A DNA stretch of 64,000 bases. It comes from Escherichia phage vB_EcoM_EC001. The notes beneath the pieces are model-generated. The model did no database searches. It was not told the DNA's origin and saw only the letters and a program-made list of their open reading frames with translations. The stretch lies in sequence record MN445185.1. The stretch is one strand, 5' to 3'. Positions within the stretch are counted from its first letter, which is position 1. Each line of letters starts with the position of its first letter. Both the position numbers and the translations under genes were made by a program. This document shows, one piece after another, positions 1 through 64,000 of this stretch.

Positions 1-1
1 C

Positions 2-643
2 GATCGCTATAACCCACGCTGGACATTCTATCTCAATGCCAGTCACCCGGATACTGGGTCACGTCTGGAACTCTTTAAAGAGATTTACGACTTCACGATT
101 CGTATCTGGCTTCCCCACGAATTGAATGCTACCCAGGTAGAAATCTGCCGTGCTCTAGGCGAGTATGCACCACGCAAGTCTAAGCTACTGATTACTAACT
201 ATCAGGGTGAGAAAGAGTGGACGAAGAACCAGTTCTACGTCGGCATGGTAGAGACTCTGCGCCTGGATAAAACCGGTCGTGAGTTCTCCAGTATCTCGTC
301 GATGTACACGAACTATTTGGGTTGTATTGATGCATCCAACCAAGGACGTGGTTCATATCCGATTAACCTGAAAGGGTTGAAGTGGGGTGGTCCTTCCGAG
401 CAGCGTCTTACCGACGGCTTTGGTCCGGGCAACTTCCCCGAAACTCATGACCGCGCTAATAACCCTGCGGTACACCGTGCGATCGTAACGGGGTTGTATA
501 ACTCGCCAACACCAACCAATCCGGGGGTGCTGGTCGATCGTAAGAAACTGCCAATGGGAGATTCGCAGATTGACAGGATGATACGTAACATCCATCGCTG
601 TGAAGGTTTTGAATTAGTGCGTCCAATTCGGGAGGATAAATAA
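2..643 (+). CDS. hypothetical protein, 5'-truncated by window edge
   Basis: Frame open from nt 2 to TAA 641-643 with no stop; stop overlaps next start (TAATG). Confidence 0.6.
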   Translation, partial: DRYNPRWTFYLNASHPDTGSRLELFKEIYDFTIRIWLPHELNATQVEICRALGEYAPRKSKLLITNYQGEKEWTKNQFYVGMVETLRLDKTGREFSSISSMYTNYLGCIDASNQGRGSYPINLKGLKWGGPSEQRLTDGFGPGNFPETHDRANNPAVHRAIVTGLYNSPTPTNPGVLVDRKKLPMGDSQIDRMIRNIHRCEGFELVRPIREDK

Positions 644-2748
644 TGGCGGGTCGTTCTGTACACGTGCGTGATTTGCGTATGCTTAACTCTGATCAGGTGT
701 GGAAACTACGCGGGCGTTATTACGTGACATTCGACGATGGTAAGTCGTTGGAAATGTCTAGTCGCCACATCAAACTCAGCTGGCCGTATTGGGGTGTGTC
801 GCGTCTGTATCCGCAGGTGCCCACTCCATCGACCATGGCGTATCGTCCAGGTCAGGTAGCAACAGATGACCTGCATCTGGACTTTATGTCGGAAGCAGCG
901 GTACTGGCCCGTAAAGCAGGTGTCGACCTTGCTGAAACGCGTTATATCCTGAGTCAACATGTCTACGCCGATGCGTTCAACATGACAGTGAAGAACCTGC
1001 TGTCCTATTGCACGACAATCGACTTTGATACGATGATGGAGATCTACGACCATCCGAACTTCGAACTCATCCGTCAGTGGGAAGTGCAATATCCTACTGG
1101 CTACGATGAAGATGGTCGGGATATGGTTGAAGAAGCGTACAAGCTTATCGAGAAAATCTTCAAAGACCCTGCGCTACGGTATAACCCGGTCGTGATGTCG
1201 GTACTGGATGGTACTGTGAAGATGAACCAGGTACTGCAAGCCTTCGTGCGTGGTAAAACGTCAGAAATTGACTCACGTGTATACACCAATCAGGTGTGGG
1301 AAGGCTTCTTTACCGGAATGCATTCGGTTATTTCGCGTTTGAAAGAATCTGGTGCAACTTCACGTTCCCACTTGTACAACACTGACAAGATTGCCGAAGC
1401 AGAATACGCCTCACGTAAACTGCAGCTGGCAGCAAACGTACTGATGTATTTCACGTACGACGACTGCGGTACAACTCACGCACACCGCTACACGTTTAAG
1501 GATACGCAGCTGGATGAGCGTGCCTATAAAGCGATGGTGGGGATGCGTTATCGTTTAGAAGGTGATAATGGTCCGTGGTTGAGATTTGAGAAAGGTGGAT
1601 ACGCAGACCTGGTTGGCAAACCGCTGGTCTTCCGTAGTGCCATGACCTGTAAAGAGATGGCGAATCAGTCCATCTGTGCGACCTGTATGGGGGATTTGAT
1701 TTATAACCTCTCTGAAGGTACGTCACCAGGTCATCTGGCATCCACGTCCATCTCGGAAAAGGGTACACAGGGAATTCTCTCTACCAAGCACCTTGACTTC
1801 TTGCGTTATCTGCTCAACCTGGTACTCACCCCACGTATGCGTGAGTATATGACCGAATACAAACATAACTCTCTGAAAGGGTTGTGCTTGCTGCCAAAAC
1901 CACAGCGTGGGAATTGGTCAGAATACGAGTTGGTTGTTACCGACAAAGTTTATTCGGAGCTGAGCCAGATTGCGTATCATGAAGATCTCGATGCAATTGA
2001 TGAAACGGCATTACCAGAAATCACCGACTTAACTTTCCAACGTCGTTTAGAAGATGGGCAGATAATCGCTGCGGATTCTATCGATGTGCGAATGGGTGTT
2101 TGTGGGAACTTCTCTAAACCGTTCCTGCACTACTTCTTGAAACAACGAGCGAACATTCGTATCGAGAAGAAGACGGTTCAGATTCCTTTGAAAGGATGGA
2201 ACCCGAAACACCCGGTCCTGGTCTACACCAACCGTTCTGAATCGATGGCGGAGTTCGTAGCCGGCTTAGAAACCAAGCTCCGTTCGATTGCTGCCGATAA
2301 GAACGAAGACATTGTGGAAATCATCAACACAGCCTCGACTGTGAAGCTGAACAAGAAACAAGGTCGTGTGAAACCGGTGACGTTGGTTGAAATGGGTGGT
2401 GCTACAGAGAAACAGTGTACTTATGCGTTGATGGACACGTTTAAGTATATCCAGCGTAAGCTGAGTGGTATACCGATGACGCACATTGCGATTATGTTGG
2501 CGATATCTCGTGTAGAGTCGCCAACCAATCCGTTCCCGGCAGTAGGATTTGACAGTGAGGATTCTACTAATGCCACCGGGAAACGGTTTGTCGATCACAA
2601 CACGCTCATTAGTTTGCGCTCGGCAATTCCGATGTTGTTGTTTGAAGGACAGCAGGGGAATATCGATCGCGTTGGTTTTTATACCGAGTACAAAATCCCG
2701 GCATCGTTGTACGATGACCTAGGAGCCGCTGTGGTAATTGAGTTGTAA
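643..2748 (+). CDS. hypothetical protein (701 aa)
   Basis: Long ORF, GGAGGA SD at 631-636, translationally coupled to upstream ORF, followed by intrinsic terminator; no motif recognised. Confidence 0.8.
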   Translation: MAGRSVHVRDLRMLNSDQVWKLRGRYYVTFDDGKSLEMSSRHIKLSWPYWGVSRLYPQVPTPSTMAYRPGQVATDDLHLDFMSEAAVLARKAGVDLAETRYILSQHVYADAFNMTVKNLLSYCTTIDFDTMMEIYDHPNFELIRQWEVQYPTGYDEDGRDMVEEAYKLIEKIFKDPALRYNPVVMSVLDGTVKMNQVLQAFVRGKTSEIDSRVYTNQVWEGFFTGMHSVISRLKESGATSRSHLYNTDKIAEAEYASRKLQLAANVLMYFTYDDCGTTHAHRYTFKDTQLDERAYKAMVGMRYRLEGDNGPWLRFEKGGYADLVGKPLVFRSAMTCKEMANQSICATCMGDLIYNLSEGTSPGHLASTSISEKGTQGILSTKHLDFLRYLLNLVLTPRMREYMTEYKHNSLKGLCLLPKPQRGNWSEYELVVTDKVYSELSQIAYHEDLDAIDETALPEITDLTFQRRLEDGQIIAADSIDVRMGVCGNFSKPFLHYFLKQRANIRIEKKTVQIPLKGWNPKHPVLVYTNRSESMAEFVAGLETKLRSIAADKNEDIVEIINTASTVKLNKKQGRVKPVTLVEMGGATEKQCTYALMDTFKYIQRKLSGIPMTHIAIMLAISRVESPTNPFPAVGFDSEDSTNATGKRFVDHNTLISLRSAIPMLLFEGQQGNIDRVGFYTEYKIPASLYDDLGAAVVIEL

Positions 2749-2751
2749 ACC

Positions 2752-2777
2752 GAGGGGCCTTGCGCCCCTCTTTTTTT
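2752..2777 (+). terminator. rho-independent terminator
   Basis: GC stem GAGGGGC/GCCCCTC followed by T7 run, directly after stop 2746-2748. Confidence 0.8.
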
Positions 2778-2794
2778 GTGCGAAGAGGGGCAGC

Positions 2795-5539
2795 ATGGTA
2801 GAAATTCAAATGACTTACACGAGTATGGGGGTACGGGTTGAAGTCCCTATCCGCCAGGCTGAAAGGGCCATACTCGCGTGGGCCGAAGAGAATATGCACG
2901 CCCCAAAGATGGGCAAGCAACATGGACGAATAACTACGGAACGCGGTGACGCGTACTACGCCCACATTCCGTCTTTAAGGACGTTCATTTTCCATAAAGT
3001 GTTCGCTGAGAAGATTAAACATATCCTCCAACGAGCAGCAATTGAATATGCTTTTCAGTACAAGCTTACAGAGCACCATCCTGAGCGAGGAACACCTTAC
3101 TGCTGTACATTTGATAACTACGGCTTCTCGATGGTAGAAAGCGATCCGGAGTCGCGTTTCTACTATCAGAACGAGGTTGTGGATGCAGCGTCCGATCCAA
3201 ACCGACCACAGACAATCTTTGCCATTCAGACAGGGAGAGGAAAATGCTGTGCTCATGGTACGCGTGTGCGTGTACCGGGTGGTTGGAAGAACATTGAGGA
3301 TATACAGCTAGGTGATTACGTTACGGGGCGTGACGGAAAACCAGCAATGGTCTCTGGAGTGTTCCCACAGGGTGTGGTTGACCTGTATCAGGTGACGTTT
3401 TGGGATGGTAGGAGTGTTGACGTATGTGGCGAGCACTTGTGGCAAAGCTACTACGTTAATACCACCGAGAATCGTCGCTGGGGTGTACGTGATACCCTAG
3501 AGATGAAACGTTTAATTTCGATGCCTAATCCACGGGTATACATCCCATTACCAGAACCAGAGGAAATGCCAGCTAAGGATTTTGTCATTCATCCGTATTT
3601 ACTCGGTATCCTCTTGGGTGATGGCTCCCTATCGATGCCTGGTGTTTTATACACCAAAGGCGATGTGGAGATTCGTGACCGTGTTGCTGAGGTCATGCCC
3701 GCTGGACATGCAATCCATGATTCATCGTACAGCGATGGGATAACGAAGTGCATCTCTTGTCCCGGCGGTGTTAACCTTGTCCGCAGAGAGCTTGAGCGGT
3801 TAGGGTTAATTGGCTGCAGGTCTTGGGAAAAGTTCATACCTGGAGATTACTTCGAAACGTCCATCGAACAACGGTGGGAGTTGTTGCGTGGCTTGATGGA
3901 TACTGACGGTACTGTGGATAAGGATGGTGGTACGCCTTCTTTCTGTTCCACCAGTAAAGAATTGGCTTTAGGTGTTCAGGAACTTGTGCGGTCTTTAGGA
4001 GGGATTGCAACACTACGCGAGAAACGTCCGTTCTTCACACACAACGGCGAACGTCGTGAAGGTCGTTTGGCTTATAACGTCTCCATCCGCCACAAAACAC
4101 CATCGAAACTGTTCCACCTTCCAAGGAAGAAAGAACTGTGTCGTGATAACGGACAATACACCGATATACTGAAACTCCGTGTTAAGTCTATCGAACCCAT
4201 TGGTCGTGATCTTGCCACGTGTATTCGTGTCGAGAACGACGATGCGTTGTTTGTGGTGGACAAGTGGATCGTTACGCACAACACCAAGACCTGTATGAAG
4301 TCGATGGTTAAACGGGGAACCCGTACCGCATTGATTCACCGTCCGTCGTACGTTCCCAAATGGCTGTTTGACGTCTGTGATGATGAAACAGGACTTCGTA
4401 TACTTCGTGACGAGGTGTTAGTTTGTACAGGCGTACAGGCGATTTACGACGCGCTGGAGATGGGTAAGTCGGGAGAGCTAGATAGTCGTGGTATTAAGGT
4501 AATAATCCTCCCCACGGTCTCTCTACAGCGTTTCCTGAAGGAGTACATTAACACTGCTGCGACTAACCCTGTGGACCTGGATACGTTTTATGATGTTCTG
4601 GGTGTGGGTCTGGTGGCGATGGATGAGGTGCACGAGCATTTTCACCTCGTTTACATGGCTGGTATAATGTTGAACCCTCCGGCATCGATAGAGATGTCTG
4701 CAACCCTTAAGCCGGGTAGCAGTAAAGCCTTTATCGCGGAGCGGTATTTAGAACGTTTCCCAATGGAGTACCGAATCAGTATTCCAATCATTCCGGTGGT
4801 TGACGTGAAGGCGTTGTACTATCGACTGGATGATAAGAAGTTTGCGTGGTGGGCGTCGAAGATGACGCCGTATAACCACAAGCTCTTCGAAGGGAAGCTG
4901 ATTAAAGAGAACTTGCATTTAGAATACGCGAACATGATCTGGGATGTGGTTGAGAAATCGTTCCTTAAACGGTATCAACCTGGCCAAAAATGTTTGATAC
5001 TCTTTGCTACGGTAGCGATGTGTGAGTTCTTTACCGAGTATGTGAAAGATAAGTTATCGCGTGACCCTGTATTCCATCCGTTGATGGTGGCGAAATATAA
5101 TGCAGGCGATTCGTATGACGACTTTATCCAAGCAGACTTCTCTATCTCCACACCGGGGAAAGCGGGGACTGCGGTCGATAAACCTGGGTTGGTACACATG
5201 TACATTTCAACCCCGGTAGAAGACCAGCAACTGAACGAACAGATGGCCGGTCGTCCACGTAAGATTCTCCACAACGAATGGGGTGAAATAGACCCAACGG
5301 TGTGGTTATTCCATGCGTATAACGTACCGAAGCATTGCAATTACCTGAATGCCCGCCAGAAATCACTCAAGGATGTCGTATTGTCGTTCCGTATCGCGAC
5401 ATCCCCCTACGTTGTAAGGAAATCACATGCTCACTCCGCCGCGTCCAGCAGAGCCGCTGCCACCCTACATCGGAATGACTTTAGCAAGTTTTCTCGAAAA
5501 CGTTCTAAAGGCGTATCCCGGCGTAGAAGACGTCGCTAA
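2795..5539 (+). CDS. SF2 DExH-box helicase interrupted by an intein (914 codons, about 568 aa after splicing)
   Basis: Motif I AIQTGRGK|T restored after intein removal, motif II VAMDEVHE, motif III MSATL, motif VI QMAGRPRK; ATG 2795 with GAGGGG SD; the track start 2738 is a TTG inside the upstream gene. Confidence 0.75.
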   Translation: MVEIQMTYTSMGVRVEVPIRQAERAILAWAEENMHAPKMGKQHGRITTERGDAYYAHIPSLRTFIFHKVFAEKIKHILQRAAIEYAFQYKLTEHHPERGTPYCCTFDNYGFSMVESDPESRFYYQNEVVDAASDPNRPQTIFAIQTGRGKCCAHGTRVRVPGGWKNIEDIQLGDYVTGRDGKPAMVSGVFPQGVVDLYQVTFWDGRSVDVCGEHLWQSYYVNTTENRRWGVRDTLEMKRLISMPNPRVYIPLPEPEEMPAKDFVIHPYLLGILLGDGSLSMPGVLYTKGDVEIRDRVAEVMPAGHAIHDSSYSDGITKCISCPGGVNLVRRELERLGLIGCRSWEKFIPGDYFETSIEQRWELLRGLMDTDGTVDKDGGTPSFCSTSKELALGVQELVRSLGGIATLREKRPFFTHNGERREGRLAYNVSIRHKTPSKLFHLPRKKELCRDNGQYTDILKLRVKSIEPIGRDLATCIRVENDDALFVVDKWIVTHNTKTCMKSMVKRGTRTALIHRPSYVPKWLFDVCDDETGLRILRDEVLVCTGVQAIYDALEMGKSGELDSRGIKVIILPTVSLQRFLKEYINTAATNPVDLDTFYDVLGVGLVAMDEVHEHFHLVYMAGIMLNPPASIEMSATLKPGSSKAFIAERYLERFPMEYRISIPIIPVVDVKALYYRLDDKKFAWWASKMTPYNHKLFEGKLIKENLHLEYANMIWDVVEKSFLKRYQPGQKCLILFATVAMCEFFTEYVKDKLSRDPVFHPLMVAKYNAGDSYDDFIQADFSISTPGKAGTAVDKPGLVHMYISTPVEDQQLNEQMAGRPRKILHNEWGEIDPTVWLFHAYNVPKHCNYLNARQKSLKDVVLSFRIATSPYVVRKSHAHSAASSRAAATLHRNDFSKFSRKRSKGVSRRRRRR
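3245..4282 (+). mobile_element. intein with LAGLIDADG homing-endonuclease domain (346 aa)
   Basis: In-frame insert begins with Cys right after GRGK, ends VTHN followed by Thr; two LAGLIDADG-type motifs LLGILLGDGSL and LLRGLMDTDGTV. Confidence 0.75.
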
Positions 5540-5810
5540 GAAACTCTGCACCGACGCCACTATCAACCAAGCGTTTCATTACTACATGGTCACTGAACAT
5601 TACAGTGGCCTGTTCCTTAACCAACGCGGGTTGACGTATTACGTCACCCGCACGTCAAGTATCCGTAACACTTCGTCGTACGAGCTTTATACGTACGTGT
5701 TGTGGAATGAGAACCCGGCCGGTAGTGTCGATCAGAATCCAAAGATGGCTTATCGTCTTTACTCTGAAAAATGGCACGATTGGGTGACTGTTCCACACGA
5801 TGCAAGTTAA
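5427..5810 (+). CDS. hypothetical protein (127 aa)
   Basis: ATG 5427 with AAGGA SD 6 nt upstream; overlaps helicase 3' end by 113 nt in another frame; alternative start ATG 5475. Confidence 0.55.
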   Translation: MLTPPRPAEPLPPYIGMTLASFLENVLKAYPGVEDVAKKLCTDATINQAFHYYMVTEHYSGLFLNQRGLTYYVTRTSSIRNTSSYELYTYVLWNENPAGSVDQNPKMAYRLYSEKWHDWVTVPHDAS

Positions 5811-5818
5811 TCACGTTT

Positions 5819-5843
5819 TGGGTGTATATTGTGTATACACCCA
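5819..5843. other. perfect 10-bp-stem inverted repeat (TGGGTGTATA/TATACACCCA), loop TTGTG
   Basis: Read directly; intergenic, no U-tract after it. Confidence 0.6.
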
Positions 5844-5870
5844 ACCCCTAATTTCAAAAGGATTATTACG

Positions 5871-6491
5871 ATGAGTCGTCGCAAAAAGAAACCCGCTTAT
5901 AACCCACGTAAAGACGCCCGCGATTTCGTCAAGGCGATGATGCAGTCTGTGTTGAAAAAACAAGCTGTGTTTATCGAAAGTACCGAATTCCTGTCAGGCA
6001 GAATTGATCGGGAGCGTGAAGTAACTGAAGCCATTACGCACGAAGAGCTGAAAGCCTTTACGTTGAAAGCGCTGGATGAAGCACAGGCGGCTTTCCTTGG
6101 CATGTGTCAGCAAGGCAAAGAGCTGTTCGGTAAACTGATTGTTGAGGCAGATGCTAAGGCTGTGCCGGTGTTTGACATGCTGAACGATAACAGCAAAACG
6201 TGGAAAGAAATCAAAGACCAGTTCCACGTCGACCACACCGAACTGTCCCTGATTGACCAGCGGGCAAACATGCTTGCGATGGATATTCAGGGCACCAGTA
6301 TCGAAATCTTCTCCACGTATAACGCGAAAGTGAAGTTCGTGAAGCAGGCGCTGAATAACGGGCATACCGTGGAACAAGCCGAAGTTCTGTTGGCTGAAGC
6401 TCTGGCTAATAATTCGAAGGAACTCCCTAAAAACGCCATCGTCGATCACAACGACGTTGTAGTAGAAACCGAGGAAGCGGCACATGTCTGA
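5871..6491 (+). CDS. hypothetical protein (206 aa)
   Basis: ATG 5871 preceded by AAAGGA; the track start 5829 is a TTG inside the palindrome. Confidence 0.7.
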   Translation: MSRRKKKPAYNPRKDARDFVKAMMQSVLKKQAVFIESTEFLSGRIDREREVTEAITHEELKAFTLKALDEAQAAFLGMCQQGKELFGKLIVEADAKAVPVFDMLNDNSKTWKEIKDQFHVDHTELSLIDQRANMLAMDIQGTSIEIFSTYNAKVKFVKQALNNGHTVEQAEVLLAEALANNSKELPKNAIVDHNDVVVETEEAAHV

Positions 6492-8454
6492 GATCCAAGA
6501 TCAGCGTCCGGGTAATGCCCGTCGCCCTAATCCCGACCAGCCAGCCCCTGTGGCGGCTGCTACCCAACAAGAGATGATTCTTCCGACCGTGCCTGATGAC
6601 GCGACCTCGGATGCAATCATCATGGCTATTAAACAAGCCAATCCCGATTTTTCTTTTGCCCGTGCAGAAGAAGTTTATCACCAACACTATCATCGTCCGG
6701 AGCCTAAGCTTGAGCGTCCGACGTTTGTAGAAGAGGCGTTGCCTGAACCTGCTGCACCTGTACCACCGGCACCTCAGACTTTTGCTGAACAGGTGCAGGA
6801 GCACCTACATCGTGCCCCGGAACCGGTAGTAGAGAAAGCGCCTACGGTAGAACCTGCTCCGCAGCCAAAAGCTCCGGAAGCGGTTGCACCGGCACAGCCG
6901 GCTGTAAAAGAAATGGAAGATGCAGCACCGAAGGTTCCGGAACAACAACAGATGCGTGAGATTGACTTCGGTAATACCCATTTAGCTGAAACCGCCGAAA
7001 TGGGTGAAGATGAAGCCGATCGTATTCTGACACAGTCGAAGATGTTGATTGGTCTGAAACAAGACCCTAACATCATTGCAGACTCCCTGCAAAAGTTCCT
7101 CGGTAATATTAAACGTTCACCGAAAGACGGCCGGCTGCTATTCGAAAGCCCTGAACAGCAACAGGTTTACGACGACATCTATCGTGCTTTGAACATGACC
7201 CCGCCACGTCTACAGGACGGCGTACCGGCATTCGCGGGTGCACTGGACCGTGGTGATACCGCTTGGGAACAGCGTGTGATGTTGCCGGACGGCAAGGCAT
7301 CTGGTGCTATTGCACCGCGTGACAATATGCACACTGGCGCGCTGGCTGCCTTACGTCGTGTACGTAAGTCGGGTATTCCGAACATGGTTTGGTTGCCGGC
7401 CACAGGTATCTACGTGGGCTTCCGCGCACCGCACGAACGTGACCTTTGTGACTTCGACATGCGTCTAACGCTGGAAACTGCGACCATCGGTATGCAGACC
7501 TACGGATTGATGCTGTCGTCGTCTTCTGGCGTGTACATGCGCCACATGGTTGAATTCGCACTTCAGTTTGTTACCGAAGCAACCATCGATTGTGCGGGTA
7601 ACGATCTGCGTACGGTGCTGTTGGATACCATTGATCTGGCTGACTACTGGCTGGTTATTCTGGGTCCGTTGCAGGCGAAGTGGCCGTCTGGTATTCCATG
7701 GACGCTGATGTGTGGCGAAGACGGTTGCAACCAGCAGGAAGATGTGAAGCTGAACATCGCGCGTTGTATCCGTTTCGGTTCCGGACTGTTTAGCGACCTG
7801 CAGAAACAACTGTGGGCACGTCAACGCGGTACTGAGCGTCCAGTGATTTCTATTGCAGAACAGCGCGAATATATCGCGGCGCATCAGGTTGATCCGTCCT
7901 CGGTATTTGAATACCACGACGTGCGTGTTGAATTTGGCCGTTCCACCCTGGGTAGCTTCTTTGACTCCACCGAGAAGTGGATTGAAGACGTTAACGCGTC
8001 AACTACGGCAGCGCTGTCTGAATTTGCTACCGAGCGTGAACGTGAATCCCATATGCGTTTAACTGCGGAAGCCCGTCGCTTAACGCGTTACGCTCACATG
8101 GTGAAGTCTATCACTGTTAATGAGCAACGTGAAGTAAACGGTGAAATGCAGGTTATCCCACAAACTGAAACCGACACAGCGAAAATCGTTGAGATGCTGG
8201 AAGAGCTGTCTTCCGACCGTATCTACGTTGGTCAGTTTGAAAACGCGATTGCTGAATACAACGAACGTACACGTTTAGCGGTATTCGGTTACATGGGTAA
8301 ACGCTGCCCGGCGTGTGGTAAAACACACGGCGAGAAAGACGGTCTGTATCGCGGTATTGTTACCATCAGTCCGGACAGGGTTTTTTTCGTGCTCTCTCGA
8401 GTGGTGTCCGAGATTCAGAAATTCTTGCTGGATCAATACGCCGATATTGGCTAG
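6484..8454 (+). CDS. hypothetical protein with Pro/Ala-rich N-terminal low-complexity region (656 aa)
   Basis: Long ORF, start overlaps upstream stop (ATGTCTGA); C-terminal CPACGK motif. Confidence 0.8.
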   Translation: MSEIQDQRPGNARRPNPDQPAPVAAATQQEMILPTVPDDATSDAIIMAIKQANPDFSFARAEEVYHQHYHRPEPKLERPTFVEEALPEPAAPVPPAPQTFAEQVQEHLHRAPEPVVEKAPTVEPAPQPKAPEAVAPAQPAVKEMEDAAPKVPEQQQMREIDFGNTHLAETAEMGEDEADRILTQSKMLIGLKQDPNIIADSLQKFLGNIKRSPKDGRLLFESPEQQQVYDDIYRALNMTPPRLQDGVPAFAGALDRGDTAWEQRVMLPDGKASGAIAPRDNMHTGALAALRRVRKSGIPNMVWLPATGIYVGFRAPHERDLCDFDMRLTLETATIGMQTYGLMLSSSSGVYMRHMVEFALQFVTEATIDCAGNDLRTVLLDTIDLADYWLVILGPLQAKWPSGIPWTLMCGEDGCNQQEDVKLNIARCIRFGSGLFSDLQKQLWARQRGTERPVISIAEQREYIAAHQVDPSSVFEYHDVRVEFGRSTLGSFFDSTEKWIEDVNASTTAALSEFATERERESHMRLTAEARRLTRYAHMVKSITVNEQREVNGEMQVIPQTETDTAKIVEMLEELSSDRIYVGQFENAIAEYNERTRLAVFGYMGKRCPACGKTHGEKDGLYRGIVTISPDRVFFVLSRVVSEIQKFLLDQYADIG

Positions 8455-8498
8455 ACCAGGAAGACGTTCCGTCCGAGCAAATCATTACAACGCTCAAG

Positions 8499-8870
8499 AT
8501 GGATACCACCTCTCTCTTCAAGCAGCGTAGCACACGTCCTATTACGTATCAGGAAGCCCATAACGAGCTTCTGGAAGCGTATGACCGTACACTGGCTCTT
8601 AATACCGGCGACCATCAGGTAGGGTTGTCGGATTTTGAAAACCCGGTATACGGTAGTCTTTACGATATCTGGTACGCCACTTACTTACGTGAAGAGGTCG
8701 GTGAAAACTACCGGATGTCGATAGACGAGTTCCTCGACCGTCCCCGCTGGCAGATACTGCTGATGCTCGACAATATCCGTCGTCGCAAAGCGATTATCGC
8801 CAAAGCCGGCGAACAGGTGGCAGGTGAACGTGCGCTAAAGGAGCTGGAGAAAGATCTGACGGGACATTAA
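8499..8870 (+). CDS. hypothetical protein (123 aa)
   Basis: ORF followed by strong terminator; weak SD. Confidence 0.65.
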   Translation: MDTTSLFKQRSTRPITYQEAHNELLEAYDRTLALNTGDHQVGLSDFENPVYGSLYDIWYATYLREEVGENYRMSIDEFLDRPRWQILLMLDNIRRRKAIIAKAGEQVAGERALKELEKDLTGH

Positions 8871-8878
8871 TAGAAATT

Positions 8879-8908
8879 CGGGGCTTCGGCCCCGTTTTCT
8901 TTTTTTTA
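8879..8908 (+). terminator. rho-independent terminator
   Basis: CGGGGC-TTCG-GCCCCG hairpin then T-rich run. Confidence 0.8.
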
Positions 8909-8923
8909 TTCGCCTTGGTATGA

Positions 8924-9808
8924 ATGCCCTTTTCACTATGGAACAGAGCCATGATTGATATTTATACCGACTATGCGGCTGTATTGACAGTCAACCGTCA
9001 CGAAGGTCGTGCAGCACCGATGCTAGATTTAGTGACGCTCGGTATGGATTACGGTTACGATGTGGCGTTATCCGATGTTTATAGCAACCCGTTGTCTGAC
9101 CCCGCGGACGAAACTGTCCGTCTGGAATCCATTATCGTGAAGGTAGCGGTTGGATTAGGCAACCGCCTCGGTATCGGACTTAATCCACAAATCGTCTTCC
9201 AGAAACCGAAAGAAACCGTACGTATCCTTCACGGTGTGTTGGAAGCCTTCGAGGAGTTCGAAGACAGTGATGCCCTTTACGGGATTGTCTCCTCTGGTGA
9301 GACACCAGAGTATATCCTGGAGAACATGTGTCGTTATGTTTACGGTGACGAAAACCTGCACTTCGAAGACCTGATTACTGTTGTCAGCCCACGCGTGCTT
9401 ACCGTGATGGAGAACTTCTTAGCAGCAGAGTCGTTGGAAAGCCAGAAACGAAACGGCGACGACGAGCGTCAACAGCGTATCGTCGCTTACTTGCGGTTGT
9501 TCCCTGAGAACCCGTCAGCGTTTGTCTTTATGAATCTGCCTGCTGAGCCAGACTTAACGGTGGTGCAGCAGTCGTTAGAGTTTCGCGTAGAGGACATTAG
9601 CGAAATTGATTTGCTGACGATGTATGCGGTGGGCTTATCGATTATTCCTCATGCGGAGTTTGATGGGGCTTACGGTGACTTAGAAAAGAACCTTGCCCTG
9701 TTGAACGTCGACAACGTCCCGCCTGGAGAAATCTTGCGGAAAGGATTGGAAGCGTTGAAAGTCATATACGCTAGTGGGGACGCGGAGGTAGATGATGAAC
9801 AAGATTGA
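8924..9808 (+). CDS. hypothetical protein (294 aa)
   Basis: Long ORF; start uncertain (ATG 8924 or 8951), neither with a strong SD. Confidence 0.7.
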   Translation: MPFSLWNRAMIDIYTDYAAVLTVNRHEGRAAPMLDLVTLGMDYGYDVALSDVYSNPLSDPADETVRLESIIVKVAVGLGNRLGIGLNPQIVFQKPKETVRILHGVLEAFEEFEDSDALYGIVSSGETPEYILENMCRYVYGDENLHFEDLITVVSPRVLTVMENFLAAESLESQKRNGDDERQQRIVAYLRLFPENPSAFVFMNLPAEPDLTVVQQSLEFRVEDISEIDLLTMYAVGLSIIPHAEFDGAYGDLEKNLALLNVDNVPPGEILRKGLEALKVIYASGDAEVDDEQD

Positions 9809-11090
9809 CTATCTGGTCGCTGCGTGTAAAGCAGAAGCTTGGCGTAGACTGGTGTGGCGTATTGCGGTTTTCAACGTGGCAATCTTTAATGAAAAAGGTG
9901 AGCCACCTGAGCAATACGACCTGAACTATATTGACGGCTTGCCCCACTACTGGGAAAACGAAGAAATTAAATGGGTGCCGATTGAAGGGTGCAAAAAAGA
10001 TGAAGAGCTGTTCGTGCCAGAAGAGCAGTTTGAATTGCGTCCTGAGATGTACCCAGGTTTAGCTGGTCCCATTCCGACTACCGTGGGTCGCTATGTCTTT
10101 AACTGGATTGCTATCTATTACGCTTTCGGTACCCGTCTCCCGTATCTGGCAGAGTCTCGTGACCCACTAGCCTACCGTAAAGAGATGTATGAGCGTTGTG
10201 TGGAATATGATGACAGCGATCCAGACAACGAAGACGCGATTCGACCGTACATGATAGGACGCTTTGTAGGGGGTCTACACGAGCTTGCTCCGTTGTGTCG
10301 TGGGATTGCCCCAACAGGAACTATTAGAAGCCTTACAACGCATCCTGACGCGTATAAGGTACGAGATGCGTTGCTGTTGAAGCACAAAGACGAACTGGAT
10401 AACCCTGCGGTTATCGTTATGATTGAAAAAGCTCTCGATGAACTTGATAAAGAGTGGTTGAGTGGCGACCAGTCCGTTGAGTTCTACAGCTCTCCTAAAG
10501 CGCGTATGCGTCGCCGTAAGCTGATGCTGATGTACGGTATTCAGACCGCTTTTAAAGAAGGTGCAGATTTTACCTTAATCCCAACGAGCCTGATGGAAGT
10601 TGATCAGACCGGGATGAAGTATCTGGTAGAGAAATTCAATGATACGCGAGAAGGTTCCTTCATGCGTGGTGCAGAAACTGCCAAGGGCGGGGAGCAAGTA
10701 CGTATCATCCAGATGATCTTCCAGAACCACAAAATCGTGCCTGGTGATTGCGGGACAAAACTGACACATGCAGTTGTAATTAACCAGTATAACTACAAGC
10801 GTTATGTTGGCATGAACGCGATGGTTAACGGTAAAGTTACCCAACTCACCGAAGAGTATTTGAAAACGCAATTTGGTAAAGTTGTTCGACTCCGCCGACC
10901 CATCTTATGTCAGCAAGGTCACGTAGACTGTTGTGCGGCGTGCTCCTCTGCACACAAAGCAGAAGAGCCACGGGCAATCGCTGCGGATATCTCTTCCGGC
11001 TTCTCGAACGTTATGACCACTGCAATGGGTGCGATGCACGGTCGTGAAACCGTGGTTAAAGAGTACATCCCTAAATTCCACATCACCTAA
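9792..11090 (+). CDS. hypothetical protein (432 aa)
   Basis: GGAGG SD at 9784-9788; overlaps upstream gene end; Cys-rich C-terminus. Confidence 0.75.
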   Translation: MMNKIDYLVAACKAEAWRRLVWRIAVFNVAIFNEKGEPPEQYDLNYIDGLPHYWENEEIKWVPIEGCKKDEELFVPEEQFELRPEMYPGLAGPIPTTVGRYVFNWIAIYYAFGTRLPYLAESRDPLAYRKEMYERCVEYDDSDPDNEDAIRPYMIGRFVGGLHELAPLCRGIAPTGTIRSLTTHPDAYKVRDALLLKHKDELDNPAVIVMIEKALDELDKEWLSGDQSVEFYSSPKARMRRRKLMLMYGIQTAFKEGADFTLIPTSLMEVDQTGMKYLVEKFNDTREGSFMRGAETAKGGEQVRIIQMIFQNHKIVPGDCGTKLTHAVVINQYNYKRYVGMNAMVNGKVTQLTEEYLKTQFGKVVRLRRPILCQQGHVDCCAACSSAHKAEEPRAIAADISSGFSNVMTTAMGAMHGRETVVKEYIPKFHIT

Positions 11091-11103
11091 GGATTGTTTC
11101 CTC

Positions 11104-11604
11104 ATGACTAAGAAAGACACTACTACCCTTGACCCGCGTACAGAAGGCGTGGTCCGTGATAGCGCTTCTTACAGCAACGACGACCAATATCGTGTTAAAC
11201 TGATCACCACGATGCTCGATGAAGCAGGTAACAATGCCGGTCCACGCAAAGCATCTGGTACCCAGGCTGAGAAAGATGCGTATAATAAGCTGCATCACTC
11301 TTTCCGTGAGCTGTTTAAACTGCGCGGTCAGGCCTTCCTGGACGGTTTCTACGCCTTCGTAGAAGCGGCTAATAAGCATCGTAACGGTATTTTCTACGCA
11401 CCGGCTGCTAATAACCGTATCAGTGAGAACTTCCCGAATCGCGACGAGCGTGAAGTCTTCGTTATCTTTATTAACATGCTGATTCGTTACGCACGTTGCG
11501 CCGACAAAGGCCGTTTCCGTGATACCAACGATGTTGACCGTCTGGCTCGTCGCTTGAACGACCCGGACCTGCGTTCGCTGGTTATGCACGCCTTTGGCGG
11601 TTAA
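11104..11604 (+). CDS. hypothetical protein (166 aa)
   Basis: ATG 11104 just after upstream stop (the track start 11029 would overlap it); followed by terminator. Confidence 0.65.
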   Translation: MTKKDTTTLDPRTEGVVRDSASYSNDDQYRVKLITTMLDEAGNNAGPRKASGTQAEKDAYNKLHHSFRELFKLRGQAFLDGFYAFVEAANKHRNGIFYAPAANNRISENFPNRDEREVFVIFINMLIRYARCADKGRFRDTNDVDRLARRLNDPDLRSLVMHAFGG

Positions 11605-11613
11605 ATAAAAGTA

Positions 11614-11650
11614 CCTCTCTACCCTAGGGTAGAGAGGCCTTTCTTTTTTT
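11614..11650. terminator. bidirectional rho-independent terminator between convergent genes
   Basis: CCTCTCTACCC/GGGTAGAGAGG hairpin flanked by A-run upstream and T-run downstream. Confidence 0.75.
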
Positions 11651-11653
11651 GTT

Positions 11654-13438
11654 TTAGAACCCGCAGATGTACTCCATAGGCTCTGTCACTACTTCCCCTT
11701 GCTTACGTAAGAACGTAGACAGGACAGTGTCTTTGTCCGGTAAGCAGAAGAAGTCTGTCGCTATTTCCATGGCATTAACTCGCCCAGCAGTTAAGTTGAC
11801 GCCCGTGCGACGTCGAATCTCTTCACTAACCCCATTGATGGACAGTAGTTCGATGAGTGTGGTCTCACGAGACTGGTTCATCATGTTTGTGGCCGAAGGG
11901 TAGGCCTGGGTTAAGTCCGCATCCGCAGTTTGTCCACGGAACGCAGAGTAATATTCGTCAATCTCCTCCAGAATGTTATTCAGACCGTTCTCAGCATTCA
12001 TACATGCTGTCAGGGTAACAATCCAACCGTCTGTACCGATAACCTCTTCATCGTAATCGTTACGCATTGCAGACCCTACGGAACCGATGACGTATCCTTT
12101 GTCATACAGATAATAGGTAAAGGCCACACAGATACGTTTTGGTAACGACGGGAAGATATCGTACATCGAGAAACCTGCCAGAATGGATATTGCTGAAGAC
12201 AAGTCGTTCGTCTTCTTATCCAACAACACGATTAACAAGTTATCCATCATGTTGTATACGGCATATTCGGCAGGGTAGTCCCGTTGTGCTTTTATGTGCC
12301 ATTGCAGGTTATCTTCATACGGCAGTCCAGGAATGTCGAGTTTGTGTAAACCGAGTTCGGTGTACAGTATGGCAGATAACTTGTACGAAGGACGTTGCCC
12401 TTCGTGGACACGCAACGAACGGAATAACACCATGGCATCCACACAGTAGAAAGACGCAGTACAGTAGAGTACGTGCCACTGTTGAGACGGTGCTTTGGTG
12501 AGTGACTTGGATTCCGTCTTTTTGTTCGCCTGGTCTTCTTTAAACCACAGACGACGGTATTTCTCCGGAACATCCGGATGGTTAAAGACGCCCAGTGGAT
12601 CGATACCTTCTTTCTGCAAGGTTTCCAACATGCGTGAAATATCGAACTGGTGGTTCCATGCGACCAGCAAATCAGGAAGACGTGGATGAATTTCTTCGAA
12701 CATCCTGACGATGCACTGCCCTGCCGTAGCGCAGGTATAGGTGAATATTTTATAACCGCTGATAATGTCTTTGGTCTTTGTCACCTTTTCGCCAGTCTTT
12801 TTGTCTTTCTCATCGAATTCGATTTTGCTTAAGAGTTCCTGCGCTTTTTTGAGAATGACTTCTTCCGCGTTTTTACCGATGCGGTCCATGTAGTTCTTAG
12901 CACCAAAGAAATGGATTTCGTCGTCTAAGATAAACGACACGATCCACGGTTCCTTCGTGCCGTCCATTTCGTTGGTCTCCACGTCGTATACGCAAAGACG
13001 GTTAGGGCTGATGTTGTTCGGCCAGCGCTTTAAGTATTTCTGTTTAATCCAGCTGGTAATCGGTAAGTCGGCCCAATAAACGTACGGGCTAGTACAGACT
13101 CGGCGCAGGTTCTTTTTCGGGTCAGGGAAACGTGCACCTAAACCCATCTGCAACGTCTTCGCCATCTGCGCATCAGTAGTCCAGAGTTCTTGACATTTTC
13201 CTTTTTCTTCGAACTCTTTTTTCTCCTGGTGGTTACGATATTCTTCACGGGTAACGTACACCGGACGCTTTAAATTCTCACGCATTACCAAGCGCGGGAT
13301 AAGCCTGCCATCCTTAGTATGGATGACCTCTTTGATGAGGACAAAGTCATTTTCTTTTTCTTCGTCCGTCGCATAAGCGACGTGCTTGCACTCTTTAGCG
13401 ATGACATCCTCGGGTGCGTAATAGGTATTGATTTCCAT
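11654..13438 (-). CDS. family-B DNA polymerase N-terminal fragment: 3'-5' exonuclease domain plus polymerase motif A (594 aa)
   Basis: Exo I YDVETNEMDG, Exo II VAWNHQFDISRML, Exo III YAVYNMMDNL, motif A-like DADLTQAYPS; no motif C (YGDTDS) before the stop. Confidence 0.7.
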   Translation of the reverse strand: MEINTYYAPEDVIAKECKHVAYATDEEKENDFVLIKEVIHTKDGRLIPRLVMRENLKRPVYVTREEYRNHQEKKEFEEKGKCQELWTTDAQMAKTLQMGLGARFPDPKKNLRRVCTSPYVYWADLPITSWIKQKYLKRWPNNISPNRLCVYDVETNEMDGTKEPWIVSFILDDEIHFFGAKNYMDRIGKNAEEVILKKAQELLSKIEFDEKDKKTGEKVTKTKDIISGYKIFTYTCATAGQCIVRMFEEIHPRLPDLLVAWNHQFDISRMLETLQKEGIDPLGVFNHPDVPEKYRRLWFKEDQANKKTESKSLTKAPSQQWHVLYCTASFYCVDAMVLFRSLRVHEGQRPSYKLSAILYTELGLHKLDIPGLPYEDNLQWHIKAQRDYPAEYAVYNMMDNLLIVLLDKKTNDLSSAISILAGFSMYDIFPSLPKRICVAFTYYLYDKGYVIGSVGSAMRNDYDEEVIGTDGWIVTLTACMNAENGLNNILEEIDEYYSAFRGQTADADLTQAYPSATNMMNQSRETTLIELLSINGVSEEIRRRTGVNLTAGRVNAMEIATDFFCLPDKDTVLSTFLRKQGEVVTEPMEYICGF

Positions 13439-13461
13439 GGTCTACTCTCAAATATGGTGTC

Positions 13462-13470
13462 TGCTATACT
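13462..13470 (+). promoter_or_regulatory. possible host sigma70 extended -10 element (TGcTATACT)
   Basis: TGnTATACT about 40 nt upstream of ATG 13509 in a divergent intergenic region; no clear -35. Confidence 0.3.
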
Positions 13471-13508
13471 GATTTGTGGGTAACGTATTTTCTAAAAGGA
13501 ACGTCTAA

Positions 13509-14861
13509 ATGGGACACTGGCAAAAGCACATAACCTCGTTGGCCGACGCGAAAGCCGTGGCCTCGGAATCCATCGGATTCCAAGATAAAAAGAAACTCGC
13601 CTCTTTGGCGGAAGTGGTACGTAAGTTCCGTGATGCGGGCGACTTCTCGCCAGCGGGTTATCAGAGTTCTGGTATTGCTGCCTGGGTCTTTGACAACAAC
13701 GGTATTACAGTCCTGCCTCGTAACGGGTCCGACTTAGGTGTGGCGGACGTTGTGTTTGCGGGTGTGGAGCCGCCGAAGCTCGACGCGAACAACCCAATCA
13801 TCGCCGACCTGCAACGCAAGATGGTGCAGGGTAACATCGACCTGGATGTCTACAGTAAGTTCTTAAAAGAGAACGAGCTGAACGGCGAGTTCGACGATAA
13901 AAATGCGAAGCTTTCAGGCGAACTCAGCAAGGTGCCGTCCCCACTTTGGCTGACCCCGAAACTACTGACCGGTATCGAGTTAACGGATTTAGAAGTCGCG
14001 GCGATAATTCTGCATGAAGTCGGCCACGTCTATTACTATTTCCGTACCTTGATGCGTACGGTGGTAACGAACCTGATTGCGGATGCTGCAGCGAACCGCA
14101 TGATGCAAACCGAAGACCCGACAGTGCGTTTAAAAGTCGTAAAAGACGTTGAACGTATGCTGAACACCAAAGTGAATCAGCCGGAAACTATCTGCAAAGA
14201 GATGTCTAAAGAGAACATCTACATGCATCTGGTGACAGACATTCTGCTTGAGCGTCCGTTTGTTACCGGTTCGGAAGGGTTCGCTAACCGTACCTGGGAA
14301 CGTGCTGCGGATGACTTCGCAGCTCGCTTTGGTGCAGCCCCGTACCTGGCGTCAGCCTTGTACAAAATCGAAACGTCCCAATTCTATCTCTGCCGGAACG
14401 CGTCGTACATGAACTACGGTGTGCATCTGATGCTGGAAATGCTTAACGTTTCGCTGCTGATTGTGGCTTCGACTAATCCAGTTGGCCTGTTCTTCACGAC
14501 TATCTCGGTGGCGTTCGGTCTGATTGTGAACGACCCACGCAACACCATCTACGATCCGCCGCAGGAACGTTTTGAGACGATGCGTCGTAACTTAGTGGAG
14601 GAGCTGAACACCTTAAAAGGCAGCACCACGAAAGAAGCGAACGAACACCGTAAACGTATTCTGCAGGGCATTGCGTCTATCGACGAATTACTGAAAACCG
14701 TGAAAGACAAAGACAACGTCTTTAGCTTCATCATGAAAACGCTGACCCCTGGCGGTCGCCGTGAGCGTGCTGGGGTGGATTATCAGCGTACGATGGAGCG
14801 CTATCTTTCTAATGACCTGCGTGTGGCTTCTGCGAAGCTTAGTCAGGCGACTTCTTCCTAA
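13509..14861 (+). CDS. putative zinc metallopeptidase-like protein (HExxH motif) (450 aa)
   Basis: AAIILHEVGHVYYYF contains HEVGH in a hydrophobic context; AAAGGA SD. Confidence 0.65.
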   Translation: MGHWQKHITSLADAKAVASESIGFQDKKKLASLAEVVRKFRDAGDFSPAGYQSSGIAAWVFDNNGITVLPRNGSDLGVADVVFAGVEPPKLDANNPIIADLQRKMVQGNIDLDVYSKFLKENELNGEFDDKNAKLSGELSKVPSPLWLTPKLLTGIELTDLEVAAIILHEVGHVYYYFRTLMRTVVTNLIADAAANRMMQTEDPTVRLKVVKDVERMLNTKVNQPETICKEMSKENIYMHLVTDILLERPFVTGSEGFANRTWERAADDFAARFGAAPYLASALYKIETSQFYLCRNASYMNYGVHLMLEMLNVSLLIVASTNPVGLFFTTISVAFGLIVNDPRNTIYDPPQERFETMRRNLVEELNTLKGSTTKEANEHRKRILQGIASIDELLKTVKDKDNVFSFIMKTLTPGGRRERAGVDYQRTMERYLSNDLRVASAKLSQATSS

Positions 14862-14876
14862 GTAAGGGTACTTAAC

Positions 14877-15320
14877 ATGACGCATAAAGTTTCTTTAAAT
14901 AACCTGGTACTGGATTTCAAACGTACCAACGAAGGGAAAGGTGTACACGCCCAGCGTGCTTTGACCGGCCTGGTTGCTTTCTCACTGGCGTATAACGCGG
15001 TACTGGCTGATAATGGTCAATATGGCGCTGCAGAGGCCGCTGGGACGTTTTTACGTCCGGTAATGCGTAATATCGTCTCTGACGTTAACGAGCTGTACTG
15101 TGTTGATTTGGGCGTGATTGAGGACATGACCGTGGGTCTGTACTGCAATCGTTACTGCAACGTGTATGGCGGCGCTAAAGCTCTGGAAAGTTTCTCAGTT
15201 CGTGAGATTTTCAACCAGGCACTCGGGGAAGATATCTGGGAAACCGTTGGTCTGTGGATTAGCCGCTTTATGGAAGTGGTTGGTTTCTACATGGCAGAAC
15301 TGAAAGGGCAAATTTCATGA
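14877..15320 (+). CDS. hypothetical protein (147 aa)
   Basis: TAAGGG SD; downstream gene start overlaps its stop (ATGA). Confidence 0.65.
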   Translation: MTHKVSLNNLVLDFKRTNEGKGVHAQRALTGLVAFSLAYNAVLADNGQYGAAEAAGTFLRPVMRNIVSDVNELYCVDLGVIEDMTVGLYCNRYCNVYGGAKALESFSVREIFNQALGEDIWETVGLWISRFMEVVGFYMAELKGQIS

Positions 15321-17050
15321 GCATGGAAATGACAGGTAACGCCACCCACCCCAAATGGCGTTTGGGGGAGATCGGTGAAGTCCTGCGTTCACGTATGGCC
15401 GAGCGTATTGATTCTGTCAACCAGCTCAATCTGTACATGCAACGCAACGAAGCCGACCTAATCTACGGCTCTCGACTGATTCTGCAAATTGACGCGATTC
15501 TTGACGAAGTGCGTCGCGCAGGTCTGTCGAAAGATGTCGCTGTCGCTGTTGAATCTTCTCGCCCAGGTACAATTCCCGAAGCCGTTCGCAAAATCCTGAC
15601 TTCGAACTATACCCGCACGCACCAGAAAGAGACTATTGTTGCGCTCGAATCCTGGGCAAATGCAGGTAAAGTGGGATTGGTTGTGCTGATCATGACCGCG
15701 ATTATCAAAATCATCGGTTGGATTATCAGCAACGGTAACGGGTTTGCTGGTAATGGCGAATTCGATGGCGAAGGTTACGCTGAGAAAGTCGGCGAAAAAG
15801 CAGAGAGTTTCTCCCAGACCGAAAATACTATCATCGGTCAGCTGAAAATCAGCGCAGTGAAAGATGCATACATCGAAGCCTCTAAGGGTCTGAAAGGTCG
15901 TGACCTGGAAAACCTGAACTTGGCTATCGCGATGGCCGACGAAGTGTTTACGAACATGAACGCGGAAGAGTATCTGAACGACTTGAGCAGCGCGCTGGGT
16001 CGTTCGCCGTTCACTGAGTTGTTCAAAGGTTACACTAAGAAACGTCAGTCAAGCCAGCAGGTTATTCACGATCTGTTAGATACCCTGTTACAACACAACG
16101 TGACGTACGGTATCTACCCGATTGAAGTGGGTAAGAAAGCCTGGCAGGCGTTACCGAAGTCTGCTCGCGAAGCCGGTGTGCGTATTCCGAACCTGTTGAA
16201 CTTCCATCAGATGTCGAATGTTGCCAGCGAACTTATCGGTTACTTTGGCTCGCTCCAGAGTGCCTTTAAAGCGATGATTGACCCAAGCGTCGCCGAAGGT
16301 TTTAAGAATCAGCAAGGTTCAACCACCACGCACAACGGTAAGCAGGTTAACAAAGCAGCACACGACACCGCGCTTATTTTCGGTCAGGCGTTAGCGCAGC
16401 TGAACACCACGATGAACTTCATCATCAGCGACGTTTCCCGCAAAGGATTCGAATACGCCACTGCACCTTTGGTCGTTATCCCAGAAAACAAAGTTCGTGG
16501 TTTAGTGGGTTATGATGATGGTGTGGACTTCGTGCCTGGTAAGGTATTGGTCAACGCACAAGCATCTGCGTTCTTGGGACGCGAGTGCTTAGAGCAAATG
16601 CGCCAGGCAGGCACGTTATCGGTTGGTGACGAACGTGAGTTGCTGGCTGTAGTGGTAACGTTAGGTAAACAAGGCTTTACCAACGACACCGCTGCGACTA
16701 ACCTGAATCGTTACAGTGCGCTGGATAAGGCGGTTAACAACACGATTAAAGTGTTGGAGCAGTTCCAGAAAGCAACCAAGGATAACGTTGAATACGTTAA
16801 CCTGATTAGCGAAGTCATCATGAATGAGCTTAATCAGCCTTCTGGCCTGCGTACCGATGGTCGTGAACTCTCGATGGTGTTATTCTCCCCAGACGGGGAT
16901 GAAGACCTCTTCGTCGGCTTGCGACGTAACCTGTCGTTGGTGCGTCGTTGTTGCAGTGCTGCCGCTACATTGCAGACGATACTGAACCTGGCCAAACGTA
17001 ACCCGTTGGTGAAAGGCAATAATCGCAAAAACATGCTTGACGGCGAATAA
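15317..17050 (+). CDS. hypothetical protein with one predicted TM helix (577 aa)
   Basis: Long ORF, ATGA overlap with upstream gene; hydrophobic segment VGLVVLIMTAIIKIIGWII. Confidence 0.75.
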   Translation: MSMEMTGNATHPKWRLGEIGEVLRSRMAERIDSVNQLNLYMQRNEADLIYGSRLILQIDAILDEVRRAGLSKDVAVAVESSRPGTIPEAVRKILTSNYTRTHQKETIVALESWANAGKVGLVVLIMTAIIKIIGWIISNGNGFAGNGEFDGEGYAEKVGEKAESFSQTENTIIGQLKISAVKDAYIEASKGLKGRDLENLNLAIAMADEVFTNMNAEEYLNDLSSALGRSPFTELFKGYTKKRQSSQQVIHDLLDTLLQHNVTYGIYPIEVGKKAWQALPKSAREAGVRIPNLLNFHQMSNVASELIGYFGSLQSAFKAMIDPSVAEGFKNQQGSTTTHNGKQVNKAAHDTALIFGQALAQLNTTMNFIISDVSRKGFEYATAPLVVIPENKVRGLVGYDDGVDFVPGKVLVNAQASAFLGRECLEQMRQAGTLSVGDERELLAVVVTLGKQGFTNDTAATNLNRYSALDKAVNNTIKVLEQFQKATKDNVEYVNLISEVIMNELNQPSGLRTDGRELSMVLFSPDGDEDLFVGLRRNLSLVRRCCSAAATLQTILNLAKRNPLVKGNNRKNMLDGE

Positions 17051-17059
17051 AATAAAAGG

Positions 17060-17096
17060 CTACCCTCTCCTTCGGGAGAGGGTAGTGCTTTTTTTA
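17060..17096. terminator. bidirectional rho-independent terminator between convergent genes
   Basis: CTACCCTCTCC-TTCG-GGAGAGGGTAG hairpin flanked by A-run and T-run. Confidence 0.8.
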
Positions 17097-20054
17097 TTCT
17101 TTTTCGGTATCGTGACGGTTGTACGACAGTACGATGTCATCTTTCAAACCGATGTCGCCATTGGCTTCAATATCGAGCTTCTTACCAATTGTAGCTCGCG
17201 CTGCTTCGGTAATGACAGTGAACAGCCGCAGGTCTTTATCTGGCCCCATATCGTCGAGTTCAACACCGATAATGGCATCGTTAAGCGTATTGCGTAACGC
17301 ATTACCGATCTCGGTTGCTGAAACGGTCAGATGTGTTGACAGATAGTCGTTAATGACTTGCGAAGTCCGTTTCCGGATTTGTGCCAGAAGCTCGCTGTTT
17401 GCACGGTTCGCTGCAGTGAGGTAATATTTGACAGTGAACTGGTTTTCAGCAGGCAACGGTGACACAACCCCGTCTTCGGTACGTACGTCGATATAACCCA
17501 TCGTGGTGATAGGAACAAAGAAGCCTTCAGTTTGCTCCAACAGCAGCGGTTTCAGATTAGGCAGTACCACCGTAACATAGTTGATGATGTTGTCAATTAC
17601 GCTATCAAGGTACGTTTTAACCGCCTTCGAGGTTGCGAACTTATAACGGGCATCAAAGACAGCCATTTCACTACGGAACTTAATACTGCGCGGTTTCGCA
17701 ATAATAGGCTGACCGTTCCCGTCGAAGATTTGCTCCCCAACGTGGTGTGCGATTTCTTGTTCACCGGTGGCCGGGTCTATTTTCGGATCGCCTTTACGAT
17801 GCAGGTACGTGATTTGCAACGGTGGAACAGCATTAGGGTCGTACGTATACTCAGGCGTTACACCGTCGTCTTTGGTTTTAATAACATCCTTTTCCCAATA
17901 CGCCAGAACGTCCTTCTGGTAGTATTCGTAGTTTATGCTGTCCGTTACTGCACGTGCTTTTCGCCAGTAATAGGACATGGCTTTACCCAGCTCGATTTTG
18001 AAAATCTCATGAGTAATCCCAATACCATCGCGCGCAGGTGGTACAATCATTGTATCCATTTCAGCGCGTTCGTAATTACCGGGGTAGTAACCCGTACAGC
18101 CGTAGAACACGTTATACTCGGTTAACAACGGTACCGGAGTATCCACGTCCGCTTCGGTGGTGATTCGGGTGTTGTTGATAATCAGCTCATCGTTACGGTC
18201 AACATCGAGATTGGTTTTCAACAAGAATTCCCATACACGCTCCGAACCTTGACGACCCACTAAGGTGCCGTTGATGTACGCCAACTTACCGTCTGCGTTA
18301 CGCGGCGAGAAGGAAATCTGCGCAAAGACTTGGTCATCACTTAACGCCTGGTACGGCGGTTCTGACTTAGTCACAGTGCGCAGGATATAACCTTCGCTCG
18401 TTTTCTCAATCTGATAATCTGCAGTGACAACACTCAGCTCCGTTGTCACGTTGGTGCTAACGAAACGTTTTGAGTTCAACTGCGGTTTATCGAGTTGGTA
18501 AATACGAACATCGCAAGATTTGTTGTTAATGTCCACCACGTAATGGAACGGCGTGAACAGGTAACGGTTAGTGTTACCCGCGTTAACCAAATCTTCTTTA
18601 CGCATGGTCTTCGCAAGAATGGTCATCTCCGCATCGATTTGCAGACTGGTATCCGTAAAGCGATACAGCGTATCTGGCTCAATTGTCAAACGGTTGCCGT
18701 TAATACGGACCGTCGGCAGTTTCACCAGTTCATCCCAGCTAAAGTACAGCGGGGCGGTGATGGTCCCGATAGGGGAACTCACTTTAGATAACGTGGATTC
18801 CGGCATCGGCGCGGTCAGGAAGTAAGTACGCCCAGTTACGTAATCGTTCGGCTTAGACAAGGTCAGGCCGTAATCCGATACCGTGGCTTCTAACTGCTTC
18901 TCTGTTACTGGCAGTTTGCGAATCCCCACTGCATTGTTTACCACACGGTCACGCAACTCATCAAACGAAAGTTGTGTACGCCCCCCAGTGGCGTAACTGC
19001 CTTCTTCCGCAACCAACATTTTGATGGAGAATGATTTCAACGGGTTGATGTATCCCGCATCGTATTCACCGTTCAAGTCTCGCAATGAGAAGGTGTACTC
19101 GTCCGCCGGAAATGCAGAAACGTCGAGGTCGAGTGGGCCGATGGTCGTATATACGTCCATGCGGATTTCACCACTTACCAGGTTCTTCGCCATGTAGATA
19201 GACGGTATCGTACAGCGAATGGACTGGTTAACGACTTGAATCAGCGCCGTAGGTGTGTTTGGATCGTAAACGTCACGACTGTGCGTGTGGTGGATTTCTG
19301 TCCAGGTGTTTGAATTGGACGGTTTATTCCACACCCGTGCGTAGAAGAACTTGTTGGTGAACGTGCGCGTCATCACAAACGTGTTCTGCCCCAACAACGT
19401 ATCGTTCTCGTCCTTTACACTGTACTGCATCACCGGAATACGGATAGCCAGTATCTGCGACGGTGTGCTAGGAACACTTGTCAGTTCCCAGTCCAACGCG
19501 TTAGTGGTTACGGGCGATATCGGTGACTGGGTTTCGGTAATCCACAAGACCTGGAAGGCTGGATTATCAACGGTACCATACGGCAGCACTCGAATTTCGA
19601 TGGGATACTGAATGGCAAAGTTGTAACCTGAAACAGTAAAGACGGTATCCCGTGGAATCACGACTTTACGAATACCTGCCACGTTTAACGGCATCGCCTT
19701 CGCTAATAGAGAGTCGACATCTAGAAGCAGCAGTAAGGTCGCTTGTGATGGCTGGGCAAAAACATCGACATAATCCACGTCAGACATGTGGCGGAACAGA
19801 TCATCGTGAGTTTGTGCCATAGAGGGGAACATTTTCGGAATGGTGTCCCGATCGCCCTGGATAATCGTGTGGCCCATCGTAATTCCGACTTCGGTCATGT
19901 AGACCACCGGGTCGGTCGGGTCACGTAGCAGGATTTGCCCGTCGGCGTCCTGCACGTCTTGGAGCTGGTTCAGCATTAATGACTGCATTGCTGATGGGTT
20001 ATGTGCCATCAGCAGCAAGTCTTTCGATAATGCGTCGTACGTTTTCGTAGTCAT
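17094..20054 (-). CDS. hypothetical large protein, possibly virion structural (986 aa)
   Basis: Long ORF on minus strand, start overlaps upstream stop. Confidence 0.8.
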   Translation of the reverse strand: MTTKTYDALSKDLLLMAHNPSAMQSLMLNQLQDVQDADGQILLRDPTDPVVYMTEVGITMGHTIIQGDRDTIPKMFPSMAQTHDDLFRHMSDVDYVDVFAQPSQATLLLLLDVDSLLAKAMPLNVAGIRKVVIPRDTVFTVSGYNFAIQYPIEIRVLPYGTVDNPAFQVLWITETQSPISPVTTNALDWELTSVPSTPSQILAIRIPVMQYSVKDENDTLLGQNTFVMTRTFTNKFFYARVWNKPSNSNTWTEIHHTHSRDVYDPNTPTALIQVVNQSIRCTIPSIYMAKNLVSGEIRMDVYTTIGPLDLDVSAFPADEYTFSLRDLNGEYDAGYINPLKSFSIKMLVAEEGSYATGGRTQLSFDELRDRVVNNAVGIRKLPVTEKQLEATVSDYGLTLSKPNDYVTGRTYFLTAPMPESTLSKVSSPIGTITAPLYFSWDELVKLPTVRINGNRLTIEPDTLYRFTDTSLQIDAEMTILAKTMRKEDLVNAGNTNRYLFTPFHYVVDINNKSCDVRIYQLDKPQLNSKRFVSTNVTTELSVVTADYQIEKTSEGYILRTVTKSEPPYQALSDDQVFAQISFSPRNADGKLAYINGTLVGRQGSERVWEFLLKTNLDVDRNDELIINNTRITTEADVDTPVPLLTEYNVFYGCTGYYPGNYERAEMDTMIVPPARDGIGITHEIFKIELGKAMSYYWRKARAVTDSINYEYYQKDVLAYWEKDVIKTKDDGVTPEYTYDPNAVPPLQITYLHRKGDPKIDPATGEQEIAHHVGEQIFDGNGQPIIAKPRSIKFRSEMAVFDARYKFATSKAVKTYLDSVIDNIINYVTVVLPNLKPLLLEQTEGFFVPITTMGYIDVRTEDGVVSPLPAENQFTVKYYLTAANRANSELLAQIRKRTSQVINDYLSTHLTVSATEIGNALRNTLNDAIIGVELDDMGPDKDLRLFTVITEAARATIGKKLDIEANGDIGLKDDIVLSYNRHDTEKE

Positions 20055-21316
20055 TACAGTAAGCCCGCTCGTTTAAGGATGAATTGGTAATCTGCCTGAT
20101 AAACATACCAGGTCAGTTTACGACGCAGGGAGTCGATGTGCGGATAGCCGTAGTAGTTGAACAGCGGTAGTAGCTGTGGTGCAATCGGCACAAGCTGGTC
20201 TTCAGCAATCGGGATAAAGTTGCCCGCTGCAACACTCCCTGGTTGCGGCATCATATCCGGGTTAAACATAGACACCGTCAAGTTGAACATCTCCATGTAC
20301 AATGGGTCATCGAAGCGCGCCCCGATGCATTGCCAGTTGAGGTTAATTGTGGTGTCGTCATTTAATTGAGGCTTGGTGTTATCGACATTCGCCATTTGAC
20401 CGGCGTTATCGTTCATCGGCCAACAAACACACGCTGTCCAGAAACGGGTAATGTTTCCGAGCGCGTCGTATTTAAACCCGTACATCCTTGACTGGTAGTC
20501 GATACGACGTTGGATGGAGTTACGCATCTTCGGTTTGAACTTACCCATTTTAATGCCGGACATATACTCCAGCCACACGCCCATCATTCGCATGATTGGG
20601 TTGCCGTATGGGTTGTTCAGCGACATCGACATGCTGTACTGGTTATTGATTTCATGTGTGGAGTCAACCATACCCCATTGTTCGCGCATTAAACCTTCTT
20701 CAGACATCCAGTTATCGACAGACTGGTCAGGCATCCCCGAGAGGCTCAGCATCTGCGTACTCAGCAATGGTATGAATGCCTGAAGATTGTCAAACATAAT
20801 GTCCTTCATGAATGGCGTGCCCAAACGGTTCTTTCTTCGCCCATCTTCCATCGGTGAATCAGAGAACCCCAATTCAAAATCTGGGTCTAACGCTGCCAGA
20901 ATGGAATAGTCGAGTGACGATTTCGGCTGAGAAGCCATGTTCGACATCTTGCGCGAGTTGGCAATGTTGTCAAAGCACAAGTTGAAGTCAGGGCGGGTAA
21001 TGAAGGTTAGGCCACCGTACTCACGGTTAACAGGCGTCGGGTTCGACGCCATCATATGGTTGAACCCCATGTAGGGGTTGGTCACACGCTGCGCAGCCAG
21101 ACCCAAACCTAACGTAAGACGGATACGGTCATTCCAACCCGATAACTCATCATTAACGTTGTACGCCGTGGTGGGTTTCGCATCGGACAGTCGACGGTCA
21201 AAGTAGTCGGCGACCGATGGTACTGCATCGATATTATTCGGGTTTTGATACGAATTGTCGTAGTCGGTATTCGGGTCATACCCCGGATCGTTCTTATCGG
21301 TCTCGTTACTCATCAT
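20054..21316 (-). CDS. hypothetical protein (420 aa)
   Basis: GGAG SD; first gene of minus-strand operon. Confidence 0.75.
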   Translation of the reverse strand: MMSNETDKNDPGYDPNTDYDNSYQNPNNIDAVPSVADYFDRRLSDAKPTTAYNVNDELSGWNDRIRLTLGLGLAAQRVTNPYMGFNHMMASNPTPVNREYGGLTFITRPDFNLCFDNIANSRKMSNMASQPKSSLDYSILAALDPDFELGFSDSPMEDGRRKNRLGTPFMKDIMFDNLQAFIPLLSTQMLSLSGMPDQSVDNWMSEEGLMREQWGMVDSTHEINNQYSMSMSLNNPYGNPIMRMMGVWLEYMSGIKMGKFKPKMRNSIQRRIDYQSRMYGFKYDALGNITRFWTACVCWPMNDNAGQMANVDNTKPQLNDDTTINLNWQCIGARFDDPLYMEMFNLTVSMFNPDMMPQPGSVAAGNFIPIAEDQLVPIAPQLLPLFNYYGYPHIDSLRRKLTWYVYQADYQFILKRAGLL

Positions 21317-21338
21317 TAACTCCGGAGTTTAGTTAAAA

Positions 21339-22457
21339 ATGGCAGAAAAAACATTTGAGACATCGCTCGTCTCCTTTCTTTCTAAGTTTCCCATGCTGCT
21401 TCGCCAGCGGGCGGAATCGACGGAAGAATTCAACTCTGTGCTGTACAACGAGCACACCACGCTGGTTGAACAAAGTCTGTTGGGCTTAGATTACCTGCCA
21501 GGTATTCTGGAGAAAATCCAAATCCTGCTCGCGGGCAACCAACTTACCGCCATCTCAATTCTGGTAGGTGTTCCTGAGGTTGATATCCTTGGTACGCTTG
21601 ACCAGGTTAGCACCCGTCGTAATGCCCTCGATGCGGCTGCACGTTCGGGTTCTCGCTTAGCGTCTTTCGCAATCGGCGAGTCCTCCCGTCACACGCTGCC
21701 GTCATACGATAAAATCGGGCTTGCGGTCGGTGAATCCCGTCGCCAGAAATCCGATAACAAAGTAGCGACTGAATCATCCGCAGGTTCTGTGCTGCCGAAC
21801 AACACGCTGAAGCTCCTGCACGATCAGGAAGGTCTGTCCAACGGTAAAGTGTTCTCTGTTACCTTCGAACGCGACGGTAATAAAGTCGAGCTGCCGATGC
21901 GTCTGCGTCTTGATGTGAAGTCTCTGCCAACCGATGAAATGAAGACGCTGATTGCGTTCAGCGATCAAACCAAAACCTTCTGGGAACGTGTGCTGCGGGC
22001 GAAGGTCGGTTCTCTCAGCTACGCGAAAGATATCGCGCTGTGTAATGACCTCATTGAAGAATACCGTAAGAACCGCTTCCGTGATAAGTCCGGTTATTAC
22101 CGTAAGATGATGGAAAAGAAAAACGCCAACTGGCTGTCTGGCCTGCTGACGCTGAGCCCATCCATCAACAACGCGTCTTCGGTTATGGTGGTTTCTCAAG
22201 AAACTATCGACGATCTGACTGCTCAGCTGGGCGGAGACTTCGATGATTACAATATCCGCCAGCGTGTGTTCAAAGACACCCTGACTGTTTACTACGTGGT
22301 TGTCGACCAGACCTGGAACCGTGTAACCATTTATACGCGTGGTCAGACCGGGTCTCAGGAACTCGACAAATCAGACTTTAGCAAGGCGAAGTCCGGTAGC
22401 GGCGATGTAAACAAAATCATCGATGCCTATCGCGTCGGCGCGAATCCGGTACTGTAA
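21339..22457 (+). CDS. hypothetical protein (372 aa)
   Basis: Long ORF diverging from the minus operon with only 22 bp between start codons. Confidence 0.7.
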   Translation: MAEKTFETSLVSFLSKFPMLLRQRAESTEEFNSVLYNEHTTLVEQSLLGLDYLPGILEKIQILLAGNQLTAISILVGVPEVDILGTLDQVSTRRNALDAAARSGSRLASFAIGESSRHTLPSYDKIGLAVGESRRQKSDNKVATESSAGSVLPNNTLKLLHDQEGLSNGKVFSVTFERDGNKVELPMRLRLDVKSLPTDEMKTLIAFSDQTKTFWERVLRAKVGSLSYAKDIALCNDLIEEYRKNRFRDKSGYYRKMMEKKNANWLSGLLTLSPSINNASSVMVVSQETIDDLTAQLGGDFDDYNIRQRVFKDTLTVYYVVVDQTWNRVTIYTRGQTGSQELDKSDFSKAKSGSGDVNKIIDAYRVGANPVL

Positions 22458-22467
22458 GGGGAAAAGA

Positions 22468-23400
22468 ATGCCGATTCCGAATATGTTGGCGATGTTGCTG
22501 CCGAGCTTCGAAGCCACCAACTTAAAAAATCAACTGTCATCTAACTGCGACTCGATTGCTGCGTTAGAGCCACAGTTCCAGAACCTCCAGGAACTGGTAG
22601 GAAGTATCCAGGGTAAGCCATTTAAAGCGAAGCCTGTTGCAGACCTTTCTACTGAAATCGTTAAGTACCTGCATAGCTCCGGTTTGGAAGTTAAAGGGTT
22701 ACGTAACGCAAGTATGCTGGAGTACGTCATCGCGTCTATGCAGAACGTACAGGCGCTGCGACCTTTCCTGGAGCAGTGTATCGACCGTGACATCGGGAAA
22801 ACGTTGGTGACATCATCTCTAACGTTCAACAAACAAACCGTGTTGCAGTTGCTGGATATGATCGAATTCTTCGTCGGTTACGCTAGCACCCTGATTAACT
22901 ACATCACGGCCGAAGAGATTGCCGCTGTACAAGACTCGAACATTGCAGTGAAGGGAATCGGTCCGAAAGACCTTCAGTATCTGCAAACCCGTAAGACGTC
23001 TTTCTGTATTGCGGTGCGCGTCCTGGCAACCCCCATTACCAAACTGAAAGCAGACTACGCTGAGATACCCGAAGCGGTGTTTGACGAAGAGACATATAGC
23101 CAATTGGTTCAGCAGTTCGGTTCGAACACCACTGACCCGCTGGGTATGTCCTCCGTTCCGTTCCCGCTGTCGATCGTCTACCGCGTGCGTCTGAATATTG
23201 CAGAATGGCAAATGGATCGTTATGACGAGTGCGTGGAAGCCGCGAAAGCGACTGAGCTGCGTATTCTGTTGTACAAGAAACAACAGGCTGCCGGTGAAGG
23301 GGACGTGCACATTGAGAAACTCATCGAAGCACACGAAAAGCGCTTGATGGAACTCAAGTACAAACGTGAACGTCTGGAGAAAAAATACGGTCTGGTCTAA
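22468..23400 (+). CDS. hypothetical protein (310 aa)
   Basis: ATG 22468 with AAGGGG SD just after upstream stop (the track start 22423 lies inside the upstream gene). Confidence 0.7.
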   Translation: MPIPNMLAMLLPSFEATNLKNQLSSNCDSIAALEPQFQNLQELVGSIQGKPFKAKPVADLSTEIVKYLHSSGLEVKGLRNASMLEYVIASMQNVQALRPFLEQCIDRDIGKTLVTSSLTFNKQTVLQLLDMIEFFVGYASTLINYITAEEIAAVQDSNIAVKGIGPKDLQYLQTRKTSFCIAVRVLATPITKLKADYAEIPEAVFDEETYSQLVQQFGSNTTDPLGMSSVPFPLSIVYRVRLNIAEWQMDRYDECVEAAKATELRILLYKKQQAAGEGDVHIEKLIEAHEKRLMELKYKRERLEKKYGLV

Positions 23401-23423
23401 GACCGTATTATCAGGAGAGTCTC

Positions 23424-23981
23424 ATGTTTGACAATGACCAGAATTTTAACCTCGCCGAGAAGTTGATTAAAAACTACATGGCGAAACTGACCCAAAACCC
23501 CGTGCTGGTTCATGACGACGAACTGATACATGAAACCCTGGAAGCTGCAGCCGTTGTGCTGCCGTATTTCCGCATGATGGGCGCTGACTCTGTCCAACAA
23601 GTATTATATGACGAATATCCGCAGGTCGGTTTTACGTTTAATACGTTTTATAACGAATCTGCATCGTTCATACTTGACGGTAAACGCCGTACAGTGTCAA
23701 CAGGACAGTGGTCCGTTCTTCTGGTATCGTACATGAACGATATCCACTCTACTAAGCAAGTAGAGCGAACCGGTTCCCTGGGCTCACGACTTCTTGCTGC
23801 GGCTTACGGTCGTAGTGGGCAAGTTCGCCGTATGGGAACTGCGCATCAGACGTACACGCCTGACCGGCGTCTATTATCTTATGCAGACCACGAACTGCTG
23901 GCACGTTGGTTGACACGTCCGAACGGGTTATCCGATATGATCTCGTCGTTAGCAGTGTTTTTAAAAATCGCACGTCCCTAA
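23424..23981 (+). CDS. hypothetical protein (185 aa)
   Basis: AGGAG SD at 23413-23417. Confidence 0.65.
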   Translation: MFDNDQNFNLAEKLIKNYMAKLTQNPVLVHDDELIHETLEAAAVVLPYFRMMGADSVQQVLYDEYPQVGFTFNTFYNESASFILDGKRRTVSTGQWSVLLVSYMNDIHSTKQVERTGSLGSRLLAAAYGRSGQVRRMGTAHQTYTPDRRLLSYADHELLARWLTRPNGLSDMISSLAVFLKIARP

Positions 23982-24037
23982 GGGGGCCCCTTATCTAGGG
24001 GCGTGTAATTGGGTTATAACCAAAGGAACCGAAACAA

Positions 24038-24082
24038 ATGGCAAACTTTGTAAAAAGTAAACTCGCCCGCGAGTCCGTTGAA
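24038..24082 (+). repeat. direct repeat, copy 1 (5' ends of the paralogous genes)
   Basis: First 29 nt identical to 25393..25421, then synonymous differences. Confidence 0.8.
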
Positions 24083-25315
24083 GCTACCGGCGACGTAATC
24101 GACGGTCTGAGCAACGTTGAACCGGCAGAAGAGAACATCGACGTTCAGCTGGCAGAAGTTGCGTCTATCGACGGTCAGCTGGAACAGCTCGATGGTGACC
24201 AGGAAACCCTGGCTGCTGATACCGAGCGTACCGAAGCTGCTATCGACGCTGCTGACGAAAAAATCGAAAACGGTGAAGAGATGCCTGAAGAAGCCATCGC
24301 TCACACCGAAGTGGCGCAGGAATCTATCCGTAAGCGTTGGGCTATCGATCGTACCAAACTGGCACGCGAATCTTATCGCCGCGGCCGTGGCATGACCAAA
24401 GCAGCTCAGGAAGGCTGGAAAGAAACCCTGAAAGATCTGTTCAAGCGCTTCGTTGAACTGTGTAAAGCAGTTATCGCGAAAGCGAAAGAGCTGAAGCTGA
24501 AATACATCAACGTTGGTAAGTCTGCACAGAAACGTGCGAAAGCTTACCAAGAGATGCTGCGTAAGCTCGGTAAGCAGAAGAAAGAAAACATCTCTGGCGG
24601 CTTTATTAGCAAACTGTCTATCGAAGGCGACTTCGATGTGGCCAACTCCATCGCTATCGCGAAAGAGCTGACCGGCGGTAAAGCGAAAGATGCTATCAAC
24701 AAGCTGTCCTCTCAGGCGGCTGACTCTGCCGTAGCGATCACCAAAACTGCAGAAGGTACTGCAACGGCTGCTAAAGGCGCCGTTGATGTTGCCCTGTTCG
24801 GTACCGCTGCTAAGAAACTGCGCACCCTGCCGCAGTTCGAAGATGGCGAAGGCGGTCAGAAAGTTCTGGCACTGCCAGGCAACGCCTATGTGCAGATCGG
24901 TAGCAAAACTCTGGCCGGCGGCCAGGAGTACACTGCGGTGGCGTTCCTGTCAACTGGCGACTCTACCGACACGAAAGAGATTGCTACCCCGGCAATTACC
25001 GCACTGGCGTCTGCAGCAACCGCTCTTGATGCGATCGGTAAAGGTTTCGAGAAAGTGCTGCAGGACTTCCGCTCCTATGACGCCGAAGTTGAGAAACTGG
25101 AGCAGGCTGCTAGCAAAGCTGCTGCTGCCCTGGATAAATCCAACGACGAAGGCGAGTGGGAAGCACTGCGTAATGCACGTACTGCAGCCGACCAGGCTGT
25201 GCGTAACTACCAGACTCTGAACCGTGCCGTGGCGCATGTTGGTAACACTGTTATCAGCGGCCTGAACGGTTACATCGGTGCTGGTATCGGCGCGTACGAA
25301 AAGTCTAAAGCTTAA
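24038..25315 (+). CDS. abundant virion protein candidate, paralog A (425 aa)
   Basis: Strong codon bias; acidic N-terminal region; repeated A-Q-E motifs; paralogous to 25393..26652. Confidence 0.8.
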   Translation: MANFVKSKLARESVEATGDVIDGLSNVEPAEENIDVQLAEVASIDGQLEQLDGDQETLAADTERTEAAIDAADEKIENGEEMPEEAIAHTEVAQESIRKRWAIDRTKLARESYRRGRGMTKAAQEGWKETLKDLFKRFVELCKAVIAKAKELKLKYINVGKSAQKRAKAYQEMLRKLGKQKKENISGGFISKLSIEGDFDVANSIAIAKELTGGKAKDAINKLSSQAADSAVAITKTAEGTATAAKGAVDVALFGTAAKKLRTLPQFEDGEGGQKVLALPGNAYVQIGSKTLAGGQEYTAVAFLSTGDSTDTKEIATPAITALASAATALDAIGKGFEKVLQDFRSYDAEVEKLEQAASKAAAALDKSNDEGEWEALRNARTAADQAVRNYQTLNRAVAHVGNTVISGLNGYIGAGIGAYEKSKA

Positions 25316-25355
25316 TCCGCTTTACGTACCAAACGTCGGTTGACAAATCATTAAT

Positions 25356-25376
25356 GGCGGTACACGGCGTACCGCC
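25356..25376 (+). other. intergenic hairpin between the paralogs (GGCGGTAC/GTACCGCC, loop ACGGC)
   Basis: Read directly; no U-tract, so not a canonical terminator. Confidence 0.5.
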
Positions 25377-25392
25377 TAGAGGATAGAAAAAG

Positions 25393-25437
25393 ATGGCAAA
25401 CTTTGTAAAAAGTAAACTCGCTCGTGAATCTGTCGAA
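25393..25437 (+). repeat. direct repeat, copy 2
   Basis: See copy 1. Confidence 0.8.
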
Positions 25438-26652
25438 GGCGCAGGCACTGTCGTTCCAGATGGTATCGAGCTGCCGGCTGAGTCCGTGGAAGGTACTCTG
25501 GCTGACATCGAGCATGACACCAAACCGATCGACCAGCTGGACGCAGAAGCAGACGTGCTGGCAGAAGACGGTGACGAAACTGATGCACAGCTGGATGCAG
25601 TTGATGCTGCTGAAGCTGCCGCTGACGGTGAAGGTGAAGATGGCGAAGAGCCAATGGAAGTGGAAGAAGATATGCCTGACGATGCTGCTGAGCAGCTGGA
25701 CGTTGCGCAGGAATCTATCCGTAAACGTTGGGCATTCGACCACCGCGTAAGCGTTGCGCAGGAATCTTACGGTGCACGTAAGCGTCGTCAGGTTGCTCGT
25801 GAAAGCCTGTGGGAAGATATCAAAGCCTTCCTGAAGCGCATCTACGAGTGGCTGAAAGAGCAGGGCCGTAAAATCAAAGATCGCTGGCTCAAGTTCAGCA
25901 ACCAGGGTAAATCCATTCAGGCGCGTGCTAAGAAATATGACGCTGCGCTGTCTGGCCTGGGCAAGCAGAAGAAAGACACCGTTTCCGGTGGCTTCATCAA
26001 GAACCTGACCTCTAACGGCAAGTTCCTGGGTGACAACCTGCAGGTGCTGAAAGAGCTGCTGGCTAACATCGGTGGCGTTTACAGCATGCAAGAAGACGTC
26101 GTTCGTGAAGCAACTGTAATGGTAACTTCTATTGAGTCTGGCAAACACGTTGGCGGTTTCGCTGCAGCGGTTAATAAAGCAGTTTCTGGTAAGTCCGGCG
26201 ATCTGCAGCTGCTGGGCAACCAGATCGGTAAAGCTGACGTTAAAGTCAACGGTGACGACCTGGAAGCATCCTTCACTGTTATCGATGCAGAAGGCAGCGT
26301 AGAGCAGTCCGTAGCGACTCCTTCTCTGACCACCCTGAGTGGTCTGGTGGCGTTCTTCAATCAGCTGGGTAAAGCTGTGGAAGAAAACGTGAAAGCGTAC
26401 CACAAGAACAACCAGGCGCAAGAGAAGTACGAGCAGGCTATTGACAAGCTGCTGAAGCGTATCGACAGCGTGAAGATCGACGACAACGCCGAGCTGACCA
26501 ACAACGTACGTGTTGCTCGCCGTGCTATCACCATCGCGAACCAGTTCGTTTCCTGGACCGAACGTTGCGTTGCAACTGGCCAGAAAAACCTGATCGCCGG
26601 TGTTAACGGCTACATCAGCGCCGGTATCGGTGCTTATGAAAAGGCTAAGTAA
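25393..26652 (+). CDS. abundant virion protein candidate, paralog B (419 aa)
   Basis: Same N-terminus MANFVKSKLARESVE, shared VAQESIRKRW and C-terminal GYIxAGIGAYEK; AGAGGA SD. Confidence 0.8.
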   Translation: MANFVKSKLARESVEGAGTVVPDGIELPAESVEGTLADIEHDTKPIDQLDAEADVLAEDGDETDAQLDAVDAAEAAADGEGEDGEEPMEVEEDMPDDAAEQLDVAQESIRKRWAFDHRVSVAQESYGARKRRQVARESLWEDIKAFLKRIYEWLKEQGRKIKDRWLKFSNQGKSIQARAKKYDAALSGLGKQKKDTVSGGFIKNLTSNGKFLGDNLQVLKELLANIGGVYSMQEDVVREATVMVTSIESGKHVGGFAAAVNKAVSGKSGDLQLLGNQIGKADVKVNGDDLEASFTVIDAEGSVEQSVATPSLTTLSGLVAFFNQLGKAVEENVKAYHKNNQAQEKYEQAIDKLLKRIDSVKIDDNAELTNNVRVARRAITIANQFVSWTERCVATGQKNLIAGVNGYISAGIGAYEKAK

Positions 26653-26663
26653 TTAGTCTGGCG

Positions 26664-26703
26664 AATCCCCCACTTCGGTGGGGGATTTACCCTTTCTTTT
26701 TTT
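26664..26703 (+). terminator. rho-independent terminator
   Basis: AATCCCCCAC-TTCG-GTGGGGGATT hairpin, T-run after a 5-nt gap. Confidence 0.65.
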
Positions 26704-26720
26704 GTCTCGGATTAGAAAAG

Positions 26721-26746
26721 ATTTCAGATATATATTACCTAGGTGA
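26721..26746 (+). promoter_or_regulatory. phage promoter-like motif, class I (ATTTCAGATATATATTACCTAGGTGA)
   Basis: 26/26 identical to 35839..35864; just downstream of a terminator, 43 nt before ATG 26789. Confidence 0.6.
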
Positions 26747-26788
26747 GATTGCATTGGTAATCTTTTAACCGACTATCACTTAAGGAAT

Positions 26789-27550
26789 ATGAAAATGAAA
26801 ACTATCAATCTGCTCACTCTGGCTAATGGCTCTATCGAACGTAACGAAGACGACGGTGCTATCCTGCAAGCAACCAACGGCTTTAAAGTTATACTGTCCC
26901 CAATTCAATTCACAGGCTTACAAGTCTGGCTGCGCGAAATCAACAAACGCAAACTGCCGCGTCGTATGGCGGTTGGCGACCTGCTCTTTACACTGGATAA
27001 CGTTGACGGTGTTAAACCGGAACTGTACGAAGTTCAGTACAAAGCCGCAGTCGATACACTGCGACTGAAGAAAGGGGAAGAAATCAAATTCATTCCGGTG
27101 ACCTATAATGGTAACACTTACCTGCAGATGGAAGACACTCCGTTCGCTGCGCACGTCACTGACACTGCTGTTGAACTGGTCATTGCCATTGGTCTGGTTG
27201 CGACTCCGGCGGTACTGGAAGTCAGCGAAGATCCACTGCAGGATTTCGGTACGCTGTTCGAAACCATACTGGGTGGCACGAAGCTCGGGAACATCACCAA
27301 GGTCATCCGCCGTATTCCGATTCGGAATGCGCAGCCGAAAGTGATGACGCTGGCAGAAAGCATGACGGAACACCCGGAGCTGACTGCTGAAGAAATTCAG
27401 GCGCAAGAAGAAGCAATTGAAGAAGAACGTCAGAACGCCCAGCGTGAAGCCATGAAGCCGTTCCGTGGTTTCCTGGATGCTATCTTCGACTGTGCGAACT
27501 CGCTGATGAAACCGGTTGAAGTGAAAACCGCTGAAGAACCAGCAGCGTAA
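26789..27550 (+). CDS. hypothetical protein (253 aa)
   Basis: First gene after the promoter motif; TAAGGAA SD. Confidence 0.7.
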   Translation: MKMKTINLLTLANGSIERNEDDGAILQATNGFKVILSPIQFTGLQVWLREINKRKLPRRMAVGDLLFTLDNVDGVKPELYEVQYKAAVDTLRLKKGEEIKFIPVTYNGNTYLQMEDTPFAAHVTDTAVELVIAIGLVATPAVLEVSEDPLQDFGTLFETILGGTKLGNITKVIRRIPIRNAQPKVMTLAESMTEHPELTAEEIQAQEEAIEEERQNAQREAMKPFRGFLDAIFDCANSLMKPVEVKTAEEPAA

Positions 27551-27608
27551 ATATTACGTTAGCCCGAAACCGTATGTAATCGACCATTAATCTTAAGGAG
27601 TATTTATA

Positions 27609-28154
27609 ATGAAACGTGTCAATCTTAAAGATATTATTAGCGTAAGTAACGATAAATCATCACCCCTTTGGGATGAGGTTACTACGCTGCAATTTAGTAC
27701 CAGTGTCATGACAATTCCACGTCCAGTTATGATTGGTCTAGGTGTGTTTATTTTAGAATGTGACCGTCGCTCAGCAGGCACGCACATTCTAACGTACGGT
27801 GGGTACGAGTTTGTCGTCGAAAGCGAACTTAACAAACATTGCTCAGAGGGCATCATCGGTCTTTGGAAATACTTAATCGATGCGGGATTGTCCGACATGT
27901 CTAAAGTCTGTAGTCACGATTACGGTAAGTTGGAGCATTTTGTTCGTCGTAACGGTGAGCGTGTTCCGGTGACGATTGATGGTTACCAGACCAAAATGGT
28001 CACCGCGCCTTACAGCGCTGAGGGGATACGTGCAACGCTTTACATTCGCCAGACGCTCGTACGCGATGACCTGTTAGACGAAGCAGAGCAAACTCTACAT
28101 GGTCGTGTTGTGAACCTCGCACCGTCTTACGACGCGCAGCGTATGGTTCAATGA
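27609..28154 (+). CDS. hypothetical protein (181 aa)
   Basis: CTTAAGGAGTATT SD context; followed by terminator. Confidence 0.7.
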   Translation: MKRVNLKDIISVSNDKSSPLWDEVTTLQFSTSVMTIPRPVMIGLGVFILECDRRSAGTHILTYGGYEFVVESELNKHCSEGIIGLWKYLIDAGLSDMSKVCSHDYGKLEHFVRRNGERVPVTIDGYQTKMVTAPYSAEGIRATLYIRQTLVRDDLLDEAEQTLHGRVVNLAPSYDAQRMVQ

Positions 28155-28160
28155 TTTAAT

Positions 28161-28190
28161 AAGGTGGCCTAACAAGCCACCTTCTTTTTT
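28161..28190 (+). terminator. rho-independent terminator
   Basis: AAGGTGGC/GCCACCTT hairpin then T6. Confidence 0.7.
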
Positions 28191-28201
28191 GGGATTGTGT
28201 G

Positions 28202-28573
28202 ATGACTGATAAATTTAAATTTGAGATGACGCCAGAAACCGCAAACGTAGAACCGCAGATTCGCCTCCGTGTACGAGATGACGAATACTGTCTAGCGATA
28301 GTTGAAGAAGACCTGGCAGAGGCCTTGTTGCTGCTCGGCGACAGAGAATGGCTTGGCACGCTAACTATTAGGCTTAAGAGGCCGTTGGTTGGTAGTGGGA
28401 TGTTTGCAGGTTGCTGTACGAACAGTCTGTTGGTCGATGTGGATGCCAGAACGGTATCACTGTCGGTGATTCTGGACTATCCGGTGACATTCTCGTATAG
28501 CCGTCTTGAATTTAGTCGCCATTTACGCCACGCAATGAAAGAATTATCTAAAGCCCGTAGGAGCAAACCGTGA
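28202..28573 (+). CDS. hypothetical protein (123 aa)
   Basis: ATG 28202 (GTG 28199 also possible); stop overlaps DHFR start. Confidence 0.6.
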   Translation: MTDKFKFEMTPETANVEPQIRLRVRDDEYCLAIVEEDLAEALLLLGDREWLGTLTIRLKRPLVGSGMFAGCCTNSLLVDVDARTVSLSVILDYPVTFSYSRLEFSRHLRHAMKELSKARRSKP

Positions 28574-29121
28574 AACTCTCTATTATCGTCGCGATGGACC
28601 GCAACAATGCCATCGGTAAAAACAATGAACTGCCGTGGCGTCTGCCTGCCGACCTGGCTAACTTTAAGGCAATTACCACAGGGAAGAACGTTATCATGGG
28701 TAGTAGGACCTGGGAATCGTTAGGTTGTCGTCCTTTGCCTAACCGCGGCAACTTAATTGTTACTCGTAACCCAGAAGGGTACATCAATGGCCGGGAAGAA
28801 CACACGGACATGCGTTTGGTGACGTTTCACACGAGTATTGATTTAGCCATCAAAGCTCTGGAACGTATCGAGAAAGATACCGGAAAAGAGCAAGAGGTGA
28901 TGATTATTGGTGGCGCATCAGTTTATCAACAAACCCTCGCTCGTGCGGATCGTATTTATCTATCGCGTATTGACATCGCTGTTGAAGGTGCCGATGCTTT
29001 CTTCCCAGAAATTGACAGAGATGTTTTTCAAGTCGATTACACCATGACCCATTTACCCGACGGCCAGAAACACACGCACCGTTGGACGTATCAAATTTTA
29101 AATCGTATCGCTGGAGTTTAA
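28570..29121 (+). CDS. folA: dihydrofolate reductase (183 aa)
   Basis: Matches DHFR family signatures (NAIGKNNELPW, LPADLANFK, VIMGSRTWES, PLPNRGNLIVT, MIIGGASVY, IDIAVEGADAFFPE); GTG start with AGGAG SD. Confidence 0.9.
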   Translation: MKLSIIVAMDRNNAIGKNNELPWRLPADLANFKAITTGKNVIMGSRTWESLGCRPLPNRGNLIVTRNPEGYINGREEHTDMRLVTFHTSIDLAIKALERIEKDTGKEQEVMIIGGASVYQQTLARADRIYLSRIDIAVEGADAFFPEIDRDVFQVDYTMTHLPDGQKHTHRWTYQILNRIAGV

Positions 29122-29122
29122 A

Positions 29123-29452
29123 GTGGAAAAGAAATCTGTTAAAGGTTACGTGATGGAAGTAACCCCAAAAGCGGCTGAACTGGCGAGAGAATATACCGGA
29201 TGTATCGTGCCACTGACCTCAATCGTGGTGTGTGAGGGTTCCTTCTATCTCATCTTCGGCAGTAATGAGCCGGTCTATGCGTACATCGATGACCCTGATC
29301 AAGTTACAGCCCTCTCTATTGCGATGGGTAAAATGGTATCAGACAAGATGATTGAATTCGTTGTCGGGAAAACGATGGACATTATCCGCAATCCGGTTGG
29401 ACACAGCGGAATAAAATGTAAGAAGTGGCAGCTAGCTTGGCTGGCACATTAA
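29123..29452 (+). CDS. hypothetical protein (109 aa)
   Basis: GTG 29123 with GGAG SD right after the DHFR stop; alternative ATG 29153. Confidence 0.55.
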   Translation: MEKKSVKGYVMEVTPKAAELAREYTGCIVPLTSIVVCEGSFYLIFGSNEPVYAYIDDPDQVTALSIAMGKMVSDKMIEFVVGKTMDIIRNPVGHSGIKCKKWQLAWLAH

Positions 29453-29479
29453 ACGGTTATCTTCTTAAGGAGTATTAAA

Positions 29480-30070
29480 ATGCTTAGTGAACGTGCGCCC
29501 CGTTTAGAAGCGGCGGTATTGAAAATTGAACGTGTGAATATCAAATTGTTATCGAACGATGTTGGTCGGGCATCGTACAGTGACTTATGGAGTATCCCCG
29601 CACCACCGCGTACGTTGGTGGTGAACTGGTTAACGAATCGTTTGGGCTCATGCGATGTTAAAGCCAAGGATGTCGTACTAACGCTACCTGACGGCAAAAC
29701 AACTACCGGCGATGTGTTGATTGCCAGTGGTTCTAAATTGCGTATGGGCGATATTCGCTTGGGTGAGTCCTATCTTCCGGACGGTATGCGACCTATGCCG
29801 ATTGGCGAGGTAGAAAACCGAATTCTGGAAAAAGAAAGAGTGCTGGCGTTCATACGCCGCCCGCCGGATAGCACGGTGTCGTTTAAGCAACGTAAACCGG
29901 CTGCAGACAACACACCCGTTGTCGAGTGGCTCGAAAAGTATTTTGGCGAATATGGCATCAGTCCTGATGAGGTCATTCTCATCAACGGCCACGCCATGAT
30001 GCCGTTTAAGCCCAGCCCGTATTACACGATGGGACAACTGCGCGCTTCCTTCAAAGGGAAAGCACGCTAA
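29480..30070 (+). CDS. hypothetical protein (196 aa)
   Basis: CTTAAGGAGTATT SD context; followed by terminator. Confidence 0.7.
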   Translation: MLSERAPRLEAAVLKIERVNIKLLSNDVGRASYSDLWSIPAPPRTLVVNWLTNRLGSCDVKAKDVVLTLPDGKTTTGDVLIASGSKLRMGDIRLGESYLPDGMRPMPIGEVENRILEKERVLAFIRRPPDSTVSFKQRKPAADNTPVVEWLEKYFGEYGISPDEVILINGHAMMPFKPSPYYTMGQLRASFKGKAR

Positions 30071-30076
30071 AGTGTG

Positions 30077-30104
30077 GGGGACTTCGGTCCCCTTTCTTTT
30101 TTTG
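30077..30104 (+). terminator. rho-independent terminator
   Basis: GGGGAC-TTCG-GTCCCC hairpin then T-run. Confidence 0.8.
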
Positions 30105-30144
30105 CGTTTTAGGCCAGTGATATGACTACAACGAGGGACAGCTA

Positions 30145-31647
30145 ATGCAACAGTATTTTGAAATTCCATCGTTGGACAAGACCATGCGCAAAGCTGTGGT
30201 CGACGGCGTCGTAGAACGTGTGCTAAACGAATCTGGTATTGAACGTGCCAGTGTTGTTTTCACGGATAGCTTCAACACCGCCCATCAGCCAGGCTCTACG
30301 CTCGGCGATGAGACACCGGTGGACTATTCAGCACCGAACCGTGTCTACGTCGAAGTGGAAGAAGAACGTGATGAACGCGCACGCATTAACCGTCAAGTTG
30401 GGTTAGCGGCAGAGATTCCATTCTTCCATAACCCCGAAGACCAAGTACGCGCCGCTCCTGTCCGCGTAATGTATAACGTGACTATCACGCTACGGCGTGT
30501 CGGCCCATCGCGTGACGAATTGTTACGTTGGGCGAACCGCCTGGATTCACTTATCGACATGGGTCGCTATTCAACCATGACGGAATCCGAAGCGTACTAC
30601 TTGATTCCAAAACCTGCGCTTAAGCTATTGAACGAATGCTATATCGCCGCAGGGACCCGTGTGCCGAAATACGATGACTTTAAAGATTATCTAAAGGCGC
30701 ACTTCACACCCGACGTTTTCACCACAGGTAATGTTGCCGGTGGTCAGAATGTCTTAGCGGTACGCTACGCACCAACCCGTATCGAGACGGTTTACGATGT
30801 TATCTCTCCTACCTGGGATAACGACGAAAACCGTTACGAGACCAGCTTCGTTATACGCTTCTCATATCAGCGACCCGAAGAGGTGGTGATTACCTACCCG
30901 TACATTATCAACCAGACACCGTTGCCTGATGAATGGTGGCCTGAGATAGACCCACCGTTTGTGAGTAATGAAGAGGGTGTGCAACGTCACCAACAGCAAA
31001 AGAACCTCGACGGCACTTGGTGGATTAATGAATCTCGCCAGTTCTTACGCCTACCGTATCTGCTGTCACCGACAGAACAGTTTGAACGTACACACTCGCC
31101 GCTAAAAGCAAAGCTTCTGCATGTGTTCGGCACCGATGTAGCCTTCGGTGAAGAAAACATGATCGACCCTGAGGTTTGTAGTATCGATGATTTACCGTAT
31201 GTCTGGAATGCCGACGTGGTTCCTTATATCGAACACTGTCGCACGATAGACCCGACAGGTCAGACTGGCATTATCCGTATGGAATTGTTCGAGAATGGTC
31301 AAATCATTGAACCACGTTTCTACCATTGGGAAAACGGCGTCTTCTCGCTACGTAACCGTGAAGTTCATGTCGAGAAAGCGTACTACTTAACAGAGTCGGC
31401 AATACACGACTGGCGTAATATGGACTTATGGCCACTGCATCTTTATCCAAAAGCGGCAAAAGTGCTTATTGAGTGGTTATTCCCAGATTGGGATTGCCCG
31501 GATTGGTGGTGGGATAAACCTGTGTTACCACCAAGTGTGATTGATGAAATCACGAAGTTCTATCGCCGTGTCCTGTTGACGCAATTTAATACCACGATTA
31601 TAGCCATCAGAGGAGCCGATAATGCTCAAGGCGAACAAGAGGGGTGA
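30145..31647 (+). CDS. hypothetical protein, first of a five-gene operon (500 aa)
   Basis: GAGGGA SD; long ORF. Confidence 0.75.
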   Translation: MQQYFEIPSLDKTMRKAVVDGVVERVLNESGIERASVVFTDSFNTAHQPGSTLGDETPVDYSAPNRVYVEVEEERDERARINRQVGLAAEIPFFHNPEDQVRAAPVRVMYNVTITLRRVGPSRDELLRWANRLDSLIDMGRYSTMTESEAYYLIPKPALKLLNECYIAAGTRVPKYDDFKDYLKAHFTPDVFTTGNVAGGQNVLAVRYAPTRIETVYDVISPTWDNDENRYETSFVIRFSYQRPEEVVITYPYIINQTPLPDEWWPEIDPPFVSNEEGVQRHQQQKNLDGTWWINESRQFLRLPYLLSPTEQFERTHSPLKAKLLHVFGTDVAFGEENMIDPEVCSIDDLPYVWNADVVPYIEHCRTIDPTGQTGIIRMELFENGQIIEPRFYHWENGVFSLRNREVHVEKAYYLTESAIHDWRNMDLWPLHLYPKAAKVLIEWLFPDWDCPDWWWDKPVLPPSVIDEITKFYRRVLLTQFNTTIIAIRGADNAQGEQEG

Positions 31648-32977
31648 TACTAAATTCGTTCCTGTTGAACCTGAAATTCCGATTATCAATAAACCGCAGG
31701 ACGGGGTGAAAGAAGCCAGCAACTTGGTAACGATTCCAACCCGCACCACGGTAACGGACTTCGACAGGATTCCGAAACAGTATCTCCTGCAATACAACGA
31801 AGGTTCTGAATGGCCGGTTGATTTTTATCACGCGTTGTCGGGTCGCAACGATCCGAAGACGATGTTCGATACTCAGAATGACAGCCCTACGCAACAGCTG
31901 CTTAAGATTGTTAATCTGTCATTACGTGTTAACGCACCGCTCGACCGTACGCAGGACGAACAACGTAAGACTTTCGAACTGACCGGGACGTCGACCCTGG
32001 TAGCATCGATTACACCGAACGAGGGTGACTTCTTTGTTGCGCCGATAGGCGACCATCGCCACGGTCTGTTTAACATCACTGCCGTTACCCGAATGTCGAA
32101 CAACAAAATTGCAACGTACCAGATACGTTACACGATGTTGTACGAGATTACACCGCAGATTGCAGAGACGATTCGTCTGTGCACTGTGAGAACGCTCCAT
32201 TACGTCCGTGAGCGCGCGTGGACCGGTGGTGATACCTTACTGACCCCCAACGAGTATCGTACGTTCCTGGAGCTGGGAGACCGCATTAAGGACATTGAGA
32301 CGACGTTTGTTCGCCGTTTCTACGATACCAGTTTAGAAACCCTCGCCTATCCACGTGACTGGAAACTCGACGGGTTAAAGGCGGGGGGTTATTACGACGT
32401 TTTCTTGGCGATGTTTGTGAAGGCTATTGGTCTTCGAACCGTTGGTAAAGATATCCGTATTTACCCGCACCCGCCGAAACCCGTGCAAGATATCGAAACG
32501 CTGTTCACGGTGTTGTTAAATCAACAGCCAGAACTGCTACCTTACGTCGAGAAAGAATGCAGCGCAGTTAACCCGCGCACGTTCAGAACGATGCAGACCC
32601 GCAACACTATTGCATGGTCACAGTTCAGTTCGACGCGTTACTTTACATCACAGATTCGTCAGTTGGCAACGTACGATGGGGAGTGGCCAGAGTTCGAAGC
32701 ATTCGAACCGGTTATGTTCCCTGAGTATCATGGCAACGCAGGCGAGGATATGGTGGCTTTTCTGCCGTTGACGTATAAACCCTACCTGTTAAGCGAAACG
32801 TTCTATAGCGGCTCGTACAGCTCGGTTCTGGAGCATTGTTTGTACCTGTATCTGAACAAACAACCAGTACCTAGTGAAGTGGCTGCGCGTTTAGCAGAAT
32901 TGGTGCTGGCTTTACCGAAGGACAGTCAGTTCTATTACGTCCCGATGGTCTACGTGATTTTGAAATACGCGAGGTAG
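31622..32977 (+). CDS. hypothetical protein (451 aa)
   Basis: AGGAG SD; overlaps upstream gene end. Confidence 0.75.
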   Translation: MLKANKRGDTKFVPVEPEIPIINKPQDGVKEASNLVTIPTRTTVTDFDRIPKQYLLQYNEGSEWPVDFYHALSGRNDPKTMFDTQNDSPTQQLLKIVNLSLRVNAPLDRTQDEQRKTFELTGTSTLVASITPNEGDFFVAPIGDHRHGLFNITAVTRMSNNKIATYQIRYTMLYEITPQIAETIRLCTVRTLHYVRERAWTGGDTLLTPNEYRTFLELGDRIKDIETTFVRRFYDTSLETLAYPRDWKLDGLKAGGYYDVFLAMFVKAIGLRTVGKDIRIYPHPPKPVQDIETLFTVLLNQQPELLPYVEKECSAVNPRTFRTMQTRNTIAWSQFSSTRYFTSQIRQLATYDGEWPEFEAFEPVMFPEYHGNAGEDMVAFLPLTYKPYLLSETFYSGSYSSVLEHCLYLYLNKQPVPSEVAARLAELVLALPKDSQFYYVPMVYVILKYAR

Positions 32978-32979
32978 TA

Positions 32980-33519
32980 ATGTCGGAGAAGAAGCGCAGT
33001 GCAGCATTTATGCTGTTTAAAGCGTGGGTGTTCTTCCGGGTACCGGAATACGCAACCATCACAACCTACGCCAGTCAGGAACACGGATTGTTCTTGCCAG
33101 AAGACCCGAAGAAACGACAAGCGTTGTTACTGAACATGAAGCCTATCTATCTGCACCCCTCAGAAGCTGCCGAGTATTTAGCGACCGGTGGTGCGTTAGA
33201 TGTACACGACCCGCATGACGGGATTAAAGTGTACGGGTGGATTATGGAACACCTTGCGGACTGGCTGAACTATCTGGAGAACCCGACGCTGATTTACCGG
33301 GAAGTCCCTATCGAAGGGTTGCGTCAGTTCAATGTGCTGGCTTCGAAACTGTTTCCTGTGGCTAACCGCTACGGGTATTTCAAGAAACCCACTGCAACGA
33401 TGGCGGACTGTGTTCAGTCGTTATTTGGGCAGGTCCGCCTGGAGTCTAAACTCCACCGTTTTAATGATACGATTATGAAACGTATTGAGTACGCTTATAG
33501 AGCCCGAGGAGGTCGCTAA
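32980..33519 (+). CDS. hypothetical protein (179 aa)
   Basis: GAGG SD; starts 3 nt after upstream stop. Confidence 0.7.
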   Translation: MSEKKRSAAFMLFKAWVFFRVPEYATITTYASQEHGLFLPEDPKKRQALLLNMKPIYLHPSEAAEYLATGGALDVHDPHDGIKVYGWIMEHLADWLNYLENPTLIYREVPIEGLRQFNVLASKLFPVANRYGYFKKPTATMADCVQSLFGQVRLESKLHRFNDTIMKRIEYAYRARGGR

Positions 33520-34832
33520 TGTCGTTTGGTCGGTTACAACAGATGGCGAACGGTCACATCGCTAATGCTCGGGGGTTACCGGCTATCGACTACGGGATAT
33601 TCCTCACGGTACACGGTGCCCCAGTGACGGTGTTGAAGATGCTGTCTATCATTCACACCGGTCACTTTACGCGTGATATCTGTTTATTGACACATCTCAC
33701 CTTGGCTATACCCTACAGCCACATGCGAATGATCACGTCGTCCGCAGAAGGGGATTTGAAGGTAAAGCTGTTATTGCGTCGTGGACAGAAAATCGCGGGG
33801 GTCTTTAACTACCGCGGCATCGTGATAAATAACCGCGACCACAACGCGGAAACACCGACGATGTTCTTGAGTCAGTCTGATGAGAAATCTATCGCTTTGG
33901 TAACATTGGAGCTGATGGATGAGTCGATGTGGTTCCTGCGTAATCGTCAAGTGGGCGGCATCTACCACGAAACAGATGGGTTAACAGTGGCACGCTCGAT
34001 ACTGGCGGATACGTTGCCGGAAGGGGTGGCTGCAGAGGGGCAGTTGAAAGGGATTGAATACGATGAAGAAGAACAGCAGGCATATCGGGACATCGTTATA
34101 CCAGACTCCGAAGACTTCTTAAGCGTGTTTGATTATCTGCAGAACCATTACGGTGTTTACAGCAAAGGTATTGGGGTCTTCCAATACCTACAACGTTGGT
34201 ATCTGTATCGACCTTGGGACTCGTTGAAGTTTAATAACACAACGAAGCCTAAACTGGTCATTTATAACTTGCCTCGTGAACAGGCTGCTCACATTGACCG
34301 CACCACCGATATCGCGGGTAATGTTATCTATCTGATTTGTGGCGGCGACACCAGTAGTTTGGAATACCGTGACCAGACCGCGCTTAACCAGGGTACGGGT
34401 TACCGGGTAGGGTCTGTACGTGTGTTGGATGGGCGTAGTAGTTCATTTACGCCTGGCGACATCAGTATGACCACACCTGATAAATTTGTGGCACAGGCCG
34501 ACCCTGCTGCGTATCCAGGTGGTGTGGTTAACGCACCAATCGATCCTGATAAGCACTTTAGCGATACCGATAAGCCGCAGCGGTCTAAACTGGAGATGGG
34601 TCTGGGTACGATTGTGCAAACAACCTGGAACCGTTCAACGCACGGCATCCTATATCCTGGTATGCCAGTAAAATACGTTTTTGCCAACGAGTATGGGGTC
34701 TATACCCGCTACGGCACGTTGGTGGGGGAGGTGTTCCAGTCTGCTATCGACGGTCAAACGATGGCGTCCGGGCGCTATAACACCCAATCTCAACTGAGCC
34801 TTTGGCTCAAAGATGAAAAATTTACAGCTTAG
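33519..34832 (+). CDS. hypothetical protein (437 aa)
   Basis: GGAGG SD; TAATG overlap with upstream gene. Confidence 0.75.
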   Translation: MSFGRLQQMANGHIANARGLPAIDYGIFLTVHGAPVTVLKMLSIIHTGHFTRDICLLTHLTLAIPYSHMRMITSSAEGDLKVKLLLRRGQKIAGVFNYRGIVINNRDHNAETPTMFLSQSDEKSIALVTLELMDESMWFLRNRQVGGIYHETDGLTVARSILADTLPEGVAAEGQLKGIEYDEEEQQAYRDIVIPDSEDFLSVFDYLQNHYGVYSKGIGVFQYLQRWYLYRPWDSLKFNNTTKPKLVIYNLPREQAAHIDRTTDIAGNVIYLICGGDTSSLEYRDQTALNQGTGYRVGSVRVLDGRSSSFTPGDISMTTPDKFVAQADPAAYPGGVVNAPIDPDKHFSDTDKPQRSKLEMGLGTIVQTTWNRSTHGILYPGMPVKYVFANEYGVYTRYGTLVGEVFQSAIDGQTMASGRYNTQSQLSLWLKDEKFTA

Positions 34833-34875
34833 TCATCTAGTATGACCCGTAAGTAACCTTAAGGAAAATATTGCA

Positions 34876-35673
34876 ATGAAAGCGATTCACACCTTTCGCA
34901 TGACCGGCCAAACTGTTCTCGACATTGATGCGTATGAAGCCGCTAACTTCACCAAACCGACCAAGCTCTGGGATCGCTTGGTTAAGGTACTGCCGCAAAG
35001 CGGTGAGGTGCAGTTGGATTTTGTCATGGCATCGACGTTGGATAAAACAGTGGCAGTTATTTATACTGCTGACGGTGTGCAGAGTAAGAAGGACCTGGCA
35101 ATCGAAGATAAAGGCGGGCTGGGTTATCACTTGTTCCTGCACTGCGTAACCACTGCACCGATTTCAGCTGCGCTGGCGGGACAGTACGGTTTCGCGAATG
35201 CGTATTTCCTGGCACAGAAACTCGCCGTGAATGTTATTCCGGGTGACGTGACCACTTACCCTGAATACGTACAGCGTATCCTGCCAGAGCACTTCGCTGC
35301 AGACGACTACGATTTCAACGTGTTCCGTTTCGCATTGATCGGCGAATCGCGCGATCCAGAATACACCGTTGGCTTGCGTGCCTGTCTGCGTCACTCCGTT
35401 ATCTCTTCGGATGAAGGGATGTCGAATAACGTGAACGAAGTGTTCCCGATGATGCAAGTCGGTCCGTATATCACTTTCAACTCGTACATTCCGTTCCCGG
35501 CACAGATTCTGCCGCCGCAGAACGATAACAGTGTACTGCCAATCGCCGACAAGTATTCACTGCGTGCGAGCGAAGCAGTTGAAGTGATTAACGATCGTCG
35601 CTTTACATTGTCAGTGACCAGCGGCATCAGTGAACCGGAAGTTGCGGTCTCTCAGAGCCTGGATTTGATGTAA
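34876..35673 (+). CDS. hypothetical protein, possibly structural (265 aa)
   Basis: CTTAAGGA SD; moderately biased codon usage; followed by terminator. Confidence 0.75.
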   Translation: MKAIHTFRMTGQTVLDIDAYEAANFTKPTKLWDRLVKVLPQSGEVQLDFVMASTLDKTVAVIYTADGVQSKKDLAIEDKGGLGYHLFLHCVTTAPISAALAGQYGFANAYFLAQKLAVNVIPGDVTTYPEYVQRILPEHFAADDYDFNVFRFALIGESRDPEYTVGLRACLRHSVISSDEGMSNNVNEVFPMMQVGPYITFNSYIPFPAQILPPQNDNSVLPIADKYSLRASEAVEVINDRRFTLSVTSGISEPEVAVSQSLDLM

Positions 35674-35680
35674 AAGTGTG

Positions 35681-35715
35681 CCTGGTCTCCTTGTGAGACC
35701 AGGTCTCTTTATTTT
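35681..35715 (+). terminator. rho-independent terminator
   Basis: CCTGGTCTC/GAGACCAGG hairpin then T-rich run. Confidence 0.75.
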
Positions 35716-35717
35716 AG

Positions 35718-35828
35718 CCCTCTAAACGCACTCACAACCTTCTAAAGCCTCTCTAACGGTAGAACGACCCTCTAAAGTGATAAAAGCTCTCAAAACGCGT
35801 TTGAGAGCGTTATAGAGGGTATACTCTG
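35718..35828 (+). repeat. array of CCCTCTAAA(G)-like direct repeats plus near-palindrome CTCTCAAAACGCGTTTGAGAG
   Basis: Copies at 35718, 35738, 35748, 35768; palindrome 35787..35807; inverted TATAGAGGGTATA at 35811. Confidence 0.6.
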
Positions 35829-35838
35829 AATAAAAATA

Positions 35839-35864
35839 ATTTCAGATATATATTACCTAGGTGA
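35839..35864 (+). promoter_or_regulatory. phage promoter-like motif, class I (ATTTCAGATATATATTACCTAGGTGA)
   Basis: Identical to 26721..26746; 52 nt upstream of ATG 35916. Confidence 0.6.
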
Positions 35865-35915
35865 TAGAAGACAATCTATCAACTCAATCGACTATTAATC
35901 TAAAGGAGTATTGCC

Positions 35916-36059
35916 ATGTTAACTCGTAACCATAAACGTGCCATCTTCGCCATCGTTGCTGTTGTTGCTTTCGCGGTATTGTCTATCACTGTAACTCAAG
36001 ATTACAACAAATGCATCGATAACGGTAACTCTGTTGCCATGTGTACAGGTCGCGGCTAA
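35916..36059 (+). CDS. small membrane protein (47 aa, one TM helix)
   Basis: TAAAGGAGT SD 6 nt upstream; hydrophobic core AIFAIVAVVAFAVLSITV; below the ORF-track size cutoff. Confidence 0.5.
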   Translation: MLTRNHKRAIFAIVAVVAFAVLSITVTQDYNKCIDNGNSVAMCTGRG

Positions 36060-36241
36060 TGGACTTTTCTGATACGCAGTTTGCCGAGTTCTTATCTCAC
36101 CCGCGTGTTAAACGTGAGTGGGATAATCTCACTAACGGTGTTCGTCATCAGGACGAAGAAGAAATTGTTCACGTTACCGCGCAAGTCTTACTCGTCTCAC
36201 CGACAGGTAATGTGTTTCCAATGCAGCAGGAGATTTACTAA
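36059..36241 (+). CDS. small hypothetical protein (60 aa)
   Basis: ATG overlaps upstream stop (TAATG); the track start 36041 is a GTG inside the upstream ORF. Confidence 0.5.
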   Translation: MDFSDTQFAEFLSHPRVKREWDNLTNGVRHQDEEEIVHVTAQVLLVSPTGNVFPMQQEIY

Positions 36242-36429
36242 TGGGCGTTTTAGTTAATTACGATGGTAAAAACGGAATCGTGCTTCGCGAAGTGGAAGAT
36301 AACGAAACAGTAGAGGTGAATCCGCAAACCTCAGAACGTACGTTTATCGTGGGGCCGAAAAGCGCATTACCGAAGCCGGACTGGAAAGAAGAGCTGGCGA
36401 AGTTCCGTGGGGAACTCGGGAAGAAGTAG
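36241..36429 (+). CDS. small hypothetical protein (62 aa)
   Basis: TAATG coupling; followed by terminator. Confidence 0.5.
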   Translation: MGVLVNYDGKNGIVLREVEDNETVEVNPQTSERTFIVGPKSALPKPDWKEELAKFRGELGKK

Positions 36430-36442
36430 TATAGATAATTTA

Positions 36443-36470
36443 ATACCACCTACGGGTGGTATTATTTTTT
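36443..36470 (+). terminator. rho-independent terminator
   Basis: ATACCACC-TACG-GGTGGTAT hairpin then T6. Confidence 0.75.
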
Positions 36471-36481
36471 GCCTAAGGAAC

Positions 36482-36904
36482 ATGAAAATGATTAATGAGA
36501 AGCTCCAAAAGTATTTAAAGAACGACACTGACTGGATGGTTCTTGACCAGTACGGACGATTTGTTCCGCTATCCAAGGATTCCCCTATACCCCGTGACAA
36601 GGCGATTTATATTCCTGACGGTAAGGGTGGCTATCGTTTCTGGGAAGGCCAGGAAGTAAAAGAGGAAATGTTCTACATGGAGCCGAAGTTCCGTGCAGCG
36701 TTCCCATCGAAAAATATTAACGGATATGTTTACAACGCAATTCCGCCAATCACGCATCCTAACTTTGAGGTTGTGAACTACCCCGCAACTGTTCTGGATT
36801 GGCAACGTGCCATTAGTGAACACTACACGATTCCGCTTGAAGGTGTTTACTTCCCATTCCGTGATATTAGTTTAGATGACTTTATTAACTCTCTTAAGGA
36901 CTAA
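36482..36904 (+). CDS. hypothetical protein (140 aa)
   Basis: CTAAGGAA SD then ATG 36482; the track start 36407 is a GTG inside the upstream gene and terminator. Confidence 0.65.
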   Translation: MKMINEKLQKYLKNDTDWMVLDQYGRFVPLSKDSPIPRDKAIYIPDGKGGYRFWEGQEVKEEMFYMEPKFRAAFPSKNINGYVYNAIPPITHPNFEVVNYPATVLDWQRAISEHYTIPLEGVYFPFRDISLDDFINSLKD

Positions 36905-36908
36905 AAAA

Positions 36909-37769
36909 ATGTACAGCATTACTGATTTTATCAAAAGTTCAGATTTCCCCCTACCTCCAGACCACGAAGTATTGGCTAGCGATCCGTTAACCGATGCGGC
37001 CATTGTCCAGCTGGACCGTGACAAACGTCGTACTTACGTCGTGTTGGTCGAAGGAAAGAGCTACGGCCTGTCTTCTTACGACCTGGAGCAGCAAGAGCGC
37101 TTCCTCGATGAAAACCGCAAAACGTCAATGTATAGCGCTATCTCGCGCGCGTTGTGCAAGGTAATGGCGACGATCACGGACAGCAAAAAGCGCGTCGCCG
37201 TGCTACAGGGTATCAATGCGCTAACGACCAAAATCCAACAACTTGAAGGTTTCCATTGCCCACGATTGGAAGCCGCACAGAAGGATGCTAAGGGTGATGA
37301 GGCCATGGTGCTGTTTGGAGGCAATACTGTCTTTGCAACAGCTGAAGCTTGTTATCTCACCTATCCAACCTTTAACTATACGCCAATCAGCGACACCGTA
37401 GACGGGATTAAAGTAGAGAACGTCGTGCAATGGGGTCGCGCAAATCTCAAGTTTGTGATGTCCCATGAAGAAGAAAATCAAGACGGCCTTGGCCAGAAGA
37501 TTCAACGTTGGTTCACGGCACGTTTGGACGCCGACTGGGAAGCGCATGTTAACGCACAGCTTCGTAAATTTCACGCGGTGGTCGCATTGTTAAAAGAAAA
37601 TACTCCTGCCCCGAAACAATCGAAGGCACCGGTGGTTGGCTGGACGTGTTCCGGCTGTAACCGCAACCATGTCGCCACAGTACCGAGAACCCATCGCTAC
37701 ACTTCGCAGACGATGAACATTGCTTGTCCGGCTTGCGGCAAGATCAACGAAGTTGATTATAAACCGTAG
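36909..37769 (+). CDS. hypothetical protein with C-terminal zinc-ribbon-like CxxC...CxxC (286 aa)
   Basis: AAGGA SD; motifs CSGCN and CPACGK near the C-terminus. Confidence 0.7.
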   Translation: MYSITDFIKSSDFPLPPDHEVLASDPLTDAAIVQLDRDKRRTYVVLVEGKSYGLSSYDLEQQERFLDENRKTSMYSAISRALCKVMATITDSKKRVAVLQGINALTTKIQQLEGFHCPRLEAAQKDAKGDEAMVLFGGNTVFATAEACYLTYPTFNYTPISDTVDGIKVENVVQWGRANLKFVMSHEEENQDGLGQKIQRWFTARLDADWEAHVNAQLRKFHAVVALLKENTPAPKQSKAPVVGWTCSGCNRNHVATVPRTHRYTSQTMNIACPACGKINEVDYKP

Positions 37770-37776
37770 TAGTACC

Positions 37777-37815
37777 CCCTCTTACCTTCGGGTAAGAGGG
37801 TTTTATATTTATTTT
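37777..37815 (+). terminator. rho-independent terminator
   Basis: CCCTCTTACC-TTCG-GGTAAGAGGG hairpin then T-rich run. Confidence 0.8.
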
Positions 37816-37857
37816 CCGAAAAGAAAATAAAAGGCGCTCTCTCCCGAAGGAGAGAGC
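37816..37857 (-). terminator. probable minus-strand rho-independent terminator
   Basis: GCTCTCTCC/GGAGAGAGC hairpin whose loop reads UUCG and whose U-run follows only on the minus strand. Confidence 0.55.
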
Positions 37858-37883
37858 TTATTCACATCCACTTAGAGGTTAAC

Positions 37884-38030
37884 ATGAATACCTTTATGCA
37901 ACAACTGCGTCAGCAACAGCTGAAACAAGTCGCTTTTCAACAACGTCTGCAAGAGGTTACCCGCCAACCGCAGACTTCCACCCGTACCATTAAAGGACTA
38001 GGAGGTGAGATAATACTCAACAAGAGATAA
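37884..38030 (+). CDS. possible small Gln-rich protein (48 aa)
   Basis: AGAGG SD 5 nt upstream; lies between convergent terminators, so possibly non-coding. Confidence 0.3.
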   Translation: MNTFMQQLRQQQLKQVAFQQRLQEVTRQPQTSTRTIKGLGGEIILNKR

Positions 38031-38175
38031 CATGAATATTTGCATGGACTAACTGTACCCGAGTGTTCACAGCACTCGGGTTATTCCATGCATATAAATA
38101 GTTCGTCGTATTTTTTTTTGATCTTGGCAGGACGCATAAACTGCCCGTAGGGGAGCTTAGGCTCCCCAGTGTTCG

Positions 38176-39738
38176 TTAGAACAAATCATCACCCATTCCA
38201 CCGGTGAAGAAGTTGATAGACGACGCTGTTACGGTTTCTTCTTTATCACAATCCCAAGGCAGGATGCCAACATCCTGGAAAGGTATCACTGTGTAGTGAT
38301 AAGATTCTTTAGTATCGATAATGGTGCGGTGCTTACCGCGTTGAACTTCTAAGAAGCTATGGCCGTTGACCACACGCTTGTTAAAATACATTTCACCATC
38401 GGCCTCGTTATCAAGGCTCGAACAACTATCGTAAAGACCACGACCAGGTAAGTTCTTACAGAAACCTACCGGGTCTAACGCTTTTAAGCGCTTACCTTCT
38501 GGGGAAATCTGGTGTGGGGCAATTAAGAACCCACGGTTGCGTACCACTTGGATGTTACGAGCAATACGATAAATTTCTTTGATATCACTCCCGGCAATAC
38601 CGTTGCCGTGTCCTGCTTTGCTGATTGTGCCTAAGTAGTCTGCGCGAATGCCAACAACATGATAACCGCGACGACGTAAGTCGAGAATAAGGTCGTTGAT
38701 GTAGTGCACTTTAAAATCGGAGTTGGTGTGCTTTTGGAAAACGTAGTCCCAACCGTTTGCGCGAATCTTACCACAGAGGTAATCAGACATTGCTGTTGTG
38801 TGTGCTAACTTCTCTTCAGCGGTTGCATCCTGTGCAATGGTCATCTGTGGAACTTGTCCTTCAAAATGACCGTACAGTGCTTGATAGCCGTAAGCTAAGT
38901 TAACGTCGAGTTCGTTTTCTAAACTCAAGTCAAGAATAATTGGTTGCAGTGTGCCCTTCACATCCGCCATTACTTTCTCAGGCGTGTTGAAGATAGGAAT
39001 CGACAAGCTCAGTAAGAGACTGAACAAAGACTTACAGTTAAAAGGTAACGCCGGCATTAGCCACAGTTCTTCGGTAATCCCTTTGTTACAACCGAGCATT
39101 TGGTTAATGGCTTTCCAGCCCGTCTGCAAACCATTACCTGCTGCTTTCTTGTTAATCGAGTCGAACACTTTAACAAACGGAGCCCGATTATCTGTAACCA
39201 GCTCACCGACCAGCGATGGAATCTTATTATGAGAGCGTTCACCGAACGTAGATAGCGCCTCTTTGAGTTCGAGCACTGCGGTGTTCAGATCAACACGTGT
39301 CTCAGTTCCATTCAATGCTCCGAACGCGCGACCCATTTTTGTTTTGAGTTCGACGCTCTGTAAACATTGACGTAATTGGAAATAATATTGAGACAGTTGT
39401 CGATTAAGATGCTCGGTACGTTTGTCTTCTTCCTCGGGCAAATCGTCTTCGAGGAATTTGGTAATCGTATCGTATAGAGGACGTACTTGAGTGGTGGCCA
39501 GCTTCAAGCGCTTCATAACGCTCGCGTGGTCGTATTCCATGCCGCCGTCTATGATAGATGTGATAATGTCCTTGATCTCGATGAGTGCAAAGCGCTCTTC
39601 GCCATCTTCCGCATATTCCGGAAGCTTGATCTGCATCAGAACTTTTCTTATGACATCATGATCCTTGCTAGGGTCCGTCAGCATAGATTCTGTATACAGT
39701 GCGGCTAAGGCGGTTATCAACATCATTTTACTATTCAT
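38176..39738 (-). CDS. hypothetical protein (520 aa)
   Basis: Long ORF; AAGGA SD on minus strand; hydrophobic N-terminus. Confidence 0.75.
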   Translation of the reverse strand: MNSKMMLITALAALYTESMLTDPSKDHDVIRKVLMQIKLPEYAEDGEERFALIEIKDIITSIIDGGMEYDHASVMKRLKLATTQVRPLYDTITKFLEDDLPEEEDKRTEHLNRQLSQYYFQLRQCLQSVELKTKMGRAFGALNGTETRVDLNTAVLELKEALSTFGERSHNKIPSLVGELVTDNRAPFVKVFDSINKKAAGNGLQTGWKAINQMLGCNKGITEELWLMPALPFNCKSLFSLLLSLSIPIFNTPEKVMADVKGTLQPIILDLSLENELDVNLAYGYQALYGHFEGQVPQMTIAQDATAEEKLAHTTAMSDYLCGKIRANGWDYVFQKHTNSDFKVHYINDLILDLRRRGYHVVGIRADYLGTISKAGHGNGIAGSDIKEIYRIARNIQVVRNRGFLIAPHQISPEGKRLKALDPVGFCKNLPGRGLYDSCSSLDNEADGEMYFNKRVVNGHSFLEVQRGKHRTIIDTKESYHYTVIPFQDVGILPWDCDKEETVTASSINFFTGGMGDDLF

Positions 39739-39752
39739 GGAGCATCCTTAAA

Positions 39753-40277
39753 ATGCAAATTCGTTTTAGTCCACCGTGGGAAGTTCAATCTAACATAGAT
39801 AAAGGGGCTGGCGTTAAAAAGTTGGAGGAACTCCAAGCAAGCTTCTTTAACTGGTTATATGACTGCTCGTCGGGCTTTAGTTCCATCATACTGCCAGTGA
39901 GTGACCCTATTTCGATTTATAAATCGATTATGGCACCACCTGCACTTCCGACTCTTTATTATGACCAGGTCTTAAACCTGGTTGAGAAAGGTACGAATGA
40001 AACCCTTGCTGATTTATATGGGGAATCATTCGACGGTCGTTTACGTTGGGTGTTCTCACAACGTGGCGATGTTGTTGTGGCGTCTTTTGCAGAAGCTAAA
40101 TCCGGACCGGGTTTTTCTTTAAGTGAAGACCACGCTGCGAAAAAGATGTTCTGCGCAGAACTTTTTAAATATATGCGTCCCAAGACTCGTGTCGTGGATG
40201 ATACGTTCAGTACGTCGACGCAGTTTGCTGCGCACGAAGTGCTGACGCAGTTGTACGCATGTCATTTATCTAAATAA
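39753..40277 (+). CDS. hypothetical protein (174 aa)
   Basis: ATG 39753 is 14 bp from the divergent minus-strand start; the track start 39699 overlaps that gene. Confidence 0.65.
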   Translation: MQIRFSPPWEVQSNIDKGAGVKKLEELQASFFNWLYDCSSGFSSIILPVSDPISIYKSIMAPPALPTLYYDQVLNLVEKGTNETLADLYGESFDGRLRWVFSQRGDVVVASFAEAKSGPGFSLSEDHAAKKMFCAELFKYMRPKTRVVDDTFSTSTQFAAHEVLTQLYACHLSK

Positions 40278-40289
40278 GGTAAACTTGAA

Positions 40290-42590
40290 ATGAAAGATAC
40301 CCGTATCGCTAGTCTGGACCAGCTGGTTCAGCAGGGCAATGCTCTGGTCGCTGCTGCCAAGGCAGGCTCTTCCGCTAATGACGTATGGCAAACCGTAGCC
40401 GTTGGCGAATCTGTACGTAAAAATGCTGCCGGCTTCACCAACCTGCGTGACACTGCTCAGCAGCACTACGAAGCTGTAAACCCTGGCAAAACCATGAGCC
40501 ACGCTGCTCAGGTTGCTTCTGCGATGATTCTGGCTGCTGCCGGTCACGAAGACGACTTCATGACCCGTGTTGCTGCCGAGAGCGCGAAGCCGGAATACGC
40601 CAGCTACATGCCGATCGCTATTTCTGGTGCAGCATCTCTGGCTGCTGACTACGGTAAAACTCCGCTGGTCGCAACTGAATACTACACCAACAAAGACCTG
40701 GACAAAAACCTGGGTCTGACCTGGACGCTGAACGTGCGTGCTCTGGAAACTCAATCCAAGTTTGCAGAAACCCTGTTCCCGACCATCACTGTGGACACCA
40801 ACGACGTCGGCATCACCGTTCGTACCAAAGTTACTACTGTATCTCGTGGTATCCTGAACGCCCTGCTGACCAAAGACGTGGTTGAAGACAACCGTCAGCC
40901 GCTGCATAACGCGCTGTCTAACCACAAAGTCCTGCAGGACGATGCTATCCGTATCGTACCTTACGTGATGGAAACCGGTGAGAACGCGAAGTTCTTCGTA
41001 TCCGAAGACATCATCGAAAACGAAAACGTTCAGCTGGGTCGTGTGCCGGCGTATCCGACCAACTACCTGAGCTTCTCTGAACGTCGTCTGAACCTGTTCC
41101 AGCTGTCTGCCCATCCGGGTATCGTGCAGGAAGGTTACGATGAAACCGACGAAATCGCACCGGGTGCAGCGCTGGGTAGCCTGCTGCTGTCTGTGCGTAA
41201 GCCGACTGAAGAAGCGAAAGATGGCGCGCTGATCAAACTGAACGTACGCGACATGCAGTTCGCTACCTTCCAGCGTCCTCCTGAAGGTGATGGCCGTGAG
41301 CTGGTCCTGCAGTTCCGTCGCACTGTGTTCTCCCTGAACGCCAAGTCTCTGGACTGGAAAGGTGCTGAAATCCCGGCACTGGCCGCTCTGGCACAGAACG
41401 ATTACACCATTCGTTATTCCATGAACATCAGCATGTCTCTGTTCACCAACGGTCAGTTCTCTGGTCGTGTTGACGTGACTGCACCGTCTCTGGAAATCGA
41501 AGGTCTGTACGACGCAACTGGTACTGCTGTTGATATCGAAAGCGGCACCGGTAAAGTTATCATCGACAACCTGAAACTGGAGCTGCTGGGCTGGCGCTTC
41601 GACGGTACTCGTACCAACGAGAACCGGAGAACCCAGGGCCTTCTGCTCGACCCGATTTGGGAACAAGAGAACTACAAACTGCAGTACGGTTCTCCGATCA
41701 TGACCAAATCTCCGGTTGGCGTTGAATACGACGACACCGAACGTCTGGACGACCTCGTTTCTGCGGTTAACATCCGTAACGAAATGCTGGCTATCACTCA
41801 GACTCTGTCTTACACCGAAGCGGTTAAGAACGCAGCTGCGTCCATGATCACTCCGTGGGACAAACCTGCTATCCGCGGCCTGGGCCGTCACTGGGTTGCT
41901 CCGTGGTACAGCGAAAGCGACTACGAAGTGGACAAAGTGATCCAGTCTCTGGATACCAAAGATGCGCTCATCAACGCCCGTCAGGGTCTGGTACAGCGTA
42001 TCGGCGACCAGGTAACTCGTGCTATCCAGGATTCTCGTTTCATGCCGGCTCTGCGCCTGCTGACTGCGGACCCGAACGCACTGCCGAAAGTTGTTATCGC
42101 AACTGACGAACCGACTGCTGCAATGCTGCTGCTGGTTCAGGGTGACCAGCGTCTGCTGGGCGATCGCTACGAGTACGAAGTTATCACCACCAACGATGAC
42201 CGCTGGCGTGTGAAGAACGAAGCTGACGGCAGCTGGACTCGCCGCCTGCAGTGGGTTCTGAAAGTTCCAACCGCTGATGACGGTTCTTACTGTGTTCTGA
42301 ACTGGGGTAACCACTTCTGGTCTCCGATCATGGTAACCAACATCAACATCCAGCGTAACGGCGCTACCAGCAAAGAGCTGGCAGTACAGCCTCGTAACGC
42401 GCACATCTGCCACTGCCCGATCACTGGTCTGATCTGGATTAAAGGTATCACCAAGTTCGTGGAAGAGAAACTGGCGTTCAACGTCACTACTACTTCCAAC
42501 GGTACTGGCGGTACTAATGGCGGTAATGCGGGTGATGTTGGCGGCGGCGCTACCCAGCCAGGTACTGGCGGTGAAGGCGCTGGCGGCTAA
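40290..42590 (+). CDS. abundant virion structural protein, candidate major capsid protein (766 aa)
   Basis: Strongest codon bias in the window; size typical of jumbo-phage capsid proteins; Gly-rich C-terminal tail; strong terminator downstream. Confidence 0.6.
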   Translation: MKDTRIASLDQLVQQGNALVAAAKAGSSANDVWQTVAVGESVRKNAAGFTNLRDTAQQHYEAVNPGKTMSHAAQVASAMILAAAGHEDDFMTRVAAESAKPEYASYMPIAISGAASLAADYGKTPLVATEYYTNKDLDKNLGLTWTLNVRALETQSKFAETLFPTITVDTNDVGITVRTKVTTVSRGILNALLTKDVVEDNRQPLHNALSNHKVLQDDAIRIVPYVMETGENAKFFVSEDIIENENVQLGRVPAYPTNYLSFSERRLNLFQLSAHPGIVQEGYDETDEIAPGAALGSLLLSVRKPTEEAKDGALIKLNVRDMQFATFQRPPEGDGRELVLQFRRTVFSLNAKSLDWKGAEIPALAALAQNDYTIRYSMNISMSLFTNGQFSGRVDVTAPSLEIEGLYDATGTAVDIESGTGKVIIDNLKLELLGWRFDGTRTNENRRTQGLLLDPIWEQENYKLQYGSPIMTKSPVGVEYDDTERLDDLVSAVNIRNEMLAITQTLSYTEAVKNAAASMITPWDKPAIRGLGRHWVAPWYSESDYEVDKVIQSLDTKDALINARQGLVQRIGDQVTRAIQDSRFMPALRLLTADPNALPKVVIATDEPTAAMLLLVQGDQRLLGDRYEYEVITTNDDRWRVKNEADGSWTRRLQWVLKVPTADDGSYCVLNWGNHFWSPIMVTNINIQRNGATSKELAVQPRNAHICHCPITGLIWIKGITKFVEEKLAFNVTTTSNGTGGTNGGNAGDVGGGATQPGTGGEGAGG

Positions 42591-42620
42591 TAATCCGTAA
42601 GGATTACGTTGCCTAAGATT

Positions 42621-42659
42621 AGCTTACTCCCTTCGGGGAGTAAGCTTTTTCTTTTTTTC
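42621..42659 (+). terminator. rho-independent terminator
   Basis: AGCTTACTCCC-TTCG-GGGAGTAAGCT hairpin then long T-run. Confidence 0.85.
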
Positions 42660-42670
42660 TAAAAATTTAT

Positions 42671-42693
42671 AGATAGATATTATCTTAGGGAGA
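42671..42693 (+). promoter_or_regulatory. phage promoter-like motif, class II (AGATAGATATTATCTTAGGGAGA)
   Basis: Related copies at 42869 and 63176; directly downstream of a terminator. Confidence 0.6.
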
Positions 42694-42725
42694 GAGTCAT
42701 TCGGTTTTAACTTAAGGAGACAGTA

Positions 42726-42809
42726 ATGGAAGTCAATTTAGAGAGATCAAGACTAGTTGCACCGATGTTTGATGGGCGCGGTTTTATGGCGAACGGTCAC
42801 CACGTTTGA
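42726..42809 (+). CDS. possible leader peptide (27 aa)
   Basis: TAAGGAGA SD 6 nt upstream; sits between two promoter motifs and is followed by a hairpin. Confidence 0.3.
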   Translation: MEVNLERSRLVAPMFDGRGFMANGHHV

Positions 42810-42832
42810 TACCCTAAAGTTTTTTACGTTAA

Positions 42833-42857
42833 GGGCACTGGGTATGAACCCGTGCCC
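42833..42857 (+). other. stable hairpin without U-tract (GGGCAC...GTGCCC)
   Basis: 10-bp stem with one bulge, loop ATGA; between the small ORF and the second promoter motif. Confidence 0.5.
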
Positions 42858-42868
42858 AAAGTAATCTG

Positions 42869-42889
42869 AGATAGATATTATCTACGTGA
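42869..42889 (+). promoter_or_regulatory. phage promoter-like motif, class II variant (AGATAGATATTATCTACGTGA)
   Basis: 15/15 identical core with 42671; 33 nt upstream of ATG 42923. Confidence 0.55.
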
Positions 42890-42922
42890 ATAATTCTTTT
42901 GGTATTATTACTGGGATGTTCA

Positions 42923-43927
42923 ATGAACCGTTATGATTTAGACGTTCAGCCAACGCTAACCCAGCGGCCCATGCACCGTGGTGCCGTGTCGAAGACTATC
43001 ACGTACGAAAATAATACCGGGTTTCCCATATACGTCACTGAACTCAGTGGCGGGCATTTTGTTTTAGCCCCGTCGTCCACCACAGCGGCGGAATTTGGGA
43101 TTGTGATTTACGTGACCTATACGGTGTTTGCGAACGGTGCTAACCTATCTGGTTTGCGCGACGCACATTCGCCAAAGCAGTATGCGCAGATATGTAAGGA
43201 ATTAACTACGAACGGCGAAACAACGCTGATGTATGTAGTTGATGATATCGGAGCGTTAATGCGAGGCGACTTGGTGGTGTTGAAGAAGCTAGGAATGGCT
43301 TTCTCTACCCAACCAGTAAAACTCGATTCTGAGGTTATTGGTAAGCCAGGAGGGGATCGTAAAGAATTTGCCTTGGGCGTGGTAGTTGTACAGAAGTACG
43401 AAGACCCAGCACCTTTAAAGTGGCTGAGGTTCTATACAACGATGTTGGAAGTCGAACCGATTCGATCGAAGTATTACGACGAGGGTATATACATGGTAAT
43501 CGGTGGTGCGGAGTGCGTCGAAGGGGGTAAGATGATAATGTACTCTTTCGATGACCCGATGTCCCCGTTCCGGGCGTTTGCATCTGAAGATGAAGCGAGG
43601 CGTTATCGGTGGCTCGATAACATTCCAGAGTTGCGAGATGTTCGTGCGAAGCTGGAAGCCACGTATCAGGCCAAGTTGCAAGATCTCGATGAGAAAAAGA
43701 ATCGGCAAGACCTCGATTATCGTACACAACTTAATAATCTGGCGCTAGAGAAGGAGAGGATTAACACCCTTAACACAATCCAGACGAATGAGCTTAAGTT
43801 GCGTTCCGATGTTCGTAAAGACCAATACGAGTCCCGAGCTTATCAGCGAAAAGATAGCTCGGAGTTCTTGAAATCCATTCCCGCGTATTTGGCTGCAGGG
43901 GTAGCACTCGTTGGGATGATTCTCTGA
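42923..43927 (+). CDS. hypothetical protein with C-terminal coiled coil and hydrophobic anchor (334 aa)
   Basis: First in-frame ATG (the track start 42899 is a TTG); C-terminus IPAYLAAGVALVGMIL. Confidence 0.7.
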   Translation: MNRYDLDVQPTLTQRPMHRGAVSKTITYENNTGFPIYVTELSGGHFVLAPSSTTAAEFGIVIYVTYTVFANGANLSGLRDAHSPKQYAQICKELTTNGETTLMYVVDDIGALMRGDLVVLKKLGMAFSTQPVKLDSEVIGKPGGDRKEFALGVVVVQKYEDPAPLKWLRFYTTMLEVEPIRSKYYDEGIYMVIGGAECVEGGKMIMYSFDDPMSPFRAFASEDEARRYRWLDNIPELRDVRAKLEATYQAKLQDLDEKKNRQDLDYRTQLNNLALEKERINTLNTIQTNELKLRSDVRKDQYESRAYQRKDSSEFLKSIPAYLAAGVALVGMIL

Positions 43928-43938
43928 GGGAGGCCGGT

Positions 43939-45717
43939 GTGTTTAAAGATGCGATTAGGAAGATTAAAGAGGCAGGCGAAATAGTGCCTTTTAATCGTGC
44001 AATTGCAGAAGGAGTTGGGTACACACAAGCTAAAGACGGGATACATGATCGTGTGGCAACCATTCTACGTCGTGAGTTGACGTATGATGAAATCGATAAC
44101 CCGAAATTACCAGAAGGGTTAACGGTATTAGGTTGTCGCCAAATGTCGCCGTTTGAAGCTTTTATCTTTAAGTTATCGAAGTCGGATAACAATTCACGAA
44201 ATAATCGTGGCCGGTCAATTATTAACATCTCATCCACTGATACGTATATGGTAATGGCCTCGTTCCGAGTTCCAGGCGATCCTCGCCCGGTGCAACGACC
44301 AATGAGCTTACCATTTATTCGTCGTGGCGGCTTAATGAACTACTACGGTACAACGTACCACGTAGCACCTGTAATCCACCAACCTGGTATTTGTCGTGAG
44401 CACGGTGGTATCTTTATTAACTTTGACTTCACCCGCAAGGTGTCTATCAAGTTCTGTAAGAAACCAACGAAGATTCTGGTGAATGGTCGCCCTGAGCAGC
44501 TGTTCTTGCCAGGTACATCGAATCTGTTTGTCTCAACCGGACAGATTGGACACGACACCGATGAGAAGCCGTTGATGTATTGGCTCTTCGGGCGCTACGG
44601 CTTTAAACAAGCTGTGAAGCGTTATGCGGGTGTTGATGTGGCGATTTGGCCAGCGATTAAAGTACGTGATGTGGACTTAACGAAGTATGTGGTGATTCAG
44701 TCCGGTGAGCCACAACTCGCGAAGACCATCCAGTACGTACTGTTGGTTAAACGTGAAGATATGCCTAACACCGATGCAGGGCGTTGGGATCAGAATGAAC
44801 ATCTGTTGCTGGTAGCGACTGCCGCATTCTTCAAAGCAGCGCACTACTACGCAGGTAAACAGAACAGTAAGAACGGTCGTGCACCAACACTGCCGGGGCT
44901 GTTTACACAGATTAACGAAATGGCAATGGACGAAGATATTGCGAACCTCAATTCTGCAGCCTCCTGGCGCGAAGTGTTGGGTCGTAGTATTCGCGGACTG
45001 AAGCCTTCGGATATCGAACTGAGTCGCAGTATGGACAGCCACTTCCAGGAATGTGAACGCTATGTCAACAGCACCTTCCGTGGTGAGCTGATGGCAAACG
45101 ATCCGTCCATCCCTGATGATTTGGATATGTTTGATTTCCTCTGGTACACCACGCAGCTGATGGTGCGTACTCGTCTTACCAAACAAGATGATATTCCGTC
45201 TATGTACGGAAAACGTCTCACGGTAACCGATTACTTACTGTTGGGCCAACGTGGCTTTACCACAACGATCTCGAAAATACGTTGGAAGCTGGGGCAGTTG
45301 GAACATCGGACTCCAGAGACAGCGGCGAAGTCTATTCGAGACGCACTGAACAAACAGATCGTGCTCAATCTGGTGATGCGCACCATTACGAGCAACGGCG
45401 GTATCAGTTTCTTCAATGCCTCTACAGAATCAATGGTATTGGCAGTGTCTACGCACGCCATCGGTCAAACCGAAACCGATGCTAAGCGTTCGAAGAAAGG
45501 AGGCAAGACCGTTAACTTGAACGACCGTACTAAGCACGCATCTGCGTCGCATCTGGAATGTGGTAACGTCTACTATATTCCTAAGTCGGCACCGTTTAAG
45601 GCAAACATCCTCAACCCGTACATGAAGACCAACCCAAGTTTGGTAATGATGCGGAACCCTAAACTGGACCCGTACATCAGACCGACCGAAGAAGACATTG
45701 CTAAAATCGGCCGCTAA
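43939..45717 (+). CDS. hypothetical protein (592 aa)
   Basis: GTG start with GAGGGAGG SD 5 nt upstream. Confidence 0.75.
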   Translation: MFKDAIRKIKEAGEIVPFNRAIAEGVGYTQAKDGIHDRVATILRRELTYDEIDNPKLPEGLTVLGCRQMSPFEAFIFKLSKSDNNSRNNRGRSIINISSTDTYMVMASFRVPGDPRPVQRPMSLPFIRRGGLMNYYGTTYHVAPVIHQPGICREHGGIFINFDFTRKVSIKFCKKPTKILVNGRPEQLFLPGTSNLFVSTGQIGHDTDEKPLMYWLFGRYGFKQAVKRYAGVDVAIWPAIKVRDVDLTKYVVIQSGEPQLAKTIQYVLLVKREDMPNTDAGRWDQNEHLLLVATAAFFKAAHYYAGKQNSKNGRAPTLPGLFTQINEMAMDEDIANLNSAASWREVLGRSIRGLKPSDIELSRSMDSHFQECERYVNSTFRGELMANDPSIPDDLDMFDFLWYTTQLMVRTRLTKQDDIPSMYGKRLTVTDYLLLGQRGFTTTISKIRWKLGQLEHRTPETAAKSIRDALNKQIVLNLVMRTITSNGGISFFNASTESMVLAVSTHAIGQTETDAKRSKKGGKTVNLNDRTKHASASHLECGNVYYIPKSAPFKANILNPYMKTNPSLVMMRNPKLDPYIRPTEEDIAKIGR

Positions 45718-45748
45718 TTATTACATCTCTTAAGGAGTATTATTTACA

Positions 45749-47419
45749 ATGAGCATTACTGTTGAACAAATCAAAAACGTCATCGTTAAACACCTCGATC
45801 AGGACGCGGTACTGTCGCAGCTGAATAATGTGATGCGCAGCCGTAGCATTCCGCCAGATCAGGCGTTAAAGATTGCGACGTATGTTGCGGCATGGGCAGC
45901 ATCCAAAGGGGGTAGTGAAGCACAGGTTATCGCATATGCGGTCGATGCGTATAAAGCAGCTGCCTATCAGCAGGTGCATAACGCAGGCGACGCGTATAAC
46001 GACGATCGTCACACCAAACTGGTTAATGCTTGGGAACAAGTCGGTAAGATTCTTGCCGAAATTCGTTCTCAGCAGTCTGGCGGTTTGGGTGGCAGTGGTG
46101 GTTTAGGTGGTGGTAGCAACGCAGGTGGGTTACTGGGCGGTAACAGTTCTGGCGGTGTTCGTGTTACTGATGGCCTGACCATGTCTTCTGCGCCATCTGG
46201 TGGTGTTAAGATTGGTAACACAGATGCGGCACTAACCGTGATTGCTGGCGGTGAAGGTCTTAACCTGGTCAATGATCCTATTCTGAACCCACAACCGGCG
46301 CAAGTAGCCCCAGCACAACAGCCCCGGCCTGAACCAGCACCGGTGCCTGTACAACCAATGCCGGTGTCTAATGCTACAGTTAATAACCCAGTGCTTTCCC
46401 CACTCGGCGCAACAGAAGAAACCGAGAAGGACACTATCAATGGCCCAATTAACAACATTCTGCAGGAGATTGATTTGATGGAAGACTACGCACTTCACGA
46501 GCTGAAAACCCCCGAGCTTAAAATGTCGATTCCAGCGAAGGAAGCTAACAGTCGCATTAAGCAATCTGTTTACGCGGAAACTCGTGATTGGGCTACACCG
46601 TTGCAAGATATCTTTAACGGTAATGAAGAGGTTGTTTTCTACGACGGGGCTGACCTGATTGTGCGTGCACGTGATAGCTATCGCGCGTATCTGGTCGGTG
46701 TTAACACTGACATGTGCGAACGCATGAAACAATTCGTTGCTAAGCACGATGCGCTGAAATCCGATCTCGACAACCTGGCACTGGTAGAAGATGTTGAAAC
46801 TATCATGGCTAAGGTGAAGCGTACGATCGATGAACTGCGTAAGAACACGAAAGAACTGCACGAATATGCGATTGCGAACAGCAGCGAAGCAGAAGTGGTT
46901 ATCAGTGAAATTTCTCGCTTTGCTAATGCGTACCTGGCGAATATCACTTTCCTGGTACACAACGCGCTGTCGCTGGGCACTAAGCGTGGTAAAGATGTGC
47001 CGAAGTTCAAAGCTATCGATTTCGAACGGAAAATCAGCGATATTGATTTCTTCGTAAAAGATCTGTTCACAGCAACCGCTGGCGACAACGGTGTAAGTGA
47101 ATATGAAGACTGGTTCCGTGACCTGTTCCTGATGGTAGCAAACTCTCTGCGCAAACTGACTATCAAGCTGAGCGATTCTGGCAAGGTGGTTAATCTGATT
47201 CAGAGCCAGTTCACCATCGTGATTCCAGGCATGTACCATTCTGTTGATAAACACGACGTAGTTACGGTAGCGTCTCTGGGCAATACCGCAGACCCAGTTG
47301 TGTCTATCTACGAAGCAGTACAGGAAAACGTGCCACATGCAATTGTGTTAATGCAGCTGCCGCAGCGCACCTACCTGCTTCTGAGCAATGGTGAGAAAAC
47401 TGCACCAGTGTTGTACTAA
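45749..47419 (+). CDS. hypothetical protein with Gly-rich and Pro-rich linker segments (556 aa)
   Basis: CTTAAGGAGTATT SD context; followed by terminator. Confidence 0.8.
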   Translation: MSITVEQIKNVIVKHLDQDAVLSQLNNVMRSRSIPPDQALKIATYVAAWAASKGGSEAQVIAYAVDAYKAAAYQQVHNAGDAYNDDRHTKLVNAWEQVGKILAEIRSQQSGGLGGSGGLGGGSNAGGLLGGNSSGGVRVTDGLTMSSAPSGGVKIGNTDAALTVIAGGEGLNLVNDPILNPQPAQVAPAQQPRPEPAPVPVQPMPVSNATVNNPVLSPLGATEETEKDTINGPINNILQEIDLMEDYALHELKTPELKMSIPAKEANSRIKQSVYAETRDWATPLQDIFNGNEEVVFYDGADLIVRARDSYRAYLVGVNTDMCERMKQFVAKHDALKSDLDNLALVEDVETIMAKVKRTIDELRKNTKELHEYAIANSSEAEVVISEISRFANAYLANITFLVHNALSLGTKRGKDVPKFKAIDFERKISDIDFFVKDLFTATAGDNGVSEYEDWFRDLFLMVANSLRKLTIKLSDSGKVVNLIQSQFTIVIPGMYHSVDKHDVVTVASLGNTADPVVSIYEAVQENVPHAIVLMQLPQRTYLLLSNGEKTAPVLY

Positions 47420-47426
47420 GTAATAC

Positions 47427-47460
47427 GGAGACCTTCGGGTCTCCTATTATTATTTTTTAT
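47427..47460 (+). terminator. rho-independent terminator
   Basis: GGAGACC-TTCG-GGTCTCC hairpin then T-rich run. Confidence 0.8.
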
Positions 47461-47484
47461 TCTATCATGAAAAGGAGTATTAAA

Positions 47485-47751
47485 ATGTCTAGTGTTGAAG
47501 CAGTAATCTATTTTGAAAACGATGGGGTCGCAGGGTGTGGCTTCCCGAAGACAACAGGGGTTAAATCTCTGTTGGCAAAGTATAAAGAAGAGCTTAAGAA
47601 AACGGCAGGGCAGAACCCTGGCGTGCCACTGCGTAGTGTTTTTCCTGAGATGGAGAAGGCCGCAAAAACTGATCCGGTGTTGGATATGTTCTGCGGGATG
47701 ATCAAAGAGCGATTCCCTGACATTGATAAGTACCACATTACGCTGGCGTAA
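47485..47751 (+). CDS. hypothetical protein (88 aa)
   Basis: ATG 47485 preceded by AAAGGAGTATT; the track start 47467 has no SD. Confidence 0.6.
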   Translation: MSSVEAVIYFENDGVAGCGFPKTTGVKSLLAKYKEELKKTAGQNPGVPLRSVFPEMEKAAKTDPVLDMFCGMIKERFPDIDKYHITLA

Positions 47752-47754
47752 TTA

Positions 47755-47773
47755 TTATAGAGTAGCTCTATAA
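47755..47773. other. intergenic inverted repeat TTATAGAG/CTCTATAA
   Basis: Read directly; 8-bp arms, 3-nt spacer, no U-tract. Confidence 0.5.
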
Positions 47774-47785
47774 TGAGGTTCGAGC

Positions 47786-48088
47786 ATGGTAAAGTTCATT
47801 GTTGTCAACATGGATTTTGAGCGTAGTGTGCGTTTTCGCTTTGAGTTACCTGAAAACAAAGCGACTGAAGCTTTCTTAGCCGACTTCCACAAAGCCAAAA
47901 CAGCGATCAGTCATGGACGTCGCTGGCAAATCTTCTATAACGCCCGTAAAGGCCTCCTGAAGGCGTTAAAAGCAGCAAAGGATACAAAGGTATTGGAAAA
48001 GCTAGAACCTTTCCAGAACGACCCTCTGGCGATTGGTATCATGCTCGACGAACTGGTTAATAAACCCAAAGCTGCTACAGAAGATTAA
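47786..48088 (+). CDS. hypothetical protein (100 aa)
   Basis: GAGG SD; followed by bidirectional terminator. Confidence 0.6.
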   Translation: MVKFIVVNMDFERSVRFRFELPENKATEAFLADFHKAKTAISHGRRWQIFYNARKGLLKALKAAKDTKVLEKLEPFQNDPLAIGIMLDELVNKPKAATED

Positions 48089-48148
48089 AAAAAGAAAAGG
48101 TACCTCTCCCCGAAGGGAGAGGTAAACCTTATTTCTTTTTCTTTTTTT
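48089..48148. terminator. bidirectional rho-independent terminator between convergent genes
   Basis: TACCTCTCCC/GGGAGAGGTA hairpin flanked by A-run and T-run. Confidence 0.85.
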
Positions 48149-48150
48149 GT

Positions 48151-50895
48151 TTAGAGGACGTTGTCTGGGTTGTCGTCGGTAGTTCCTTCACCACCTTCTG
48201 TGCCTTCCGTTCCCTCGGTAGTTGTTTCCGTGGTTTCGGTCGACTCAGTCGTTTCCCCTGTACTATCCCCGTCGGTTCCGTTATCCGTATCGAAATCGAG
48301 GTCTAAATCATCGTCACCCCCACCACCGAGATCTCCTTCGCCACCACCGGTGTCACCGCCCGCATCAAAACCACCGCTGAATCCGCCAGCAGATTCGTTA
48401 GGGTCAAGGTCAGCATTTTTCGCCAACGTTTCCAGACGACCTGTAAAACGTTTCGCCAACTGAATCAGCGTCTTCGAAGCAGCCATCGCTTCATCAGTCA
48501 TCATGGTGATGTTGTCTTGACGAGATTTATCGTCGTAAACCAGATCGAAGAAGTCAGTTTCAATGCCTTGTTTACGCAGCCAGTTGCGCGTATAGAAGGA
48601 TTTGATCATCGTCTTCAGATCGTTCGGGTCCATCGAGATGCCTTCTTGCTGGAGTTGCGCAGCAATGTCATCCGTTACAACCAGATCAGCCAGCTTCTCA
48701 AAGAACTCCGTACGTTTATCGAACAGCTCCATCTGCGAAGCTGCTGCAGAGGTGTCTGGCGGTGGTAAGGTTACTTTCATACCGTTGATAAACGCAGCCA
48801 GGTACTCAGAGACCTTTTTCGTAATCTGGTCAGTAGTCATCCCATTGCCGTTAGCATTGATATACTCTGCAATGATTTTAATCATCGCTGATTGCAACGA
48901 CGGGGAGGCCAACATCCCATTAACTACGTAACGTGTCAGTGGCTTAGAGAGAATCTCTTGCTTCTTAACAACTTGTTGCGTGACCAGCAACGATTTAGAG
49001 AAAATCTGTGAAGCGAATTCGATGTTCTCGGGGGTCATTACCAGGTCGGGGTCAACGCCAGCGATGTGACAAGTGCGACGTAACAGACCTTCGTCGAAAT
49101 CCTTATCCGGGTATTTATAATCCGGCGTAGTATCCGACACAGACACTTTGGTACTACCGTAGTAGTCGTTACCAATAACGTTAAACGCAATACCTGCGTT
49201 TGTCGTCATTGCCCAGGTGTCGTTCATGTCCCCCCACATCGGTTGACGACGGTTATAGGAGTTCATGATGTCTGTTTTCAGCTGGTCAATTGTTTTCTGA
49301 CCGTTCATGTCGTCTGGTGCCAACTCAATGTCGTACTGCATGTGACGTGCAGAGTTCAACACCGCAGAGTTCATGGTAGCGAACAACAGCGCCATACGGA
49401 CAGTAGAGATAACGAACGAGCGTTCGGTAATAGACACACCGATACCATCTTCATCAAAGTCCGTGGCAAAATAGCAAAGGTTTTCCGCAGGAATATAGAT
49501 AACCTGCGTGTGGCGTTTTGCCAGATGGCGCGCCAGCATGATACGGCTGAACGTTTCGGTTACCGTCATGCTAATCTCAGCACCACCCAACGCCTCACCC
49601 AACGCTTTTGTCAGCTGGTCTTCAGCAATCTCACCATAACGCGCTGTTAAGCGGTTAGCAATGTCTGGTGTGATTCGGGTTGTGTTGCCCATCCCCAGAT
49701 TCGCGCGGTTGATTGTCGAATCTACCATACCGTCGTTGTTCAGGTAGTTCATGAAGTTCGCATCCCCGTAAAGTGTGGAACGCGAGTTAATGAAGTTACC
49801 CATTTCGTCAACGATGGCCAGATAACCTATGGGGTTACGAACATCGTCACCGATAACGAGTGGGAGTGTGGACTCTGCTGGCAGTAATCGTTCCGTGTAT
49901 TCGATTTTGTTGGCATCGGAGAAACTCATCTTCGGTACTTCGCCGTAAAGCTTTTGCTCAGGCGTTTTCTGGTACGCTTCGTTGAGGTCGCCGATGTTGA
50001 TTAAACCGAGTTTTGCCTTCTCTTGTTCACTGTCTGTGAACTGGTCAGCGTTATACTCTGACGCACCTGTCGGCGTAGAAGGTTGTTCATATGCGTACTG
50101 CTCTAACTGACCGAACAGGCCGGTGCGAGCATTCTCCTGTGCTACACGGCGATAAGCCTCCGGTAGCAGGGTAATACGCGGGTTGTCGGTGATAACGATA
50201 TCCAGGGAAGCTAACATACCGTCTGCTTTAAACGGACTGTTAGGGGCTGCTGCAAAGTTAAGTTTAATGGTTTGTGGCTTGGTGGGCTTGTCAGCTCCAC
50301 GTGCACGACCCAGAATACTTTCTACACCAACCTTCGGTTTGTTCTCACCACCAATCTTGCCTAAAATACCCAACTGACGTTCAAAGAAGTCAGATTGGCT
50401 ACGGCGCAACGATTCGGTTGCAACAGACGGCTTTAAGCCGAAGAGTTCATCGAATCCGGTATCTGAAATCAGCAACACCGGGCTCGCGCCTTTGGATTTC
50501 AGTGCATCGTAAATCCACTGATACAGTTTGTTGGGTAACTGGCGCGTGTGGTCATGGAATTCACGCACAGGTTCCAACAACTGTTGACGCAGGTCGATCG
50601 GGATATCAGCCACGTTGTCGTAAATCAGCGTGGTGTTAATCAAATCTTTTGTGGACAGGAGTGAGGAGGTCGCGATGGTAACAATGACCTCTAACTCAGG
50701 GAGCGCATCAAAGATACGTTCGGCATTTTTAACGGTGCGAATGCGGCTACTCGCAATGCCCGTGAGTTCTGTACGGGTTGGTGTAACGCCACCATCTTCA
50801 CGCTTACCGCGTTGCTGCTGAGCCGACGGGCTCGTGGACTTACGCAGTATGGCAGCTACCGCGGGGTCGCCCGTTAATTTACTAATATCTTCCAT
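48151..50895 (-). CDS. hypothetical large protein with acidic Gly/Asp/Thr/Glu-rich C-terminal tail, possibly virion structural (914 aa)
   Basis: Long ORF; GGAG SD on minus strand. Confidence 0.8.
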   Translation of the reverse strand: MEDISKLTGDPAVAAILRKSTSPSAQQQRGKREDGGVTPTRTELTGIASSRIRTVKNAERIFDALPELEVIVTIATSSLLSTKDLINTTLIYDNVADIPIDLRQQLLEPVREFHDHTRQLPNKLYQWIYDALKSKGASPVLLISDTGFDELFGLKPSVATESLRRSQSDFFERQLGILGKIGGENKPKVGVESILGRARGADKPTKPQTIKLNFAAAPNSPFKADGMLASLDIVITDNPRITLLPEAYRRVAQENARTGLFGQLEQYAYEQPSTPTGASEYNADQFTDSEQEKAKLGLINIGDLNEAYQKTPEQKLYGEVPKMSFSDANKIEYTERLLPAESTLPLVIGDDVRNPIGYLAIVDEMGNFINSRSTLYGDANFMNYLNNDGMVDSTINRANLGMGNTTRITPDIANRLTARYGEIAEDQLTKALGEALGGAEISMTVTETFSRIMLARHLAKRHTQVIYIPAENLCYFATDFDEDGIGVSITERSFVISTVRMALLFATMNSAVLNSARHMQYDIELAPDDMNGQKTIDQLKTDIMNSYNRRQPMWGDMNDTWAMTTNAGIAFNVIGNDYYGSTKVSVSDTTPDYKYPDKDFDEGLLRRTCHIAGVDPDLVMTPENIEFASQIFSKSLLVTQQVVKKQEILSKPLTRYVVNGMLASPSLQSAMIKIIAEYINANGNGMTTDQITKKVSEYLAAFINGMKVTLPPPDTSAAASQMELFDKRTEFFEKLADLVVTDDIAAQLQQEGISMDPNDLKTMIKSFYTRNWLRKQGIETDFFDLVYDDKSRQDNITMMTDEAMAASKTLIQLAKRFTGRLETLAKNADLDPNESAGGFSGGFDAGGDTGGGEGDLGGGGDDDLDLDFDTDNGTDGDSTGETTESTETTETTTEGTEGTEGGEGTTDDNPDNVL

Positions 50896-50906
50896 TGGGG
50901 TCTCCG

Positions 50907-53090
50907 ATGCAGAGATTTAACATTTTTCGTGACCAGGCTATCCAGTTAGCGAAATCCCTGATTGTCAAATCAGAGAGCATCGCACAACAGATGAACCTGG
51001 CAATAACCAAAAACGGCGGTTTCGTTTCCGAGAACCGTGAGACGTGGCGGTATTACCTACACTTAGCAGGTAAACGACATGCAATCGACAAGCCGATATA
51101 CATTACGTCACTCGACACGCAAGAGCAGATAGAGTTAACGACGCAGAACCTCTCCCGTCATAAAAAGACCTCAAACGTATATCGTTCTAACCCGGAGTAT
51201 ATCGACGACTTAATCGCCGAGTATCCGGACTACGCAGTATATATTCGAGGCACTTTCAATCCGATTGATATTGCATACGCGATACGTGTCGATGACTGCT
51301 CAATTTTGTATTACGATCCTGCTTTAGTTGAACCGCAGGAGACGTCGTTAATTACACATATTGAGAACTTTATTCGTGCGGCACATGTGCGGTTCATGGC
51401 CGATGGCTGGAAAGTTCACAACGACTGTTTCGTACTGGCCTTTTACATGCAACAGTACCCGGTGTGGCCGGGGCTTATCATGTACATCCGCAAACGGTTA
51501 CAGTTTACGACCGAAACGCACTCCTACTACGTGACCGAGTTCTTGGCTTCACACCAAGAACTGCACGAGTTCATGCCGTACCTGACCCTCAAGCAGAAAT
51601 TCACACTGTATCGCAATATCCGTTACTGGGAACGTAACTCTGGTAAGGAAGAAATCTTTACCTGGATGATTGACACCCTGCTGACGGGTTGGGGTATGCC
51701 TGCTGTTGGATATAAGGTCGCCCAGCAGATTCACGACCCGACGACGGGCAGTGATGATGACCTGACACCACTCCCGATCGGCTACCAGTCATCGCTTAAC
51801 TATACTGAACGTGACTCGGGTCGTGACCTGGACATTGTTAGCACAACTGACATCATCCGGAAAGAAATCAATCTGGCGTACAATAACCCAGTGCACGAAC
51901 CTGACTATCAGGAAGACCTCGATCGGCGTTTGAGCTTGACGCAGTATCCGAACCTGCCAACGAAGTTAGTTGAGGTAACGGCGATTGACCCAGAGGCCAT
52001 CGAACGTTGGGAATTTATGCATGGCTTGTTCAACGAGTGGATGCATATCGTGGCACGTGGACAGTACAACATTTACCACGAAATTCTTAACCCAACGAAC
52101 GGGGATACGCTAAAGCTCACTTCAAAAGAGCTGCTGGCACTGTTCTTGTATGCGAGCTTCAAAGGTTATTCTGGCGTAGCACTGGATAAGATCCCGGTGT
52201 GGAACGTGTTTGGTGTGTTAATCAAACGCTGGGTTGGTTTTGATGAGATGGAGCAGTATCTGCCAAGCTCATGGCCCGGTCGTTTTAATGCGTTGATTAA
52301 CTATTACACGGACACGCATCATGAAGTTATCGGTAATTTGACGTCTGCAGATGAGTTGTACGATGAAATCAGCGAAATCATGGTGCAGAAGCGTCGTCGT
52401 TACCGTTACTCGTATAATCGACACAAGCTAGCCGACCGTGCTGCCGGCACAATGTTGTTTACCTACCACTACCGTGACTATAAGTGCGATCTTGACCTAC
52501 CTTACCGCGATTACGACGAGTTCTTCAAAACGTTTGGTTTTGATTACAAGTTAGTCTCCGCGGAAACCTGGCAGGACATCGCCACCGACGCTTTAAACGT
52601 GGCCACTAATCTGGAAACACGTGCGTCTGTCTCACAAGCTGAAATACAACGCGCGATGGTGCGGTTAATGACGAAACTCTCGTCGTATACTGTCCATTTT
52701 GCCGCACGTATGGGTTCTGACACCTACGATGTCACCGACCCAGTCATCCCGATTCTGGATGATATTCTCGCAGAGGCTGCCGATACAACAAATATCATTT
52801 ACCCTCTGACAGACGTGCAGCGTGTGAGCCGTAGTTCATTCATGACGACGGATAAGCCCATCCCTGTCGCTCCCGTGATAAAGGAAATGGCAATCCCGCA
52901 ACGTATTAAGTTGCGGATGAATGTCTACCCTGGTATCCGCGTGAAGGTCGAGCAGGATGTTGTGGTCGATATGGTACAGCCGCCTATTGATATTATCCGT
53001 GTGCGGACGTCATTTGAGGAGTGGACGCTTGCCGAGCGCGTGGCCGACCGTGACATGGATGGCTTCCGGTTAGACCAATTACCAAAGTGA
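50907..53090 (+). CDS. hypothetical protein (727 aa)
   Basis: First in-frame ATG (the track start 50895 is a TTG that overlaps the divergent start codon). Confidence 0.8.
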   Translation: MQRFNIFRDQAIQLAKSLIVKSESIAQQMNLAITKNGGFVSENRETWRYYLHLAGKRHAIDKPIYITSLDTQEQIELTTQNLSRHKKTSNVYRSNPEYIDDLIAEYPDYAVYIRGTFNPIDIAYAIRVDDCSILYYDPALVEPQETSLITHIENFIRAAHVRFMADGWKVHNDCFVLAFYMQQYPVWPGLIMYIRKRLQFTTETHSYYVTEFLASHQELHEFMPYLTLKQKFTLYRNIRYWERNSGKEEIFTWMIDTLLTGWGMPAVGYKVAQQIHDPTTGSDDDLTPLPIGYQSSLNYTERDSGRDLDIVSTTDIIRKEINLAYNNPVHEPDYQEDLDRRLSLTQYPNLPTKLVEVTAIDPEAIERWEFMHGLFNEWMHIVARGQYNIYHEILNPTNGDTLKLTSKELLALFLYASFKGYSGVALDKIPVWNVFGVLIKRWVGFDEMEQYLPSSWPGRFNALINYYTDTHHEVIGNLTSADELYDEISEIMVQKRRRYRYSYNRHKLADRAAGTMLFTYHYRDYKCDLDLPYRDYDEFFKTFGFDYKLVSAETWQDIATDALNVATNLETRASVSQAEIQRAMVRLMTKLSSYTVHFAARMGSDTYDVTDPVIPILDDILAEAADTTNIIYPLTDVQRVSRSSFMTTDKPIPVAPVIKEMAIPQRIKLRMNVYPGIRVKVEQDVVVDMVQPPIDIIRVRTSFEEWTLAERVADRDMDGFRLDQLPK

Positions 53091-53097
53091 GAGACTT

Positions 53098-53625
53098 ATG
53101 GGATACCGTATAGATTTATCAAAAACCCCGAAACAGATTCTGGTTGAGAGAATCAATTACGTTTTTAAGTTATCGTATAGTGAAAATAACTACGAGTTTA
53201 ACCCACGTGGGGTGTGGCCGTTAACCCAAGCAGAGCGACGCGCTAAAGGTGTGGAGTCTAAAGTTGCGGCGCGCTTTGTAAATGGGGTACACGGCACTCA
53301 AGAGTTTTACCTGACTCGTGCGGACTTAAACAAGTTACTTAAAGACGTAACGGTTGAAGTCCCGAAGGGTGCGGCAGAATGGAGCCATGAATTAGTTCCG
53401 TATATTGTCGATGAGCTGGGTCTCCAGCTTGACACCTACGATATCATGGTTGAACCGATTACCCCGGAAATGGAATCGTATGAGGCGCGCTTAATCCCGC
53501 ACCATCTATCTTTCAAAGGCACGATTGCGATTACTTTTGTTGACCCAACTCCCCGTAAGCTGGCGCAGCTGGTAACTAAACGGGCACTCGACGGGTTTCG
53601 CCCAGGAGAATTTTTAAATGGCTAA
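53098..53625 (+). CDS. hypothetical protein (175 aa)
   Basis: Tightly packed operon member. Confidence 0.65.
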   Translation: MGYRIDLSKTPKQILVERINYVFKLSYSENNYEFNPRGVWPLTQAERRAKGVESKVAARFVNGVHGTQEFYLTRADLNKLLKDVTVEVPKGAAEWSHELVPYIVDELGLQLDTYDIMVEPITPEMESYEARLIPHHLSFKGTIAITFVDPTPRKLAQLVTKRALDGFRPGEFLNG

Positions 53626-54505
53626 CACCAAAGTTTACGACGGTAAACTGTCAACAGTGACTCTTAACGCGATGCGACTTACGACCGCGCTATTGACAGG
53701 TGCTGACGTGCAGTACCCACAGAAATCCACGATGAATGAGTTTTATAAACTCATGACCGCGAAGGTTCCCGATGGCGCTACACGTCCGCATTTAGGATAC
53801 ATGTGCGTGGGTAACCGTGGTCACATCGTTGATCAGTCTGATGTTGTGGCAGACGTTGTTCCCGTCGCGAAATCCCCGATTGCGTCAGGGATGTTCTCGC
53901 GCGTTCCATTGGTACTGCGTACGTTGGATAATGACTTGTCTGATGAGCAACGTAAACAGTACGCTTTCCGTACTCGTGAAACTATCGGCGCGCGGGATTA
54001 CTGGGCGTATTATCTGAAACGTATCGACATGCGCGCAGTGAAGACCACTGACCTGGATATCACTCGCGAAAACGGTGTTGAAACCGTCAAAGATTTCGTC
54101 TATACCGATGCGGAACTGAACCCGGTACCGAAAGAACTCCCAGACTACGATTACGACGATGACGGCACTGTAGAGATCCCCGACGGTCGTTATGTTGAAT
54201 CGGGCGCAGACCTGGTGATTCCATGGACTGAGTTTGATGTTCAGGAATACATGAACGTGACGGCGATTCTACGTGGTACGCCACGCAGTTCGATTATCTC
54301 TGAAATTGCGCTGTGCTCTGGCGTTGATACCCCTGAAACGGGTGAGTCGGCTACCGGTTCACAGTTCAGCTACGACGAAGCTATCGGTGTGCAGGCGTTG
54401 TACTACATCTCCCTGTTCACTAACCTGGCACAGACCAACGATCGTCTGTCACTGACCATCCGTATCGGCCAGCCGGCACCGTGGTTCTTAGGGACAGCTA
54501 ACTGA
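53618..54505 (+). CDS. hypothetical protein (295 aa)
   Basis: AGGAGAA SD; overlaps upstream gene end. Confidence 0.7.
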   Translation: MANTKVYDGKLSTVTLNAMRLTTALLTGADVQYPQKSTMNEFYKLMTAKVPDGATRPHLGYMCVGNRGHIVDQSDVVADVVPVAKSPIASGMFSRVPLVLRTLDNDLSDEQRKQYAFRTRETIGARDYWAYYLKRIDMRAVKTTDLDITRENGVETVKDFVYTDAELNPVPKELPDYDYDDDGTVEIPDGRYVESGADLVIPWTEFDVQEYMNVTAILRGTPRSSIISEIALCSGVDTPETGESATGSQFSYDEAIGVQALYYISLFTNLAQTNDRLSLTIRIGQPAPWFLGTAN

Positions 54506-55155
54506 TGCTGATTCCTGAGCCGAGGTTACCCGACAGTATGGTGAGGATTGCGGCTGTTGACCCCGGTACTGCCCATCTTGGGATGGCGGTTATCGACTGG
54601 GAATTTGGCCAACCTCAAGGTGAAGTTGTCTGGGCGGGCACGGCTCATGTTGCGGACCCTACGCACAATGGCTCTTTTGGTGAGTGCGTAGGGAAACGCG
54701 ATGCGCGTTTGGTAGAATTAGAAGAACGCTTTCGTGAGTTTTTAAAACTGGCAAGGCCGACTTTTGTCGCTACCGAAACTCCGTTCATGCGAAGAGCTAA
54801 GCTCTCAGCGTACGAGTCTGGGGTGGAGTTGCAACTGATGTTGCGGCGAACGCTTTGGGACGTGTTTCCCGAAAAATATCTCCATGGGTTTAATCCTATT
54901 ATTGTGAAGTCGTACGTTGGTGTGGAAGCAAAGGGTACAGATAAATCGCATATGCAGCAAGCGGTTACCAAGCTCTACGCTAACCATACCCGGTGCGACT
55001 TATCGGTATTGGATGAACACAGTATCGATGCCGTGGCGGTGGGTAATATCTTCGTCAGGGTCAACTTATTAAACCTAAATAGTCTCCTTCCGCCCAAGGT
55101 TAAAGTTCCTAAAGCTAAGGCTGGTAAGCGGAAAGGAAGACGCCGGAGGAAATAG
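54505..55155 (+). CDS. RuvC-like Holliday junction resolvase (216 aa)
   Basis: N-terminal VRIAAVDPGTAHLGMAV resembles the RuvC catalytic strand; C-terminal DEHSIDAVAVG resembles the RuvC acidic helix; basic tail; alternative start 54538. Confidence 0.6.
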   Translation: MLIPEPRLPDSMVRIAAVDPGTAHLGMAVIDWEFGQPQGEVVWAGTAHVADPTHNGSFGECVGKRDARLVELEERFREFLKLARPTFVATETPFMRRAKLSAYESGVELQLMLRRTLWDVFPEKYLHGFNPIIVKSYVGVEAKGTDKSHMQQAVTKLYANHTRCDLSVLDEHSIDAVAVGNIFVRVNLLNLNSLLPPKVKVPKAKAGKRKGRRRRK

Positions 55156-55157
55156 CG

Positions 55158-55730
55158 ATGTCGCAGTCTTTGCAAGAAGCCTCGACGGATGTGTTGGATG
55201 TTCTTATCCAGGCGGGCACCAATAAATTAAGCCTGGAAGAGAGTAAACGACTAAAAACAGCCGCCCAGACCGCCTTGGGAAGTGATGTTGAAATTGATGT
55301 CACTAAACCTGCTAACGTGATTCTTACTTCTTTACGCCCCCTCATCCTTGAGCAGGTGGGGAACATGGCGAAAACGTTTGAATCGCAAGCAAAAGCCGCC
55401 GTAGAAAGCATGGATGAAAAGCTCGCCAAAGAAACGTTATTGACCCTGTGGCCAAATTTGAAAGGTCCGCAGAAAGTCCTTATCGTTTTGTTGGTGCTGA
55501 CCACTGTGGTGATTACTGGCGTGATGGCCTGGGACACACACCTGCATTATCCACAAGAGTTAACGGATGTGCTGGTTGTGGCGCTCTTACCTTTGTTTGC
55601 TCAGGCCGTGTTCTTTACATGGCCGATTAAGACGCTTGCTTATAACTCGATGGCCATTGGTGCCAAAGTTGTTGAATACAAGCTGAATAAGAGCAACGCG
55701 AAGCAACAGACTACCGCACCTAAAGTGTAA
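55158..55730 (+). CDS. putative membrane protein with two C-terminal TM helices (190 aa)
   Basis: GGAGGA SD; hydrophobic segments KVLIVLLVLTTVVITGVMAW and LVVALLPLFAQAVFF. Confidence 0.65.
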   Translation: MSQSLQEASTDVLDVLIQAGTNKLSLEESKRLKTAAQTALGSDVEIDVTKPANVILTSLRPLILEQVGNMAKTFESQAKAAVESMDEKLAKETLLTLWPNLKGPQKVLIVLLVLTTVVITGVMAWDTHLHYPQELTDVLVVALLPLFAQAVFFTWPIKTLAYNSMAIGAKVVEYKLNKSNAKQQTTAPKV

Positions 55731-55736
55731 TTAAGC

Positions 55737-55777
55737 CCTCTTCTCCTCCGGGGGAAGAGGCTTCTTATTTTTTTTAT
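55737..55777 (+). terminator. rho-independent terminator
   Basis: 10-bp GC-rich stem with UCCG loop then T-rich run. Confidence 0.75.
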
Positions 55778-55827
55778 TACGTCTACGTAAATTACTGTGT
55801 AAGCACGACCCAAAAGGAATATAAAAA

Positions 55828-56466
55828 ATGCAATTACAATTTCGTCAACGGTCTGTACTACTACCGTTTAGCGCTATATTAGGTTCGTTTACCAAAATGC
55901 TGTCTGTGGATTTTACTGCAGCTGAGAAAGAAGCGCTGTTATTGGCGGCAGTCGAAGAAGTATTGTGGGAGGCATTTTACGTAGTGCCGTTTCGTAGCTG
56001 CTTAAACGCCCCGTATGTTGAAGGGCAGTTTGTCAGCGCGCTTTCCGCCGCGATTACCAAACGTAAACTAAATGCCATGGCGCATGTCAAAGAGATCACC
56101 GCGCAACGAGGACGGATATTCGCTGCCGTCAGAAATGTGTTAATTAAAGAAGGGTTTCTTGCAGATGCGTTAGGTCCCGAAGTTCCTTGGGAACCAGGCC
56201 ATCCGCCGCGTCAGTTTGACCACGGGTACAAGTTAAATATAATTATGCCACGCGGTAAGCGTGACGTCTCATTGGGGAAATGGTTACAGATAAGTTGGGT
56301 TCGTCCTACTATCGATTGGCAAGAAATGTCGGTCAATCGCTATCTGGAACACCTGGCAAAAACACCGGCACAGTTTCACCGTTCAACAATCCTGCCGCTA
56401 CACATGCTGTTAAAACCGTCCCTGTCATTGGCAGAAGCCAGATACCTGCTTAGTGGAGAGAAGTGA
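55828..56466 (+). CDS. hypothetical protein (212 aa)
   Basis: AAAGGAA SD. Confidence 0.65.
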   Translation: MQLQFRQRSVLLPFSAILGSFTKMLSVDFTAAEKEALLLAAVEEVLWEAFYVVPFRSCLNAPYVEGQFVSALSAAITKRKLNAMAHVKEITAQRGRIFAAVRNVLIKEGFLADALGPEVPWEPGHPPRQFDHGYKLNIIMPRGKRDVSLGKWLQISWVRPTIDWQEMSVNRYLEHLAKTPAQFHRSTILPLHMLLKPSLSLAEARYLLSGEK

Positions 56467-56948
56467 TGCTTGTTATTAATGTGGTCGAGGATAAGATTCC
56501 CGCGAATGTTTATCCTGAACTGGTTGAATGGGTGCGCGACTTAAACAGTATCCGCGAGGAGCCTATTAAACTCACGATGTTTGTTGAGGATGATATCGTG
56601 CGTGGAATCATGGCATGGGAACCTGGCCATTTGGTCTATATGGTAGTGCCCGAAGAATCGCGGCGGGGCGGTGTCGGCAGATTTATGCTTAAGTATCTTC
56701 AGCAGAACTCCGATCGTAAACACATCAGCTGTCGTGTTCACCCGACCAACATTCCCGCGCTAGGATTCTTTCACCAACAAGGCTTCCAGATTGACCGATG
56801 GTATATTGCTGCTGACGGCCAACGGTATTTTCGTATGACGAACTACAATGTTATTTCGTCACACACGCCACCGGAGGAAAAGCTTTTAACTCATTACGCT
56901 GAAAGCGTTCCCATTTTTCTCTCGATGGCAGAAGGTCATTTCGTCTAA
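56466..56948 (+). CDS. GNAT family N-acetyltransferase (160 aa)
   Basis: Motif A RRGGVGRFMLKYL and motif B NIPALGFFHQQGF; ATG overlaps upstream stop (TGATG). Confidence 0.7.
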   Translation: MLVINVVEDKIPANVYPELVEWVRDLNSIREEPIKLTMFVEDDIVRGIMAWEPGHLVYMVVPEESRRGGVGRFMLKYLQQNSDRKHISCRVHPTNIPALGFFHQQGFQIDRWYIAADGQRYFRMTNYNVISSHTPPEEKLLTHYAESVPIFLSMAEGHFV

Positions 56949-56965
56949 ACGAGCGAGAGTGTATA

Positions 56966-57442
56966 ATGATACGTGTTGCTTACGAAACACGAGATACGGA
57001 TGGAACCCGTATAAACGTCATCCGCCGTGTGGAGCTTGTTCCTCAGCATGAACTGAATATTGCAGACAGTTCGCTTAGGGGCACTCCTGTTAAGATTCTG
57101 AATCTTACGAGACGTTCTTTTCATCACAGTAAGACTTCACCAGCAATACGGTCCAGTAAAAGAAAAAGTTATGCCGATTTAAAACATCGGTTGTCCCGGC
57201 ATTTTCGTCGGAGTGCCTGGAAGGCTTTAGTTGAGATTTTGGTTGACGAACACCTTATCCAGAAGTTGGAATGGGAAGAGGTTCTCAAGGAAGCGGGCTA
57301 TCCAACTAAACCTTTCTCTTATCACTGGCATCACTTCAAAAAACAGTTCCATGATACTTTACAGGTATCGCCAAACACTCGCAACATGATTCACCGTTTG
57401 GAGAAAATGGACTGGCTTCTACCCTATCTGGAAGAGGACTAG
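56966..57442 (+). CDS. hypothetical protein (158 aa)
   Basis: GAGAG SD. Confidence 0.6.
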   Translation: MIRVAYETRDTDGTRINVIRRVELVPQHELNIADSSLRGTPVKILNLTRRSFHHSKTSPAIRSSKRKSYADLKHRLSRHFRRSAWKALVEILVDEHLIQKLEWEEVLKEAGYPTKPFSYHWHHFKKQFHDTLQVSPNTRNMIHRLEKMDWLLPYLEED

Positions 57443-57444
57443 AT

Positions 57445-57834
57445 ATGATGCGTGCTGTATTAGCTGTGTTTATAATTTGCGTTACTACGTCAGTATACGC
57501 GTTTACTGTTCAGGACTTCCCGCAATACAAACCAATGTGGGAAACTGACGCACCTGTGAAATTCAGCGACAAAGATGAACCAGTCGTGTCGGTGGAGAAG
57601 GGTGAGTTTGCCGTGGTCAACTACGGACGTTCTGAACTGTGTCCAGGCGGTGGCTTTTATCTCATTAACACAAAGCGTAAGACGTACCAGCCGATAGATG
57701 CCGGTACGTGTTCGCCGAAAGTTAAAGCGACAATTGTCCCGTCAGTACGAACACATCGCAGCGTTAATACCCACCAGTTAACTTTTTGGGTAGGTAAAGA
57801 AATTTCCGCGCGGTATCCTTTGTACGATTACTAA
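57445..57834 (+). CDS. small secreted or periplasmic protein with N-terminal signal peptide (129 aa)
   Basis: MMRAVLAVFIICVTTSVYA then polar mature region. Confidence 0.6.
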   Translation: MMRAVLAVFIICVTTSVYAFTVQDFPQYKPMWETDAPVKFSDKDEPVVSVEKGEFAVVNYGRSELCPGGGFYLINTKRKTYQPIDAGTCSPKVKATIVPSVRTHRSVNTHQLTFWVGKEISARYPLYDY

Positions 57835-57842
57835 ACACAGCG

Positions 57843-57879
57843 TATAGGGGCTTCGGCCCCTATACTGTTTATTATTTTC
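57843..57879 (+). terminator. rho-independent terminator
   Basis: TATAGGGGC-TTCG-GCCCCTATA hairpin, T-rich tail interrupted. Confidence 0.6.
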
Positions 57880-57924
57880 CTGTGAAGTATTATGACCCCC
57901 TTAATCAAATACCAGGAGCGAGGC

Positions 57925-58542
57925 ATGTCTTTTGTTATTGACTTTAACCACCATCATAGTCAAACCTTGCTCGATTTAGTCAATGCTTTTAATGCTGAAA
58001 CCGTTTATACGCCCCTGACCACAGAACGTATCCGAGTGGAGAGTTATGGTCCACCGGAACCGGACGGTCGTGTAAGTGCTTTGCTGACTAATAAGAGTAA
58101 GCCAGATGACTATGTGGTTGTGCGTTACCGCAAATTGAGCTTAAATGATATAATCACGTTGAAGCCTGAACATCTCACATGGTTTGATTTGTCGAAAGGT
58201 AAACCGGCCGATTTGCGCGTATGGTCTGAACCTGCAATGGCCAGTTTTGAATCGGCGTGTGCAGAACGTGGCATCGTTGTAAGTAAGGCGTGGGAAAACC
58301 CCGCGCAATGCCACGTAGAGTACGACATCCCGACTGATCGATACGTCCTCGTCTATGAATGTGAATCATTTGTTTACGAATCGCGCACACGCATTACGCT
58401 ACCGTACCATATCGGCCAAGACTTAACCAAGACAACGTTGCCTGGTCTGGAATACGACTTGGCTGGTTTCTGGGGGCATAAGCTGTTAGAAGAAGTGACT
58501 ATCACGAAGCTTAACGGTTTTCGTTATCGTGAGTTTGTTTAA
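57925..58542 (+). CDS. hypothetical protein (205 aa)
   Basis: ATG 57925 has AGGAG 6 nt upstream; the track start 57892 has no SD. Confidence 0.65.
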   Translation: MSFVIDFNHHHSQTLLDLVNAFNAETVYTPLTTERIRVESYGPPEPDGRVSALLTNKSKPDDYVVVRYRKLSLNDIITLKPEHLTWFDLSKGKPADLRVWSEPAMASFESACAERGIVVSKAWENPAQCHVEYDIPTDRYVLVYECESFVYESRTRITLPYHIGQDLTKTTLPGLEYDLAGFWGHKLLEEVTITKLNGFRYREFV

Positions 58543-58546
58543 GACA

Positions 58547-58590
58547 CTACCCTCGCCCGTTTAGCGAGGGTAGGTATTTATTTTTTTCTT
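58547..58590 (+). terminator. rho-independent terminator
   Basis: CTACCCTCGC/GCGAGGGTAG hairpin then T-rich run. Confidence 0.75.
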
Positions 58591-58623
58591 ACGAATCGTC
58601 CACTCCGTATAGGAGGTAAGTCC

Positions 58624-59223
58624 ATGAAAAAGATTTATAAAATTGCGGTAATCGGTTCTCGGAAGACCGATGAAGATACCATGTCTGAAATGTACATGCG
58701 ATTGTTACGTGGGTTTAATGCGCTGCACGCCAAAGATTACACGATTCGTTTTTCTTCTGGCGGCTGCTGGTGTGGTCCAGACCAATTGCAATTCCGATTT
58801 GCCCGACAGTGGGCGAATACAATAGACCAAGATACCGGCAAGAAAGTGGCGTGGGATGATGAGTTCATTTGTTACCTACCCGATGAGAAAAAGCTCTGGC
58901 TCAGGAAACAGAATCCCAACGTAGAGTTCCGTGTAATCCCTCAGGATGACCGCTATCGTGAGATAGTAGGTAAGCTTCATCCCGCGCCAGAAAAGCTCCA
59001 GGAGTTCGCCTGGGCGCTTCACGGGCGTAATCTGAATATAATTATGGGCGATGATTTAGCAACGCCTGTAGACGCAGTCTATTACTCTGCGCCTTTAGAT
59101 AAACAAGGTAATCCGACCGGCGGTACTGCAATGGGCGTAAAATACGCTAAGCAGTGTGGTATTCCTTGTTACCACCATGCGCTTGAAGGACATCTGTGGC
59201 TTGAGAGCTTGTGCTTATTATGA
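58624..59223 (+). CDS. SLOG-superfamily Rossmann-fold protein (DprA/LOG-like) (199 aa)
   Basis: AGGAGG SD; IAVIGSR, SSGGCWCGPD and PTGGTAMG resemble SLOG glycine-rich loops. Confidence 0.5.
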   Translation: MKKIYKIAVIGSRKTDEDTMSEMYMRLLRGFNALHAKDYTIRFSSGGCWCGPDQLQFRFARQWANTIDQDTGKKVAWDDEFICYLPDEKKLWLRKQNPNVEFRVIPQDDRYREIVGKLHPAPEKLQEFAWALHGRNLNIIMGDDLATPVDAVYYSAPLDKQGNPTGGTAMGVKYAKQCGIPCYHHALEGHLWLESLCLL

Positions 59224-59253
59224 CCACGTTGCCTTTAATCAGAGGTCGCTATT

Positions 59254-59526
59254 ATGCAAACAACCGGTTTAGCTCGTCGTTTGTGGGAAGCCTTCTTCCC
59301 CACGCCATCAAAACCCATTAAGAAGGTGACTAGCCTTCGCTTGTTCCCAGGCACCGAGGATGAGTTCTTCGATTACCTGGAACGGCATGGTTTTGATTCG
59401 AAAGTTGCACCGCAGGAAAATGACCCAATTCAGACGGTCTACACTACACCGGATACGGGTGAAATATTTGCTTTGTGTGTTCGCTGGCCACATCGTAATT
59501 ATTACTACACTTTGACGCAGATATAA
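59254..59526 (+). CDS. hypothetical protein (90 aa)
   Basis: AGAGG SD. Confidence 0.55.
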   Translation: MQTTGLARRLWEAFFPTPSKPIKKVTSLRLFPGTEDEFFDYLERHGFDSKVAPQENDPIQTVYTTPDTGEIFALCVRWPHRNYYYTLTQI

Positions 59527-59536
59527 GGAGCAGGGG

Positions 59537-60670
59537 ATGTCGACGCTCGATTTAGATTTAGAAGTCCTGACTGACGACTACGATCGCCTGGTCGCACTCG
59601 AAGGTCTGGGAGTTAAGCCCGACTTCCCTGCGGTTTGCGCGATTCGTCAGCGTTGGTGCTTAACCGACGACGGTGAAGATATGTTGGTTGCTCGTGAATC
59701 GCGTGAAGCGATGGAGCGTGCTCAGTTTATGACTGATACCGACCCGCGAGCTGGTATCCATCGCGCAGCAGGGCGCATTACTGCGAAGGCTGTTAAAGGC
59801 GCTGGAAAGTTAGTGGGTGCTGGACTAGGTGCAACCGCAAAGGGTGCGGGTAAACTTTCGAAAAAGCTCGCATTACGCTTTTACGATTTCGCGGAAGCGC
59901 TAGCGAAAGAACAAGCCGACCGTTTGAAAGAAATAACTTCGAAAGCTGCTTTCATGGAACGTAAGCTCAATAAGCTTAAAACGCGAATGTCGCTGCTAGA
60001 TGAGCACAAAACACTCGCTGCAGTTGACGTTCACACTAGCAGCTGGACGTCTAAAATTTGTTTTGAAGATCGACCCGATTTTGAAGCGTGTGTTCGGTTT
60101 TCTAAACAAACAAATGCGTACGAAGGCGTCGTGCAAAAGTACACGGTTTACACACGCACTGCTCTGAAGAAAAGCAAAGCATTCGAAGGGCCGGGCTTAA
60201 AACAAATCAGCAAGTCCACAAACTGGGCAGTTAAGCGTGCCGCTGGATTGCTTGGCATCATCGATCCCTTTAAAAAGGTGGAAGCTTTTCCTGTTCCTGG
60301 AAATATCGTTGTGGTTGAGCACCATAGTGGTAAGATCAGTTGGGCAATTGCGCGTGACGGCGATTATGGTGAAACCATTAAATCGCTGGATATGCATCAG
60401 TGTGGGAAAGCAATAGAGGCTGTGGAAGCACTTATCAAATCTATTGCTGCGCGCGGAACAAAGAACCGTGTTGTAGGCTACACTGGTATCTACGAAGAAG
60501 TGGAAGCGATGAAGTCCGAGCTTAAGAACCTGGAAGGGGATGAGCTGAAAGAAGCCACTTTGCGCTACCGCAATGCAATGGCGATGGAAGACGCTTTTAC
60601 CACGGCATTGGTACGTGTGGCGGAGGGTCTAATGGAATGGACGAAGCAATCGCTGGCCGAGGTGAACTGA
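59537..60670 (+). CDS. hypothetical protein (377 aa)
   Basis: AAGGAG SD. Confidence 0.7.
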   Translation: MSTLDLDLEVLTDDYDRLVALEGLGVKPDFPAVCAIRQRWCLTDDGEDMLVARESREAMERAQFMTDTDPRAGIHRAAGRITAKAVKGAGKLVGAGLGATAKGAGKLSKKLALRFYDFAEALAKEQADRLKEITSKAAFMERKLNKLKTRMSLLDEHKTLAAVDVHTSSWTSKICFEDRPDFEACVRFSKQTNAYEGVVQKYTVYTRTALKKSKAFEGPGLKQISKSTNWAVKRAAGLLGIIDPFKKVEAFPVPGNIVVVEHHSGKISWAIARDGDYGETIKSLDMHQCGKAIEAVEALIKSIAARGTKNRVVGYTGIYEEVEAMKSELKNLEGDELKEATLRYRNAMAMEDAFTTALVRVAEGLMEWTKQSLAEVN

Positions 60671-61131
60671 TGAAGATTATTACCATAGTGGGGCCAGACA
60701 CGGCTAACGGCAGGAAATATTCCACAGATATCCTCGCGCTTTATAACGAGCTGGACAAAAGCGAAATAGAAAGCTATCGAAAAGAGACGGGTATTAATGT
60801 CCGTTTTACGCCGGCTAAATCGTTAGCCGAGCGCTTCCGGGGTCGTTTACTGGCGGTCGTGGACGACGGTGTCTTGTATGGCTTTGCGCAATACCGCACG
60901 ATGACTGAAGAGGGTGTGACGATGATGTCGGTATCCTCACTGGTCGTTAGCAGCAGCGCACGTGGTAAAGGTTACGGCACCGCGTTGATGGATGCGGTAA
61001 AGAAATCCGCAACGGAAAAAGGGTGTACAGTTGTTCACCTGTCCGTGAACGCCGGTAACGCTGCCGCGAAGTCGCTCTACGACAAAGCTGGCTTTAAGGT
61101 AGGTGCTTACCAGATGTATTGGAGGGTGTGA
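60670..61131 (+). CDS. GNAT family N-acetyltransferase, tandem paralog 1 (153 aa)
   Basis: Motif A ARGKGYGTALMDAV and motif B NAGNAAAKSLYDKAGF; TGATG coupling. Confidence 0.7.
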   Translation: MKIITIVGPDTANGRKYSTDILALYNELDKSEIESYRKETGINVRFTPAKSLAERFRGRLLAVVDDGVLYGFAQYRTMTEEGVTMMSVSSLVVSSSARGKGYGTALMDAVKKSATEKGCTVVHLSVNAGNAAAKSLYDKAGFKVGAYQMYWRV

Positions 61132-61595
61132 TGAAAATTGTTTTTGTCACCAAGCCCAACTCTCCGTATGGAAAGAAATACTACGCGGACTTGTTAGGAC
61201 TACACAACAAGTTATACGACGATCAGAAAATAAAACTTGCCGACTTAAACGGTCGTGAAGGGTTTAATCAAATCTCAAAACTGGAGGAGGTTTGGGGTGA
61301 AGGTACGCTGTGCGCTTGCGCCGTTGATGACCGTGGTGTGGCTGTTGGTTTCATCACCTTTGGCTACACCAAAAAGGGACAACGTTTCCTCTGGGTATAT
61401 AACTTTTTTGTAGATGAATCGGTTCGTTCACAAGGCGTTGGCCATGAACTGATCGAAGCCGTAGAGAACTATGGCAAATCAAAAGGCTGCGCATGGATGC
61501 AGCTTAACGTGCTCGGTAATAACGACCGTGCTATTGCGTTTTATGAACGTTTCGGATTCCGAACTGAATACCAGGATATGGTAAAGGAGCTTTAA
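61131..61595 (+). CDS. GNAT family N-acetyltransferase, tandem paralog 2 (154 aa)
   Basis: Motif A RSQGVGHELIEAV and motif B NNDRAIAFYERFGF; GGAGGG SD; N-terminus parallels paralog 1. Confidence 0.7.
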   Translation: MKIVFVTKPNSPYGKKYYADLLGLHNKLYDDQKIKLADLNGREGFNQISKLEEVWGEGTLCACAVDDRGVAVGFITFGYTKKGQRFLWVYNFFVDESVRSQGVGHELIEAVENYGKSKGCAWMQLNVLGNNDRAIAFYERFGFRTEYQDMVKEL

Positions 61596-61596
61596 C

Positions 61597-62205
61597 ATGG
61601 TGGCTGTCCGCAGCGTGCCACATCAGACTGGCTCGCGATATACTTTTTGTGTAAAGCGTTTCGGGGCAAGAAATCGCCCTGGTTGGAAGGTGGTACGTGC
61701 GATGGGACAGTTCTGGCAATTACCACCTGGCACGTTAAAATATTTTTCAGTAGACAGAATAACCCGGTTCTTAAACGCGGCTGACCCAAGTCAACGCTCC
61801 AGTTTTATGGCAGGGATCGTTTGTCGTCCCGATGGGAAAACACGCGATGCAACCACTCGTGGAATCTACTGGACAGGACAGAACGCGTTTCAGGTTGGCT
61901 TACCTTGCCTGAAGTGTGAAGTGACACCGTTTAATGGTCCCTACGCCGATGCGCACTTCACCGGTATCTTTGTGTCGTTCCCAGACGACCCGTCTTTAAA
62001 CTACTTTTTATCAGTGGACAAAGACGTCAGTATTGATACCTTTTACAAATACTTGTTGTTTTACAGCCGGTATATCCGCGTGACTCCTGTGCATGAAGAT
62101 TGGTATTATAAAAATCCCTTGAACTATGGGAGGGACAGGAGACTAGAAGGATGTTCTATCGAGAGCTTCAACTCTGTACCGCAGCGCTCCATGGCGCTAA
62201 TGTGA
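61597..62205 (+). CDS. hypothetical protein (202 aa)
   Basis: AAGGAG SD. Confidence 0.65.
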   Translation: MVAVRSVPHQTGSRYTFCVKRFGARNRPGWKVVRAMGQFWQLPPGTLKYFSVDRITRFLNAADPSQRSSFMAGIVCRPDGKTRDATTRGIYWTGQNAFQVGLPCLKCEVTPFNGPYADAHFTGIFVSFPDDPSLNYFLSVDKDVSIDTFYKYLLFYSRYIRVTPVHEDWYYKNPLNYGRDRRLEGCSIESFNSVPQRSMALM

Positions 62206-62522
62206 GCAAGAACGGGGACCTGGAAGACGTCGCGCAAGCCTTACGGGCTGTGTCGGAGGTTGACCAGGTCGACATCGACGCTAAGTATTTAGGCGGCGGT
62301 GTAAAGCGTATTCAGTTGACCGTGCGAGCCAAACATGGCAGCTGCTCGTTACATTTTCGAGTCAGTGCGGATTATTTCCTGGTACTGCGCTCCACATTCA
62401 GTCACGATGGTCGGACTCACCGGGTTCGGTGGATGCACGACATTACTAAATTTGGCTACCCGCTTGCAGAACAACGTAAAGTCGTACATGACTTTATGGC
62501 TGCAGTCGTTGCGGGGTTTTAA
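62151..62522 (+). CDS. hypothetical protein (123 aa)
   Basis: AGAAGG SD; overlaps upstream gene by 55 nt. Confidence 0.55.
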   Translation: MFYRELQLCTAALHGANVSKNGDLEDVAQALRAVSEVDQVDIDAKYLGGGVKRIQLTVRAKHGSCSLHFRVSADYFLVLRSTFSHDGRTHRVRWMHDITKFGYPLAEQRKVVHDFMAAVVAGF

Positions 62523-62534
62523 GGGGAGACTGTG

Positions 62535-63131
62535 ATGTCTGAGATGATTCTCGATTCGCTGTTTTTGATTACGGTTGCAAACATCAATAAAAACGGCAAT
62601 CTTCCAGAATACGTAGACATAAGTCGTCATGGCTTTAAGCGTCGTTATCAAATCGGTAAGGTACTAGAGATTGCCTGCTTAGTAACGAACATGCGTAGAC
62701 CGGTGGAAGGCTGTAGCGTTAAACATGCACAGATGATACTCGGGCGTGCTATTTCAGAAGTACGTCGTAAGCGTCGTCGTGCACCGTATCGCTTTTATCC
62801 TAACTCCACCAAACAGGTGGTCGGTGAGGGGGAAGGTGTGGTTGATTTGCGTGAGGCCAGTTGTAATGTAGGCGGTATTGCACGTGACTGGTTAATGAGC
62901 ATTATCAGTAAGCATCCACGTACACCTACGCCGCAAGAAGGACAGGCGGTACTCGCACTTATGCGTAAGACCCATTTGGTGATTACTGATACACCAAACC
63001 AGGCAGCACGAATGCAGCACTATTTGGCATGTCGTGGCTTCACCACACTTGCAGTACCTTCTGAATACACAGCTGATATTAAACTTCCGCCAGTCCCAGA
63101 TTGGTCTGAACCGACAGTTGATCATCAGTGA
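62535..63131 (+). CDS. hypothetical protein with basic RRKRRR segment (198 aa)
   Basis: AAGGGGA SD; followed by terminator. Confidence 0.65.
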   Translation: MSEMILDSLFLITVANINKNGNLPEYVDISRHGFKRRYQIGKVLEIACLVTNMRRPVEGCSVKHAQMILGRAISEVRRKRRRAPYRFYPNSTKQVVGEGEGVVDLREASCNVGGIARDWLMSIISKHPRTPTPQEGQAVLALMRKTHLVITDTPNQAARMQHYLACRGFTTLAVPSEYTADIKLPPVPDWSEPTVDHQ

Positions 63132-63137
63132 GTTATA

Positions 63138-63174
63138 CCCACTCCTTCGGGAGTGGGTCGACTCTATTTTTTTT
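63138..63174 (+). terminator. rho-independent terminator
   Basis: CCCACTCC-TTCG-GGAGTGGG hairpin, T8 run after an 8-nt gap. Confidence 0.55.
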
Positions 63175-63175
63175 G

Positions 63176-63197
63176 GATAGATGTTATCTTAGGGAGA
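63176..63197 (+). promoter_or_regulatory. phage promoter-like motif, class II (GATAGATGTTATCTTAGGGAGA)
   Basis: 21/23 identical to 42671..42693; abuts the terminator T-run; 95 nt upstream of ATG 63292. Confidence 0.55.
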
Positions 63198-63221
63198 CGT
63201 GCAAAAATTACGTTTCATCCT

Positions 63222-63233
63222 TAGCATATGCTA
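63222..63233. other. perfect 12-bp palindrome TAGCATATGCTA in the leader
   Basis: Read directly; between the promoter motif and ATG 63292. Confidence 0.5.
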
Positions 63234-63291
63234 GAAGCCGTTGTGAGTCGGTTAAAACTCACCAACTTAAACTTAAAAGCGAGTAAACAAA

Positions 63292-64000
63292 ATGTCAAAA
63301 CTCAATAAAGCAGCAACCAAAGAATGGCTTTCCGTACCTACCGCAGATGGTCAGTATCGCTACGTATTCACGTATGACGAAAATGACCTGACGGCAAAAG
63401 GTATTCCGCACATGTTAAGTCACAAACTGATTAACAGCGTGACCGGTGCCACCTTAGTAGGTTCCGGCGGAAGGACAATCTTTTGTGCCCCCAGTTGGGA
63501 TCAAACTGAACTGACCAAGAAAATGCTCGGTGAACTCCGGGCGGTTTCCGCACGTCTGTTCTTTAAGCTGATTGCCAGAAAACCGGCGCTATGGGATGCA
63601 TGGTCTCAACACAATCTCGAGGCATTGCGTGGGGAGTGTCTGAATTACGTATTGGTCGAAGAAGTGATTGATAACTTCTTCGCTAACGTGATGAAAACCG
63701 AACGACTGCGTAAGCCGAACACCGACGGTTATTCGTTTGTCTCCGTTAAGAGCAGCGAACTGATTCGGGGTGAGTTTGCAGGGCATGTCCTTTCGGTAAC
63801 TCGGAACCTGAGTTTCTTTGGCCAGCCTTTCAGTGAGCCAGTTGTTCAGGTAACTTATGATTTCCGTTTACCGTTTACTGTTCGGAATGAGTTTGACCCA
63901 GGTCAAGTTTCGTTGAAGTTTTTATATCCTCTCCAGTCATGGCCGTTATTGAAGAGGTTCTTAGCTGAGCCCCGTGTAGCTGCGGTGCTGCAAGCGTGGA
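63292..64000 (+). CDS. hypothetical protein, 3'-truncated by window edge (>=236 aa)
   Basis: ATG 63292; frame translated by hand to the window end with no stop; absent from the ORF track. Confidence 0.6.
   Translation, partial: MSKLNKAATKEWLSVPTADGQYRYVFTYDENDLTAKGIPHMLSHKLINSVTGATLVGSGGRTIFCAPSWDQTELTKKMLGELRAVSARLFFKLIARKPALWDAWSQHNLEALRGECLNYVLVEEVIDNFFANVMKTERLRKPNTDGYSFVSVKSSELIRGEFAGHVLSVTRNLSFFGQPFSEPVVQVTYDFRLPFTVRNEFDPGQVSLKFLYPLQSWPLLKRFLAEPRVAAVLQAW

Follow-up and report, generated by a model that had tools for sequence, protein, structure and literature searches.

What is the dense array of short repeats that lies between a transcription terminator and an early promoter of Escherichia phage vB_EcoM_EC001 (record MN445185.1), and does it belong to that promoter? 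A sequence-only reading of the 64,000-nucleotide stretch analysed here, hereafter called the window, had drawn attention to positions 35718-35828, where four direct repeats, a near-palindrome and an inverted element were proposed to form either a binding-site array for a regulator acting on the promoter or a structured element. All the features it named were found again. As to their interpretation, the binding-site array is the best supported, a regulator of the adjacent promoter seems unlikely, and the structured element is not borne out.

Probably, the three-copy core of the repeats serves several kinds of element as a DNA site where a protein docks, instead of switching this promoter alone. 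The main new point of the analysis is that, to judge from sequence likeness, this core is common to the injection-stop region of T5-like phages and to IncX1 and other plasmids.

Genomic context of the array

A 2-kb piece around the array shares 98-99% identity with the SPN3US group of jumbo phages infecting Salmonella (Seoulvirus, genomes of about 240 kb). Positions in SPN3US, whose whole genome (240 kb) was handled as five pieces joined together, are converted into window positions by subtracting about 29,568.

The array sits in a 240-bp gap, delimited by a homologue of gp201 (34876-35673) on one side and by a run of small genes, starting at 35916, on the other. The gp201 homologue is without a Pfam match and is preceded by virion structural genes; the small early genes flanking the gap likewise gave no Pfam hit. 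The window also contains a gene for a DnaB-like helicase, 2.5 kb downstream of the array.

The features bordering the array are all on the plus strand. Upstream, a terminator scan identified an intrinsic terminator hairpin, GCCTGGTCTC...GAGACCAGGT followed by a T-run (35680-35715, stem 35680-35704), whose stem is conserved in relatives and which ends the upstream late or structural gene, i.e. the gp201 homologue. Downstream, an early promoter motif of the virion-RNA-polymerase type, ATTTCAGATATATATTACCTAGGTGA (35839-35864), neighbours the array and lies outside the shared module. It is followed by a conserved leader and ribosome-binding block, AATCGACTATTAATCTAAAGGAGTATT (35886-35915), which precedes the first early gene, encoding 47 aa (35916-36059). 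The promoter motif, termed class I in the sequence-only reading, has one other copy in the window, at 26721-26746, and that copy has indeed no array upstream, as judged at its SPN3US counterpart. A block resembling the leader is also found at 27578-27604.

Clustering and anatomy of the repeats

The four direct elements originally noticed are CCCTCTAAA, present at both 35718 and 35768, CCTTCTAAA at 35738 and the weaker CCTCTCTAAC at 35748; they are accompanied by the near-palindrome CTCTCAAAACGCGTTTGAGAG (35787-35807) and by the inverted element TATAGAGGGTATA (35811-35823). Repeat counts above chance had been anticipated for such an array. The total number of CCCTCTAAA matches, with at most one mismatch allowed, is ordinary, 9 being observed in the 64-kb window against 10 expected. 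Their clustering, however, goes beyond chance both in the window and in the SPN3US genome: four of the nine window matches fall within 102 bp and, among the 33 matches of the whole SPN3US genome, the four in the array are the only cluster of four. Under random placement, at least four matches within 110 bp would occur with a chance of about 3e-6 in the window and of about 1e-5 in the genome (33 hits). The repeat cluster is confirmed as non-random.

A single unit, GCGTT(N2-3)AGAG(GG), 10-12 bp in length, accounts for every feature of the array, CCCTCTAAACGC being the reverse complement of GCGTTTAGAGGG. Repeats, palindrome and inverted element are thus where they had been placed, but they are not distinct entities, since all of them are copies of this one unit. 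Seven copies are present in total, five in reverse (35718-35798) and two in forward orientation (35797-35819). Reverse units start at 35718, 35738, 35748, 35768 and 35786, at intervals of 20, 10, 20 and 18 bp, which approximate whole helical turns; forward units start at 35797 and 35807.

Among the minus-strand units, R1 (CCCTCTAAACGC, 35718-35729), located directly 3' of the terminator, is the best reverse copy, while R2 (CCTTCTAAAGCC, 35738-35749) and R3 (CCTCTCTAACGG, 35748-35759) are degenerate reverse copies, the latter varying in the close relatives SPN3US and MET_P1. R4 (CCCTCTAAAGTG, 35768-35779) is another reverse copy, and R5 (GCTCTCAAAACGC, 35786-35798) forms the left arm of the "palindrome", which is nothing but a reverse unit meeting a forward one in head-to-head arrangement. 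Its right arm is the plus-strand unit F6 (GCGTTTGAGAGC, 35797-35808), the conserved middle unit of the core, with an invariant GCGT..AG. The conserved terminal unit, F7 (GCGTTATAGAGGG, then TATAC, 35807-35819, plus strand), corresponds to the element previously described as inverted. R5 fills the slot that in other genera is occupied by forward unit 1, CGCTTAGAGA, and is therefore taken to be what was the first unit in the ancestral array, now flipped or replaced.

Conservation among jumbo-phage relatives

The homologous gap was compared in 13 other phages in which gp201 has a homologue (protein identity of 40-80%). Phages of Machinavirus, Erskinevirus and Wellingtonvirus, as well as further members of Seoulvirus, have three to six tandem forward units, repeated with a 10-11 bp period, just upstream of the promoter, as exemplified by the ChrisDB array, GCGCTTAGAGA GCGTCTGAGG GCGTTATAGAGGG. 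The palindrome was not found in any of the gaps compared within these groups, and in the other genera units are all forward. Derbicusvirus phages (CR5, Phobos and EarlPhillipIV) have the terminator directly followed by the promoter, with no array.

When the gap is aligned for seven phages from four genera, in which the flanking protein is only 47-58% identical to that of the window, just three conserved islands emerge: the terminator stem, the array core, with an invariant GCGT..AG.GCGT, and the promoter. Since the core is one of these islands, it must be ancestral and kept under constraint or selection. The stretch of the window with the four CCCTCTAAA copies cannot be aligned across the same seven phages; a unit-like sequence right after the terminator, in the position of R1, is partly kept in Machina, Asesino and phiEaH2. 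As far as sequence comparison can tell, palindrome and four CCCTCTAAA copies are specific to the SPN3US lineage. Among close relatives, none of about 9 substitutions falls within the three best CCCTCTAAA cores, a result which is not significant (P about 0.1), the substitutions being too few to decide on selection for the four extra reverse copies.

In relatives, the array is accompanied upstream by a motif, TTTATCGTCTTA, whose occurrence was sought over the genome and which did not prove to be a genome-wide motif. For this reason, and because three loci are too few, a general promoter class was discarded.

Copies elsewhere in SPN3US and in other mobile elements

A profile derived from 12 arrays was used to scan SPN3US and produced two strong matches, namely the array locus itself and positions 137,541-137,583. 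This other copy, where the core AAAAnCGCTTAGAGnGCGTTACAGAGCGTTTTAGAGGG is found, features three forward units, lies between convergent genes directly before a bidirectional terminator, and has conserved counterparts, likewise positioned, in SPAsTU and phiEaH2. It is 94% identical over 34 bp to the sequence AAAAACGCTTAGAGAGCGTTACAGAGCGTTTTAGA of the T5-like phage SuperGirl. Weak or looser copies of the core are also located at about 240.0-240.25 kb, in the long non-coding end of the SPN3US record.

A 40-mer consensus matched 613 phage records, 376 of which over at least 80% of its length. T5-like matches come from hundreds of phages of Escherichia, Salmonella, Klebsiella and Vibrio and fall within non-coding terminal-repeat DNA, which at least one record annotates as similar to the injection stop signal. 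In SuperGirl, the array is part of a 930-bp untranslated region beside the A1/A2 pre-early genes, and is immediately followed by a DnaA-like box, TGTTGATAA. F6, F7 and the R5 slot of the window align to the T5-family module as a three-unit core, CGCTTAGAGAGCGTTACAGAGCGTTTTAGA, and alignment across families gives a clear consensus, AAAAnCGCTTAGAGnGCGTTACAGAGCGTTTTAGAGGGTATT, with a period of 10-11 bp.

The same 40-mer is found in 1236 of 5426 complete E. coli genomes, plasmids accounting for 1655 places and chromosomes for 457. On IncX1 plasmids, the stretch that separates the iteron/DnaA-box origin from the stbDE toxin-antitoxin genes contains two copies, spaced by about 190 bp; the origin region of these plasmids also features a ColE1-like primosome-site sequence. 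Plasmids of 1.5 kb feature the module beside primosome-site-like and bom-like sequences, while in those of 2.2-2.7 kb it lies inside the 3' part of the mobV reading frame. On the chromosome, it is present in an islet between yciI and tonB containing two serine recombinases.

An exact 18-mer scan of species genomes yielded 26 hits, approximately the number expected by chance on a rough estimate, and the many matches outside Gammaproteobacteria are about as numerous as chance would give. Hits in Rheinheimera, Providencia, Rahnella and Vibrio, along with a few multi-unit ones, look genuine, and these adjoin integrases, a lambda-P-like gene or prophage (tail) genes. One Sphingomonas hit, which precedes a ParA gene, may be fortuitous. 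A degenerate pattern was also used to scan viral contigs, with mostly chance matches and no informative outcome, and searching the literature by sequence strings retrieved only CRISPR guide-scaffold artefacts. No protein common to the array neighbourhoods of the jumbo phage, the T5-like phage and the IncX1 plasmid was found by blastp and phmmer.

Coding potential and known signals

No ORF of at least 30 aa is contained in the gap, which is overlapped only by ORFs of 22-29 aa and, by inspection, the reading frame through the module differs between contexts. Rfam gave no hit of any weight for the window gap, and none up to an E-value of 0.1 for six other loci, namely the T5-like, IncX1, small-plasmid and islet loci and the last 40 kb of SPN3US, a segment that includes the 240-kb copies. 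A sigma-70 promoter was looked for in the gap and not found, the hexamers picked by eye being wrongly spaced.

The unit was also compared by eye with binding sites known to us. To our knowledge, neither boxA, Tus Ter, Xer cer/dif, Fis, IHF, ToxR and OxyR sites nor MuA end sites, lambda cosB R sites and YbaB/EbfC sites fit over the whole unit or its period, and the OmpR (GTTACA-type), PhoP, CpxR, ArcA and PmrA consensus sequences do not match by the same visual criterion. More generally, we know of no E. coli regulator consensus that fits the unit.

Promoter control, secondary structure and other explanations

The motif TCAGATATATATTACYTAGGTGA is found in six strong copies in SPN3US, each ahead of a cluster of small genes. 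Early promoters of jumbo phages, recognized by the virion RNA polymerase, are marked, according to a published description, by a conserved AT-rich sequence about 10 nt long that precedes early operons (PMC7598289), and the window motif TCAGATATATATTACCTAGGTGA, with its six strong copies per SPN3US genome, fits this description of phiKZ-type promoters. In contrast, the repeat array is not part of that class, and most promoter copies are without it. A dedicated operator or activator array, by which a phage-encoded regulator would switch the adjacent promoter on or off during infection, is suggested by the end of the array lying about 20 bp upstream of the motif in the window, by the forward array being kept just upstream of the same promoter in most relatives, and by a weak ATTATATTAC motif that the opposite strand bears about 25 bp away from the 137.5-kb copy. 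However, five of the six strong promoter copies of SPN3US have a terminator directly upstream and no array, and Derbicusvirus relatives have kept the promoter in the absence of the array. The distance between array end and promoter varies from about 22 to 32 bp in seven phages, so that there is no fixed helical phase between the two, and in SPAsTU, pEa29, pSal-SNUABM-04 (pSal-04) and pEa4 a gene of 134-136 aa is interposed. The module is found, moreover, without such a promoter at SPN3US 137.5 kb, where it stands beside a terminator, in T5-like phages and in plasmids. The presence of the array at only one promoter copy, the variable spacing and the intervening gene argue against a dedicated operator, which we consider unlikely. 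Still less can be said for a structured nucleic-acid element, be it a hairpin or cruciform, a minus-strand terminator, a small RNA or a leader, arising from the palindrome together with the inverted units. The predicted folding of either strand is more favourable than that of shuffled sequences (z of -2.8 and -3.0), and the palindrome, being followed by TTTTAT, scores as terminator-like on the minus strand; yet the favourable fold (z about -2.9) arises because units lie in both orientations in the SPN3US lineage, whereas in other genera, where all units are forward, the palindrome does not exist. It is also weakened in a close relative, MET_P1, by two changes in one arm with no compensating change. 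There is no upstream minus-strand gene for it to terminate, no Rfam family was hit in any context searched, and the orientation of the module relative to flanking genes differs between loci. This absence of conservation largely refutes a role as a structured element, which is very improbable.

The gene interposed in SPAsTU, pEa29, pSal-SNUABM-04 and pEa4 encodes a stand-alone Nlig-Ia protein, i.e. a ligase N-terminal domain, and the array might be a cassette junction or the leftover 5' region of this mobile gene, or else a short patch of homology promoting cassette exchange, retained or duplicated in SPN3US after loss of the gene. The Nlig-Ia start codon follows the last unit by 8-10 nt, the unit itself supplying a GGAGG or GAGGG ribosome-binding site; ChrisDB, devoid of the gene, keeps GGGTATTACAC as compared with GGGTATTACGCATG in pEa4, and the downstream region is a variable cluster of small early genes. 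Such an origin is nonetheless improbable: four genera without the gene keep the array at about 75-85% identity amid intergenic DNA that cannot be aligned, no gene follows the conserved 137.5-kb copy, and the modules of T5-like phages and IncX plasmids are unlinked to Nlig-Ia. An auxiliary element for replication, priming or entry, recruiting or positioning host machinery, would overlap in mechanism with the main binding-array reading, and would make the SPN3US loci at 65, 137.5 and 240 kb origin-associated sites. It is in keeping with the location of the IncX1 copies, 150-350 bp from iterons, DnaA boxes and the ColE1-like primosome-site sequence, with that of the 1.5-kb plasmid module, next to the same primosome-like sequence and a bom-like site, and with the paired DnaA-type boxes that lie beside the module in T5-like phages (bioRxiv 10.1101/866236). 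A Providencia prophage copy closely following a lambda-P-like gene, one in V. cholerae at 11 bp from a TATCCACA box and the DnaB-like helicase gene downstream of the window array point the same way. No DnaA boxes, however, lie within several hundred bp of any SPN3US copy, TTATCCACA with at most one mismatch being absent from both window positions 35600-36000 and SPN3US 137.3-137.8 kb. GC skew, tried as an indicator of an origin, merely follows gene orientation; the reported T5 origins lie around mid-genome, outside the injection-stop region; and jumbo phages of the SPN3US type use replication proteins of their own. As regards an iteron origin, repeats are present in the window array, and the sole AT-rich stretch (35829-35860) is the promoter itself; neither an adjacent initiator gene nor DnaA boxes are found beside the array. 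On balance, we regard this kind of role as quite unlikely.

A shared module for a DNA-binding protein

The best-supported part of the initial proposal is the binding-site array, given the phased copies, their occurrence in either orientation and the conservation of the core, over four genera, amid unalignable intergenic DNA. We hold it to be about an even call that the stretch at 35718-35819 is a DNA-level, helix-phased array of putative sites for a cooperatively binding protein, representing a widespread module of mobile elements and not a dedicated operator. Short units spaced by one helical turn, a three-unit core, tolerance of either orientation and conservation of the duplex across contexts are the anatomy to be expected of a site for a cooperative DNA-bending or DNA-wrapping protein.

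The ancestral form would be a three-unit module, with consensus AAAAnCGCTTAGAGnGCGTTACAGAGCGTTTTAGAGGGTAT, represented in the window by the forward units at 35797-35819 and by the slot now holding the flipped unit at 35786-35798; to this, the SPN3US lineage would have added four more reverse copies, between terminator and core. We infer that every unit is occupied by a single protomer of a protein that recognises it sequence-specifically and is capable of cooperative binding. Because units are phased, protomers would sit on one face of the helix, and the head-to-head layout would allow about 100 bp to bend or wrap into one nucleoprotein assembly. If the promoter, 20 bp downstream, is affected at all, for instance by occlusion or by a block to read-through from the late operon, this would be secondary. 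What the sequences show is the unit with its clustering, phasing, conservation and distribution, and no sign of coding or of an RNA; the binding, its cooperativity, the nature and origin of the binder and the function are inferred.

A near-identical module is found in unrelated elements of Enterobacteria and Vibrio with almost no proteins in common, and the binding partner is therefore more likely to be a host protein, or a very widespread protein of mobile elements, than a regulator private to SPN3US. In the same vein, an architectural role, in which the module would mark a boundary, serve for anchoring or assist DNA transactions, is more likely than the control of one promoter. Phages of the SPN3US type presumably keep their DNA inside a proteinaceous shell and, if the DNA is really shielded in this way, access of host factors would be restricted to particular stages. 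A more specific proposal, which we put forward as possible but rather doubtful, is that the three-unit module of about 35 bp is a previously unrecognised cis element of enterobacterial and Vibrio mobile DNA, docking one conserved host protein and used at or soon after entry, for instance to anchor, protect or prime the incoming DNA.

A cluster of repeats in a phage intergenic gap is, by itself, a common kind of feature. This one gains in value from its core being one of only three conserved islands of the gap across four jumbo-phage genera, and from the presence of the same sequence both beside the IncX1 origin and in the candidate injection-stop region, the part of the non-coding DNA of T5-like phages that is best conserved and least understood. 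If it is indeed a shared host-docking module, it would provide a way into the old question of the T5 injection-stop signal and show that very different elements depend on the host in a common way. The identity of the partner would connect the early biology of jumbo phages with the two-step injection of T5 and with plasmid maintenance and, should it be a host protein, would bear on the use of host factors by nucleus-forming phages.

Comparison with known repeat arrays

Among known systems, a similar layout is found in the centromere and operator arrays of plasmids, such as the 11-bp repeats of R1 parC bound by ParR, the heptad arrays of omega proteins and TP228 parH. Like the window array, they feature short units at about one helical turn, tolerate direct and inverted arrangements, occupy promoter-proximal intergenic positions and imply cooperative binding by a small protein. 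The unit sequence, however, is unrelated, and the phage has no adjacent gene for a partition ATPase or a small DNA-binding protein; tested as a partition centromere, the array has the phased repeats and no partition genes nearby in the window. A lytic jumbo phage, in addition, has no obvious need for partition.

Response regulators of the OmpR/PhoB type bind tandem half-sites of 10-11 bp, and excisionases such as Xis and Cox bind three-site arrays; a geometry of three contiguous units is typical of DNA-bending winged-helix proteins. The head-to-tail units, the 10-11 bp period and the core of three contiguous units are shared with the array described here, while neither a recombinase att site nor a response-regulator context is found in the phage.

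Iterons of the R6K/IncX gamma origin resemble the array in being direct repeats, and two module copies lie no more than a few hundred bp from the iterons, DnaA boxes and primosome-site-like sequence of IncX1. These iterons are, however, 22 bp long and distinct from the module, which lies outside them, and no initiator gene is found beside the phage copy. The module is not mentioned in the published description of IncX1, and no function is described for it there (PMC3332091).

The likeness to the T5 injection-stop region extends to the sequence itself: the same three-unit sequence is found, SuperGirl AAAAACGCTTAGAGAGCGTTACAGAGCGTTTTAGA being the counterpart of the SPN3US 137.5-kb copy. The T5-like element is non-coding, and is highly conserved among phages whose neighbouring genes are not. 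The surroundings differ. In T5-like phages, the array is placed within an untranslated terminal-repeat region of about 1 kb, beside DnaA-type boxes and within long inverted repeats, whereas in the window it occupies an internal 240-bp gap between terminator and early promoter, lacks DnaA boxes and comprises five additional reverse copies. The repeat-rich region of T5, comprising repeat regions 2 and 3, IRC/IRD and paired DnaA boxes, has been reported as highly conserved and of unknown function (Davison, bioRxiv 10.1101/866236), and the array may belong to one of its named repeats, IRC or IRD.

Genes and promoter elements next to the array

In four relatives, namely SPAsTU, pEa29, pSal-SNUABM-04 and pEa4, the array of GCGTT(N2-3)AGAG(GG) units is separated from the early promoter by a stand-alone gene of 131-136 aa for the N-terminal part of a DNA ligase (Nlig-Ia), located respectively at 1665-2069, 2449-2844, 2434-2838 and 2455-2865 within sequence pieces L009, L011, L015 and L016. 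The Nlig-Ia domain (PF22745) was confirmed in all three of the genes scanned for it, those of SPAsTU, pSal-SNUABM-04 and pEa4. The ribosome-binding site of the gene is provided by the last array unit. Occurrence of the gene is patchy within genera, which suggests that it has been gained or lost repeatedly, at exactly the array-promoter junction.

At two places in the window, 35886-35912 and 27578-27604, early genes are preceded by a conserved block of leader and ribosome-binding sequence, AATCGACYATTAATCTWAAGGAGTATT; the block recurs, as ttcgactattatcttaaggagtatt, ahead of early genes of SPAsTU, and may represent a translation-initiation module which these genes share. In Salmonella phage SPFM2 (LR535921.1 65,743-66,240, piece L172) the core of the early promoter is tandemly duplicated over 27 bp, with AGATATATATTACCTAGGTGATAGAAG present twice; the promoter may truly be doubled in this phage, or the repeat may have arisen during assembly of the sequence.

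Within the array itself, the palindrome formed by two head-to-head units, followed by TTTTATCAC (window 35786-35808, minus strand), scores like an intrinsic terminator. The minus strand has no gene upstream of this site, and the site is not kept in other genera.

Other array copies in SPN3US

The Salmonella jumbo phage SPN3US has a second strong array, made up of three forward units, in a region beyond the window at 137,480-137,640 (L004 37480-37640), between the convergent genes gp108 and gp107 and just ahead of a bidirectional terminator; the locus is kept in SPAsTU and phiEaH2. A weak early-promoter-like sequence, ATTATATTAC, lies about 25 bp from this copy, on the opposite strand. Looser units, GCGTTTTAGAGGGGG at 240,059 and CGCTCTAGAAAGCGCTAGAACGAG at about 240,170, likewise beyond the window, occur within some 1.7 kb of non-coding DNA at the ends of the SPN3US record (239,883-240,413 plus 1-1,185; L006 and L002), which also features GC-rich alternating stretches, ACGCGTGCGCGTGCGCAC, and a block of about 100 bp, at 110-215, of almost pure A+T.

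The module in T5-like phages, plasmids and a chromosomal islet

The three-unit core of the array, here called the module, has matches in hundreds of T5-like phages, in whose untranslated region it is located. In SuperGirl (NC_105116.1, about 102,000; L141 2496-2547) a DnaA-like box, TGTTGATAA, comes immediately after it, and a second, looser array, GCGGCCTAGAACACGCTACACGGCGTTTTCTCAC, is located about 540 bp beyond it (L141, about 3040-3075). One record, that of Salmonella phage S114, labels the DNA bearing the module as resembling the injection stop signal of T5.

The IncX1-type plasmid NZ_CP029182.1 carries two module copies spaced by about 190 bp (L144 3505-3540 and 3693-3725), with an iteron/DnaA-box origin on one side and stbDE on the other; upstream of the pair lies a close look-alike of the ColE1/pBR322 primosome-assembly-site region, TTCCGCTTCCTCGCTCACT...GGCTGCGGCGAGCGG. 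The same arrangement of the pair between origin and stbDE is found in a second plasmid typed IncX1, pB182_37 (L145), and the 260-bp segment containing the pair is present in about 955 plasmids.

Some copies fall within reading frames of very small plasmids. In pSEV4_7, a 2.2-kb MobV plasmid, the module (L175 1408-1454) is contained in the 3' part of mobV, where the encoded peptide reads ...KRLQSVTEPFKG..., while in the 1.5-kb p7CC-1kb two array-like stretches (L174 240-345), in a frame different from that of the mobV copy, fall within an ORF that carries the annotation "rep protein". This annotation looks doubtful, because the ORF spans a primosome-site-like sequence and is close to a bom-like one. 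Finally, in the chromosome of E. coli 2013C-4225, a small islet inserted between yciI and tonB contains two serine-recombinase genes separated by 1.1 kb of non-coding DNA, which includes one module copy, TAAAATCGCTTAGAATGCGTTACAGAGCGTCTGAGAAG (L176 5000-5040).

Follow-up and report, generated by a model that had tools for sequence, protein, structure and literature searches.

A compact, probably early cassette of an SPN3US-like jumbo phage encodes a predicted single-pass membrane peptide with an invariant C-terminal loop

The window analyzed here, a stretch of 64,000 nucleotides from Escherichia phage vB_EcoM_EC001 (MN445185.1), derives from an SPN3US-like jumbo phage of the genus Seoulvirus and has 99% identity to SPLA1a. 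Three small open reading frames (ORFs) follow one another on its plus strand: ORF1 (35916-36059, 47 amino acids), ORF2 (36059-36241, 60 amino acids, pI 4.7), and ORF3 (36241-36429, 62 amino acids, pI 5.4). As a preliminary description of this DNA had claimed, the three are coupled through TAATG at both junctions, with each start codon overlapping the preceding stop codon. They correspond, in this order, to SPN3US gp66 (ACQ60_gp200), gp67 (ACQ60_gp199), and gp68 (ACQ60_gp198), where the SPN3US gene number equals 266 minus the ACQ60 number. This rule agrees with the naming of gp64 and gp75 in published work (PMC5105663). All three genes are already annotated as "hypothetical", and such annotations exist for each in more than 30 phage records. 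The ORF listing also contains a GTG start for ORF2 at 36041, upstream of the ATG; we place the start at the ATG at 36059 because all homologs begin with M-D/T-F-S-D at this position.

The preliminary description had made the reality of these ORFs depend on their conservation in related phages. Such conservation was found, and it favors real genes. At the protein level it reaches Erwinia phages, with 62 records for gp66, 45 for gp67, and 40 for gp68. Median dN/dS was 0.30 for gp66, 0.14 for gp67, and 0.26 for gp68 (overall spread 0.06-0.33, with dS saturated), and purifying selection acts on all three genes. Two minus-strand ORFs at 36258-36449 and 36367-36600 were rejected, given that the plus-strand frames are under purifying selection. 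The products match PHROGs 8574 (gp66, E=1.7e-28), 14868 (gp67, E=1.2e-37), and 16804 (gp68, E=1.4e-32) end to end; since these PHROGs carry no annotation, membership is uninformative on function.

The same description had placed the cluster between a class I promoter-like motif and a terminator, and both features are present as placed. Upstream, a plus-strand terminator-like hairpin (GCCTGGTCTC...GAGACCAGGT with a T-rich tail, 35680-35713; 10-bp stem with six GC pairs, -17.9 kcal/mol) closes the gp64/gp65 structural-gene block. Downstream, the cassette is closed by a second plus-strand terminator-like hairpin, TAATACCACC-tacg-GGTGGTATTA followed by T7 (36441-36471), of which the hairpin proper (36441-36464) has a 10-bp stem and a folding energy of -15.9 kcal/mol with flanks. 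A hairpin with a T-run occupies the equivalent site in 13/13 related loci, and we predict that it acts as an intrinsic terminator. The Shine-Dalgarno (SD) sequence and start codon of gp69 (36488-36904) follow immediately. An Rfam scan of 35400-36700 returned no match.

The promoter-like motif, AATAAAAATAATTTCAGATATATATTACCTAGGTGA, spans 35829-35864 on the plus strand, with its core TATATTAC at 35849-35856. Within the window there are exactly two occurrences of the class I motif ATTTCAGATATATATTACCTAGGTGA, both on the plus strand, with cores at 26731 and 35849. When up to two mismatches were allowed, the 13-mer TATATTACCTAGG had four matches in the window; shuffled sequences averaged 0.77 matches and never had more than 3. 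SPN3US contains six full copies of the motif, all on the plus strand and each 5' of a plus-strand gene. Five of these copies lead directly to an SD and start codon, and at the remaining one a terminator-like hairpin comes first; the genes that follow encode five proteins without known function and one helix-turn-helix protein. The motif heads the cassette in Seoulvirus, Machinavirus, Erskinevirus, and two metagenomic relatives, and there are just two related loci in which it is not conserved.

The motif TTTCAGATATATATTACCTAGGTGA has its core in common with the early promoters of phiKZ, which are used by the virion RNA polymerase. Together with TTTnAGAT, TATATTAC is found upstream of PHIKZ054 (gp54) as well as PHIKZ 005, 006, 031, and 036, and for PHIKZ054 the early promoter motif was mapped by dRNA-seq (PMC8244752). 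Early promoters of these phages are AT-rich, highly conserved, centered near -10, and located upstream of genes for hypothetical proteins, and those of 201phi2-1 and phiKZ show conservation at -10, -20, and -30. An alignment of 15 motif instances contains a conserved GATTA-AAAA-n-ATTTCAGATA 5' of the core, which may be compared to the -20/-30 elements. The similarities to the phiKZ and 201phi2-1 promoters thus comprise an AT-rich core TATATTAC after (T)TTnAGAT and an A-rich stretch; an intergenic, co-oriented position just past a terminator; small downstream genes without known function; and between a few and a few dozen copies per genome. By contrast, the motif of SPN3US-type phages is extended downstream (CYTAGGTGAG), with a hairpin at a fixed position and a TCGACYAT module behind it, and there are only six full SPN3US copies, beside a second, related class, AGATAGATATTATCT.

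Based on this resemblance, the motif is likely a phiKZ-type early promoter of the virion RNA polymerase. Early expression, as the preliminary description had proposed, is accordingly probable because the motif core (TTTnAGATnTATATTAC) is common to phiKZ early promoters, including that of PHIKZ054. A scan for sigma-70 promoters identified none in the intergenic region, and its overall counts did not exceed those in shuffled sequences, so that a promoter for host RNA polymerase is not indicated. Copies of the related class AGATAGATATTATCT lie upstream of the chimallin gene and of the genes annotated as RNA polymerase beta subunit (29014-33356), which are taken to be those of the non-virion subunits. 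The position of the chimallin gene was taken from earlier work (PMC9365700); a tblastn search of SPN3US with phiKZ chimallin gave no match. Chimallin and these beta subunit genes must also be early, a point that weighs against the explanation preferred below. In the literature searched, a full-text query for TATATTAC returned nothing related, and we found no SPN3US transcriptome and no mapped start site or timing for SPN3US-type phages. As a test case, the locus would suit the mapping of transcription by the virion polymerase in the Salmonella/Erwinia branch of the family.

A leader hairpin, TGATAGA-agacaa-TCTATCA (35862-35881, plus strand), begins 6 nucleotides past the promoter core and is predicted to lie at the transcript's 5' end or close to it. 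In 11 of 15 such leaders there is a perfect hairpin of at least 6 bp at the same position, with at least seven distinct stem sequences among them, whereas shuffled leaders yielded 0.54 on average and at most 4. The hairpin is weak here (-6.6 kcal/mol), and the leader as a whole folds no better than shuffled sequences (z = -0.36). It is followed by an extended ribosome-binding module, TCGACTATTAATCTAAAGGAG (35888-35908, plus strand), which combines a TCGACYAT box with the SD AAGGAG at 35903-35908, 7 nucleotides 5' of the ORF1 ATG, in agreement with the strong SD attributed to ORF1 beforehand. In SPN3US, 11 of the 28 copies of TCGACYAT are located directly 5' of an SD and start codon, and the box precedes gp66 homologs even without an adjacent promoter. 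ORF3 has its own AGGAG, 8 nucleotides upstream of its start. The unit is a clean and compact example of a promoter-like motif, a 5' hairpin, a ribosome-binding module, three coupled cistrons, and a predicted terminator.

The neighbors of gp66 in the window are virion genes, small genes without known function, and a DnaB helicase gene. The three genes had been described as promoter-proximal, which holds for the lineage of the window but not for its relatives: at 12 related loci in other phages, between one and four further small genes separate the same promoter from the gp66 homolog. Among all cassettes examined, gp66 is the sole common gene, and a divergent relative carries a gp66-like peptide in the same slot, between gp64/gp65 homologs and a reversed DnaB helicase gene. 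From genus to genus, small genes are gained and lost between gp65 and the DnaB helicase gene, as would be expected if the three ORFs, though conserved, were dispensable "moron-like" cargo in a hypervariable slot and contributed nothing to infection under standard laboratory conditions. The three genes are also absent from the main text of the paper on SPN3US essential genes and the virion proteome (PMC5105663). We nevertheless regard such a cargo role as rather unlikely, considering the purifying selection on all three genes and the presence of gp66 in every cassette examined, including that of a distant syntenic relative. Moreover, a gene that is dispensable in the laboratory would not equal a functionless one.

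Both gp67 and gp68 are small and acidic, and we predict them to be soluble. The conserved core of gp67 reads F-x-E-F-x3-P-R-x-K-R-E-W-D-N-L-x-N-G ... V-T-A-Q-V, and its AlphaFold model is unreliable (pLDDT 65, pTM 0.25). For gp68, an uncertain model (pLDDT 69, pTM 0.33) predicts four short strands and a C-terminal helix containing P-D-W-K-x-E-L-A-x-F-R; a Foldseek search of BFVD and the PDB with this model retrieved only a homolog of gp68 itself. No informative homolog of either protein was found. Given that TAATG overlaps join all three genes and that the order gp66-gp67-gp68 is constant wherever the genes co-occur, the products could form one small complex in which the membrane peptide tethers, or signals to, the acidic soluble proteins, with the tight coupling as a sign of stoichiometric assembly. 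Against this, gene overlaps of the same type are frequent across the whole genome, only about 8 residues of gp66 would be cytoplasmic, and the unequal record counts given above show that the genes differ in distribution. In the Machinavirus cassettes (Huxley, pEa6, and Caitlin), gp66 occurs without gp67 or gp68. We therefore hold a three-protein complex to be improbable.

Members of the gp66 family are 45-51 amino acids long and are found only in related jumbo phages. They share a basic N terminus, a transmembrane helix of variable sequence, and an invariant C-terminal loop; in the protein encoded by the window, the predicted helix lies at approximately residues 9-26 and the loop within the 21 C-terminal residues. 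That ORF1 encodes a single-pass membrane peptide, as suggested previously, is supported by its residues 10-26, with a mean Kyte-Doolittle hydropathy of 2.9 and a Hessa sum of -2.7 kcal/mol. A transmembrane segment is present in 33/33 family members (mean hydropathy 2.5), all of which contain a 17-residue window with a mean Kyte-Doolittle value of at least 1.9. Across these 33 sequences, the mean net charge is +3.6 for the N-terminal and -0.7 for the C-terminal flank. Based on this positive-inside bias, we predict a single-pass topology with the N terminus inside and the C terminus outside. The C terminus of the family follows the invariant pattern C-x2-N-G-[N/H]-S-x3-C-T-G-R-G, which in the window reads C33-x2-N-G-N-S-x3-C43-T-G-R-G. 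Alignment columns C33, G37, S39, C43, T44, G45, and R46 are invariant; those of the transmembrane segment vary. Since the loop is invariant and the helix variable, we infer that gp66 works through its loop. With 15 residues, the invariant C terminus is short enough for direct analysis by point mutations.

Membrane anchoring by other means was considered, as was release of a secreted 20-mer from a cleavable Sec signal peptide, which would call for small residues at -3 and -1 behind a hydrophobic region of 7-15 residues. Inspection of the alignment by eye identified no conserved AxA-like site after the hydrophobic segment, which is 17-18 residues long. The possibility of gp66 being a lipoprotein was rejected for the window, where the protein lacks the lipobox cysteine and has no cysteine before residue 33. 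Some homologs from Erwinia phages contain LAC|S or AAC|S in the hydrophobic segment, and one of them is named "Lipoprotein" in UniRef. The lipobox cysteine is not conserved across the family, and homologs with a cysteine in the hydrophobic segment could be lipoproteins, anchored otherwise than by a transmembrane helix.

Early genes of nucleus-forming jumbo phages are the expected site of host takeover and counter-defense functions, and almost all of them are unannotated. Such roles, as either host-takeover or anti-defense factors, had been noted beforehand as frequent among small promoter-proximal phage genes; for the three products they gained no support from our searches. PADLOC gave no match for any of them at E<=1; scans of Pfam and NCBIfam returned nothing meaningful, with two Pfam matches far below threshold (E 0.13-0.23). 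A sequence search of the PDB yielded none for gp67, a single match at E=0.63 for gp68, and, with a profile of the gp66 family, only uninformative matches (E>=0.12), and the fold search with gp68 was equally uninformative with respect to such a role. On the whole, we regard the locus as an ordinary early cassette in which gp66, an uncharacterized peptide family, is of modest interest; annotations of the genes already exist, the range of phages that carry them is narrow, and there is no pointer to a new mechanism.

The explanation that we tentatively prefer, while giving it somewhat less than an even chance, is an early transcription unit in which gp66 is a periplasm-facing disulfide-loop peptide that binds an envelope protein. 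The unit would be self-contained, and its promoter with the core TATATTAC would be read by the virion RNA polymerase that this SPN3US-like, nucleus-forming jumbo phage injects. The resulting mRNA would begin at approximately 35862-35866 with a short 5' hairpin, contain a strong, standardized module for ribosome binding and then three cistrons with coupled translation, and end at the intrinsic terminator. As a signal-anchor (type II) peptide of the inner membrane, gp66 would keep its basic N terminus in the cytoplasm and span the membrane with one helix. Its last approximately 20 residues would then be periplasmic, with C33 and C43 oxidized to form an 11-residue loop, followed by the C-terminal TGRG. 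The partner bound by the loop may be a conserved envelope protein that is periplasmic or faces the periplasm, the first-choice target being a host envelope protein that is common to Salmonella and Erwinia and modulated early in infection. Both gp67 and gp68 would be cytoplasmic and co-expressed with gp66.

The binding step is modeled on MgrB, a 47-amino acid inhibitor of the sensor kinase PhoQ in E. coli and Salmonella. In MgrB, a single helix is oriented with the N terminus inside and the C terminus outside, the C-terminal tail in the periplasm is short, and a pair of conserved cysteines approximately 10 residues apart is required for activity. The length of 47 amino acids, the orientation of the helix, the periplasmic tail, and the cysteine pair have their counterparts in the features observed or predicted for gp66. 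By analogy, the loop of gp66 might bind the periplasmic face of a larger protein as MgrB binds PhoQ. Unlike MgrB, gp66 is phage-encoded, and its loop motif C-x2-NGNS-x3-CTGRG-COOH is unrelated. Comparison by hhalign with E. coli MgrB indicated no homology, with a probability of 23% that covered only the transmembrane helix, and the Pfam scan of gp66 at E<=1 did not match the MgrB family (PF13998), returning only OapA_N (E 0.23).

A phage-encoded target is also conceivable. As a superinfection-exclusion factor, gp66 would use its periplasmic loop to block a conserved tail-tip or ejection component of incoming related jumbo phages, or a membrane step that they need. An early-type promoter and a predicted membrane anchor with a conserved periplasmic loop are consistent with this. 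In addition, gp66 homologs come only from a single clade of related jumbo phages, and the virion proteins of that clade are mutually conserved (Table 6 of PMC5105663), so that a conserved phage-encoded target is possible. In its predicted properties, gp66 resembles two such factors, being a small, early product of a virulent myovirus that acts on the envelope from the inner membrane or periplasm. These are Imm and Sp of phage T4, which are early, envelope-located superinfection-exclusion proteins. However, gp66 is approximately half their size and shows no homology to them, or to any other exclusion protein, in PHROGs or Pfam. Related Pseudomonas chimalliviruses, furthermore, have been reported to co-infect, and strong exclusion may thus not be a general trait of the group. 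Overall, we consider exclusion unlikely.

In architecture, gp66 also resembles Hok/Gef toxins and small holins, which have about 50 amino acids, one transmembrane helix, and a cysteine in a short periplasmic tail. Were it to act in a Hok- or holin-like manner, gp66 would oligomerize and depolarize or permeabilize the inner membrane, in host shut-off or in the timing of lysis. The likeness is one of architecture only: hhalign to Hok gave a probability of 0.3%, and there was no match to Hok_Gef (PF01848) in Pfam. Conservation in gp66 is the reverse of that expected, as the helix, which is the working part of a pore former, is least conserved and the soluble loop is invariant. A role in lysis was rejected because gp66 lies outside the lysis cassette, approximately 70 kb from the annotated endolysin gene ACQ60_gp110 at 135.4 kb, and has a promoter of the early type. 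Early depolarization would also harm a phage with a long cycle. We judge a Hok- or holin-like action to be very improbable.

To our knowledge, no handle on the periplasmic side is currently known for nucleus-forming phages, and gp66 is one of few candidate jumbo-phage products that would act in the periplasm. A bolder extension of the preferred explanation, and one that we think quite unlikely to hold, is that gp66 founds an uncharacterized class of jumbo-phage envelope effectors. Its disulfide loop would dock onto a specific piece of host envelope machinery, for example a sensor kinase or a protein of envelope biogenesis or defense, or else the peptide would insert into the membrane of the early-infection vesicle. 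If true, this would provide nucleus-forming phages with a handle on the periplasmic side through gp66. The early-infection vesicle is the membrane that encloses the injected genome.

An exhaustive profile search with the gp66 family across 1.84 billion representatives recovered the same small family and four weak matches, and no named family. The Cys-loop motif occurs as four tandem repeats, in a weak match (E 1e-5), in an unrelated protein of 381 amino acids, where the repeats follow a hydrophobic N-terminal region.

In a megablast search, 35600-36600 matched 38 phage records, the closest being Salmonella phages SPLA1a and SPLA5c (99.3% identity), with SPN3US at 97.9%, and on this similarity the window is assigned to the genus Seoulvirus, as DNA of an SPN3US-like jumbo phage related to phiKZ. 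The three small genes, ORF1, ORF2 and ORF3, are annotated in SPN3US as hypothetical proteins ACQ60_gp200, ACQ60_gp199 and ACQ60_gp198. Throughout the SPN3US record the original gene number equals 266 minus the RefSeq number, and they are therefore gp66, gp67 and gp68. This rule agrees with the naming of gp64 (an essential 437-aa virion protein) and gp75 (the major capsid protein) in PMC5105663; gp64 lies two genes upstream of ORF1. In SPN3US, the 5' neighbors gp64 and gp65 are the end of a structural-gene module, and on the 3' side follow gp69-gp72 (unknown function), gp73, a DnaB-like helicase gene in reverse orientation, and the gene for the major capsid protein. The region is an ordinary early jumbo-phage cassette whose genes are already in databases. 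One feature merits follow-up, the gp66 family with its invariant, predicted periplasmic loop. The regulatory anatomy around gp66 comprises a promoter resembling those of phiKZ, a hairpin fixed in position but with varying stems, and a standard ribosome-binding module.

The arrangement was seen exactly as in the preliminary description, with three coupled ORFs of 47, 60 and 62 aa on the + strand (35916-36059, 36059-36241 and 36241-36429) that overlap by TAATG at both junctions. AAGGAG stands 7 nt before the ATG of ORF1, and a separate AGGAG lies 8 nt before ORF3; ORF2, preceded only by AGG, probably depends on coupling for its translation. A terminator-like hairpin of 10 bp followed by T7 closes the cassette (36441-36464, + strand), and another closes the upstream block (35680-35704, + strand). 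A mechanical ORF list placed the ORF2 start at GTG 36041; this was rejected because all homologs begin M-D/T-F-S-D at the ATG, which gives 60 aa.

Conservation in related phages, whose absence the preliminary description had named among its refuting conditions, was evident: tblastn matched ORF1 in 62 phage records (27 from Erwinia phages), ORF2 in 45 records and ORF3 in 40. Thirteen loci were fetched from Seoulvirus, Machinavirus, Wellingtonvirus and Erskinevirus. According to Nei-Gojobori estimates, synonymous change is saturated and non-synonymous change low in all three ORFs, with dN/dS of 0.06-0.33 between the window and relatives and medians over all pairs of 0.30 (ORF1), 0.14 (ORF2) and 0.26 (ORF3). 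Each ORF has an end-to-end PHROG match, all to families of unknown function. These patterns identify ORF1-ORF3 as real protein-coding genes, previously annotated and uncharacterized. In the Salmonella phages SPFM1, 5-10, 12, 14, 15 and 20, the region aligns as 15-17 short pieces at ~99% nucleotide identity, and all three ORFs are broken or unannotated (LR535901, LR535903-LR535908, LR535911-LR535913, LR535917); the pattern seems to reflect assemblies rich in indels, not a biological difference.

The predicted class I promoter ahead of ORF1 contains a 26-mer, ATTTCAGATATATATTACCTAGGTGA, with two copies in the window (cores at 26731 and 35849). The complete SPN3US genome holds six full motifs (cores at 56299, 65418, 94244, 113991, 165692 and 223282), all of which lie on the + strand and precede genes of that strand. 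Five lead directly to a Shine-Dalgarno sequence and start codon, and the copy at 165692 has a terminator-like hairpin first. Most related loci have one copy, heading the cassette with the gp66 homolog; the motif also occurs in two divergent metagenomic relatives and was absent, by the pattern used, from two Wellingtonvirus loci. Alignment of 15 instances revealed a conserved GATTA-AAAA element upstream of the core. The TATATTAC core is a feature of phiKZ early promoters, and in the first 50 kb of phiKZ it follows TTnAGAT and an A-run upstream of PHIKZ005, 006, 010.1, 031, 036 and PHIKZ054. PHIKZ054 is the shell-protein gene, whose primary start was mapped by dRNA-seq with an early promoter motif (PMC8244752). 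Reviews describe early promoters of phiKZ-like phages as AT-rich, with conserved elements of ~10 nt centered near -10, recognized by the virion RNA polymerase and followed by hypothetical-protein genes. The shared core and these descriptions make early transcription of the gp66-gp68 unit a well-founded inference. The preliminary description had also remarked that small promoter-proximal phage genes are often host-takeover or anti-defense factors; "early" is reasonable, and an anti-defense role is unsupported. Pfam, NCBIfam and PADLOC gave no match for gp66. The second class I copy in the window (26721-26746) follows a T-rich terminator tail and would drive SPN3US gene 55 (ACQ60_gp211, 251 aa, PHROG 18643, unknown function; start ~26789-26795) and genes downstream of it, dihydrofolate reductase among them.

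Among relatives, the bounded unit of promoter, small genes and GC hairpin with T-run is conserved and its gene content is variable. SPAsTU and pEa_SNUABM_29 have a further small gene between the promoter and gp66-gp67-gp68, and a fourth gene of 93-94 aa after them; the Asesino and phiEaH2 cassettes open with an 81-aa gene. Machinavirus cassettes (Huxley, pEa6, Caitlin, ChrisDB) contain other genes and gp66, without gp67 and gp68, and gp66 is the sole gene common to every cassette examined. The term "promoter-proximal" therefore fits the SPN3US lineage, with its shorter cassette, and fails as a property of gp66; promoter proximity is an incidental feature of that lineage. A 45-aa protein with a weak match to the gp66 family (P0036, E = 2.7e-4) lies on a contig where genes of homolog size (429 and 246 aa) are followed by the same TTTCAGATATATATTAC promoter and then by two small genes ahead of the peptide, after which come another two genes and a divergent DnaB in reverse orientation. 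P0036 is a true positional counterpart of gp66. Between gp65 and the DnaB helicase lies a hotspot for the gain and loss of small genes (L003 pEa_SNUABM_29, L011 pSal-SNUABM-04, L012 SPAsTU). Some relatives have a ~134-aa "putative DNA ligase (adenylation domain)" gene ahead of the class I promoter, and in some gp68 is followed by the 93-94-aa gene; the window has neither.

In an alignment of 13 phage gp66 homologs, widened to 33 cluster representatives, the first 8 residues are basic, residues ~9-26 are hydrophobic and variable in sequence, and the C terminus hardly varies (D-Y-N/D-x-C-x-x-N-G-N/H-S-x-x-x-C-T-G-R-G-stop). By its scores (mean KD 2.9, Hessa sum -2.7 kcal/mol), the hydrophobic segment is a predicted membrane helix, and the earlier reading of the first product as a single-pass membrane peptide is reasonable as a prediction. 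Mean net charge across the family is +3.6 in the N-flank and -0.7 in the C-flank, for which the positive-inside rule predicts an N-in/C-out topology. The family alignment has no conserved signal-peptidase site after the helix, and window gp66 lacks the lipobox-like Cys that some Erwinia homologs have. The two invariant cysteines, nine residues apart in the predicted periplasmic tail, would most simply form a disulfide loop. When 1.84 billion representatives were searched exhaustively with the family profile, only seven matched at E<=1e-10, all of 45-51 aa; SPN3US has no gp66 paralog. A weaker match (E = 1e-5), the 381-aa P0033 from a metagenome contig (L029:448-1593), has a signal peptide and hydrophobic segments, and downstream of its hydrophobic N-terminal region four tandem A-Y-N-x-C-I-G-N-G-x-S-x-x-Q-C repeats with the Cys-loop motif of gp66. 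These repeats suggest that the loop can function as an independent, repeated unit, and this weak match is the only hint of it outside jumbo phages.

Because the helix is variable while the exposed loop is invariant, we argue that the loop would be the binding surface and the helix a mere anchor. Most small membrane regulators bind partners via their helices, and gp66 differs from them in this respect. It is also unlikely that gp66 acts on the membrane itself, since a pore-forming toxin or holin would be expected to show the reverse pattern of conservation. The closest parallel to gp66 is MgrB, whose 47 residues adopt an N-in/C-out topology and whose periplasmic region with two cysteines inhibits PhoQ; this is a working analogy and not homology, gp66 showing no relationship to MgrB or Hok beyond a hydrophobic helix. 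From the conservation pattern and this analogy we propose that gp66 would be made early, insert into the inner membrane, be oxidized by DsbA and bind a periplasm-facing target. Our first preference for that target is a conserved host envelope protein; as second choice, it could be a conserved component of incoming related phages, in superinfection exclusion of the T4 Imm/Sp kind.

Both gp67 (pI 4.7) and gp68 (pI 5.4) are acidic, lack hydrophobic segments and are confined to the same phage clade as gp66. Both are less widely distributed than gp66, which speaks against an obligate complex with it. A segment F-x-E-F-x3-P-R-x-K-R-E-W-D-N-L-x-N-G is strongly conserved in gp67, and a predicted C-terminal helix, P-D-W-K-x-E-L-A-x-F-R, in gp68. 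AlphaFold models of both are of low confidence, and structure searches with gp68 matched only its own family. Both occur on many contigs deposited as Salmonella enterica (proteins P0045, P0046, P0049 and P0059, on contigs of ~240 kb), gp68 on 291 contigs of up to 244 kb; SPN3US-like genomes therefore appear frequent in Salmonella isolate assemblies, as a carrier state or contamination.

In 11/15 leaders, a perfect hairpin of at least 6 bp starts 5-9 nt after the TATATTAC core (window 35862-35881 and 26746-26764; also L019-L023 and related loci), against 0.54 on average and never more than 4 of 15 in shuffled leaders. The stems comprise at least seven different sequences, such as GATAGA/TCTATC, GAGAGTT/AACTCTC and AGCGTTA/TAACGCT, and pairing is therefore preserved while sequence varies. 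The hairpin is probably a 5'-terminal stem-loop on early transcripts, perhaps for stability, or part of promoter recognition. An extended ribosome-binding module, (A)ATCGACYAT-TA-n-CTTAAGGAGTATT, follows at 35888-35908 and 26769-26788 and recurs throughout SPN3US (L019-L023), where 11/28 TCGACYAT copies stand just before a Shine-Dalgarno sequence and start codon and CTTAAGGAGTAT is one of the commonest 12-mers. It is kept ahead of gp66 homologs even without an adjacent promoter and may be a translational enhancer or processing site. At SPN3US 165692-165790 (L022:15692-15790), the class I promoter and usual leader hairpin are followed by a GC hairpin, GGCTACCttcgGGTAGCC, with T-run, ahead of the TCGACT box and gene; the arrangement may act as an attenuator or yield a short early RNA.

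A second, class I-related motif, AGATAGATATTATCT, has ~9 copies, and its fuller form (C/G)AGATAGATATTATCT resembles the TATATTAC class (SPN3US 7394, 15711, 23814, 28973, 72490, 72688, 184048 and 191606; L019-L022). It lies upstream of ACQ60_gp244, the chimallin gene (PMC9365700), and of annotated RNA polymerase beta subunit genes (29014-33356), presumed non-virion because they are outside the virion subunits listed in PMC5105663. As a complication, chimallin and the products of these polymerase genes must also be made early. A motif of this class also precedes the gene after the major capsid gene, and SPN3US 72490 and 72688 would fall near 42920 and 43120 of the window.

The interval 35716-35833, which separates the upstream terminator from the promoter, contains four or five imperfect CYCTCTAAA-like repeats spaced 20-30 nt apart, a palindrome AAAGCTCTCAAA-acgcg-TTTGAGAGCGTT, and TAGAGGGT, an inverted copy of ACCCTCTA; no second such repeat cluster was found in the genome. 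Because relatives carry one or two extra genes at this position, the array may be a relic, or it may be a protein-binding array.

What the first reader, a model, noticed from the sequence alone, without database searches (positions are those of the whole stretch)
37816..38175. Unexplained 360-bp zone between convergent transcription units
A plus-strand terminator (37777) is followed by a hairpin that is a terminator only on the minus strand (37816..37857), implying the minus gene 38176..39738 has a long 3' tail. The zone holds a 48-aa Gln-rich ORF with an SD, a hairpin at 38058..38080 and a T9 run at 38111. It could encode a small protein, a small RNA or a structured 3' UTR.
Basis: seen in the sequence. 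Interest (0 to 1): 0.4.

Follow-up and report, generated by a model that had tools for sequence, protein, structure and literature searches.

The report
Small phage gene between facing terminators
The "unexplained" 360-bp zone of this SPN3US-like giant Salmonella phage holds a real, conserved and already annotated 48-residue protein gene of unknown function, wedged between strand-specific terminator hairpins, so the neighbouring helicase message probably runs antisense across it; it is ordinary rather than new.

Summary

The window is an SPN3US-like jumbo phage (Seoulvirus, about 97% identical to SPFM4 and SEGD1). The ORF (37884-38030) is a genuine gene:
- It is the SPN3US gp71/gp72 family, PHROG 18219 (E 1.5e-26).
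- It is annotated as "hypothetical protein" in relatives.
- It is always 47-49 aa and always sits between the gp70-like gene and the convergent DnaB-like helicase.
- dN/dS is 0.08-0.58 with synonymous sites saturated.
- No homologue has a known function. It is basic (pI 11.8), with a predicted helix followed by a beta-hairpin.

Loops, wobble pairs and tails assign the hairpins to strands:
- HP1 is a plus-strand terminator.
- HP2 is a minus-strand terminator.
- HP4 is the 3' hairpin of the helicase mRNA and has no U tail.
- HP3 is probably plus-strand.

No other minus-strand terminator lies between the helicase and HP2. The helicase message therefore most likely has a 3' tail of about 340 nt, antisense to the small gene. 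This is inferred, not shown.

A minus-strand TATG is invariant across relatives, which leaves room for a separate antisense RNA.

Verdict: a known gene family in a standard kind of architecture. Interest is low.

The parts
37777..37816 (+). HP1, the plus-strand intrinsic terminator. It is a 10-bp stem with a C(UUCG)G loop (37777-37800) plus a U-rich tail. It ends the gp66-gp70 operon, whose last gene stops at 37769.
   Evidence: Found by the terminator scan. In relatives, every non-Watson-Crick pair is G.U on the plus strand (7 taxa, at least 4 positions) and never A.C. The loop is TTCG on the plus strand in all taxa. 98.8% of cells pair and 9 of 10 pairs change on both sides.
37808..37831 (.). 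AT-rich inverted repeat TTTATTTTC-CGAAAA-GAAAATAAA. It consists of the two U-tails of HP1 (plus) and HP2 (minus) placed face to face.
   Evidence: It is conserved in all relatives that carry the cassette. It explains the spurious miRNA-like Rfam hits, all of which fall below their thresholds.
37816..37857 (-). HP2, the minus-strand intrinsic terminator. It is a 9-bp stem at 37836-37857 whose loop reads UUCG on the minus strand, followed on that strand by GCCUUUUAUUUUCUUUU.
   Evidence: The loop is CGAA on the plus strand (UUCG on the minus) in 9 of 16 loci (5 of 11 distinct HP2 sequences). The only non-Watson-Crick pair is A.C on the plus strand, which is G.U on the minus strand (4 taxa). The ATAAAAGG box upstream of the hairpin matches the box at other junctions where a minus-strand gene ends.
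37874..37878 (+). Shine-Dalgarno sequence AGAGG, five bases before the ATG.
   Evidence: GAGG, GGAG or AGG lies 5-10 nt upstream of the start codon in all relatives.
37884..38030 (+). Small protein gene of 48 aa, a member of the SPN3US gp71/gp72 family (PHROG 18219). The protein is basic (pI 11.8, net charge +6). The predicted structure is a helix at residues 2-25, a linker, and a beta-hairpin at 34-45 that carries the invariant KGLGG(D/E)I motif.
38057..38081 (+). HP3, a 9-bp hairpin 27 nt after the ORF stop codon. Probably the 3' hairpin of the small-gene mRNA. It has no adjacent U tract on either strand.
   Evidence: 100% pairing, with 6 of 9 pairs changed on both sides. One G.U pair falls on the plus strand, in L152. 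The loop is inverted between relatives.
38091..38094 (-). Invariant CATA, which reads TATG on the minus strand. It lies 18-19 nt from the start of the 3' arm of HP3. It is a candidate phiKZ-type (T-3 A T G+1) start site for an antisense RNA.
   Evidence: Invariant in 11 distinct sequences within an otherwise variable spacer. It is one of only two minus-strand TATG in all intergenic DNA of the window. Its function as a promoter has not been tested.
38111..38119 (+). T9 run. Probably the plus-strand termination tract for the small-gene transcript, inherited from the ancestral single terminator.
   Evidence: 12 of the 13 T>=7 runs in the window are intergenic, and 11 of these follow a GC hairpin within 0-21 nt. 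This run is the longest and lies 29 nt from HP3. In phiEaH2, which lacks the cassette, the same T9 follows the single terminator hairpin.
38130..38141 (-). Conserved element GGACGCATAAAC, which reads GTTTATGCGTCC on the minus strand and contains a second TATG. It lies between HP4 and the A9 run. Its role is unknown.
   Evidence: The core GAC(G/A)CATAA is kept in most relatives, including phages without the small gene (phiEaH2, L013-L020, L024). It occurs only once in the window.
38150..38167 (-). HP4, a 7-bp hairpin 8 nt after the helicase stop codon. It is the 3' hairpin of the helicase mRNA and is not a canonical terminator, because no U tract follows it.
   Evidence: 100% pairing, with 6 of 7 pairs changed on both sides. 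The loop reads UUCG on the minus strand in most relatives.
38176..39738 (-). DnaB-like replicative helicase gene (the SPN3US gp73 orthologue). Its transcript is the probable source of minus-strand RNA across the zone.
   Evidence: PHROG 3213, E 4.5e-201; Pfam divDNAB PF20307, E 1.2e-124.
39794..39819 (-). Candidate phiKZ-middle-type promoter of the helicase, TTTTAACG-N14-TATG. The predicted start is the G at 39794, 55 nt upstream of the ATG.
   Evidence: Conserved at the same distance in 11 of 14 related loci, while the N14 spacer varies. The motif class is enriched in the window (5 exact copies against 0.77 expected).
35844..35864 (+). Early-promoter-like 21-mer AGATATATATTACCTAGGTGA. It lies ahead of the gp66-gp70 operon, which ends at HP1.
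   Evidence: Five copies in the window against 0.02 expected. All are on the plus strand and intergenic.

Best explanation
The zone is an accessory small-gene cassette lodged inside a convergent terminator junction of an SPN3US-like jumbo phage.

Shown:
- The 48-aa ORF is a real protein-coding gene of the gp71/gp72 family.
- Four hairpins flank it and are maintained by compensatory changes.
- HP1 carries the signature of a plus-strand RNA terminator. HP2 carries the signature of a minus-strand RNA terminator. HP4 looks like a minus-strand RNA hairpin without a U tail.

Inferred:
- The early gp66-gp70 operon (promoter-like motif at 35844) mostly stops at HP1.
- No promoter motif of either recognisable class lies between HP1 and the ATG. 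The small gene is therefore translated from its own Shine-Dalgarno site on transcripts that read through HP1. These transcripts end at HP3 and the T9 run.
- The helicase is transcribed on the minus strand from a middle-type promoter (TTTTAACG-N14-TATG). Its transcript passes HP4 and meets no U tract until HP2. This gives a 3' UTR of about 340 nt (38175 down to about 37830), fully antisense to the small gene.
- The overlap would let middle-phase helicase transcription damp expression of the small protein, by RNA duplex formation or polymerase collision. This last step is speculative.

The protein itself is small, very basic and hydrophilic, a helix followed by a beta-hairpin. I take it to bind a nucleic acid or an acidic partner, but there is no homology to support any specific function.
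For: Gene:
- Full-length match to PHROG 18219, E 1.5e-26.
- Annotated as a coding sequence in SPN3US (SPN3US_0071 and 0072), SPFM4, SPAsTU, pEa_SNUABM_29, Machina, Huxley and others.
- 31 strong homologues, all but one 47-49 aa (one 44-aa form), and only on contigs of jumbo-phage size or their fragments.
- dN/dS is 0.08-0.58 with pS up to 0.9, and the length is preserved.
- The five other reading frames carry stop codons in most taxa.
- The Shine-Dalgarno site is conserved.
- Synteny between the gp70-like gene and the helicase holds in every locus.

Hairpins:
- Folding z-scores run from -4.8 to -6.3.
- Covariation supports HP1, HP3 and HP4.

Strand assignment:
- HP1 has G.U pairs on the plus strand in 7 taxa, a UUCG loop on the plus strand, and a U tail on the plus strand.
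- HP2 has its G.U pair on the minus strand in 4 taxa, a UUCG loop on the minus strand in 9 of 16 loci, and a U tail on the minus strand.

HP2 as the helicase terminator:
- Between 37858 and 38175 the plus strand has no A run of 5 or more. The minus strand therefore has no U tract there.
- The ATAAAAGG-plus-hairpin layout matches the minus-strand halves of the terminators at 11605 and 17052; 48089 carries a related A-rich box.
- In the L149 and L022 lineage, HP4 is followed by a separate canonical minus-strand terminator. HP4 alone is therefore not treated as a terminator.

Promoters:
- Early-like motif, 5 copies.
- Middle-like motif, 5 copies, plus the helicase copy conserved in 11 of 14 loci.
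- Neither class occurs inside the zone.

Background from phiKZ: convergent gene pairs there have paired, oppositely oriented termination sites 23-183 nt apart, and defined antisense RNAs exist (PMC10914365).
Against: - No transcript, 3'-end or proteomic data could be found for this phage group. The one proteomics paper is not held in the library.
- Termination rules for the phage's own RNA polymerases are not established, so HP4 might stop the helicase transcript despite lacking a U tract.
- Read-through of HP1 is assumed only because no promoter motif was recognised. Late promoters of this phage group are too short to find by sequence.
- In the L149 and L022 lineage the helicase has its own terminator, yet HP2 is retained. 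This fits an internal antisense promoter at least as well as it fits read-through.
- The evidence that HP2 is minus-strand specific rests partly on one inherited wobble pair.
- The proposed regulatory consequence of the overlap has no direct support.
Confidence: 0.6

Rival explanations
1. A separate cis-antisense RNA is made inside the cassette. The phage non-virion RNA polymerase would start at the conserved minus-strand TATG (G at 38091). The RNA would begin with HP3 as a 5' stem-loop, run antisense over the small gene, and stop at HP2, giving about 260 nt. It would control the small protein's mRNA. A second TATG (G at 38135) next to HP4 could likewise start a short RNA. In phiEaH2-like phages that RNA would be only about 75 nt.
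For: - CATA is invariant in 11 distinct sequences, at a fixed 18-19 nt from the 3' arm of HP3, inside an otherwise variable spacer.
- The only two minus-strand TATG in the 2,853 nt of intergenic DNA in the window are these two. Minus-strand TATG is depleted overall (73 against 171).
- phiKZ late promoters need only T-3 A T G+1 plus undefined downstream sequence (PMC4666361; PMC7598289).
- The L149 and L022 lineage ends the helicase with its own terminator but still keeps HP2.
- Defined antisense RNAs and short intergenic RNAs are known in phiKZ and 201phi2-1.
Against: - TATG is a 4-mer. In phiKZ it is necessary but not sufficient.
- The upstream element of the middle class (TTACR-N14-TATG), which is enriched in this window, is not present at the right spacing. 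The window has ATACG-N12, and this is not conserved in Machina, pEa29 or L148.
- Intergenic plus-strand TATG is not enriched in this phage (2.8 per kb against 2.7 per kb overall). It is therefore unproven that TATG marks transcription starts here.
- The second TATG is lost in the L022, L023 and L025 lineage.
Confidence: 0.2
2. There is no functional antisense overlap. The helicase mRNA ends or is processed at HP4. HP2 is only an insulator or back-up terminator, or a protective 5' stem-loop of a small-gene mRNA that starts in the AT-rich spacer. The layout would simply be the scar left when a small gene, with its own flanking hairpins, was inserted into a single bidirectional terminator.
For: - Phages without the cassette (phiEaH2, L013, L018, L020, L024) have one bidirectional hairpin followed by the same T9, GACGCATAA element and HP4. 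The cassette therefore looks like an insertion or deletion unit.
- It also varies in copy number: SPN3US has two tandem paralogues. The window gene is gp71-like up to the KGLGG-coding stretch and gp72-like after it.
- HP2 is followed on the plus strand by CTTATTC, which resembles the hairpin-plus-TTAT terminator motif of phiKZ.
Against: - HP4 has no U tract in any lineage, and in L149 and L022 it is followed by a separate canonical terminator.
- HP2 keeps minus-strand-specific features (UUCG loop, G.U pair, U tail) across three genera. That would not be needed for a plus-strand 5' stem-loop.
- No early or middle promoter motif is found in the spacer.
Confidence: 0.17
3. The ORF is not translated, and the zone acts only as RNA, either a small RNA or a structured 3' UTR.
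For: The ORF is short, Gln-rich and flanked by strong structures. Nothing in Pfam, NCBIfam or the PDB matches it.
Against: - Length is fixed at 47-49 aa while synonymous sites are saturated, and dN/dS is well below 1.
- The KGLGG(D/E)I and QxQR(V/L) motifs are invariant across sequences that are 40-50% identical.
- The Shine-Dalgarno site and start codon are conserved.
- All other frames are closed.
- No Rfam family reaches its threshold, and there is no tRNA or tmRNA.
Confidence: 0.03

Closest known systems
SPN3US gp71/gp72 (SPN3US_0071, SPN3US_0072; RefSeq ACQ60_gp195 and gp194), which is PHROG 18219, 'unknown function'
   Same: - Same protein family: 92% identity to gp71 and 46% to gp72.
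- Same length.
- Same position, between gp70 and the helicase gp73.
- Identical protein annotated in SPFM phages and SaP7; the identical ORF is also present but unannotated in SEGD1 and JN03.
   Different: SPN3US carries two tandem paralogues. The window carries one gene that is gp71-like at the 5' end and gp72-like from the KGLGG codons onward, including HP3. This is consistent with unequal recombination between the paralogues. No function has been published for either paralogue. They are not mentioned in the SPN3US genetics papers that could be read.
Paired or bidirectional intrinsic terminators between convergent genes, as mapped in phiKZ (six overlapping bidirectional termination regions; PMC10914365)
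   Same: GC-rich hairpins with UUCG-type loops and U-rich tails on the appropriate strand, lying between convergent transcription units. The two oppositely oriented signals HP1 and HP2 are 36 nt apart.
   Different: The minus-strand terminator lies on the far side of an intervening plus-strand gene. The 3' UTR of the minus-strand gene would therefore be about 340 nt and would cover a whole gene in antisense. In phiKZ most 3' UTRs are under 100 nt. Termination has not been measured here.
phiKZ-type promoters: late T-3 A T G+1, and middle AAanTTACc at about -24 (Yakunina et al. 2015, PMC4666361)
   Same: The window contains an enriched bipartite motif, WWWTTACR-N14-TATG, including one copy ahead of the helicase. 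The zone has two conserved minus-strand TATG.
   Different: The two TATG in the zone lack the upstream element at the right spacing. No transcription start sites are known for any SPN3US-like phage.
Type I toxin-antitoxin and other cis-antisense-controlled small-protein genes
   Same: A protein gene of fewer than 50 codons, completely overlapped by a probable antisense transcript.
   Different: The protein is hydrophilic and highly basic (GRAVY -0.87, pI 11.8) with no membrane helix. The antisense partner is most simply a 3' UTR. There is no evidence of toxicity.

Membership tests
PHROG 18219 / SPN3US gp71-gp72 small-protein family | Full-length match to the family profile | tested here: met
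   E 1.5e-26, 93 bits, residues 1-48 aligned to profile positions 1-48 of 48.
PHROG 18219 / SPN3US gp71-gp72 small-protein family | Length of 47-49 aa with the conserved Q-R-(V/L) and KGLGG(D/E)I motifs | tested here: met
   Q20, R21, K37, G38, L39, G41, I43 and K47 are invariant in 21 sequences. The window protein has all of them.
PHROG 18219 / SPN3US gp71-gp72 small-protein family | Position between the gp70-like gene and the convergent DnaB-like helicase | tested here: met
   Holds in all annotated relatives and metagenomic contigs examined.
Protein-coding gene (as opposed to a chance ORF) | Purifying selection and a preserved reading frame across diverged relatives | tested here: met
   dN/dS 0.08-0.58. 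The other five frames carry stops in most taxa.
Protein-coding gene (as opposed to a chance ORF) | Detection of the protein | not testable with these tools
   The SPN3US infection proteomics paper is not held in the library.
Intrinsic (factor-independent) terminator | GC-rich stem-loop directly followed by a U tract on the transcribed strand | tested here: met
   Met for HP1 on the plus strand and HP2 on the minus strand. Not met for HP3 (nearest T run is 29 nt away) or for HP4 (no U tract on the minus strand).
Intrinsic (factor-independent) terminator | Transcripts actually end there | not testable with these tools
   No 3'-end mapping data were found for SPN3US-like phages.
phiKZ-type late promoter | TATG with transcription starting at the G | tested here: inconclusive
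   The TATG motif is present and invariant on the minus strand (38094-38091). The start site cannot be tested. In phiKZ the motif alone is not sufficient.
phiKZ-type middle promoter | AAanTTACc-like element about 24 nt upstream of a TATG start | tested here: not met
   Inside the zone there is only ATACG-N12-TATG, and it is not conserved in other genera. The feature is met, with one mismatch, for the helicase promoter outside the zone.
Early (virion RNA polymerase) promoter of this phage | 21-mer AGATAKATATTAYCTWSGKGA | tested here: not met
   Five copies in the window and none in 37770-38175, even allowing 3 mismatches.
Any described RNA family (Rfam 15), tRNA or tmRNA | Score at or above the family's gathering threshold | tested here: not met
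   The best hit is 26.8 bits against a threshold of 88. It is a miRNA model that matches the HP1-spacer-HP2 palindrome on both strands. ARAGORN finds nothing.
Type I toxin-antitoxin | Small hydrophobic or membrane-active toxin | tested here: not met
   GRAVY -0.87, net charge +6. The model is a helix plus beta-hairpin with no hydrophobic segment.

The most novel reading that the evidence does not exclude
The cassette is a self-contained sense/antisense module conserved across several genera of nucleus-forming jumbo phages. In this reading, a minimal TATG promoter of the phage's own non-virion RNA polymerase drives an antisense RNA of about 260 nt. That RNA starts with HP3 and ends at HP2, and it times or limits synthesis of a very basic 48-residue protein. 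The protein would act on the adjacent replication machinery, for example the DnaB-like helicase next to which it is always found.
Probability: 0.15. Interest if true: 0.5.

Novelty: already known. Interest (0 to 1): 0.22.

Why it matters
The main value is housekeeping: a zone flagged as unexplained turns out to be an annotated small gene plus terminators.

Two modest points go beyond that:
- The strand-specific hairpin signatures, together with the promoter and terminator grammar found in the window, give a testable transcription map for a phage group that has no published transcriptome. That grammar comprises an early 21-mer, a TTACR-N14-TATG middle motif, and hairpins followed by T7-9 runs.
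- The gp71/gp72 family is a clean example of a conserved, very basic micro-protein. It is confined to SPN3US-like jumbo phages, varies in copy number, and is probably overlapped by antisense RNA. This makes it a convenient target for the antisense-oligomer or amber-mutant genetics already in use for these phages.

Tried and rejected
- Rfam scan of 37000-39000 at E up to 10: only sub-threshold miRNA-like hits on the HP1-spacer-HP2 palindrome.
- ARAGORN: nothing.
- AT-rich spacer as a repeated promoter motif: not repeated in the window.
- GGACGCATAAAC, and the T-run-plus-GACRCATAA combination, as a repeated motif: unique to this site.
- Resemblance of GCATAAACTGCCCGTAGGGGA to the early 21-mer (12 of 21 by eye): rejected, because the TAGGGGA part belongs to the HP4 stem and is not conserved in Machina-like phages.
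- CTTATTCACAT downstream of HP2 as a repeated element: no enrichment.
- Function by homology: nothing found.
  - Pfam: only a 0.053 coiled-coil-like hit.
  - NCBIfam: none.
  - PDB profile search: best E 0.83.
  - BFVD fold search: only a family member.
  - Exhaustive HMMER search of 1.84 billion representatives: only the family's own three clusters plus Q-rich low-complexity hits.
- Back-translated KGLGGEI pattern against metagenome contigs: too degenerate. Of 120 loci, only one (L034, identical to the window) was relevant.
- The 36-aa TTG ORF at 38040-38150 and the 31-aa antisense ORF at 37872-37967: rejected. The first spans HP3 and the T9 run and is broken by indels in relatives. Antisense frames carry stops in most taxa.
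- Extra 250 nt in L149: no convincing ORF.
- Literature: no transcriptome for SPN3US-like phages, and no mention of gp71 or gp72.
Full report
**Identity of the window.** BLAST of 37700-38300 against phage genomes gives about 97% identity to Salmonella phages SPFM4, SEGD1 and JN03. It gives about 94% to SPN3US, 79% to SPAsTU and 76% to Erwinia phage pEa_SNUABM_29. The window is therefore an SPN3US-like, phiKZ-related jumbo phage of the genus Seoulvirus. The genes around the zone are:
- the orthologue of SPN3US gp70 (36876-37769, plus strand), an essential non-virion protein according to PMC5105663;
- a DnaB-like helicase, the gp73 orthologue (38176-39738, minus strand; PHROG 3213 E 4.5e-201, Pfam divDNAB E 1.2e-124);
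- gp74 and the major capsid protein gp75 downstream.

**Check of the observation.**
- HP1 at 37777-37800, followed by a T-rich tail.
- HP2 at 37836-37857, whose U-rich tail exists only on the minus strand.
- A 48-aa ORF with 11 Gln at 37884-38030, with AGAGG five bases upstream.
- HP3 at 38057-38081.
- T9 at 38111-38119.
- I add HP4 at 38150-38167, 8 nt beyond the helicase stop codon.

Both halves of the zone fold much better than dinucleotide shuffles on both strands, with z-scores from -4.8 to -6.3 and 0 of 200 shuffles as stable. The zone stands out in the window. The other three convergent junctions (11604/11654, 17050/17094, 48088/48151) are 43-62 nt long with one bidirectional hairpin. 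Here the stop codons are 406 nt apart.

**The ORF is a real gene and is already annotated.**
- It matches PHROG 18219 ('unknown function') over its full length, E 1.5e-26.
- It is annotated as a hypothetical protein in SPN3US (SPN3US_0071), SPFM4, SPAsTU, pEa_SNUABM_29, pSal-SNUABM-04, Huxley, Machina and pEa_SNUABM_43.
- A profile search of 5.8 billion proteins finds 31 strong members. All but one are 47-49 aa (one is a 44-aa form), and all come from jumbo-phage-sized contigs or their fragments.
- An exhaustive HMMER search of 1.84 billion representatives finds only the family's own three clusters.
- Every contig examined has the same order of gp70-like gene, small gene and convergent helicase.
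- Pairwise Nei-Gojobori estimates give dN/dS of 0.08-0.58, with synonymous differences up to saturation (pS 0.4-0.9) and no frame disruption.
- The other five frames contain stop codons in most taxa.
- A GAGG, GGAG or AGG box precedes the start codon in all taxa.
- Invariant residues are M1, Q20, R21, K37, G38, L39, G41, I43 and K47, that is QxQR(V/L) and KGLGG(D/E)I.
- A weaker, C-terminally different relative of 53-56 aa occupies the same place in another metagenomic lineage (L015-L017).

**What the protein looks like.**
- It has pI 11.8, net charge +6 and GRAVY -0.87.
- AlphaFold2 with the 21-sequence alignment gives a helix at 2-25, a low-confidence linker, and a beta-hairpin at 34-45 around the GG turn. 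Mean pLDDT is 67.
- Nothing informative was found in Pfam, NCBIfam, PDB sequences or BFVD folds.
- Function therefore cannot be read from homology. A small basic protein of this shape most plausibly binds nucleic acid or an acidic partner, but that is only an inference.

**Copy number.** SPN3US, the SPLA phages, Proteus phage 7 and MET_P1_082_240 carry two tandem paralogues, gp71 and gp72, which are 46% identical. The window and the SPFM and SEGD1 group carry one. The window gene is identical or nearly identical to gp71 up to the GGACTAGGAGGTGA that encodes KGLGG. From there on, including HP3, it follows gp72. This is consistent with unequal recombination between the paralogues. Erskinevirus (phiEaH2) and several other lineages lack the gene altogether. 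They have one bidirectional hairpin followed by the same T9, the same GACGCATAA element and the same HP4. The gene with HP2 and HP3 thus behaves as an accessory cassette inserted into, or deleted from, a single terminator.

**Hairpins and strands.** Covariation is strong:
- HP1: 98.8% of cells paired, 9 of 10 pairs changed on both sides.
- HP3: 100% paired, 6 of 9 pairs changed on both sides.
- HP4: 100% paired, 6 of 7 pairs changed on both sides.

All far exceed the shuffled and slid controls. One caveat applies: I extracted each hairpin by position, so the percentage paired is partly by construction.

Strand assignment comes from features that exist only in RNA of one strand:
- HP1 has a C(UUCG)G loop on the plus strand in all taxa. 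Every non-Watson-Crick pair is G.U on the plus strand (7 taxa, at least 4 positions). The U tail is on the plus strand.
- HP2 reads C(UUCG)G on the minus strand in 9 of 16 loci. Its only non-Watson-Crick pair is A.C on the plus strand, which is G.U on the minus strand (4 taxa, probably one event). Its tail (CCUUUUAUUUUC) is on the minus strand. The ATAAAAGG box before the hairpin recurs at the junctions at 11605 and 17052 where a minus-strand gene ends; the junction at 48089 carries a related A-rich box.
- HP4 reads UUCG on the minus strand in most lineages and never has a U tract.
- HP3 has one G.U on the plus strand (L152) and no U tract on either side.
- The loops of HP3 and HP4 are exact reverse complements between relatives (CTGTAA/TTACAG, TTAG/CTAA). 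This is the flip-flop expected of palindromes and tells nothing about strand.

**Promoter and terminator grammar of the window.**
- A 21-mer, AGATAKATATTAYCTWSGKGA, occurs five times (0.02 expected). All copies are on the plus strand, intergenic and just after terminators. This fits the AT-rich early promoter class of RNA-polymerase-encoding jumbo phages (PMC7598289). The copy at 35844 precedes the gp66-gp70 operon that ends at HP1.
- A bipartite motif, WWWTTACR-N14-TATG, occurs five times exactly (0.77 expected), all on the plus strand. It resembles the phiKZ middle element AAanTTACc at -24 combined with the TATG start (PMC4666361).
- A one-mismatch copy, TTTTAACG-N14-TATG, lies on the minus strand 55 nt upstream of the helicase ATG. 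It is conserved in 11 of 14 related loci while its spacer varies. The helicase is therefore probably a middle gene.
- Neither motif occurs in the zone.
- Twelve of the 13 T>=7 runs on the plus strand are intergenic, and 11 of these follow a GC hairpin within 0-21 nt. The T9 at 38111 is the longest and the only one without an adjacent hairpin.

**Most likely working of the zone.**
- HP1 stops most early transcription from 35844.
- The small gene has no recognisable promoter of its own, so it is translated from read-through transcripts that end at HP3 and T9.
- The helicase transcript passes HP4. The plus strand between 37858 and 38175 has no A run of 5 or more, so the transcript meets no U tract until HP2.
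- The result is a 3' UTR of about 340 nt, antisense to the whole small gene.
- In the L149 and L022 lineage a canonical minus-strand terminator follows HP4, which indicates that HP4 itself is not the terminator.
- The overlap could let middle-phase helicase transcription reduce small-protein expression. That step is speculative.

My confidence by step is as follows:

| Step | Confidence |
|---|---|
| The gene is real | about 0.95 |
| HP2 is a minus-strand terminator | about 0.8 |
| The helicase 3' UTR reaches HP2 | about 0.6 |
| The overlap is regulatory | about 0.3 |

**Rival: an independent antisense RNA.**
- CATA at 38091-38094, which reads TATG on the minus strand, is invariant in 11 distinct sequences. 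It sits at a fixed 18-19 nt from the 3' arm of HP3, in an otherwise variable spacer.
- A second TATG sits in the conserved GTTTATGCGTCC next to HP4.
- These are the only minus-strand TATG in all 2,853 nt of intergenic DNA in the window. Minus-strand TATG is depleted overall, 73 against 171.
- The L149 and L022 lineage keeps HP2 although its helicase has its own terminator.
- Against this rival, TATG alone is insufficient in phiKZ. The upstream middle element is absent or mis-spaced and not conserved. TATG is not enriched in plus-strand intergenic DNA. The second TATG is lost in one lineage.
- I give this rival about 0.2.

**What remains unexplained.** The element T8-10, then 5-8 nt, then GAC(G/A)CATAA, then 5-9 nt, then HP4 is conserved next to the helicase stop codon in nearly all relatives, with or without the cassette. 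It is unique in the window. It may be a 3' UTR element of the helicase mRNA, a start site for a short RNA, or the remnant tail of the ancestral plus-strand terminator. I could not discriminate between these.

**Comparison with what is known, and verdict.**
- The gene is a member of an already catalogued family of unknown function, SPN3US gp71/gp72 (PHROG 18219).
- The hairpins are ordinary intrinsic-terminator-type elements. Paired, oppositely oriented termination sites between convergent genes, and defined antisense RNAs, have been mapped in phiKZ (PMC10914365).
- The only unusual aspect is that the minus-strand terminator sits beyond an intervening plus-strand gene.
- No transcriptome or mention of gp71 or gp72 was found for this phage group. 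The one relevant proteomics paper is not held in the library.
- The finding is real but ordinary, and I score interest at 0.22.

Noticed in passing
window 26726-26746, 35844-35864, 42671-42691, 42869-42889, 63175-63195 (+): A 21-mer, AGATAKATATTAYCTWSGKGA, occurs five times against 0.02 expected. All copies are on the plus strand, intergenic and just after terminators. It is very likely the early (virion RNA polymerase) promoter consensus of this phage group.
   Followed up: partly
window 27554, 34447, 34822, 42824, 63208 (+) and 39819-39794 (-): A bipartite motif, WWWTTACR-N14-TATG, occurs five times exactly against 0.77 expected. It resembles phiKZ middle promoters. A one-mismatch copy lies 55 nt upstream of the helicase ATG and is conserved in 11 of 14 related loci, although it sits inside the coding sequence of the divergent gene gp74.
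   Followed up: partly
window, whole (T>=7 runs listed): 12 of the 13 T>=7 runs on the plus strand are intergenic, and 11 of these follow a GC hairpin (often with a UUCG loop) within 0-21 nt. A typical form is cTTTC-T7-G. This is a distinctive terminator grammar in which the T run can sit well away from the stem.
   Followed up: partly
window, whole: TATG occurs 171 times on the plus strand, which carries most genes, but only 73 times on the minus strand. This could reflect codon usage, or selection against spurious antisense starts by a TATG-recognising polymerase.
   Followed up: no
window 38111-38167; L009 (phiEaH2), L012-L020, L024: The element T8-10 ... GAC(G/A)CATAA ... hairpin next to the helicase stop codon is conserved even in phages that lack the small gene. 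It is unique in the window and its role is unknown.
   Followed up: partly
window 38066-38072 and 38157-38160, compared with L001, L003, L004, L008: The loops of HP3 and HP4 are exact reverse complements between close relatives (CTGTAA against TTACAG; TTAG against CTAA). The loops of these palindromes therefore flip during evolution.
   Followed up: no
L001 1684-2089 (SPN3US) compared with window 37884-38110: The small gene varies in copy number. SPN3US-type genomes have two tandem paralogues, and SPFM- and SEGD1-type genomes have one hybrid gene with the junction in the KGLGG-coding stretch. Erskinevirus and several other lineages have none.
   Followed up: yes
window 35780-35808 (+): ATAAAAG followed by the hairpin CTCTCAAA-CGCG-TTTGAGAG looks like a minus-strand terminator. 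It lies in an intergenic region flanked only by plus-strand genes, just upstream of the early promoter motif at 35844.
   Followed up: no
window 42726-42809 (+): A 27-aa ORF (MEVNLERSRLVAPMFDGRGFMANGHHV) with a strong AAGGAG site lies between the two early-promoter motifs downstream of the major capsid gene. It may be another unannotated micro-gene or a leader.
   Followed up: no
L149 1351-1750 and L022 (pEa_SNUABM_11-like lineage): About 250 nt of extra sequence lies between the T run and the helicase. It has its own minus-strand UUCG terminator (ACCCTGCC-CGAA-GGCAGGGT preceded by an A-rich run) and further hairpins. No convincing ORF was found in it.
   Followed up: partly
window 36876-37769 (+), residues about 254-293: The gp70 orthologue is essential and non-virion in SPN3US. 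It ends in a CxxC...CxxC zinc-ribbon-like segment with a weak match to PHROG 6417, 'translational regulator' (E 0.0021).
   Followed up: no
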